Shown here: piece by piece, positions 1-47,198 of the stretch
Layout of the letters: the number at the start of each line of letters is the position of its first letter
Numbering within the stretch: the first letter of the stretch is position 1
NCBI GenBank assembly: GCA_003693705.1
Contig: RBZT01000352.1
Span: forward strand, 1 to 47,198
Direction of reading: 5' to 3'
Source of the DNA: Polymyxa betae A26-41
Lineage: Eukaryota > Protista > Endomyxa: Phytomyxea
Length of the DNA: 47,198 nt
Translations under genes and position numbers: made by a program
The notes under the pieces: model-generated
Database searches by the model: none
Seen by the model: only the letters and a program-made list of their open reading frames with translations
What the model was told of the DNA's origin: nothing

Positions 1-510
1 GTAGAGGGCTGCGTCATCTTGGAAACTATTTATGATGAACATCATGAGACGAGCGTTGGATGTATCAACCAGACCCTATAGACCAGGAAACAGTCGATCG
101 ATGTAAACATCGGACTCTATTCCGATCTGGAGCTGGCGCTGCTGCAGCCTGCTCGCTCTCGGTTGCCTTCTCATGTCAGGAGCACTCGCAAACCGATCCA
201 ATTCGAGTTGCTTTTTACCTCTCTCGCTTTGTGTTGGCTTGTGCTCTGTTTGTGCCGTTTGTCATTCCAAAATATTTAACTTTGCCCAAATCCTCGAATG
301 GTATACCAGATTATCATATGACAAAGATTCAGTATCAATGTAGATCGGTATTTGCAAGGACGTCATTGGGGCCATAAAACAGGAATCGGTATAGCATATG
401 CAGTAGTTGGTGCTGAAATTGGTCCATTATTGTCCACCAGGGCGTGCTTCGAGACTATCATAGCCCTGGATCGGGAGTCGCCTCTAAGAAAGCAACTTTG
501 GTGGTCGTAA

Positions 511-523
511 GTTAGGGTTAGGG
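511..523 (+). repeat. Two TTAGGG units
   Basis: gttagggttaggg. Confidence 0.5.
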
Positions 524-652
524 TCCGAGGGCATCGGATTGGATTTATTCAGATCTTGAAAATTGTCAGCGCCAGATCTGCCTGCACGTTGTGAATCACA
601 CAAGAATGCGCCCTTGGAAGATCTTGGCAGGTGCCAATCCTGAGGGTTTGAA

Positions 653-1655
653 TTAGCGATACCATATACAGATCTGTAGAGTATTACCTAGCAGACAGAA
701 AGCGAGGAAATGGGCAACTGTGGAGACCATGACCGAAGTCAATGCATAATAAATCCAGGCAGCGATGCAAATAGCTCCAGGAACCACATAAAAGCGCCGC
801 TTTCTGCTTTGTAATGCGAATGGGACTGCAAATCCGGCAAGAGCAGACCATACGATGGAGACACCATAGCAGCCCATGCCTGAATCAATTCAGCGATCGC
901 GAAATGGAAAGCGAGACGAATCCAACCTAGGCACAAGGCGATCTGGAAAGCGAAAAGAGCTGCTATAAGACAGAGAAGAATTGCAATCAATGATCGAGGA
1001 CTCTTGGATTGAGATTGCCTCGGTGACGATAACAGTGCAACGAACAACGTCGCGATCGTCACCGCGAGCATAGCGTAGTTCAGAACAACGTCCGTCACGT
1101 TGCCTTTGTAGCACAGGATCTCTCCGACCGTGATATCATTGCCTTGATACTTCGACATTGCAGCTTTAATGATCGATCGCTCAGCACAAATCGGAATTAG
1201 GTCGGTCCAAGATTGATCTTGCATATTGGTTCACTCTCAAACTTTCGAGATAGGAAAACTGGGAAACCTGTTGAGGATGGCAAAACGGCTTCGGAATTCT
1301 GACCTAACCAACAACTCGCTGTGATCAGGTCGACTTGATCAAAGTAACAAAGGCCTTCGTGGTCGAAAATAAACAGAGATGTCAGAGATTGATTGAAGCC
1401 TATTGAGTGAATGGATTGTTTCAATGAGATGAAGTCATGGAAGTCGGCAGAATATAGAACAGTGTGATTCTTGCAATACGATTGCCCTACCGTTGCGGAT
1501 ACCATCTGAAAATCGGAATGTTCCCTCCCGGTTCATAACCGACTGGCTCGCAGGGAAATGAACAGCCAGGTTAAGAACAGCAAAGGATTTGCAATAATAA
1601 GAATGCGCTTGTTGTAGAAGCTGCCGGAATCTGCTGGATTAAGATCGTTTCCCAT
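653..1655 (-). CDS. Multi-exon hypothetical membrane protein; weakly SPPL2-like (possible PA-like lumenal part plus TM helices), apparently truncated
   Basis: A hydrophobic N-terminus from ATG 1655 and ORFs 1197-1505, 739-1224 and 653-877 can be joined by short GT-AG introns (e.g. LCLG|MGCYGVSIVW). Several TM segments. No YD or GxGD motif seen. Confidence 0.35.
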
Positions 1656-2044
1656 TCCATTTTCCAGATGTTGTTGCGGTCTTGCCCGTACTCAGTCTGC
1701 AATTAGCATGTTCTGTTAGCACACGATCAGCTTGCCCCGATTATCACCTAACTCAATATTCGAACAGCATACAATATCTGCATAGGATTCGTTGATCATC
1801 AAGTCGTCACTCGATCGCTCTGACCAAAATACTGGGCAACAATTGCCACCGAAAGTTTTTGCTACGATGCTTTTTTTATTTAGACTTCGCACTTATTTTA
1901 AGAGGACTTTGCCAAAGCCACAGTTTGAAGAATTCGGCTGTCTAAAAAAGTGCGCCCTTTCAGTAGCTTAAGCCTTAATGAAACACAGCAGGGAGATTTC
2001 AGATCCTTTCGATTCTATGCTATCTTGACGTTAGCGACAAAGTC

Positions 2045-2347
2045 ATGGCATCCGTGCAGGGCGAAGACGACATGCCCAATCAGAAAGAACCCAGGGCATG
2101 CTCGGCGTGTCCGAAACTGAAAGCCGCCTACCAGCGCTGCTTTGACGGCTGGTTTCAGGATAAGTTTTTAAGAGGCGAAGTCAGCAAGTTGGGATGTGTT
2201 GAAGAGTTCAAACGCTATCAGGAATGCGTCGTGGTAAACTAGATTTTGACTGTTGTTGATGTCTTTCTTATTCCTGTTTAGGAAACAATCAGAAACAAAG
2301 GGCTGTCTCGCATTTTGGAGGGTGAGGACCCTTTCAAATCAAAATAA
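2045..2347 (+). CDS. MDM35: Mitochondrial intermembrane-space twin-Cys protein Mdm35/TRIAP1
   Basis: CPKLKAAYQRCFDGWFQDKFLRG...CVEEFKRYQEC twin CX9C pattern. Intron 2234-2281, exon 2 encodes ETIRNKGLSRILEGEDPFKSK*. Confidence 0.9.
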
Positions 2348-2628
2348 CGCGTCTACAATATCAGAGGATGCCCTATTCAAATACTCTGTTAAGATTGAAG
2401 AGTGATCAGTTCTACTTATTCATTGTAATTTGTGATATTCCCAATACAATTTGTAGCTGATGCTCTATTAGAGACTCTCACCTCAATCAATCCTATTTCA
2501 TTACAATATCCCGTTTAACACGGCTTCGTTGGGAGTATCCATTCACACCATCTCATTGTCAGAAATGCGCCTGGTCTGGCCATGACAGAATTGTCTCATT
2601 GCGATAATCGGGTATCATCCTGGCGTCC

Positions 2629-2910
2629 ATGTTTGCAGAGATAGTGCTCGTCCTGCGACGTCAGATGTGGAATGCCTTTCTTCTAGGGGCGCCATCGGGT
2701 GGAATGTTGATCGACTCCAATTTGTTGTCGACGAACCTGTTGGTACCAATGCTCTAATGTTTGAATATTATCGGCCATTCGCTAAGGAAAAAAAGTGTTT
2801 GTGCTGCCGAGCCATGCCACTCTTCCACCTGGATTCTATCACAACTGTTCTGGATTGAACTGAAATTCCAGGCTCTACAACGACGTTATTATAGAATCTT
2901 GGAATTAATC
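2629..2910 (+). pseudogene. Decayed copy of the NUP160 5' end
   Basis: MFAEIVLVL.. resembles MLAETGLVL.. at 4312. 2810-2890 (ccactcttccacctggattctatcacaactgttctggattgaactgaaattccaggctctaca) is near-identical to about 4430-4495, with indels and an early stop. Confidence 0.75.
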
Positions 2911-3849
2911 TTAGTGCATCCCTTTTCCCTCGAGATTCCATGTGACGGTATAATTGAACCAGACGGATCCGTGGTGCGTCCGGTTCTAAACATGCCGATT
3001 GAGGACGCCCAATCTCCGATGGTTTGGTTTGCCCACTGCACAAAAATTCGTTTTTCCTTCCAGTACTACAATAGTGTTAGAAGTTTGCTTGTATTTGATA
3101 CCGGCGTCTTTTTTTTGTCCTATGGACGGATAACCGATAAATGGTTTCTGGTTCCGAGATTCAGCTATGCATCTCTTGTGATTACAGCCGTCCACATGCC
3201 TGAGTACTGACAGAGATCGAATTACGGGAAAGCTGAGATGCGCTTTGCTTTCTTTATTCTCATCGAGGCAGCCATGCTAATCCTTCTTCCAGCCCGAAAC
3301 GAAGAAATCCTACTCCCTCAACTGGGTGATCTTCAGTGTTTGCAAACAGCAAATATCACGGACCGTCAAGAAGGCGATAACATACCGAACGCCTTTCTCA
3401 ACAGCAGCGCCACGTCTTCGAAATCCAAATTCAACATGTCATGGACGCAGAATTCCACATCGTTTTAGAAACCCTGTTTAGAAGTGAGAAGTCCAGCTTC
3501 AAAGCATACTTTCTGGATGGAATTCTATTCCGTTTATTTGAAATGGCCTTCCGCATCGGTCATGCAAATTGATTGGATCAAAATGAACAATGTCTCCTGC
3601 TGCCGAGTCACTCATAAGTGGCGGCTTTGCAGAATCCGATTGACAAATTGACGTTATCGGAAAGTGCATGAAAACCCGCAAATGCAGATCAGGAACTGGG
3701 AAGTCAGGAACTCAACGTTTCGCTGAAAAAGTAAGTGGGTTAAGAGGAAGATTTTGATGATGTTTATCGAGCGGATATCCGAGGCCTGTTTCACGCCGAA
3801 AACGACCTGCATAATCAAGAGCATATCGGCCGAACGCTATAGATGCTGC

Positions 3850-4060
3850 CTCAGCAACTCTTTTTAGGAGAAAGTTTTTTGAGGTAAAGTCAGCGAATTA
3901 ATAAATGCTTTGAGCAATTGAAAGGATTACAGGAATGTGCCATGGTCATTTGATTTAAATGTTTCTACTGATGTCTAGAATCCTGTTCGGAAGCAATCAG
4001 AAACAAAGGGTGATCTCGCGTATTGGAGTATGACGACTGAGGACTCTTTGAAATAAACTT
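3850..4060 (+). pseudogene. Decayed MDM35 duplicate
   Basis: Colinear with about 2130-2347 (e.g. caatcagaaacaaaggg, caggaatg, tgaggac.ctttgaaat), including the intron remnant, but with frameshifts and stops. Confidence 0.8.
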
Positions 4061-4311
4061 TAAGAACTTTAGGAATCGTTTGATCATGCTTTCTATGGTG
4101 CCCATATACACTTACTAACCCCATTTTATACAATTCGTAGATTCCTGCTATCAACTATGGCTTTACAGCAATTCTCCAACGAAGGGACAATCTTGTCTTA
4201 TTCTCCCTTCAAAACAAACCTTCCATAGAGATGTGATTGCCACGACATCGTTGCGGTTGGTCTTGGAGAGAACTGCGTCATTGCGAATAATCGGCACTCG
4301 TCCTGGCATCG

Positions 4312-7300
4312 ATGTTGGCAGAGACGGGGCTAGTCCTGGATGGTCCCGTCCTGGGCGACATCCAGCTTGGGAGCGCCTTGCTTCTGACCGAAGGGACGCC
4401 CTCCGATATCTGTATCACGTGGCGGGCCCATCACTCTTCCACCCGGATTCTCATCACAGCTGTTCTGGATGAAACTGAAATTCGAGGTTCTACAGCATTG
4501 TTATTTCTAGCAGTATTTCGATGATGTCCAATTCTGTTGGCAGCTTGCTGGTCCCCAACAACCTTTTTCGATTTCAGTTCTGTATTTCTCTACCAGCTCA
4601 GGATGCTCCCTTTTTCTCGATTTCGAAAATTTTCTGGTGATTCTTTGGCCAATGAAAGATTCCAGGTCCCGACTTTCAGCTGCCTCGTGCGATTACCGCC
4701 GTTGACATGTGCGAGTACCTCACTGAGATCGATGACGGCAAAACCGAGGCGCGTCTCGCCTTCTTCGTCCTCACTGAAGGCCACCAGCTCTACCGATTCA
4801 GCATCGCGCATCCGGGCCTGTACGGCGGAGCATGGCCGCCGGCTCCCGAACCGGAATCTTCGTACAGTTTCACAAAAGTTGGTTTTTGCTCGCTAGATTT
4901 CTCCGAAATTCGATTCATTAAACCTTGTGCAGGTTCCGGCGTCGTCAAACGTGGTCGCGCTCGTCGCCGTCAACGCCTTCACCGGTCTGGTCGCGTTCTC
5001 CTGTGGCAGCATTGTTTATGCAACAATCCATCCGGAAATCCAGGCTGACCCGTCGCAGCGCGAATTCGATCTGAATCCGTATGGGCGCCGTTCGCCGCTG
5101 TCGTACTGGCTCTGACCTCGATGCAGGCCACGGTCGCATGGTCTTCTGAGATCGTTTGTGTTCGGCGATGGGAATCAGCGCCCTGTGCCGGTGTCGCTGA
5201 CATTGTTGCCGTATACGGTCGTGAACAATGTCGATCATCTCGAGCATGAGGTAGAACCTCTTTCTGGATTTTACTGAAACTGTTTTTCAAGTTAGCTGTC
5301 CTGATTATGGAAAGAATTCTGAAAGAAGCGTTTTCAACTGACAATTTTTATAGATCAGTGTGGTGGCCGTCTTGTGCTCGGATGGCTGCTTGCGCCTTTG
5401 GAATGTTGCCCATACGAGACCATTCGCGTCCTATCGTCTCGCCGATTCCATAATCAAGGCGCGAATGGCGGTCGAATCTGTCGGGCAAAACCAATTCTGT
5501 GTCGTCGTCTATGTGAACGATATGACCTTGGCCCAGGTGCGTCTAGTCACCGACTCATCTTGCTGCCTTATCTAATCTTCTGCAGTTTTACGGATGTCAG
5601 CTGGATTTGAATCCATCTGAACCCGAATTCCAGATTCAAAATCAAATCGAATGCTCGACGGTATGCATTCCCTCATCTTGCATAACTAAGCATTGAATAA
5701 TGGAATCAGCTTCCGATTGTTGATTTTCGCATCTCACGCGACCGATTATGGGCGGTCTGGGCTACGCCTGAAGGATATAGCATCCAATACTATCCGATAT
5801 TTTGGTGGGATTTCTGCCTCAAAAGAAATATATACAAAAATTCTCATTCTTTTCTGCAGTGGCATGGATCAGTCTAGCAGCAACAAAGGCTGGACGCCCG
5901 TCCTGTCTCAAGTCGATCAGAGCAACCAAACGTCGAGCGTCGCTCCAGATGCGGTCCAGTACGCCGAGTAGGGCGCCAAATGGGCAAATCGTTTCCAAGA
6001 TGTCTGAATTTCCCCAGGTCGGCGTCTGTTCTTCGTCAAATGTTCGAGTATCTGCTGTTTGGCCAATCGCGATACGATATTCTGATCTTGAACCACGTCC
6101 TATGTGACATGTACGCAGCCTATATACCCGTCTGCTACCGTATCTAATTGTCTTTCTTAAATCAGACACCGGCAGTCGTTTCGAGCCGCCAACACCTATG
6201 ACGAAATCAAGCACGAGATCCTGTCTTACATCGAGACCAGTGTCAATGAGATACTGGCCCAAGAGACAGGTCAGGCGGTTTTTGCTTTCTGTCGGAGCGT
6301 AGCCGAATATGTTGCATAGATGTGGATAGCAGCACGGAGATGGCGGCCTGGTTCCGTATCTGGTCGTCGTTCCTCGACGACTGTCGCATTTTCCAGTCGA
6401 AATTCGAAATGCCGATTTCTCTTATTCCGCTCTCGCCCAGTTCCTCTCGAATTCTGATCTGCATCAAGTCCCAAGGTGGGTTTCTTCCCGCAATTCATTG
6501 TCCCTGTCAGAACAGCTTTAACTCTGTTGCTTTTCTCTGTAGGACTTTCGCAGATACGAGAAGCTGACGTGTCCGAGAAACTACTATCAATCGAATACTG
6601 TTCGCAGTCGCGATCTGTTCCAGATTTCACGCGCCAATTGATGCTCGTTTGCAATCGGTAATCAGCTCTTATCGCGAATCGTATCGAATCCTTGTCTATC
6701 TTATAGTTGCTGGTTCTCTCCGATATTTCCTATTAACCCCTGATTTGCAGATTTGTTGCTGAGTTCGCAGTCGATACCGATTACCTTGCTGTGGTCGATG
6801 GGGTATTTAACCGGCCTGAATCATCCCCGCCTTCATTATCGGGTTCGTCCTGTCAATCTATGATAGCGATGTTTCGCTGAATTCCAATGATAGACTACCT
6901 TCAGAATACTCTGGAAGAAGCTCATGAAATCTGTGCTTCGCTGAGCCGTATTATCAATGATGGGCTGGGCCCTCTGATTCCTCATTTGGAACAAACTGTG
7001 CGAAAATTGCTCAATCAATTACTGCCGAGTATGTCCTCTGAATCGATGCCCTTCCATCTGGTTGCCAATTCTGCTTCATCACCGCTGATCTCTGGCTGCG
7101 TCTCCCAGATTATCTCGTACGACATCGGTTTTCCAGTTTTGCGGAATTTTCATAATCTTCGTGATGCACAGGTCTCGATATGTTTGCGTTCGAAATCTTT
7201 CAGTTTGTCTCCTGTTTGCCTCTTCACAAGCTGACTATCAGCTTCCTGCGACTTTATTGCAGGATCTGAGAGCCGCTTTTCAAACGATCAGCGTCATTCG

Positions 7301-9113
7301 CTGGATCTCGTTGCAATATTGCACTGTGCCCAGCGAATTCTCTGCTCCCATCATTGGATCCAAACAACGCTCCATTACGGATATCATCGCCGTTCTTGAT
7401 AGGAATCCTGCTTCTCTATTCTCGGATTCGGTTTCAATTATCGAGCAGATTGTTCGTCGTAGCCCGGTTACAATCGGTCGCATCCTGCTGCGTTCACGCC
7501 AGTTCACGCTGCTGTTCGAGTTATGCTGTCGACTGGATGCGCTCTCGTTCGATTCGGCTGCCCGCCTAGCTCTGCTGTATTACCGTGGCGTCTGCTCTGT
7601 ATCGTTCGGCCATTGCGAAAAGGCCATGCTGTATCTGATTCCAACCCTGTCTGCCGATGATGACGAATTCATTCGGAAGCACACCGATTTCAGCACATCG
7701 TCAGAGTACGCTATGCATTTGGTGACCATGCTCACCAAACAAGGTCGTCGCGACCTTGCATTAGCGCTTCCTGCCGACGAGCAATGGATCTTCCAGGCGA
7801 ACCTTGCTCTCTGCCGTTATAAAATCGCATACGAAATGCTGAACGCTGAACGCGTTCGTGACATGGTGCTCGCTATCTGTCGATCCGGGCACTTCCATCT
7901 ATTCAGAGAGTTACCATGGATTGGGTTTCGTCAAGACGTGCATAACGTTCTTTCGCAGCTCGCTTCTGAATCGCCAGTTACCTCTGTACCGGATTATTAC
8001 GCGATTCTGTATGCAACGCTGTTGCAGCATGACGATCGGCATTCAGCTGCTGGTGTAATGTGGCGATGCAGTCAGGCCTGGCATGATGTTCAGCCGAGCA
8101 CCCGAGAGACACTACAGCGCGAGTGTGATACCCTCGCTATAACATTACACACATTACGCAACTGTGATAAATCGGAAGCCTTGATTCTGCATCGATATCA
8201 AAGCGACGGGATGACCGACGGTCTGCCTCCAACAGATCCTGATATTGGTATGTTCAAAGTTTTGTTATGATTCTGGTTTCTAATGGCTGCTTAGTGCAGT
8301 TGGCTGGTTCTCATTTATCGATTATCACCGGTGACGACGTTTCCAAAATTCTGCAGTTACGTTTGGTGCAACTGAAATTAGCTGACCACGACCTAAGTTG
8401 TGCATCTCCCGGGTCGTTATCTGTTAACGAGACCGTCTCGGCGTTGGTCAATTCTGGCTTGATGGCGGCTGCTGTATCAATTGCACCGAAATCGCTTCTT
8501 CCCTCGTTGTTCAATGTCTTTGTTGAGAAATGTCTCGCTTTAGATCAGAATGCCCAGGATGTTCGCATCTATATAGAGGTAATGAGCTACGTAATAGGAA
8601 TGTGCTGGCACTGAATCGCACCCAGAATGGTGGTGTCATGTCGTTGAGCGACGTTGCGCCATCGTTACATCATGAATGGCTTCGCAAAAACGCATGGAAG
8701 GAGCTTCAACAGTCTCTCGAATCCGTTAAAGATTTGTCGCTCTACAAATTATGTGCAACACGCATCCTACAGCTAGATCAGCGTCGTGGTCAGCTTCCAA
8801 TGTGGCTGCTCGATCGGTGATTTCTATTTCATTTGTTATGATGTTCGTGTTGACAAACTTTTTCAGGTTCCGAGGCTCGTTTGGGGCATCAGAAACGGAT
8901 CCTACATGGATGTTACGGTTGTTATTGCAATACCATATGCCGGGTGAAGCTGCCAGGTTTGCAATTGACTGTCTTCAGTATCCATCCGATCATATTCCCA
9001 TCATTATAATGGAGGAAATAATCAACATCTGTAAAAAATCGACTCAGCTTTGTCGATTCGAAAGGATCTTAAATTTATTATTGCCCAACGAATCGAGATT
9101 ACAAACAGTGTGA
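4312..9113 (+). CDS. NUP160: Nucleoporin Nup160/Nup120 (multi-exon)
   Basis: Motifs resemble Nup160: VLCSDGCLRLWNV (beta-propeller), LPWIGFRQDVHNVL, DYYAILYATLLQHDDRHSAAGVMW, LPMWLL..DPTWMLRLLLQY. Exact exon ends not all resolved. Confidence 0.8.
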
Positions 9114-9175
9114 TAAAGAAACCTATGTAAACACACCATATGTTTGAATCATCTTCATGTAGTCTTCTTATCCAA

Positions 9176-10202
9176 TTATTTCGAAGAGCAAGAAACAGTT
9201 TGCAGTTTTGCTTCGAACATTGGTTTTGAGAGCAGATCTATGAATATGTGTTCACCTGAATCCCTTAGCCACACCTGTTTTATGATAAGAAACAGAATAA
9301 TGAATACTCTCATGCAAATGTAGACCTTAAAATGATGTTCCAGTTCACTTTGAATGGCTCGTCTGCTGGGCTCATGGGCGCTGGACGTTTTTATCATGTT
9401 CTGAACTTCAAGGAGTCTTGCTTGCCGTCGCTCCAACCCTGGTGCCATTCATCAATTTAAATTTCTTTGATGCAGTTCATTGTACCTTGTTGATAAGCAG
9501 ATGGAATCAAAAACGCACTTGGAGCGTACTTTTCAAATGGAATGGGATACAACACAAAATCATCGGGATCCAAAACAGAACAACTATTGTGCCCGCCTTC
9601 AACGACGAAATTTATGGGGTTTTCTAATTCTTGAGGAAAAAGATCTGAATGCGTTGAAGTAAGTCAGAAATTACACTAGAGAAACTATATAATCTTATCT
9701 TTCTACTAATTCTTTCTGCTGTGAAAAAAATGCATTAAAGGGACCAAATATAAGCCTCGAGCACCTAGAATCGACTTCGACAGGGCGTAAACAGAATGTA
9801 TAAAGAAAGCAATTTGATGATTTACTGCAAATTACTGAGCAGATGTATGTTCTCTATAACGGCTTACAAAATTTGGATCGAGCGGGCAGCGCAAGTTATG
9901 GCAGAAGATTTTGAATTCTCAATGTGAATGCTACCAAGACAAGCTGCTATAACAATGCGACAATTTTCACATGATCGGATGACGACCTGGTCAGCAGCAA
10001 CCCCAAGTAAAAATATGGCTGCATCTGTGCAATTGCTGATATAGCACATTGAGAGCGATTCCGATGCTGGCACTTTAAACCATTCTCCAACCAGATGTTC
10101 GATCTTCAACCTGTTAATGACTGAATTTGGTAGCACGGGATACGGTGGCCAGCCTGACTTTTTACCGAATCGGCAGATTGTTGGAACACCTTCGACTCCC
10201 AT
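9176..10202 (-). CDS. TBCC-domain protein, TBCCD1-like (C-terminal half only)
   Basis: Beta-helix CYISNCTDAAIFLLG..VVIRSCENCRIVIAA..IHIENS..ITCAARSIQI, then LIFGPFN, FVLYPIPFE..IPSAYQQGLERRQ..HHFKVWLRDSG, matching the TBCCD1 C-terminus. Confidence 0.75.
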
Positions 10203-10379
10203 ATCTCTATTCTATGATGCAAATGGTGAATCGAATTCTATTGTAGATGCATGGATTGAAATGATGCTAATGTTTCGCCTTATTACAAAGACAACTTGCA
10301 AAGGGCCGCTCCCACGCTAGGTATTGGTTCTAGCTCCCTTTTTGTCATTCAAAATTTTTACTTTCAAATCTAGACAACG

Positions 10380-12575
10380 ATGGTATTGCTTGAAGGTCTG
10401 TTAGCTGTCAGATTGCTGATCACAGTTCATAGTCGCAAGCAGCATTGGATCAAGCGATTGCTGAAGTAACCCGCAGCGTTCCCAGATTCATCACCGAATC
10501 AGGCGCTCACTACAAGTATTCGTATGGCACTGCTGGCTTTCGGGATGTTGCAGACCGGCTGCCATCAGCTATGGTTCGAGTCGGAATCCTCGCTGCTCTG
10601 GAATCGAAGTCATTTGGTGGCAAACCTGTCGGCGTGGTCATCACTGCTAGCCATAATCAAGTCGGTATCCTTAAACAAGAATAATCTGCAAATAACAAAT
10701 TGGCCAGGGATCTGACAATGGTGCCAAAATTATGGATTGTCATGGAGAAATGATGGCTCATTCTTGGGAAGACTTCGCAGGGGAGCTGGCGAATGCTTCT
10801 GAGGGTAATACCTTTCCATTCAATTCTGATATGGACTGTGAGCGACGATTATATTAGGTGAAGACGTTGCTAAATTGGTAAAAGAATTCGCAGCGAAGGA
10901 AACGATTGATTTATCATCACCCTCAATTGTAATGTTAAAGATCAGTTAGACAGCTAACATGATTGAAAAGTATAGGTATTCGTCGGAAGAGATACCCGGA
11001 AATCGTCTCCAATGCTAAGGGACTGCGTTGTGAAAGGAGTTCTGGCTATGGGAGGAAAAGTCTACGATCACGGTCAAGTCACGACTCCTCAGGTATATCT
11101 GTATATATGAGACCAGTAGAACCTCACTGGTCACTTAGCTGCATTGGATCGTTCGCTCTTATAACCAAAACCCATCACTGTTCGAGCCTTTAACCGGCGT
11201 CGACCGCAATCATTTGAAACATTACAATCAGAACATTGCAGATGCTGTTGCTGAACTTCTGGACGGGTAATAACAAGCACAGCATGTTTTCTGCCCAATG
11301 ATTAAATTGATTGATATCAGACCGGTCCCTACTCTGACAGTCGATTGTGCCAACGGGATTGGAGCTGTAGCGTTTAAAAATCTCCAACCATATATTTCTA
11401 AATATGTCCCCACTGTTACCCTGAATACCGCGATTGAAAATCATGCCAAGCTTAACAACAAAGTTGGTGCGGAGCACGTTCAGAAGACCCAGTAAATGCA
11501 ATATCAATGTTAACAGCATCTTTTTAACTCTCATGATTAGGCAGCTTCCTGAAGGTGTTAATCCCGATATGGATGTTCTTAAGAAATTCGCTTCGATCGA
11601 TGGCGACGCTGACAGAGTTGTTTATTTCTACGTCGACGCCAATAAGAAATTCTGTCTTCTTGATGGGGATAAGATCATTGCTTTAGTTGGCACTTATCTT
11701 CAAAAGTTGATCAAAGAAGCTAATCTAAATCTTCGCATTGGTATAGTCTCAGTTTGAAATGCTGCAACTCGCTTTGATGCGTCTAAGGCGTCGTCCAAAC
11801 GGCATATGCAAATGGAGCTGCAACGAACTATCTACAAACAGTGATTGGCGTGCCTGTAGCATGCGTTCCTACCGGTGTCAAGTTCCTCCACCATAAGGTT
11901 CTTATTTGAAACTGACATGCGACGTTTGACACGTTCCTTTAGGCAACCGAATATGACATTGGAATATACTTTGAAGCCAACGGTCATGGGACAGTCTTGT
12001 TCAGCCCAGAAAGCATTTCGAAAATAAGTGCAGTAGCAGCAGATAAAAAAAATCCTGCCGCTGTAAAAGCTGCCTCGCGTTTGTTGGCGCTGACCAAACT
12101 CATTAACCAGGTGGGCACAAACTGTCTGTCTTCATTTCTCTGAATGCTGCCAGGCTGTTGGTGATGCTATTAGCGACATTATGTTGATCGAAGTGGTTTT
12201 GTCATCTTTGAATATGGACCTTGAAGAATGGAACAAGTTCTATGCTGATCTACCCAGCTGCCAGGTGCGTTCCGATTTTGCAACTAACTTTTGAATGTTC
12301 ATTGACGTAATTTTTAACTCCAGTCGAAAGTCAAAGTCAAGGACAGAACAGTTGTCGTCACAACTGATGCTGAGCGTCGGGTATCTTCCCCAGCCTCCCT
12401 GCAAGCTTCTATCGACGAGGCTGTTAAGAAATTTAAATGTGGAAGAGCGTTTGTGCGCCCCTCTGGAACAGAAGACGTTATCCGCACATACGCTGAAGCG
12501 GCTACAGAGGCTGATGCGAAAACATTAAGCGATCTTGTTGTTAAGGCTGTTTATGAGCATGCTGGCGGAATCTAA
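10380..12575 (+). CDS. PGM3: Phosphoacetylglucosamine mutase (PGM3/AGM1/PCM1)
   Basis: [65 protein letters not shown]. Coding exon 1 is only ATG (10380-10382), followed by intron 10383-10432. Confidence 0.95.
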
Positions 12576-12643
12576 GAAAATGTCACTGCATTGTGTGTAC
12601 TAAATAATGATACAAACGCCATCTAGACTCAAACATTATTGCA

Positions 12644-13248
12644 TCACAGAAGCATGATGCTAGTAATTCTAGCCGCTTCTGATGAAAACACGTATCCTTC
12701 GTCGTCGGCTGTATGATTCGCCCTCTTCCAGGCTTGAATCACTGCTGGATATGTCTTCTCCAGGCACGACGACAGCCCGATTTGTCACTGACTGATAGTC
12801 TTCGCCCTGATGACAGTCTTCGCCTCTAGAGAGCGCTTGTTGCACAGCTTGGGCCAGATTTTTTGTGAATGCCTGCCCCTACAAATTCTTAAAAATTGTT
12901 TTTCGTCATTACTCGTATACGAACAGCTTTCGTTTGGAACAGCTGCTGAAGCGAAGTATCAAGCGAATCTGGGCTGAACTCGCTTTTAACATTCTCAATC
13001 ATCCGGATCCTTGTTTTTAGCTCTTCAAGTTCATCTTCTAAATGTCGTACATCGGGAGATTCGCTACGCTGAGTTTGTAGCATTGCTGTCTCACGTTCAA
13101 ACGCGATTACTACAGTCCAAATCAGATCATCCCAATGGCCAAACCGAAAACCATTACCCTTACCCTCTGAAAACCTCTCAAATTCTACACGCTGACGATC
13201 CAGCTCCCGCCTCAGCTGTTTAATCTCAGATGACAGGCAAATGCCCAT
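12644..13248 (-). CDS. Hypothetical coiled-coil protein with N-terminal MGICLS acylation-type motif
   Basis: ORF 12889-13248 has heptad character (IKQLRRELDRQRVEFE, VRHLEDELEELKTRI). Further exons extend to about 12644; 3' end uncertain. Confidence 0.5.
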
Positions 13249-13600
13249 GGTAGAATTCTATCAAACTGGCAATTGGGATGTGATGTCGATATGAGATTAC
13301 TCATGTTACTGGGGCACCTCTACAGCAACAGCCAGCACCCCCATTCTGTCTTTTGACCCCGTATGGGGGAGGCCTAAGGCGTACCCCTCTCTGGGCTTGC
13401 TGACCCCATCACCTCACCCCAAGGCCCTGGCGATTGCGAGTCCATCACCCCTAGAGCTCTATTCAGCAGTTTGTACTGAAGAAAGGTCTACTCACAACGA
13501 TTTTTTAGTTGCCGGTCTCATTTCTAGCCAATCTTTCCGTTATTGCGAAGAAACTTGTAGGAAAAGGATTCCAAATCATGTATTCTCTAAATCGTTCGCT

Positions 13601-14647
13601 TTATTGTTGAGATATTTCTGGGATTAGTTTATCGATCAGTTTTTGCAAGGGAGCCAGCTCCTTCTTATCCACCAGCTTGAATTCCAGGATGAAATAAATC
13701 ATATGTTTAAAGCACGAATTTAGATGCGCCTCAGCACCGATGTCTTGAATTTTCTCGAAATGACTATAATATATGTGACCATATAGACGAAATAACCGTT
13801 TGAAAATGTTCTTAACAACATGTTGGAAGTTTTTGGGAAACTTGGCATCTGAGGAGAAATCAGAATTCATAGCATTCACGAGAGAAACATTTCGAGCACC
13901 ATCTTCTACTGGAAATATTGCTGGATTCGATATTTGCTCATCGATCCAGTCGAACATTAATTCTATGTACTTTGGAGCGCTCACTTTGATAGGCTTCTTG
14001 ACCCGATTACCATCAGCCCACTGTGCTGTTGTATAAGCGATAGCAGCATGAATTTGCACATGATCTCACCAGATATTCATACTTAGCTCCCGCAGACATA
14101 ATTGGACAGGTTTCCTCGGTGCAAAAATCAGTACAGGTTCCATACACCATGGACGCTGCATTGAAGAAATGTACAGCTATGCGACAGCATAATAAGAGCG
14201 CTTTTCTGTTGGAATGATGCTAACTTACTATTGGCAGCATACCATTCATTAATGTCCTCGCCATCAGGCAACTGTACTGTTGTTTTCATATCACCAACTC
14301 CACCTGAAAAGAAATTGGAAACTGGAATAATTCTTTTGGAATTACAATAACCTAAAGTTGCTTTCATAGAAGCTTTCACTGTGGAATGTAAGGCTGCACG
14401 TTTCGTGCCTTCACGATATGATTTATTTTGCCTGAACGTCTTCCTTCCAGCGCTACGAGATCCATTGAATCACGATGTCGGGCATCGATACGAGGTTACT
14501 AACAAAACATTGAATCGGTCGGTGCCCTGTGATTCGGAAGCTGCATCGGGTCCCTTCCCGTCCCCATTATCTTTGCCTATGCCAAGCATCTGAGCAATAT
14601 TTCGTTATCAATGCCAAAGGCCACGACATACTCTGGACTTTGCCCAT
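13601..14647 (-). CDS. MOB1: MOB kinase activator family (Mob1-like)
   Basis: [94 protein letters not shown]. Start at 14647 or 14589. Confidence 0.93.
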
Positions 14648-15220
14648 ATGAACAAAGCAACAAATAACAAAGATGATAATCAGTAGAAATTCCAAAGAAA
14701 TCAGAAGCTACATTGGGTTGCAGGCCGCTGACAGCAGGCACGGCCCTTTCTTGACAGAATGCGGCGCAACCCGCATCCGCTCTGCTCAGTGCACTTTCAA
14801 CTTGTAGAGAGAGGCATTTTCATTGTGATTGATTGGTGGGAGAGAGAGACCAGGCTGGAGAGAGTCGATTCTCGCATCAACGTGTCTACAAGAGGAAGGA
14901 TTTGGTAGAATTGCTCAGAGGATAACGTGGTAAAAGAGCTGTGCTTCGGGCAGACAATTCCAGTTGTTTTGAAAGACCGTTTCTTGGTGTAATGAATTCA
15001 ACTGTCGTTATCTGGGCTATAAATAGCCTTTTTTGGTTTCGATTTCGGCGAATTACAAAATCACATCGCTAAATATCTGCAGTTTGGCTTTTTGTTTGGT
15101 TCTGAAAATACAGTTTTTGATTACCTTCATCTGGTTACCTGAATCAGGCTATCAATGAAGTGTTTCTTGATTCGAAAAAAGTCTGGCAAATTTGGAAAAC
15201 TGGTGGAGCTTTATTTGCTT

Positions 15221-15739
15221 TCATACATAGGAGGTCTGCTGTGCAGACCGATCAGCCAGTTTACTATCGTCGAGCTCCGCTCTTCTCTTATCAAGCAATT
15301 GCATTACGACAATAAACAATATGATCGAGATCGACGTATACAGCTGCGACATAATCCAGCCTCGATGTACAACACGCTGCAATGCGCCTTCCGTTGCGGT
15401 ATCCGACTCGATCAGGACCCTAGAATACAGGCCCTGGATGATGGCAGCGACACAGGTCGACCAGATAATTGTCCAGGAAACTCGACCGATTCGTGCGAAT
15501 TCGCTGCCCTGTTTTGCAGCCAGGCGGCTGCCATTGAACGCCAATGCTGATACAAGCAGGCTGGGGACCGGACACAGATACCAGAACAGCACCAGACCGA
15601 ATTTCACAGCGGTGCCGTCATGACGCCATTTGCTGAGCGGCGTCTCGCCGTGCATCTCGCTGAGGAACAGCAGGATGACAAACGAGTGCAGAGCCAGTAC
15701 GGCACCCAATGCTAGATGCCATCGAGATCGGCCAGACAT
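15221..15739 (-). CDS. Hypothetical four-TM membrane protein
   Basis: 172-aa ORF with four hydrophobic segments; family not recognised. Confidence 0.6.
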   Translation of the reverse strand: MSGRSRWHLALGAVLALHSFVILLFLSEMHGETPLSKWRHDGTAVKFGLVLFWYLCPVPSLLVSALAFNGSRLAAKQGSEFARIGRVSWTIIWSTCVAAIIQGLYSRVLIESDTATEGALQRVVHRGWIMSQLYTSISIILFIVVMQLLDKRRAELDDSKLADRSAQQTSYV

Positions 15740-15887
15740 ATTGTTAGACCGAAGATTTGGAGAATGGCATTCGTTGTTTCCGGTTCCGATTCGTGACTCA
15801 TTTCTGACGACAATTTGTTGAAAAAGTTTGTTGAATTTTTGTGTAACTATTTGTCCTGTTCGGTACTCTCGTTGATCGTCATGATTG

Positions 15888-18409
15888 ATGAAGACAGCAC
15901 GGTCGGTCGCTGATCTTCAGCAAGAGGTTGATGACCTGAAATCGCAGGCTCTGTCTTTGAAAAGATCTCAGAATCAGTTATTACAAGATGCGAATTGTGC
16001 GAAGATCAGGGAGCGCAAGCTGCTGGACGATTTACGTCGAGCGCAATCGGCAGCGCCGGAAAGACGTGGAAAAGAGCAACGCGAAATCGACGAAATGAAC
16101 GACGCTCTCCAGTCTGAACTCGTCAAATTGCGAAAACGGAATTCGACGTTGCAAGAGCAGTTGCGGAAATTTGCCGACAGCGGTGGCAAGAAGACGCCCC
16201 GATTGAAGAGAAAAACGCCGCGAGCTCAAAGCAATGAGAATGTCGCCCGTCCCGAAGATGTGCAGTTCATGCTGGATAGAATCGGTGAAAAACTGGCGAA
16301 GACCGAGAAGATGGTTGCGAGCCATCATCATGCTGAGAGACCCCCAGAGCCATCACCATCACCGTTGCGATCTAATCAGGAATTAGCTGATTTGAAAGCG
16401 AGGCTGAGGGAAAGCCAGACGAAGGTTTCGTGAATATCGTCGCTGTTGTACGGCTATTCAATTGAGTTTCAGGTTCTGATTCTAGAGAAGCAATACGAGC
16501 AGATTGATGCGGCCATGCAAGCTGGAAGACAGGTGCAGAGATCGACGATCGAACAGGTTGATAGATTTAAGGCGCTGCTCGCCGATGCTAATGCTCGACA
16601 TAAGCATGCTCAGAATCGCGTTAAAGAGCTGGAATTCTTTCAGTAGGTTGATAGATAGAACATCGGGTCGAGCTGAATGTGAAGTTAGGGATAAAGTCGA
16701 GTCGATGAAGTTAGAGATTGAAGACCTTCAAGCCACGAACGTCAATCTGCAGACTCAGGTTGATACGTTGATGCAGTCTGCCTTTTTAGGAGATCAGGCT
16801 GAAGCAAACCGTTTAAGGGCCATCGAAACCGAACATCTGAGTAAACTGAACGACCTCAGGGCGATCCTTCTGCAAAGAGACGCCGACCTTGAGGCTAGCA
16901 CAGAGAAAATTTCTCAGCAGGTTTTGTAATCATTGTTGCTCAATTGCCTGATCTGATTTCTGCCAAAGACTGAAAAGATAAAGAGCTTGGAGCAAGACTT
17001 GAAAGAATCTGCAGAAGAACGAGATCGGTTAGCTCGCGAATCGATTAAGGCGCAGGCGAAAGTACGCGACTTACAAGATCATGTCGATGTGTTCACTACC
17101 GAATCGGGCGTCAACCTTGACGATCTCGATCGCGCTCTTGATATGGTTCGTCGCCAGGGCAAAAAGAACGCGAACGGCTCGTCGGGACCGCCGACCATTG
17201 CCTCATTACAAAGGCAAATTCGCGACCTGGAAATCCTGAATAAGGATTTGGTTACCGAAGTCAAGAACAAGGACGACATGATTTGCATTCAGACTCGTCT
17301 TCATGCCGAACTCGACGCCTCGTATAATCGGTACATTCACACATCGTTGATGATTGTTCGTAATCTCGTTCTCAGATTACAGACCGAGAACAGTCAGCTA
17401 AAGAAAGCGCTGCTGATCGAGCAGAAGCAGGCTGCAATGCGACCCCGGGCTGAAAGCGTTCTGAGCGACCTGTCGCTTCTCTCGCAGCTTTCAGCAGTCT
17501 CGTTTAGCGGTTCAAAGAACATCATTGCTGTCCGTGTTGTTGGTGCTACTCTCTCCCGTACTGGCCCTGTGTTCGCAGATGGCACCGATCCTCTCACGTT
17601 TGTCACCATCGACTTCTTCGATTTCGAGACTTGCTACAGTGGCGTTTTTGGCGGGTTTGATCCTCAGTACAAGCTCACAGCCCAGTTTACGACAGAAACC
17701 GACGAATATCTGATCCGTTATTTACAGAAGGATTTCATGAGCGTATGTTGCTTGGCAATATTTCATTCTATTAGGGTTGAATCACCAGTAGATTGATCTG
17801 TATCGGCAAGCTTCTCGAGGCGATGTCGATCATATCGCAAGATGCCGGGTTCCTTTGGTAGATCTACTCGGGTTCTCCAGAAGAATACGGCGATCGTTCC
17901 CAGCTATGGACGTTGCTGATCCAACAAAGCAAGTCGCCACATTGCAGATCGCTGCGAAAATGTATCGACCAATTGTGTCGCCGACACCAAGCGTTGCGGA
18001 TAGCGTTCATGATTCGTCGCCGAATGCGCTTTATACCATGCAAATGACGACGACTTTGCTGAAGATTCCATTAGAGGAAAGCTGCTTCAAAGACGTTTCG
18101 CTGCGGGTATGCAACATGTATTACGACCTAGATCAGCAAGCTGAGAGGATATCGAGCCCATCGGCACCGATTCTGGTGTTCTCGTTCGAATTTCAAAGCA
18201 AGCACGATCGCATTCTGCCGCATGAATCAATCGAGATGCAGCTGATGGGCGACGGGTTCACTTGGTCGATGGATCTGAGCCTTTCGGAGATCGCAAGGAG
18301 TCCCAACGGACAGCATGAGACTGAGCTCGTGGTGAAAGGCGACCAAGGCTTGACCATTGGGACCAGTACGATTCAGATCGACTGGTCTCTAATTGAACAG
18401 ACCGTTTAA
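15888..18409 (+). CDS. RPGRIP1L: RPGRIP1/RPGRIP1L (MKS5/NPHP8)-like ciliary transition-zone protein
   Basis: Long N-terminal coiled coil, then a C2 domain (PLTFVTIDFFDFETCYSGVFGGFDPQYKLTAQFTTETDEYLIRYLQ) typical of RPGRIP1 C2-N, then a second C2-like region. Confidence 0.8.
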
Positions 18410-19594
18410 TAAAGGATCCTGTCTAGAAAGACGCCAAGGGCCACAATACCACCCAAATATGCATTCGAGAGAAAGGTCGTGAAGCAGGATTGGCGATCGT
18501 TGAGGTCGACATTGCGGATCTGCAGAGCCATATGTAGGGCAGCCCCAGCTACGCTCGTGTAGAATACAGAATGCAGATCAGCTGCATATCCAGAGGCTGC
18601 CAGGAGCGCAATCGACGAAGCTGCAAATGCTGACAGGTACTTTTTGGGATGTTGCTCGCCGAATAGCAGCGCCGTGCTGCGAATCCCGATTCGTTGGTCA
18701 TCGACCTTATCTTGGTGAGCGTAAATCGTGTCGTACACTAAAACAAAAAACATTAGATGGGATAGTACGGTGCGATAAGCGATTACTGATGGTCCACGAT
18801 ATGCCGGATGCATAAAGCGGGAGAACAACGGACCAGTCGCAGACGCCCTGGACCGTAGACCAGCCCAGAATTGCCCCGAAATTGAAAGCAAACCCGAGAA
18901 CGAGCTGTGGCCAATCCATATACCTCTTCATTACTTAGAGAATCAGAGAACAGATATGATGCTGGAGAACAATTTGGGGCTTACACGGATAGGCACAGAC
19001 GATTAGGACCGAAGATGAGCCCAGTGAGATCGAATACGGATCGAAGGTCAACAGAATGCCAAGCGATGATGACAATAGAGCGGCCAGCACGACGGTCGCT
19101 TGATCCATTGTCATTGTTCCAGCTGCTAATGGCCGCTGTTTAGTTCGCTCGACTTTAGCGTCAAGTCGATGGTCGAGCATATCGTTCATAATGCCTATTT
19201 GAAGCATTCACAAAATATTTCGCTCATTAGAAGACAAGGTACATCCAGCACTTCGCATCAGAAGAGCACCGGTTGCGAATTTCGCCAGGAGCATTAAAGA
19301 TGGCACCGAGCCAGGCGCACACGCCATTCCAGCTGACCAGAAACAAGGCCACATTAACAGCATCGATGGCAGCGGTGACCGAATTCGTGTAATCATCACA
19401 GCTGATTTCCAGGTCGGCAGCAGCGAGGGGAATCTGGCAGGCGCAGGCCGATTCGGTGCGACCTGCTGAGTAATGCGACGTCCACGCTCATCGGCCACGT
19501 TGGATGTGGACAGGACTCGGCGTCGAAACCCATGCAGGATAATTCGAGACTTAGACCAAAGATGAACTGGAGGAATGAGCCCCAATCGAATCAT
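18406..19594 (-). CDS. COQ2: 4-hydroxybenzoate polyprenyltransferase (UbiA family)
   Basis: [85 protein letters not shown]; mitochondrial-type presequence. Confidence 0.95.
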
Positions 19595-19726
19595 CCCTTT
19601 GAGGCGGAAACCGTCAATTTCGGTTTACTGCGTACCAAGCAACATTTTTCTCTCACAGAATCTCGCAAATTTGTTTTGGCGCCACTGGAATGCAGTCACG
19701 CACATTTCCGCACCTGTCATGAAAAG

Positions 19727-19963
19727 AGAGGGTCTCAACGGTTAAAATCCAAATTGATCAAACCGGTTTGACAACATTCCAAACGCAGATTCAAACCGGG
19801 TTTATGAAGAACCGGTTTGATTCATGAACGTTCGTGTAAAATTCAGAGAATCGAATGATATATTTCATGTTACCAGCAAGCCCAAAATACCGGTTCGAAC
19901 CACTTTGCTGAAAAAATCTCCAAACTGATTCAACCGGTTCGGTTGAAACCGTTGTCACCTCTA
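19727..19963. mobile_element. Decayed hAT-like MITE
   Basis: Imperfect terminal inverted repeats (agagggtctcaacggtt vs reverse-complement tagaggtgacaacggtt) and repeated (A)ACCGGTT motifs. No target-site duplication recognisable. Confidence 0.5.
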
Positions 19964-20062
19964 AGGCTCTAACGACAGCCCAAAACGGAGCTGGAGACAG
20001 AAGGCGCATGTCTACGATAGGTTTCTGCTCTAAACAATAGAAATTATGTACATTGAGTGCAA

Positions 20063-21794
20063 TTAGAAGCTAAAGTGCTGGCCGCCGCCACCAAACTGGC
20101 TAAAGCCATGTGATCCGCCGCCAAACTGGCTAAATCCTGGTCCCTGCGATTGGAAGAACATCTGGAATACATCGTTCATATCCATATGATGGCCATGACC
20201 ATGATGACCATGCATGCCATCCATCTCTAGATCGGCACCGCTATCATATCTTCGACGCTTCTGCGAATCCGACAGGACCTCGTACGCTTCACAGATATCT
20301 TTGAATTTGGCTTCGACAGCGGCTTTCTCTGCGTCGCTGCAGCCATGGTTCTTATCCGGATGGTATTGCAGCGCCAGCCTTCGATAGGCTTTCTTGATAT
20401 CCGATTCATCGGCGCTCTTCGGGACGCCCAAAGTCTTGTAATGGTCTTTTCGCTTCGACTTCGCCAACTCCAACTGAGCCTGCCTTAACTGTTCCAGGAC
20501 GTTACGGTCGCCGCCCGACAGCTTCTTCGCATTCTCCAGATCGCGAACAGCTTCCTCGTATTGTTCTGTTTCCAGATACGCAGTCGCTCGCCTGCATAAC
20601 GCTTTCACATTGTCACTGTCAATATCGAGACACGCGTTGCAGTCCGATATCGCCTCTTGGAACATCTTCTGCTTGATGGCGACAGCGGCTCGATTACAAT
20701 ACAGAACCGCATTGAACTGGGCGTTAGCTGGGTCGATCGCCAACGCCTCTGTGTAACGGTCGTGCGCTTCCTGAAGCCGCCCAGCTTTAAACGCATCATT
20801 GCCGAGCTCTTTCGCTTTCGTTAGGCGCTTGATGGTTTTGAACAACGCCACACATTCTTTGTTATCTGGATCCTGACGCAGAGCGTCCTGCAATCTGGCC
20901 GTTGCCTGATCAAATCGACCTACGAACTATGAATAGAGAATCGCAACCAATTGAACGCGATCATGAAAAAAGTAGCAGAATAGTTGTCAGAAAAAATAAA
21001 AAAAATCAATGCAGCATACCGAGGCGATAGAAGGCAGTTGCTCGTAATCGTTGCAGCTGCATATTAGATGGGTTCTGTTTTAAGAACGTGCTGCATAACG
21101 AGATCACATCGTCATGTTTGTTACGAGCAAGGAACGCCTCCACTAATAAGACCTGAACCTTCACATGTCCCGGCATCTCTTTGCTCAGGGTTTGTAGCCT
21201 CGGCAGCTCGGATGCCGCCTTCCCGGATGCCACCGCAGCCGAGCAGCTCTCCAAACTCTTCTTCAACTTGCTCGCTCGAACAACCTAGCTCAAAGTTAGC
21301 CTACGAGGGCGGCGAGCGCGACGCCACCGCCCTACCTCGCTCTGAACATCAAAGCTACTGGACACGCGGCAATCTGCAGATCGAACCAGGGGCTCGACCT
21401 GGTCGAGCTGGCCCATGGCGATATAGGATTTGATGGCGCGGATGTAGGCCTTGATGAAATATGGATCGAGAGCAATAGCAGCCAAACTATCGGTTAGAGC
21501 CGCTGTGTAATCTTCGAGCATGAGATAAGCGGCGCCTCGGTTCCCGAGATACGACACCTCGGCTGGACACAGCTCGATGGCTCGCGTGTATTGGCGAATG
21601 GCATCACGATATTTGCCGGCTTTGTACAGGACATTGCCTTCGTCTTTGCATTCGCTGGCCAGCCGAGCATTCTCCCTGTAGACAAGGTCAGGCAAGCGCC
21701 GATACTCGACAGCAACGTACAGCGACGATTCGCCAGGCGTCGGCGCCGCTTTGACGTCGGGTACAGAGACGCAGACTTCACCTTCGACGTCCAT
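20063..21794 (-). CDS. DNAJC7: TPR-containing J-domain co-chaperone (DnaJC7/Tpr2)
   Basis: TPRs ([25 protein letters not shown]; [17 protein letters not shown]), then [25 protein letters not shown]-domain and a G/F-rich tail. Confidence 0.95.
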
Positions 21795-22496
21795 AATCGG
21801 GTTTGGGCCGGCCGATCCAATGATTAATTCGGACTCTGCGAATGGATTGGTCTAAGACCCGCCGGTAGACTGGATATAGAGGCAGAGACTGCGCGCAGCT
21901 ACTTGCCACGCTCGCCTCTATGTTGGCTCAGCCAAGAGCTCAGCTGGGAGTCCATCTGCCTGCCTGCCTGCGCTTGCAGCTAAACAAGCCGTGATAGTTT
22001 CGATGAAGGCATGTTGGAGACCATTGAAATGCTCGATCTGAGTGCTACGATTTCTTCATGGCAACTGACATTACACGTAATGGTCGTTGTTTTTCGTTTG
22101 AATCGATTATGCAAACAACAACAAATCAAGCAGATGAAATGAAATTTCAACGTTCTTCTGGCTCGGCAAAAATACAGTGTCACATTCATAGAGTTGGCAT
22201 TTATCAAAAACAGATTACGAATAGCCATCATTCAGGTATGTATATAACAGCCAGCATCGCACGTATTAGCCAGAAAGCAAAGATTGTAGAAGCCAATTCT
22301 AGACTGGACCATCTAGAAGCCACGACTATTAGAGAAGGCTCAGAAAAGCCACAAAGTAATGTTGCAGTACTCGTTATTACCGTATATAGAAGCAATTGGC
22401 CAAGGCACGCTACATATTAAGTGCGACCCTTTTGTACATCCAGGGTTGTCTTCACTCTGCCTAATCGCCTGCCTTCGTTCGAATCCTCCTTCAACC

Positions 22497-24522
22497 ATGA
22501 CGTCGATCACCAGAATGGAGGTCAACACGCTCGGCGTCGATGACATCAGTGCCGACCTTGGGCGCCTGTCGCCCAGGCTTGGGACCGAGTTCACACCCAT
22601 GTCGTCGCCGAAGCTATCGCCGATGGGGAGCGATCCGCGATCGGATCCTTTCCATCTTCGTCGCGAATCGCGATCGCTATCGGATTCACGCCCGTTCCCG
22701 GCACAGACCAAGATTATCTGCACGATCGGGCCCGCCACCAATACCATCCCGATGTTGACTAGCTTGATCGAAGAAGGAATGAACTGTGCCAGGTGTGAAT
22801 AGTACTATAAGGAATTGTTTGTTTGATAATTGCAACCAGATTGAACTTCTCGCATGGTACTCATGAATATCACGCTTCTGTGATTGCCAACGTCCGCAAA
22901 AGTGTATTGCCTACCAAGCGGTTGTGTTCAATAATGCTTGACACCAAAGGTTCCAAAACTTTTCGATGAAAGCTTTCACAAATAACCGTCTGCTGCAGGC
23001 CCTGAGATCCGAACTGGTAAAATGAAAGGCGGAGTCGAAGTCCAGCTTAAGCAAGGCCAACAGTTCCAATTAGTATGCGGAGATGAAATTGAAGGCATAA
23101 ACTCGTTGTCTATCGCCTGAAACAACTCCGCTTATTTGCTCAAATAGGCGATAATTCCAAGTGCTTCATTCAGTATCCGAACCTTCCGAAGGTCCTTAAA
23201 CCAGACAATCGGGTTCTGATAGATGATGGTCTGATCGAATTGACCGTCACTTCGGTTGATGGGTCGGTTGTGAACTGCACCGTTATCAATGATGGAAAGT
23301 TAGGCACTACAAAGGTTTGATTAATGATGTCAATCGTCTTTTCCTGCTGAGTATCTTCAGGGAGTGAATCTTCCAGGTGTGATTGTTGACCTTCCTGCGG
23401 TCACGCCAAAGGATGTCGCTGATATCGAATTCGGTATCCAGCAAGGTGTCGATTTCATTGCCGCATCGTTCGTAAGGAATGCAACATGTGTCGATACGAT
23501 TCGCAAGATCCTTGGTAGCGCTGGAAGTGGCATCAAAATTATTTCCAAGATTGAGAACCAAGAAGGTGACGGAATGTTTTGCAAATTTGGGCGTTGTTTC
23601 ACATGCTGTTTAGGCCTGGATAACTTCGATGAGATTTTAGCTGCCAGTGATGGTATCATGGTTGCTCGAGGAGACTTAGGTGTCGAGATTCCCATCGAAC
23701 AGGTTTCTCTTGCTCAAAAAATGATGATTCGTAAATGCAATCTTGCAGGAAAATTCGTCAGTACGTTCACAGCGAATGTGTTTCGATCTATAGTTTCTAA
23801 TTGTATTGTTCAGTCACTGCCACTCAAATGTTGGACTCGATGATCACCAACCCATCGCCAACGCGAGCCGAGGCCAGCGATGTCGCCAATGCTGTTTTTG
23901 ATGGTACCGATTGTGTGATGTTATCTGGAGAAACAGCCAAGGGCCATGTAAGACTTATCGAATGTTGTCCATTGCTCCAATCTAAAATGTCATTTAGTAC
24001 CCAATCCTTGCCGTCAGGGTAGTTGTCTGATTTGTTTCAAGAAATCTTGTTAATTTCTTGTTCGTGCAGATGATGGGTATGATTGTAAGAGAGGCGGAAG
24101 AAAACGTCGATCACGTTGAAACATTCAACGCAATCCGAAGTTCGGTCCCGAAACCTATTACGATTCCTGAAGCTATTTCGTCTTCTGCTGTGAAGACAGC
24201 ATTAGATCTGAAAGCTTCGTTGCTAATTGTGCTGACTGATTCGGGCACCACGGGGAGGTTTGTTGCCAAATACCGCCCGAATGTCCCAGTTTTATGCATC
24301 ACATCGAGTGAGCAAACGGCGCGACAAGCGTTGCTTTCACGAGGTTTGATGCCGCTGCTTGTTGGGTCCATGACAGGCAGCGAATCGTTGATTACAAGAG
24401 TAATGAATATCGCCAAGAAATTGGGAATGTGCGGCAAGGGCGACATTGTGGTTGCAACGGTGGGATCTCTGGAAGGCAAGCCCGGCACCACATCGCAATT
24501 AAAGGTTTTAACTGTTCTCTGA
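22497..24522 (+). CDS. PYK: Pyruvate kinase
   Basis: [81 protein letters not shown]. Includes a GC-AG intron and a 21-nt exon. Confidence 0.97.
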
Positions 24523-24642
24523 TGCGATTTCAAATATTCTATCCAGCAGTTTCAGTAAATGATTATCAGTTAGATTTTTGTAAGGTTTGCTGAACGTTAT
24601 CGGAATTCTGGTCTTTAATAACAAATCGACAATAACGGTGTC

Positions 24643-25484
24643 TCAACCGATAACGACTTTGCTATCTCCTACAAAGGTATACGTAGGAACTTCTAAGTTC
24701 AGTGGAGCTGGCCCTTTTCGAATTCGCCCCGAGATATCATAGTGAGAACCTTCAAACAAGTCAGCTGAAACACTGAATATTCAGAGACGTTGTTCTCACC
24801 GTGGCATGGGCAGAACCAAGCTTTATAATCGCCAGCATCAGAAATGGGGACACAGCCCAAATGGGTGCAAACACCAATAACAATTAGCCTATGATCTCTT
24901 TTACACAGCAATGAAGCAAGGACAACAGAAATACCATTCTGGTCGTTGCGTTCGTTCGGCGTCCTTTTCGGGATCTCGAAGAGCAGCAGAATCATCAGCT
25001 TGGGCGCGGCTAATGTCGCCTGCAGTTCTGTGCCGAATGAATACGGGTTTACCACGCCATTTGACCAAAGTCGTGGTTCCCTGAACACATCAGCGAAATT
25101 CTAACCAATGATTCCCGATATTCCACCTCTGGAATGGAATCAAGATTGACTTCAATCGATGCCAAAGCCAAAACATCAGCACTTGCACTCATACTGGCAA
25201 TGAATTTCATCACAGTGACGCGGCCTAAACTGGCGAACAGAAATCTGAAAACCGCCATAGCTCAGTTATCAATGAACCAAAGTGAACAGTAATTCGAACC
25301 TGGCTCCACCGAGCGCCATGTAATTCATGGTGCGATTTGAAAGTGGCGCGCCCGATTCAAGCGCATCTTTCTTGGCCATCTCGAAGTTGGTATCACTGGA
25401 GCCATATGGGCGCATGGCAGACATGAAGCGGAGGCTGATCGCTTGCGGCCGGACGATACGGTGCAGGCATTTCGACAGAACCAT
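24643..25484 (-). CDS. RIP1: Cytochrome bc1 Rieske iron-sulfur subunit
   Basis: [52 protein letters not shown]. Confidence 0.97.
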
Positions 25485-25705
25485 GGCTTCGACGACGAAG
25501 GATCCAGAATGGCGCCCTCTATCAATGGAATCGGGTGGAAAAAAGACCGCCACTTAAAACAGTGAGATTTATGTCGTCACTCACTTCTCTGTAACCTTTC
25601 CTTGTTTACGCAATAAAGTTTTCCTGTTTGCTAAGTCCCGCAATTTTTGCTTTCAAATTGCATTTTCAGTTTCTGGACGCAACTTTTTGAAATCAGTTTT
25701 CGAAC

Positions 25706-26709
25706 ATGACGGAAGAGCAGAGGCCTCTTGATGTCATTCAAAATGAAGCTCCCGTCTCTGCATTTGATGCTGTTCTGTTAGCACAAGGCGCTGAAGCAGT
25801 ATGGATTTCGCACTGTTAATTAGCCGTTTGAATGCTGATTTTATTGTAGCGTGTCTGGCAAGGCCGTTTTCAGGGTCAACCGGTCATCATCAAAGAACGT
25901 TTCGCCAAGCATTATCGGCACCCAGATCTCGATGTTAAACTGACCAGAAGGCGTACCAAAGCTGTAATCGTCGTTTTCATTTTGGTTGTCGAGTGCCAAT
26001 ACGGATTATAGGAAGCCAAATGCATAACGAAATGTCAAGATTTGGATGAGGTTTCTGTCCCGAAGGTTATCCATATCGATACACGATCAGCACGACTATT
26101 TATTGAATATATTGACGCCCCAACTGTAAAACAGCACTTGTTTTCATTAGCAAGCTCGAATGGTACTTATCTCATTGTCCAGATATTAGCTAGTTAAGAA
26201 TTTCTGTTATAGGTGGTAGTGAAGCTTGTAAGCATGTTGCCATCCAACTTGGTAAAGCAGTCGCTTCCGTTCACAACGCCAATATTATACATGGCGATCT
26301 AACTACAAGTAACATCTTACGGTGTGATGACGGGAAATTGGTGAACAAAGATGCTCAAATCTATATTTTATTCATTTCAGTGCAGGTCTTGATAGATTTC
26401 GGACTGGGTTTTGGATCGACATTGGCTGAAGATAAAGCTGTCGATCTTTATGTTCTAGAACGTGCTATTCTCAGTACGCATTCAGATCTGACAGACATCG
26501 TAAGATGTCGCTTTCTATCTTGTTCTCTCGTTAGCTTATCGTGCCTTCTAGTTTGATGTAATTCTGCAGTCTTACGAAATGCGTAGTAATGATGCTGCAA
26601 GCGTTATGAAGAGATTCGAGGCCGGTATGTGTTACAATCAGCGATTGTCTCCTCATTGAATTCTGCTGCAGTTCGTATGCGAGGAAGGAAGCGTTGTATG
26701 ATCGGTTAA
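25706..26709 (+). CDS. BUD32: KEOPS complex kinase Bud32/TP53RK (PRPK)
   Basis: [64 protein letters not shown]. Confidence 0.95.
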
Positions 26710-26788
26710 TTACATTGTATACAATGAAATTTTCACTTTTACTTTATCTTATACTACAATCTGCCGGGTGATTTTCTCGTTGAATTTT

Positions 26789-27788
26789 TCAAATTGTTCC
26801 ATATGAAGCAAGAGAGAAATGCCCTTCGGCCCATCCATCCCATTCTTTAACGAGCTTCTCTTCGCCAGCCGCCCCAGCAATAACATGTAGAGGCATGAGA
26901 TGCTCTTCGCGTGGATGTGCCTTTCTGGCATTCGGTGCCACTTTGTCCCAATTCTTCAACCTTTCGGCTGTTTCCTCGCTTGGTACTCTCATCAATGTCT
27001 CATCTAGCCAATCTTGGAACGATTTGGCCCATGGCTCCGGTTTCGAGTCGCTTTTCCCCTGGTTATGGTTCATGTTGTGCGTAGCCATGCCTGCCGTTGT
27101 CATCAATCAATGTCCCATTATGAAGCTGATAAAAGGCTATCGCACCAGATCCCAGAATAAATACGCCTTGAGAACGGAGCGGTGCTAAGATTTGCCCGAC
27201 TTTCAAATGCAGATTAGCGTCAAGCGAGCGATGTAATGACAGTTGAACTACAGGAATACTGGCATCGGGCAAAAGCAGCATCAAAGGGATAAATACGCCA
27301 TGATCAAGACCTCGGGACGCATTTCTTGAACATTTCACTCCAGCGTTTTCTGGGAACGATTCAATGATTAATAGGTTCGACTTGTTATAACGGTTACCAA
27401 GAAGGTTCTGCACTTTATCGGCCAGACTCGGAGAGAAGCGACACGGATACGTGTATTTGTATGTCTCAGCTGGAAATCCATAATAATCAAAAAATAGATC
27501 GGGTGGATCTTTCACGAGAATTTCCAAGTCTTCGTTTCCCTCCCAATGCGCGGATACAACAAGGATACTCGATGGATTACTTCGTCCAGCAAATTTCTTC
27601 TCGAAATATGCTGCGATTTTCTGAGAATATTGAACAAACCAGCCACGACACAGCTGATGCCAAATTACCTTAGCAGCTGGCGAAGTCGAGTCGAATCCTT
27701 TAGCGGGATTACCTTCGGGGACCGTCATGAGGAACAAGGGTCCGCCGCCATGCCCAACGAACAGAACCGGCTGCTTCTCTTCTGCCAT
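26789..27788 (-). CDS. LigB-family extradiol ring-cleavage dioxygenase (DODA/YgiD-like)
   Basis: PVLFVGHGGGP, VSAHWE, DYYGFP, RGLDHGVFIPL, IPVVQLSL, GSGMATHN, AHPREEHLMPL. Confidence 0.92.
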
Positions 27789-28016
27789 AAGCGAATTCCG
27801 ATTTCGATAACAAACCGATAAAGAACCACCCTGTAATGTATCGAAGTGGCTTCCTTCTTCAATCCATGAACAGGCGCCCTTGTGCAACGTTACGTTTTCG
27901 TGGCGTGGCACCCGATACTTTTGTATGGGCGAATTAATAGAGCAGATGGTTACTTAAGAGTTGTTTCTTTTATATGGGCATTAGGACAGTGATATCTAAT
28001 AGGAGCTGGTCTACTA

Positions 28017-31000
28017 TTAGGCTATAATCATCTGGGAAGCGAACTCTTTGCACAGCTGGCGAAGTTGGTTTGCGTCCCGCCGCTTTAAGCACTGATTTAA
28101 GCGATCGCGATGTGACGATTTCATGATTTCTTCAAACTGTTGCGTCACTGCTTCAGCTTTTAATGTGATTTCACGTGGAAGACCGGCCATCTAAGCAAAC
28201 AACAAGCTAAGCGCTTGATCACGCTAACCCAAACTTCGACAACCTTAGCTATGTTAATACCGAATGACGCCGGGCAAACCCCTGGAATAAACTTATATAG
28301 GAATATAAGAGTCTGCGTCTCTCGATCTGGCTGAGACGCCATGTGGTACGCTGCGACATTCGGGTCGTCTTTGAACGTATCGGACAGCACATGATAATGT
28401 GTCGCGAACAGGGTTCGACATTTCACCTGAGGGGAGGTTAACAAAACAGCGAGCCATAAAGTATTTACTTGATGGCTGAGGTGGTGAGCAACAGCATATG
28501 CGATTGCCGTTCCGTCAAAGGTTGACGTTCCTGGGCAGGTATTAGATGCACCGAATGGGGTCGATGCGAGCTAGAGTACCTCGTCCGAGCTCGTCTAAAA
28601 TAACGAGTGAATGGCGAGTCGCGTGACGCAGAATGGTAGACGTTTCTTCTAATTCCACGAAGAAAGTTGATTGACCAGATAGGATACGATCACAGGCTCC
28701 AACACTAACGATGATGTCAGTGCTGCAAATAGCAAAAGTGACAAAAATGGAATGAAAACAAATTCGCCAGAAGCCAAGGTGTGAAAACTGACCGGGTGAA
28801 AATTCGATCAACAGGTGTCAATCGGCACGATTCGGCTGGAACGTAACAGCCGAGCTGAGCCAATATGACGCAGAGACATGTCTGGCGCAACAATGTGCTC
28901 TTTCCTCCCATATTGGGACCCTTTTCACGAAACTCAGCGCGAGTTTAATGTTGTGAAGGCGCAGAATCATTACAGTAACCAGAAGAAATGAGGCCGGGTT
29001 TTCATCAGTTGAGATGAAGGTGTCGTTCGGAATAAACGATATCGACGCCGATTCTAATGAAGGATGACGGGCACCGCGAAGTTCTAGCAATGACTGATTC
29101 TCGCTCCTACAAGAAGCATTTAGGAAAATATTCTTAAGCTTCATAAAGCAGCTACCTCTCCACAAATTCGGGCCTTGCCATGGGCTCTCCTAACAAAAAA
29201 ATCAATACCATGAAAAAACCTCCGAAAGTTGACAGACCATTGGCAGCTTCACTTGTAAGGGCCAGCGCGCAGAGACTATCCAGGTCTGCCAATGCCGACA
29301 CCGCCGCATTCCACAGCGAATGGTGCTTGCAGAATTCGGTGAAAATTCGACGCATCGTGGACGACAGCGCCGCCGATTTCTTCGTGCAGATTTCAGTACC
29401 GCACCGAAGGAAGGGCGCCCAGGGTACAGCACGACATACCTTCTCATTGGCTCTCTCCAGATCATAGATACAGGAACGGATCTCGGAGGTGTAAAACCGA
29501 ACAAAACCTTTCCGTTGTGACACCTTGCGAAGAGTAACTTCAATGCCAACAAACAACATTGATGCTCACCTTTTCGTATCGATCGGACATATGGCCAAGT
29601 CGTTTAATCGCGTGTTCAGGGACTTCTAACTGATAACGCTCAGCGTTTTTATGAACGAACCTGCAATTCCGTCACAATGAGAGCGCGGGACTGCAATGGC
29701 CGGAAACCTACTCGACGTTACGTTCATTCAAAGCTTTTCTTTCTGCAACCAAGATGTTCTTCAGCTCGCCTTCGACTCGTTCAATTTCGTTCTGGGCATC
29801 GTCGTATTCTACGTCGATTCCAGGCGCGGGTACGATAATTCCGTCGCGTCGGGCTGCCTAATAAACCAAAATATAAACATCAACTGCCGGAAATTTTAAG
29901 CATGAGCCAAGTCAGTACTGAATTATTGCGAGTACATCTTCGACAAAAAATGTGACGATCTTCAATTTTTCTTCTACTCGAAAAAAACAGACCTCGACAT
30001 CGAAAGCGTTATCAAGATACTCCAAAGCGGGCCTCAAATCAGGGAAGACTTCCCCCAGAGTTGTTAGACGATGTAAGAGATCGGCGCTGAAGCTGAACTC
30101 TCCGTTTTCCAACCACGATGAAGCTCTGCGAAATCCGTCGACAATATCCAGAAACATGTTCAATCGGGCCGCTGTCACATTCTCATACATGACTGCCTGT
30201 ACAGCCGCTCAATACAGAACCAGAACAGGACCATCACGACGTACTTTGGAGTCACGCCCGCACGAGTATGCATGAATTCGCGAAAGCATTCTACCCAGAT
30301 CCGGCAATTTCTTTAAATTCGTGCGCAATCGTTCTCTATAACATAGATCAGCAGGAAACAGCCAAATATAGAAACACAGAATCATAGGAAATTTCATCAA
30401 ATGCCAAGAACGCTCAAGATGCAAAAACATTCCGACCTGGTATCGATATCCTGAATCAAGTTCTCGACCGCATCGAGACGCTCATTGATGTCATGCGGGC
30501 GAACCAGCGGCCGGATGATCCATCTAAACGGACGAATTAAGTACGGCCAAGCGCACACAGGCCGCGAAGTGGCTGCTGACTGACTCGCGCAGACGGCGAT
30601 GACCGAATGGAGTGACGCAGTGATCGATGTACTCGAGCAACGAACCCTGCAGGCCGCCCTCCGAGTTCTGCACAATCTAACACAAAAACCCCGTTTTCAG
30701 AACAATGAATCGACAAACTGGGCCAGTACCGACCTCGAGGTTGGCTATCGTTTGGCCGTCCAGAGCCAGGAACGAATTGGTATCGGAATCGTTCGGATCG
30801 TACTGGACAAACGTGCCGATTTTGACAAGTTCCTCGTCCAGTAGGCATCGTTTCAAATACTGCACGACCTGGCCGAATGCGGCGACTGCCAGCTGGCCCA
30901 TATCGCCGAATACCGACGGCATCTCGTCCGGGAAATAATCCCGAATTGATAACTGATATGCATTCAAATTTGAAAATCAAACCAACGTTTGAAGAAATCG

Positions 31001-32626
31001 AAGAGAAAAACTCAGCGATACGAAGAATAAAATTACGTGAAGGGACACTCAGAAACATACCATGGTGTAGTCATGATCCCACGGAGAGGGTAACGAATTT
31101 CGTGACACCGACATGGGCACGTCCTTCTTCAATATGGAATGCGTCATTGATTGCAAGCCGTTGGCCGGGACCACGATCTCGGACGGCGCCACGCATGCCA
31201 GCAGCGTTCGGAAACGGGTCCGTTGCGGATCATCGGTAAACTACACCACGTCGTCAATTCCAGATCCGCGATCGAGATTCGTCGCTAGTGGGACAAAGGC
31301 GTCCGGACCTGGCCAATGTGGAAGCGCGCCGTGGCGGTGTCGCAGAAACAGACGCCGTACTCGTTGCCGCCCTCTGATTCGGTCAACGACAGCAGGAACG
31401 AGGCCTTCGGCGACCCGATCAGCTCGTTATCAGTTAAGGTCCCCTTCGTTAGGACCGAGCACAGCTCACGATTAACAACCTGAGTACCGATATCAGAACA
31501 GTCATGAAAAGCAGAAAATGTGACAATAAATCGAACTTTCGATTTCGATCCCGTCGTTGAGTTGCGCTCTTTCAGATCATTCGGAGTCTCAACCTGTTCG
31601 ACCCGAGCGATTTTGAATCCGAGTTGAACCAATCGTTCGGCGTACTTGCCGAACGACCGTTCCGGAAATCCGACATGTGGACGATCACCTTTCATCATCA
31701 GCAGGTTCAGATGCTGATTCCTATTAGTCATTTTCAGAATCGGGAGATCCAACGGGCAGCATGAAACAGCAGACGGACCCGATCAGGGCGTCGGAGTCGA
31801 ATAGCTCGTAGAATTTGCCCATCTTGAAGAACAGCACCATGTCGTAATGATCCTTCTTAATCTCCCAGTATTGGCGTTGTGCCTATCGAACGCAACAATC
31901 AGACGGACCGGAACAGCAATTTAAACATCAAGAAAATATGACAACGAAAATGAAATGAATTTACAGGGGTCATCTTGGCCAATATTGAGGAGGGAATAGA
32001 GATCGTGGTCGGATCATAATCGGGATGGTCGCGGTGCCGTCCCTTCGAATCGCGCGGGTTCGCCTGCCAATCGGGCAGGTTTCCCTGGCCAGACACGGTC
32101 CTGGACGCTCGCGGCGCGGTTGTCGATCGGCATCCAGGGATCGAGTCGATGTCGGCAACGGTCCCGACAGAGAACGCCATGGAGTCGAGATTGATGGCGG
32201 GCGCCGCCGCTCGCAGCCGCTTCGGCGTTGATTCCGGCACGACGACGCCGTCGCCGTCGTTATCGTCATCATCGCTTTCCGCTATCCGACGGATCGTTCG
32301 TTTTTGGGTGGGTTTCGGGCTGGGCGATGGCAGCATAACTTTTGATGGCGTTGCCTTGGGAACGACATCGAATTTCGGTTGTTCAGCGACCTTTTTGGGG
32401 GTCGAAACATCAGACGCCGCTCGAACCTGAAGTGAGAATTGAGCTTCTTATGAATAAAGGCGAAAACCAAATGTTGGGCGACATTTTCTTTGGCAGAGCC
32501 GCCGTTATTGGCGCTGGCGCTGCTGGGCCGATCATAGCGGGCTCCTCGGCCAGACGGCGAGAAGAACGAGAACAGGGTTGGGGTGCCAGTCGGCGTCGGA
32601 CGACTGGCCTTCTTTTTGGCCGACAT
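28017..32626 (-). CDS. MSH6: DNA mismatch repair protein MutS homolog 6
   Basis: [97 protein letters not shown]. Confidence 0.96.
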
Positions 32627-32826
32627 CTAGACGACAACCACCTTTAGACACACAACGTCCAATATGACAAAAAAATGTTTAATGGGATTTCAGCATGGAG
32701 GCGCTCACCTGCACTGCACATGGTACGCACATTTTGTGAAAAAATACTACATTTTGTTTTCAAAAAAAGGTTTCCAAATTTATTCTAAAATCATCCTCTA
32801 CGCTGCTTCGAGTTTGTTATCACGAT

Positions 32827-33961
32827 GTGACAGCTGAATTGCAATGCAAATACGCACCGAGCTGCTTTTGTTATGGATTCAGCTGGGATCCGATCGTGGC
32901 AGTATCGTTCTGTCTATCGTGGGTACCGAAACAGGTCCAAATGGTACCCACGTTAGATGAATGTTACGAGACGCTCCTGGAGCAGCGATTGCTGCAATGT
33001 CTAGAGGTGATCAAAGCCGGTGCATTTCGCCATATTAAAGAGCAGGCCCGACTTGATGCCGTATTACAAGTTCTAGATCGCATTCGTATCGTCTATGTAT
33101 GCATACACCATCTCTCTACTTTCCGCCAATCAACTTAATAAAGGCATCCGCAGGCGTTCTCTGAATATGACTTCAGTTCGATCTCGTTTGAAGTTATGCC
33201 TGCCGCCAACTACCAAGAAACTAGTCTAATGAAGAACAGTAACTTGCTCCGAGAAAATCGTCTTAAAAGAGCTCTGACAATTGCGCAGGAATGTCTCGAA
33301 AGACGATCGTTAAACCGGTCATCATAACCGTAACTGAACTTTTCCCATTTTTGTATTTGAGCTCCATTTGATGGTTACAAACAGATTACGGAAAGATGGA
33401 ACGAACTGGCTCAAGCACGATCTCTTCGAGCTGACACGAGCAGCTGTTTAGCTTATACAGGTGGCAGATTAGGCCTAACACTTCCAGTTTTAACAGATCC
33501 AGAAATGGTAGTTTTACCCGCTACGAATTCTCTCCAATGCTGATTGTATTCAGGATATCGTTGAGCAACGCCATCAGGCACCTTTCCAAGACTATACAAA
33601 CGTTCTCGATGCTATCGACTATGTGAAGGCGCCCAACCAAGACCAGCCAGTCAAGCTGTGTTGGATGACCATGACCTGTCCATCACTATTTCAAGGTGAA
33701 TATCGCAGACAGATGGAGTTACACGCCGATACGACAAAAATCACAGAGTTTGGAAGAGTTCGGAACCATCCTTCATCAGATCCTTGCAAGTATTAACTAT
33801 GCCTCTGGTTCAGATATATTTGGAAGACATTAGCAGATGTCTTGGGATCCCATCCGAATATCCAGAATTATTCTTCGTCTTGCTGCCAGATTCGTTCCGC
33901 TGCTATGGCTCCGTCTACCAACCACCTCCAGAAGCTGATGGAAACTGATTGCCAAAAATAA
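32827..33961 (+). CDS. Hypothetical multi-exon gene
   Basis: Several open segments separated by intron-like sequences; a consistent splice model could not be closed. Confidence 0.35.
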
Positions 33962-33974
33962 GGATGACTTACAG

Positions 33975-33995
33975 AACCCTAAAACCCTAAACCCT
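33975..33995 (+). repeat. Interstitial telomere-like (CCCTAAA[A]) motif
   Basis: aaccctaaaaccctaaaccct, about 75 nt upstream of the DPH6 ATG. Confidence 0.7.
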
Positions 33996-34069
33996 TGTTG
34001 ACCCCTTTCAATGAGCTTTCTCTCCGGACTGCGTCAGATCTGTGATCGTCTCAATTGCCGGCCTGCACG

Positions 34070-35009
34070 ATGAAAGTGGCGGCGCTGGTCTCGGGCGGTA
34101 AGGACTCTGTTTTCGCCATGATCGAATGTGTTCGTAACGGGCATGAGATCGTCTGCTTGGGCAACCTGCATCCCGAAGACCAACAGATCCATGAACTGGA
34201 TAGCTATTGCTTTCAGACGGTCGGGCATAATGTCGTTCCAGCTCTCTCCGAATGTATGGATTTGCCTATGTATAGACGTCCCATACAAGGCACTGCCGTT
34301 TGTCAATCGCTCGATTATGATCGTCACGACGACGATGAAGTCGAAGATCTGTTCCTGCTATTGTCCGAAGTGAAAACCAAACATCCCGATGTTGAGGCGG
34401 TTTGCACCGGGGCTATCTTGTCCAGCTACCAAAAACATCGAGTTGAACATGTCTGTAATAGACTCGGGCTGATATCGCTCTCCTTTCTATGGCAGCGGGA
34501 TCAGAAGGCGTTATACGACGAGATGATCGTAAGCGAGTTTGTTTACTTTTCTTCAAGAAATTCATCAAATCTTTCCACAGACGAGCGGCATCGTGGCCGT
34601 CTTGATCAAGACTGCCTGCCAAGGGCTCTCACCACTCGAACATATCGGCCGCGATCTGCAATCAATGCGGGCGATCTTATTCGAGCTGGCTGATCAAAGC
34701 GGCTGCAATCCTTGTGGAGAAGGTGGCGAATACGAATCCTTGGTCATCGACTGTCCTTTGTTCAAGCGCCATATCGTCCTGGATGAGTGTACGATTGATG
34801 GTGACGAGATCGAGAATCCGATCGCCCCGGTTGGTCATCTGCGCGTCCTGTCGTACCATACGGAAGCGAAATCTGCAGATGAACTTGAAGCGTTGAGGCT
34901 GTTCACGCTGAAACAATGGAGGGCGTCGAATGCCAAAGACCCTGTCAAACTGCAAGGCGAATGCTCTGGCGAATCCGATAACGATTCTGATGTTCGTGAA
35001 AACCAATAG
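34070..35009 (+). CDS. DPH6: Diphthine-ammonia ligase (diphthamide synthase)
   Basis: MKVAALVSGGKDS (PP-loop), ELDSYCFQTVGH, DEVEDLF, GAILSSYQKHRVEHVC, NPCGEGGEYESLVIDCPLF. One intron at about 34530-34580. Confidence 0.95.
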
Positions 35010-35180
35010 ATTTATAGAGAAGTAAACCTTTACTGTTATTCACTACCGACACCAAAGCGTCGATCGGATTATGGTTCCGAAGCAATAAGAAATGCAGAGA
35101 TTAGAACCAGAAATTGCAATAAATCAGTCTTGTCATTCTTTTCAAAACGTTGCCATCTTTCAGGACAGAAAAATTCCACA

Positions 35181-36305
35181 ATGAAAAAAGCTAAACAGCA
35201 GATAAATGGGTGCAAAGCTTGCAGAATGGTAAGTTGTTTGCAGGAAACCTGTGAAACAGATCGCAAACAAACAGTATGAATGGCGCGAATTCGCTCCAAA
35301 AACGATCGGTGTATCTACGCTCAACGAATTGAATCGAGCGATATCGCCCGCCTGATTCATCCAGGAAACCATCCCAACATGTTTTATCACGATAACAGAC
35401 GACTACATAGGTAGTGCTTCGACTGCCAGTGGTTCAGTATTATATATGGTCAGGCAAAGAATAAACGAGCTGGGTTAAACGGACCGTCAAACCAAAATAC
35501 GTATATGAATAATCTCAACATTTGAAGTTGAATTGCAGGAACGTTCGACCTGTGGTGAGGACCCTTCGTTCACGTGTGGCCCGAAGTTCACCTTCGGTGT
35601 TGCTTCGAAACATCTTCATGATTTGTTCATTCGCATTTTGCAGTATATCGTCAGATATAAGTTCAAACGAGCCGGGATGTCGTCCAAGATTGAATCTCGA
35701 TTGACCGAGGAGGATCGCGAATTCTCTAAGCAGAAGGGCATACCAGAAAATGATCGCTATGGTCAGGATCTTCTAACAATGGTCAACGTTATTGTGCCAG
35801 GGTTAGCCTTCCATGGCGCTTTTCTGATATTTCTAACTTAGACGCTATTAGGTATGCTCAGAAGATTGATCTGGATCTACCACGAAGCGAGATCGTTAAC
35901 AGCATCAAGAAAGAACTGAAACTGGCAGGTATCAGCGACAGGTAGCCCTGATACGAACAATCAGTTTTGATCACTTACATTTTTGAAAGCTTGAGTAAAA
36001 ACGATATTGGCAAGACTTTGGAAAAGTATAAGAACGCCACACCCAATCAAGAATACCTCGAGAAGCTTCGCCCGCCTCCGTCGATCAACTACAATTTGCA
36101 TCCGGTAGACGAAGCAGCGCCCGAAGAGGACAACGAAGACGAGGTCATCAACGAAGACGAGATCAACGACCCCGATTACTTTCCAGGCATGGAGGAGAGC
36201 GAACCAATCGACACGACCGAGGCTATCCCGGGACAAGAACCTGGAGAATATCCAGGAGATGAACTCCCCGATATTCCGCCCTTAAGAACAAGTAAGAATG
36301 ACTGA
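35181..36305 (+). CDS. Hypothetical multi-exon protein with acidic/Pro-rich C-terminus
   Basis: Exon-like segments with ~50-nt GT-AG introns ending in ORF 35967-36305; family not recognised and 5' exons uncertain. Confidence 0.45.
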
Positions 36306-36529
36306 TGTACCCATCCTTCTCTTTCTCGTCATTTTGTTGAGGGGCTATGTAACATTAGTACATTACATCTCTTATAAAACCCTTTTTTTTTCAAAATTTA
36401 TTCAATAAATTCGACTTGTCTGCATTGCCATTTGAGCCCAGATTAGAATCTCCGTGAAGTGTGATCGGGCCATAGGGGGAACCTGCACCTACAGTAGAGC
36501 ATCTCTTACCAATCCGGCTGCATTTTGTC

Positions 36530-37616
36530 ATGGTCTCAGCAATAAGGGACCCGTTCGATGCCGCCTGGGTAATTAATCTATCAGCTTTGTTTGTTAATAT
36601 GTATCAATACTTCAATCTAGCTGGAGGCGATGCCAGTTCCGGCTCAGCATTGGCTCCTGAATGTTGCCACCACCGTGACGCAGACACTCGAAGCCGATGC
36701 TGCATATTGGAGGTCCATTCGAGACATCCTCGCGAAGGCAAATGCTGCCCCTGCGAGCGTCGTCGAAGGGGCCGTGCTCAGCAATGAGGGCGTTGCTTCG
36801 CTGATTGTTCCAGACCCATCAGAGCCGGGATCGTCTGAAACCATCCTAAATGGGTCCACAACAAATGACTCTGAGGCGTTTCCGGCGGATTCGGTGGTCA
36901 ACCAGAGCGGATTGGAATCAACTAGAGAGGAGCAGGAATTGAACCGGATGGAAAGCGCAGTTCAGACGCTTAATTATTTAACGTTGGACAGACCAAGATT
37001 TAGGCGCGAGAAGCTTGGAGCTGGAAAGAAATGTGTTGTTAGTCTCGGCTGCTCTGCTAATGTCGTCAGCAAAGCGCGAGCGCAAACGTCGCCATCAATG
37101 GCCATGTTGATGAAAGAGGCATCCCAGCGACGATCGGCACGAAGAAGTATCACTTCCGGGAAAGAAGGCGAAGTTGAAAAAGCTGCCTCAGAGAGAGAAG
37201 ACGAAGTTCAAAAAGGTGTCTTACGAGAGAGAGAAGGTGAAGCTGAAAGCGCTCCAGCGCCCGCAGTAGTATCCGATATTAGCAGTGATCGAAACTCTGA
37301 ACAAAATCTCTCTGGAGATGAAAATTTATTGACTGAGACACCTATCGAGATTCAAATCGAACAGCGAGAACCCGGAATGGAGAAAAAAACAGAAACCCCA
37401 GAAGGACAATCAAAAATTCTGAACGAATTGCTCGAATGCAGTCATGGCGAATCGTCAGCGGCTGTCCTGCCGAAGGCCCGCGTTTCTGGCGAGCAGCCTG
37501 ATCAAGACATCGTCAGAGAAGAGCCAGCCGCCTGCCTTCATTGCAGCTGCGTCTGCTTCCGGGACAATCCCTATAGAAAAGGTCGATGCTCTAATTGCTT
37601 CCATAAACACGAATAG
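36530..37616 (+). CDS. Mostly disordered protein with CPI-like motif and C-terminal Cys/His finger
   Basis: MVSAIRDPFDAAW|LEAMPVP.. with one short intron; LNYLTLDRPRFRREKL; terminal CLHCSCVCFRDNPYRKGRCSNCFHKHE. Confidence 0.7.
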
Positions 37617-37671
37617 ACCATTTGAAGTTTCCACAAAATCGGAATCACAGTCGGAGCTTTGGCAAGCTGTG

Positions 37672-38330
37672 ATGGCTGCGCGTCGCAGCGTCATGTGAGA
37701 TCCCTTACAAATCTCATCCCATCTGAAGTTCTTTCTTTCGCAAGTAAACGAGAAATTTTTGAATCAGAAGGCGCCAGCAGCGGAGGACTGGGTTTGTTTC
37801 TCGGCGCCACGGCGTGCTCGTATTTGCAATCGTCTGCAGCCCGTTCGCTGCAGCAGCAGCCAGACGGCGTCGCTCCCGGCCCGACCATGGACGACGACCT
37901 ACTGCGAATGTCGCAGGACGTTCGGCATCTGGCTCCCGCCCCGATACCGGCCCGGGTTCGTAGCCGAGACATCCCTCCTGTGCCTCAGTTCTCCAATGAT
38001 CTAGACACGTATATCCATAGTCGTTTTAATTTCTGATGGTAATTGGTTTCTGTTTTTCAGGCAGATATTGAAACAAATCGAGAAGAAACCGCGCCTGCAA
38101 TCCGGATTCATAAAAGAATGGACGCCGCCGTCTCTCAGCCGGCTTTTGAAATTGGCTCCTCCTAGAAGCAGACACGATTCTCCTCGTGCATCGTTAGGAA
38201 GAGAGTCGGTGATCTGATAGGGCGTGGCTTTATTTATTGATTGTTTTTGCAGGCGGTTAATCAGCAGTCTTTCAGAGAGATCGAATGCGATATTGAGGAA
38301 TTCGACCAATCGCCAGGCGAAGAGTTCTGA
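37672..38330 (+). CDS. Hypothetical multi-exon protein
   Basis: MAARRSV|IKREIFESEG.. can be spliced through ORF 37659-38036 and later exons via GT-AG introns; 3' end uncertain. Confidence 0.4.
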
Positions 38331-38747
38331 TTGTTCGAAACCGCCATTCTCTCCTAGCTCCAAGATATCGCCCCCCAGATGCCCCATAAGACTCTCAGAA
38401 TCGGTCCAGTTTCGACCAAAGAATCTGATGCAGACCTCACTCAATAATTGTAATGGACCCAGCGCCTGTTCAACAACTGTCGTTTAGATATCACTTAAGT
38501 AATCCATGAATATTTATTGAATACATCAGCAAAGGCATCTTTATCACTTGCTGTGGTTTTGTCGCTTTTGATTAATCGGCAAAAGGCTCTGAAAAGCAAG
38601 TTTTAAAAGGACTCCTCAAGTCGTGAAAGGAATCGCTTTTAAAAAGATCAGTTATTTGGACATCAGAATCTAAACATCTCTCGTCAAATGTGACATCAGA
38701 AAGCTGGGTTTAGAAGCAGTTTGAATCCTCATCGTCCAAATAAAGTG

Positions 38748-38829
38748 CGCTTTGAGCGGGGATTGAACCCAAGACCTGCCCAAGCCATGGCCTGGCTTCA
38801 GCAGATTCGTCCATCCGGCCACTTCAAAC
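38748..38829 (-). pseudogene. tRNA-like Pol III remnant (tRNA pseudogene or SINE head)
   Basis: A-box-like TGGCCGGATGG (38811-38821) and B-box GGTTCAATCCC (38759-38769) with a T-arm-like stem; cloverleaf incomplete. Confidence 0.4.
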
Positions 38830-39307
38830 TATCTCCTATTGCCGCATCAGCATACCAACGAAATCCATCCTACAGGGCAGTCCTGTTGGCGTCAATTTGG
38901 TTCTCCATATCGATCGTATTGAAAGCAGCTGTTGCAATGGGGGCTTAAACAACGCTAGCCAGTAGTGATAGGTCGTGAACACATTTCAAGATGGTTTCGA
39001 TTGTCGATGATTTATCGGCCCACCAACATCAATTGATCGAATCTGCAGCTAAGCAGGATATTTTACATTCGGAGAACGACCCCGATCTCGGACCGGCCAC
39101 TTTGGCAGGGGATGGGGAACTGGCAGCTGCAACAGGGATATCACAGCTTTCAAAGCCAAATTTCAAAGGATGATACTCGAAATGATCTGAGAGGTTTTTG
39201 TGACGAGAAATAACAAGAAAGACTGTAAAGAGATCGAATCTATATTGATTACAAAGGAGGCAATTGCTTAGGTAATCGGCAATTATTATGTAAATTTATT
39301 TGAAAAC

Positions 39308-42300
39308 TCAACCCCAATGCATAAGATCGTCAACTTTTAAGTTGCGGTCATCAACGCGAAAGGGGACTGGGACTTCGTCCAGCGCATCGGCGCCAATTTG
39401 CTCAATTTGCCCGTTGCCGGCCTAATTTTCGCGTCAGTTTCACGATCAGAAGAAGGATTTAAATGCAACCTGCAATTCTTGCATTGCTCTCTGAGATAGC
39501 GACATAACTTTGAATGCATTTTCAGTTGGAACCGTATCAGTTGGAACCGTAGGGTCAACAATTATTCCAACAAGTGAACTTTCATCTTTCTGGAAAGAAT
39601 AAAACTCGCGTATGTCAATAGAAGACATATCCTAATCAAATTAGCACACGACAGACACAATGATAATGGTACAATACCGTGAACAGATGCGTTTGAATCC
39701 ATCCAAACTTTTTCAGATTATAACTTGCGATATAATTCTGATACCATTGCTCCGGAACTCCAGAGTTTGGAGGCAGGAAGAGCTACACACTCGATTCAGT
39801 GAGAGAGAAACAGGATATTATTCCCATACTCGCGTAACAGTGTGATTGCCATCTGGGTCAGTACCGCCAAAAAGAATCCCACGACTAATTAAATGATTCT
39901 CAGTGTTGTCCTGAACACCCGGATTGCTGAAAGGTCCCGTTAGCTGACAATCTGAAGCATTTCCCATCGGATACCTTAGAAATGTTTCAACTAGCTTTGT
40001 GATAGTTCGACCGTTGAGTGTCTGACCCTTAACGAAGCTCTTGGGATCCACAGCGCTGCTTTTCACTAAGCTAGCGGCTTTCTTGGTTGCGGAGCTCTGC
40101 TCAGGCAGCAATGATCGGTTGCTTGTGCATTTTCCAGAAGCTAGTTCTCGATCCGCAGCGCTGCTTTTCAAAATGCTAGCGGCTTTGTTTTTAACTGAGC
40201 TCTTCTCAGGCTGTAATGATCGACTCTCTATGATTTTCTCGTCAGCTGGCTCTCGCTTCTGAGAACGCCGAGATGAAAGATTTTTGAAAAATGAATCGAC
40301 GGCCCTCGGAACCACAGTTTCAGCAACCAAAGGTTGATTAACCGGATTTGATACTGTCCTGGTTGGCTCAATATTCGTGGAAAGCAATGGCTTACTCCCC
40401 GTAAAGACACTCTCTACAGGGGGTGCTATTTTTTTAGCCAACATCTTCTTGGGAGCCGGTTTCGTGATGGCAGGCTCAGACTCTTGCACACCTGATGCCA
40501 GATCAAATTCATCAGTTTGAATACTTTCGTTTGTTGGTTCGGTGGAGATAGAATTGATATAAGCTGAAAGAACCTCTTGCGCAATAACGCGTTTGTCCAT
40601 AGACATTGTTCGAGAACTGTAACTGGCTTCAACATTTGAGAAGAATGCGTTGAGCTGCTGCAAAGCGTTTCGCTCGAGAATCAGCGATCTGGAAACGGGA
40701 ACCCGTTGTTGTTGATGAGCGCGATGATCAACAAGCTTGATTTGCAAGCGCTCGTCAGAGAAGCAGTGCTCAGCATGCTCGACACGATACGAACTGCTGG
40801 AATGCTTTTGTAAAGCATCATTAGGGGTGGCGCAGTCCTGACAACGTATTAGATGTAAGCTGTGCAGTACAGTTCATCAAGCTTCTAGACCTGGCATCCT
40901 TTGAAATATCCATCTGCGGCTATAGAAAAGACGTGGGGTTTGCCGCTGTCGAAAGGAGTAACAATGCACAGACATGGCCTTTGACTGACATGATCAAGTC
41001 CAAATTTCTGGTAGAATTCGAAACATGACAGTGAGCAGTCCTAAAGCTAGTCAATACATTTCTGGGCTTGTAGCCGATATACCAACCGCGGGGGCCTTGC
41101 GAATCCATCCCAAAACCACCAAGTTTGATCTGTTCGTTCTTATGTAATCATCTAAAGTATTAGGTTGCGCTGGAAGGTAGAGCTGGAAACCGATATCAAT
41201 GGTTCGCAAAAAAACACGAAGATGTCACACCTGCGTAATGACGAAATGGCTATCAGATTCCATGTTACCAAGAAGATAGCCAACAGTATCGTTATCCGTA
41301 ATCTTCCTATAAAACCCAGTTTTAACTAATCCATTCGGAGCAACGATAATGCGATTTAGATACCTTGCAAATGTATGAGGTAGATCAAAAGGGAAGATTA
41401 ACTCAATAACAGGATCAATACTGGGGGAAGGAAAACTTAAAGAGACTGAAGGCTGAAAGTCGTCAGTTTCATCCATAATAGAATCAATACTGGGAGAAGG
41501 AAAACGTAAAGAGACTGAAGGCTGAAAGTCGTCAATTTCATCCATAATAGAATCAATACAGGGAGAAGGAAAACGTAAAGAGACTGAGTCAACACTAGAA
41601 GAAGGCTGAAAGTCGTCAGTTTCATCCATATCAGAAGCAGGAGATTCTATTGGACGTGATCTTTCAAAAGCATCCGGAACGTTTTCACCTTTTAAACTTG
41701 CTTCAACATTGCCCGTTAGAATTTGTTCGCCAGCTTCACCAATCAAGCCTTGGCCTATTTCACTAGAGTCTGAAGCAATTTCTGTTCTAGATGACTGTTG
41801 GATATCACTTAACATTTCTTCGAAAACAGGCTTTTCTTGAACTTTGAAATCAGGGACTTGTTCGACGGCGTCAACAACGAGGAAATCCCCCACTTCATCA
41901 AAATTCTCTGCTCTTTGAAGCCCATCTTGAATTCTGCGATCATGGACTTGAACAACTGAGTCGACACCGGAGCCTTCCTCAGCTTCCTCAACATCGTTAG
42001 AATAAGAAACAGAGCTTCCCTCCAGTGGTGATTGTTCGATGACATCAAGAACCTGTGCTTGTAGGGTGTCCTGTCTTTGAGACCATCCTTGGACTTCGTA
42101 ATCAGAGAATTCGTCAGCTGCGTCATGAAAGGACTCTTCCTCAACCTCACTGGAATGCGAAGCGGAATTTTCTTCCCGTGACGATTGTTCGGTAGCACCA
42201 ACAATCTCCACACGTTCAAATCGCTTCTCATCGTTAAGTGACGGAATTGGTTCGATTGCGGGCCTATCCTTCAAAGAATCGGTGCCATTGTGATGCGATT

Positions 42301-45300
42301 CATCGTCAGAAACAGCAACGTAGTGGGAAGTTAAAAAAGGTCCAAGCCAATCAGGATTCTCATCCGCAGTAGTATTCTTGGAAGACTCACTGACAGTATA
42401 CGATTTCATCACATGACTTGACAAATCCTGAGCAGAGCGGTCCTCAGTAATAGAATCATCAACAATGAGTCCAGAAACATCCTGAGCACAGCTATCAACA
42501 GCAGCAGAGGTTGTCGCCAAACCACTTCTGACGATCTAGAAAGATAATAAACATAATAGTAGCGAGAAGATCCATACAGCTGACCTTCTGATTCCGGTTG
42601 GAATGATGACTACGGTTCTTTCCAGTCCTCTTCATAGCGTTATGATTGGCGACTGAGACCTGAGGAGGCTTCAATTTAGTCAGCTGCCGCTCAATCAAAT
42701 GTAGTTGAGATTCGAGCTGCTGCTTCAGCCTGTTTAATGAGGCCTCTTTCCCACGTTCGACTTTCTTAGACTTTGTCAACCAATCTTTGACCAAGGTTGC
42801 CGAACGAGAAGCTTCCAGCTTGTTATTGATTCCCGAAATCTGACTTTTGAGCTCATTGGCTCGGGTTTCCAAAACACCGATTTCCTTGTGTATCGAAACG
42901 GACGCATTTTCGAGGCAATCAGCGACTATTACGCTGATATCGTCTATCGAATCGTCCACAGAATCCTCAGGCGAAATGGAATTTACAGTTGCCGCGGTGT
43001 GCACGTCGCTCATAGCATTGATAGTAGGGGATTTTTGAGGAGTTTCAGCATTATCATTAATGGCATTATTTACGGTAACATCGTCAACGGAACTGGAAGG
43101 GGCTTTAAGCACATCATTCACAGCATTGTCAGCAGGGTCTTGAACAATTTCAGTGTTGCCACGCACGGCGAGATTTATGGCAACAACGTCTGTAAGATCC
43201 TGCATTGACTCCAGAGCGGAGCTGGGATTTGAAGTAGAGGCTTTGTGCACGCCGCTCATAGCACTGGAATCCTGAGAAACCTCCGCATTATCATCAATTG
43301 CTGTATTTACGGCAGCAGCGTCTGTCAGGTTGTCCGTAGCAGCCGGAGCGGAGCTGAGATTAACATAAAAGGCCTTGTGCATATCATCCAATAATTCGTC
43401 AGAAGGAGAATCTTGGGAAATTTTGTTCTTATCATCCAAGACATCAGGTACAGAAAAAGCTCGAGCCATTCGATTTGGGGCATCATCATCTGCCCAGGTA
43501 ACACGTTTCTTGGTTTTAGAAGTAGATGGGGCATCTAGAGATTTGGTCTTTTGCGACGAATTACTTCTGACGCCAGAAAACGAGGCATTTTCAGCGGTGC
43601 GGTAATCAACAACTTTGCATTCCAATGTTCTACTCGTAGCATAACGTTGAGCAGCCTGGTATTCTGAAACGTTGTGATCAACCGAATGCTTGTGCGAAAC
43701 ATTAAACGGCAACTTGCATATCTACGTCAAGGTCAGATTGCCAGAGCTTTACAAGGATATTAAGTCAAACCATGCAATTCTTCAACCCCTCTTCAGTCAG
43801 TGAAAAACACTGGACATCACGATGTTTAGGATCAAGAGCAAAGCCAAAAAATGAGCTCCGCGATTTCTGGAATTCATACTGTCTATGAAGATCACTATGT
43901 GACCAGGCACACCCCTAAGCAAAATTGAATAAAAAAATACTGCACGGTTACTGAAGTAATATAATAACATTGTCGACTTTACGGACCCATCCGAGAACGG
44001 ATAGCTTGCGAGTTTTCGCGTAATTAAGAGTACCAAAACTGGAAACCTGGTTTGAATTATGTTTTGCAGATTGTGGGGGAAGGTATAGCTTGAAAGAAAG
44101 AAATCAGCAACAGCGCGACGGGCAGAACCCAGTAGGATACCTCGCTGATAACATAGCGCCCGTCAGATTGCATTTTACCAAGAAGATACCCAATGGTCTG
44201 ATAATCATGTTCGTCAACAACACTGGCGAAAGTTGAGTTGACTTCAAGGTGCCGCGATGGTATAAATACCTAAAAAACGCCCGCAGTGAGCTACATGGAA
44301 CCACGATTTCGCGGGAATCGGTCAGTTTCGTTTGCAGATTTCGACCAATGAGACAATGATTGGCATAGTGATAAAGATCCGTATCATCGGGATGCTTGTG
44401 ATAAGAGCCACCAAAATCCTTTTTGCAAACCTGTCCCACAATATACAACTGAAGTTTAAACAGCAAAAAAAGGCAAACCTGGCAGGTTTGCAATCCCTTT
44501 CTAGTTAGAGCGAAAACCCGGTTCTTGGTGGATTTACGATCAACAAGGATACCAATAGCGGCGCTTTCTAATTTCTGGAATTCATACTGAATATGAATAT
44601 CATCCCAAGAGGGGAAACAATCCTAAGACTCGTTGATCAAAATGGATTGCTCAAACAGGAATTGAATTAACCCCAGAAGAATCGACGCGAATCCATCCCA
44701 AGATGACCCGGTTCATACTGTTTGAGTAATCAAGCGATTCCACATTTATCACTCCATTTTCACCAAATACCGCAGACTGAGGAGGGATGTATAACTACAG
44801 ATGGACGTCAGTAAATCGAGAAGTGAACTGGTTACCATACTTCACTGATGACATGTTGACCGTGAGAGTTTCGCTCCCGATCACCAACCAGATACCCAAT
44901 GGTATCAAAGTCATCGCAGTCGTTAATTGCCCTTTGCAACTTTCAGCAACTTACAACAGCAAGTTGAGATAATACTTCAAGAATGTATGTGCTAGATCAA
45001 ATGGACAAAACACTTCATTGACCCGATCAACTTGATATATGAATGCAGACTTCCTTAAGGCCGGTGTCTCCAAAAGCTTTGATTTGTTCTTTGACAACTG
45101 GCCTGCATCATCCGATGTTTCTTGGTAAGGAAACTCTTCAATATTTTCAACAGCGGCAGACTTCTTCATATCAGAAGAATCCAAAAATGGTGATGTTTCT
45201 TTTGGCGATTGCGATACGTCATGTTTCATCTCTTTCATAGGAAATTCTCCTGTAACCGCATCAGCCGCATGCTTCGCAACGGAGGCATTCTTGTCGAGAG

Positions 45301-46306
45301 CTGTCTTATGAATGGATGACTTTTCCGTCAGAGGTTGCTGTGTTTCATTCAGTACTTCTTCCTTTGAAAGCTCCTCCTTTGGAAATTTCTCCGCAAAATC
45401 TTGAGAGGAGAGATCATCATCAGGTGCCGAAATTGAAAATTTGGAAAAGAAACGTTCGTTGATATTTTCGGCAGCATCAGCAGTAAATGTGACGTCAACG
45501 GGTTTCATAGGCGGCGTTCTCGCCGTTTTGACAGCATGAATTGGATGTTGCAAAGCAGCATTATTCTGAACCATTTTTCCATTGGATTTCTTAGCGAGAT
45601 CGCCAACAGGAGCCTGTTGGACCTCAGAATATCCGACTTCATTCTTTTTTCGCAATGTAACATTCCCAGCTCTCGATGACTGACTGACAGACAGATTAAC
45701 TGGACCTGGTACTTGTCTGTCATATTGACGGAGCGTGTCCCAATCCGAAGGACCACGATGGTCTGTGCCGAATCCATCACGATCGGCATCCGATCTGCTG
45801 CTCGAAGCGATGGGAGCTTGTCCGTATTGATGATGGCTGTAGGTGGACCGACCGTCATGGACAGATCTGCTATCCGAAGAAACGGCAGCGCGTCTATGAT
45901 CATTATGATGGCCATAAGCGGACCAACCACCCTGGACATGATCATTATAAGGGCCGAGGCTGCGCCTCTCCTGTCGACCTTCACCGCTAATGGTCTTGGC
46001 GACTCCGCTCCAGGACCAGAATGCAAATGCGATACAGCACGTGAATGCGCCGATGTAATTCTCGGCGGCCAGGAAGCCGACAAGAGCCGCTACGAGTATT
46101 ATACCCATAGTCATCGCCATGGTAACGCGACGTTCTTGCAAATGTCCCTCATTGGCATGGCCATCTCTTGGTCTGGCGTTCCCATTGTAAGCTGGATGCC
46201 GATTATTGTAGATGTTGTCTTGAGGATGATCATAATCATCGCTATGCGCCAGGGATATTAACACCAAGGCCGCCAAAGCGAACCACAATATCGACTTTGA
46301 CAACAT
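39308..46306 (-). CDS. ~2055-aa signal-peptide protein with four tandem catalytically degenerate AMSH-like JAMM/MPN domains
   Basis: 17 GT-AG introns of 44-57 nt (44932-44975, 44795-44840, 44623-44671, 44431-44478, 44223-44269, 44089-44140, 43915-43968, 43722-43770, 42536-42584, 41307-41363, 41183-41230, 41041-41086, 40838-40890, 39927-39974, 39783-39829, 39632-39677, 39422-39469) give one open frame of 6168 nt. N-terminus MLSKSILWFALAALVLISLAHS-DD. Each domain reads TxGYLxG..VI..LYxPxQ..LGW[IV]..SxxD..F.LT..G...C...HKH...LxxKxxDxR, like the AMSH JAMM domain. Confidence 0.85.
40010..40226 (-). repeat. Two ~105-bp coding repeats in linker 3-4
   Basis: RSLQPEKSSVKNKAASILKSSAAD / RSLLPEQSSATKKAASLVKSSAVD. 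Confidence 0.8.
41408..41629 (-). repeat. Three ~69-bp coding tandem repeats
   Basis: MDE[TI]DDFQPSVSL[RS]FPSP[SC]IDSI three times, near-identical at DNA level; the first unit has 15 extra bp. Confidence 0.9.
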
Positions 46307-46612
46307 AACTTACAGATGCAGAGGGTTTTTGGAACTGGCAATCTCAAAGGAGTATGGCGTTTAATGACCAAAACCGACGATGAGTCTAGTCGGTCCGATG
46401 ACCCTTTCCAAGTCCGGGGTGATATCTTGCTATTGGAATGATTCCGAAGATCGATCGATATCATTGACTTGACGATTTCGTTGGGCACCAAAATACGCTG
46501 TCATCCTGCATGTCTGGCTTCATACTGACAGTACAGAAATAGATTCCAACCACTTGAGCGTAGCATTCGGCAGATGAAAACTTCAATATAATTATCCGAG
46601 CATATTGTTATA

Positions 46613-47040
46613 TCAGCTGATCGCTATAAAAGTTCGTTCGTTGATAGCACTGTTTCTCAGCGAATGCTCAATACCACAACCACGATGAGATGTTTTCCTT
46701 GCAGTTGTCTGGCCGTCACCAGGGACGGGCGTTGCCAACAATGACGCTGGATTCAATCGCCCGAAACCGTTTGCGCTTGGGTATGTTTGTGTTTGTTTGT
46801 TTAGTCGAATTGTTACGCCATTATTAGGCGATGTAGGCGGCACATTATCCTCTTGTGCAGGCTGCAAGAACAGCAATCCTACTAAGTAATATTCGAAGCT
46901 GCTTCCACCTTTGTGACTTGTCTTGCTTCTTGGTGTGAATGTACCGGTTCAGGGCATAATGGGACTCTGAAACTTGCTTTCTCAGCTGGTACTTACCCGA
47001 TAACAAATCTATCTTTTAAATATTTTTTGTCGTTTTCCAT
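46613..47040 (-). CDS. Possible small spliced hypothetical gene
   Basis: ATG at 47040 and ORF 46613-46876 with intron-like sequence between them; model not resolved. Confidence 0.25.
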
Positions 47041-47044
47041 TCGA

Positions 47045-47085
47045 CCCTAGGGTAAAAACCCTAAAAACCCTAAACCCTAACCCCT
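47045..47085 (+). repeat. Degenerate telomere-like repeats
   Basis: ccctagggtaaaaaccctaaaaaccctaaaccctaacccct. Confidence 0.75.
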
Positions 47086-47198
47086 CACGCACAAACCTGT
47101 AGCAATAGCGGTGATGAGAAAACCCATTATCTTCAACGTGGTACGAACTCGCGACGTCTCGATGACGCGGCTCCCTAACTTCACCAACTACACCAACC

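Follow-up and report, generated by a model that had tools for sequence, protein, structure and literature searches.

AMSH/STAMBP, AMSH-LP and Sst2 are JAMM deubiquitinases that act on K63 chains. The JAMM motif reads E-x(n)-HxH-x7-S-x2-D, and in AMSH-LP a second zinc site shapes the proximal-ubiquitin surface (PMC9313428). In the same enzyme, Phe407 contacts the proximal ubiquitin (bioRxiv 10.64898/2026.06.05.730370). In plants, immunity is supported by AMSH1 (PMC11819993), and AMSH has already been shown to be an effector target: the aphid effector Mp10 targets, or acts through, AMSH, and an engineered dead version of the MIT-less AMSH2 suppresses PTI and flg22-triggered ROS (bioRxiv 10.1101/2024.11.15.622802). 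The MPN- pseudo-DUBs (Abraxas, Abro1, Rpn8, CSN6 and eIF3f) are single-domain subunits of conserved intracellular complexes.

Polymyxa betae lives in sugar-beet root cells mostly without causing symptoms. It is an obligate intracellular parasite of these roots and the vector of the rhizomania virus, with a draft genome of 1,001 contigs, 27,085,946 bp and 45.1% GC (PMC6328671). Here we analysed a window of 47,198 nt (the whole of the stretch studied, from contig RBZT01000352.1) and describe one of its genes, which encodes a protein with four tandem JAMM domains derived from AMSH. The anatomy of this protein is solid and unusual, and a candidate effector role is plausible: it may interfere with receptor sorting that depends on AMSH in the plant.

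A single spliced gene encodes the 2055-aa protein

The introns of the gene, set by coordinate, are 44-57 nt long, and their removal leaves a coding sequence of 6168 nt, which comprises 2055 codons and a stop with no internal stop (Table 1). Transcript contigs from three runs (two studies), compared over 39300-45290, contain at least 15 junctions, located exactly at modelled introns 3-17. One 6901-nt contig from run X2 spans the whole intron set. Its record coordinates require 187 nt to be taken out between 44424 and 44975, which is the summed length of introns 1-4, and thus this contig accounts for all 17 introns, the first two through that sum; as an assembly, it is no proof of one single molecule. 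The 5' end (45291-46306) lies outside the stretch compared with the contigs, and the X2 contig is long enough to reach ~46420. Across six runs, these three among them, 0.80-0.81 of the region's words were present, and 0.810 would be expected from a transcript without the 17 introns.

The kind of these runs is unrecorded, but their spliced contigs show them to be cDNA. One contig of run X1 keeps intron 6, and the raw-read run X7 contained no reads of Polymyxa betae. We conclude that the gene is real and is expressed in P. betae. The open frame and the single spliced contig rule out several separate genes. The preliminary description of this locus had proposed one frame of ~2055 aa joined by 17 canonical introns, and both the transcript junctions and the uninterrupted exons bear this out.

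Table 1. Layout of the gene and its product. Coordinates are those of the window.
Feature	Coordinates	Strand	Content and basis
Whole CDS	39308..46306	-	18 exons, 17 GT-AG introns, 2055 aa
Signal-peptide-like N-terminus, aa 1-22	46241..46306	-	helix 3-22 (AlphaFold2); the paralog on C220 has a homologous segment
Bilobed hydrophobic hairpin, aa 61-103	45998..46126	-	hydropathy, AlphaFold2 helices, kept in the paralog
Hydrophilic spacer, aa ~104-428, probably disordered	45023..45997	-	composition; no Pfam match
D1 pseudo-JAMM, introns 1-4	44311..45022	-	37% to P. betae AMSH, z 18
D2 pseudo-JAMM, introns 5-8	43599..44310	-	35% to P. betae AMSH, z 17
Long linker with intron 9	41411..43598	-	degenerate internal repeats, acidic stretch, three 23-aa repeats
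Coiled-coil-like heptads in the long linker, aa ~999-1080	~42923-42680	-	
D3 pseudo-JAMM, introns 10-13	40721..41410	-	34% to P. betae AMSH, z 12
Linker with 35-aa duplication (40045-40254)	40011..40720	-	
D4 pseudo-JAMM, introns 14-17, most degenerate	39311..40010	-	29% to P. betae AMSH, z 14

Among short motifs, the protein has an RVxF-like motif, and no PTAP, PPxY, YPxL or STAM-binding motif was found in it.

The four domains derive from the parasite's own AMSH

Our search covered the assembly in 27,085,814 bases and 1001 contigs, the gene lying on contig C55, and all searches and comparisons were run exon by exon or on in-frame read-throughs. The genome holds one canonical AMSH gene, located on contig C220 and identified by an MIT match and a JAB match. 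Summed over exon groups and compared exon group by exon group, the identity of D1-D4 to the JAMM domain of this AMSH is 29-37%, with z values of 12-18 against shuffles. Four introns occur at the same positions and in the same phases (2, 0, 0, 0) in all seven JAMM copies, AMSH included, and this shared structure directly attests that the parasite's own gene was duplicated at the DNA level. Read from these gene structures, D1-D4 arose by DNA-level duplication of P. betae AMSH exons. A host or horizontal origin of the domains is ruled out by the introns common to the parasite's AMSH. The only match in the genome to PF08969 (MIT, USP8_dimer) is at the canonical AMSH on C220, so there is none in this gene. 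Thus, the four tandem MIT-less domains, their coordinates and their colinearity with AMSH hold as first described when compared exon by exon.

Homology evidence from outside the genome is weak but consistent with AMSH. All matches of one half of D1 in a PDB search were STAMBP/Sst2 (E 0.75-1.2), and a profile of four exons of the gene ranked AMSH-LP first (E 0.04). HMMER over 1.84 billion representatives returned two matches, of which the sole credible one is a canonical MIT+JAB protein (E 3.9e-4); the other, P0001, is a cystatin repeat protein and was dropped as a Cys-composition artefact. Botulinum toxin chains, matched by the Ins-1 exon profile at E 0.66-4, were dropped as chance. In the ESM Atlas, the D1 half gave weak JAB-cluster leads (0.81-0.89) and the N-terminus gave none. 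A Pfam scan of ten exons yielded sub-threshold chance matches only and did not match JAB, and a metagenome scan with the C-terminal half of D1 had no match. Exon 1 and the last D2 exon found no homologs in length-limited searches, which are not proof of absence, and the exon-wise or read-through searches found no homologs outside canonical AMSH. These blanks suggest a lineage-restricted family, although the tools are length- and word-limited and the genome's proteins are apparently absent from, or withheld in, the databases.

A paralog carries one intact and one dead JAMM domain

The preliminary description omitted a paralog with an intact JAMM domain. It is located at C220:50506-52847, head-to-head with the AMSH gene, and our model from sequence gives it 647 aa and 8 introns. 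Its layout comprises a signal peptide and hairpin, one intact JAMM domain and one dead JAMM domain. The first has the complete motif and is 75% identical to AMSH. Its introns still align with those of AMSH at 58-73%, which indicates a recent copy or conversion. In a partitioned tree of four short exon alignments (all 8 rows kept, rooted on P0002), AMSH grouped with the intact paralog domain (83), and the five dead domains grouped together (84), the paralog's second domain being placed with D1-D4. No additional copies turned up when the assembly was searched with profiles. The gene models thereby define a two-gene family: the quadruple-dead protein, and the paralog with one intact and one dead JAMM domain.

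The paralog fits poly_jg323.t1 from supplement 1 of PMC12503489, a match based on domain coordinates only and with an unexplained 9-aa difference in length. This entry has a mature length of 616 aa and JAMM-like domains at 186-368 and 392-566. The secretome set of that study had passed SignalP6 and DeepTMHMM filters and left out proteins of >1000 aa; at 2055 aa, the protein described here therefore falls outside that structure-based work. The text of PMC12503489 mentions neither JAMM nor AMSH.

All four domains are predicted to be inactive but retain a selected fold

We compared each domain with the JAMM motif. At the Glu/His/His positions, D1 has D/R/D, D2 has Q/R/V, D3 has D/R/A and D4 has I/Q/H; the complete set is found in 0/4 domains, with a single His in D4. 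The motif Ser is retained throughout, and the motif Asp in D1, D2 and D4. All four domains are predicted to be inactive, in line with the loss of the catalytic set reported before. The Arg at the first His position of D1-D3 could replace the zinc through a salt bridge to a retained acid.

Identity to AMSH is 40-50% at AMSH-conserved columns, defined as those shared between two canonical AMSHs, versus 13-26% at variable ones (p 2e-5 to 0.025). This higher retention indicates that the fold is under selection. A pseudogene is ruled out by this selection on the fold core together with the open frame and the single spliced contig.

The features that contact ubiquitin in AMSH are unevenly kept. D1 and D2 have the full second, structural (Ins-2) zinc site, with ligand positions (H, C, HxH) assigned after AMSH-LP; D3 has only part of it and D4 has none. 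Ins-1 measures 28 residues in D1, 28 in D2, 20 in D3 and 22 in D4, versus 29-31 in AMSH. Both aromatic positions that face the proximal ubiquitin, equivalent to Phe407 and Phe355 of AMSH-LP, are kept in D1 only (F and Y). By alignment, most ubiquitin-contact features are present in D1, fewer in D2 and few in D3 and D4.

One explanation of this drift is that a host-facing surface protein reuses the JAMM fold to bind host proteins or itself, rather than ubiquitin chains, and has no role as an AMSH mimic. The core is kept, but Ins-1 and the positions that would contact substrate have drifted, most of all in D3 and D4, and the dead copies have derived substitutions in common that are absent from AMSH. 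Against this stand the second zinc site kept in D1 and D2, the counterpart of the one that shapes the proximal-ubiquitin surface in AMSH-LP, and the paralog, which recently took an intact AMSH domain behind the same N-terminus and so ties the family to ubiquitin. We regard such fold reuse as unlikely.

A hydrophobic hairpin probably anchors the protein in a membrane

The preliminary description overlooked a hydrophobic hairpin that follows the signal peptide. Helix 1 spans aa 61-81 (KD 2.36) and helix 2 spans aa 85-103 (KD 1.52), separated by a loop of 3-4 residues. AlphaFold2, run with a two-sequence alignment, placed helices at 53-80 and 84-109 with a pLDDT of ~80 there and a pTM of 0.38. 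The segment formed by the signal peptide and hairpin is 30% identical between the 2055-aa protein and its paralog. Because it carries this conserved two-helix hydrophobic hairpin, the protein is probably membrane-anchored and not freely secreted. Thus, of the earlier claim of secretion, the signal-peptide-like start stands, and free release gives way to probable anchoring.

The earlier model, a freely secreted soluble trap in which all four domains bind K63 chains with avidity, should be reconsidered accordingly with D3 and D4 in mind. It draws on the signal peptide and the four AMSH-derived domains; in addition, the paralog's putative match passed a no-TM filter, and the hairpin might insert only after secretion. 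However, the hydrophobic hairpin of the protein extends over 43 residues and reaches a KD of 2.36, and D3 and D4 combine a short Ins-1 with the lack of a second zinc site. What may survive of the trap is D1, which retains most of the AMSH ubiquitin-contact features; in its full form we consider it improbable.

The candidate helix 2 is marginal, and should it fail to span the membrane, the parasite cytosol would be the side that the JAMM domains face. The protein would then be a type I membrane protein, with a signal peptide, one true TM and an interfacial helix 2, and would, as a tethered MPN- protein, scaffold or regulate ESCRT/ubiquitin sorting within the parasite itself, for instance in phagocytosis or spore cleavage. 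Of the two helices, the first makes a strong TM candidate and the second a weak one. Features usual for cytosolic proteins are also present, namely JAMM domains, zinc-binding Cys/His, a coiled coil and an RVxF-like motif, and MPN- domains are known as scaffolds beside MPN+ partners (PMC9313428). In contrast, the two-helix pattern with its short loop is common to both paralogs, the family seems lineage-restricted and fast-evolving, unlike housekeeping sorting proteins, and the published pipeline (PMC12503489) did not class the paralog's putative match as TM. This cytosolic arrangement is the chief alternative to a host-facing one, possible but rather doubtful. N-glycosylation sequons number 21 versus 17.4 expected, with no enrichment, and counts this near expectation do not discriminate between topologies.

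Proposed role at the host-parasite interface

Our best reading, held tentatively and at less than even confidence, is that the protein is a host-facing, tethered, dominant-negative mimic of AMSH. Phytomyxid plasmodia live in the host cytoplasm, where the interface layers are not settled (PMC10953367). We hypothesize that the protein enters the secretory path and is anchored by the hairpin, either in the surface of the plasmodium or in a membrane of the host-parasite interface, so that the JAMM chain is exposed to the host. If the signal peptide is cleaved and the membrane crossed twice, or if the hairpin inserts post-secretion, the C-terminal 1950 residues would lie outside the parasite. D1, and perhaps D2, would bind K63-ubiquitinated host proteins or AMSH partners without cutting, and D3 and D4 would act as weaker or repurposed binding modules. 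With reach supplied by the long linkers, the tethered dead chain could take K63-tagged cargo or binding partners away from host AMSH. Probably together with the active paralog, it would thereby disturb AMSH/ESCRT sorting in the host or the ubiquitin marks that surround the parasite.

The mimic is favoured by the conservation of the signal peptide and hairpin in the paralog, whose putative match passed both SignalP6 and DeepTMHMM, and it has a good precedent in the dead, MIT-less plant AMSH2 that suppresses PTI. Weighing against it are the marginal helix 2, the sequons at background level, the poorly kept ubiquitin-contact positions in D2-D4 and a hairpin model built from two sequences. A more specific version, which is possible but less than probable, is a membrane-anchored effector pair facing the host cytosol, in which an active eraser and a multivalent dead decoy would jointly edit and mask K63 ubiquitin where the parasite meets the host, and would work as a dominant-negative of host AMSH that arose naturally.

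Host cytoplasm is taken up by phytomyxids through phagocytosis (PMC10953367), and the C-terminus would be lumenal under the hairpin topology. The protein might accordingly sit in the food-vacuole (phagosome) membrane facing engulfed host cytoplasm, as part of a family handling host ubiquitinated material. No sorting signal was identified in it, and a dead enzyme would be of little use in digestion; we consider this location very improbable.

Comparison with known systems

The protein shares with AMSH/STAMBP, AMSH-LP and Sst2 a colinear JAMM domain with Ins-1 and, in D1 and D2, the second zinc site; with the P. betae AMSH gene, its introns; and with plant AMSH2, the lack of an MIT domain. Unlike all of these enzymes, it has four copies per chain, all without the Glu/HxH set, as well as a putative signal peptide, a probable membrane hairpin and long linkers. 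Judged by its sequence, it falls outside the active AMSH family, since it has neither the complete motif nor an MIT domain.

Like the MPN- pseudo-DUBs, it contains dead MPN domains that are probably scaffolds or binders, and its predicted MPN domains, which lack the catalytic motif and have a fold under selection, place it in that class. It differs from the known members in being AMSH-derived, tandem, apparently lineage-restricted and equipped with a putative signal peptide. The closest relative is the paralog on C220, which has the same signal peptide, hairpin, AMSH-derived domains and introns, but only two domains, the first with the complete JAMM motif.

Chlamydia Cdu1 and the bilobed-hairpin Inc proteins are analogous membrane-tethered proteins at vacuole membranes. 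Legionella LotA, which has two OTU domains (PMC9486567), offers a works-like analogy for membrane-tethered ubiquitin editing or binding at a host-parasite interface, and we claim no sequence relation. Unlike the P. betae protein, LotA, Cdu1 and Inc come from bacteria, which deliver them through secretion systems, and they are either cysteine proteases or not enzymes at all.

The preliminary description knew of no protein with this architecture, and the literature and database searches that we ran agree. The literature search, for which most subscription papers were out of reach, found no secreted or membrane-anchored AMSH-derived effector, no tandem pseudo-JAMM protein and no account of JAMM pseudo-enzymes serving a eukaryotic parasite as host-facing decoys. 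DUB effectors of pathogens are a known kind, as are MPN- pseudo-DUBs, and their combination here appears undescribed; a naturally occurring, tethered AMSH with four dead copies and an active sibling would provide a testable route from plasmodiophorid biotrophy to control of host ubiquitin and ESCRT.

Transcript structure of the four-domain pseudo-JAMM gene

A donor-like hexamer immediately precedes the start codon of the window gene, and an intron starting there would remove the signal peptide. The fraction of the region's sequence words present in the sequencing runs, 0.81, was compared with expectations of 0.810 for 17 introns and 0.796 for 18; it fits 17 introns better, if not decisively. 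Close to the contig end, on the upstream side of the gene and roughly 750 bases from it, lie two to three telomere-like T-rich/AGGG units (~47050-47082).

One contig from run X1 keeps intron 6, which may represent either pre-mRNA or regulated retention; retention would shift the frame inside D2, the second pseudo-JAMM domain. Separately, the linker directly following D2 carries an RVxF-like PP1-docking motif (~43494-43508, minus strand, aa ~804-808), possibly by chance.

At the 3' end, the spliced contig from run X2 skips a plus-strand GT-AG intron (39272-39325) spanning the stop codon of the window gene. Thus, the last exon is overlapped in antisense by the 3' UTR of the convergent neighbour, whose Cys-rich end lies within ORF 36630-37616 and for which no Pfam match was found.

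Features and their coordinates
Feature	Position	Strand	Remarks
Convergent neighbour gene, multi-exon	35660-39270	+	long low-complexity exons
Intron 6	44089-44140		AAG acceptor, 50% GC
Donor-like hexamer, perfect	46308-46313	-	immediately upstream of start codon
Paralog, 647 aa	L014:6507-8848 = G000:C220:50506-52847	+	head-to-head with canonical AMSH gene

A paralog beside the canonical AMSH gene

The paralog on contig C220 combines a signal peptide and hairpin with a JAMM domain retaining the complete catalytic motif and a dead JAMM domain. We consider it a candidate active metallo-DUB, exported or anchored, which arguably matches the window gene in interest. Since the introns of its active domain (L014:7190-7753) are still alignable to those of AMSH (L014:2201-2758; 58-73%), the evidence points to recent duplication or gene conversion of this domain from the neighbouring AMSH gene.
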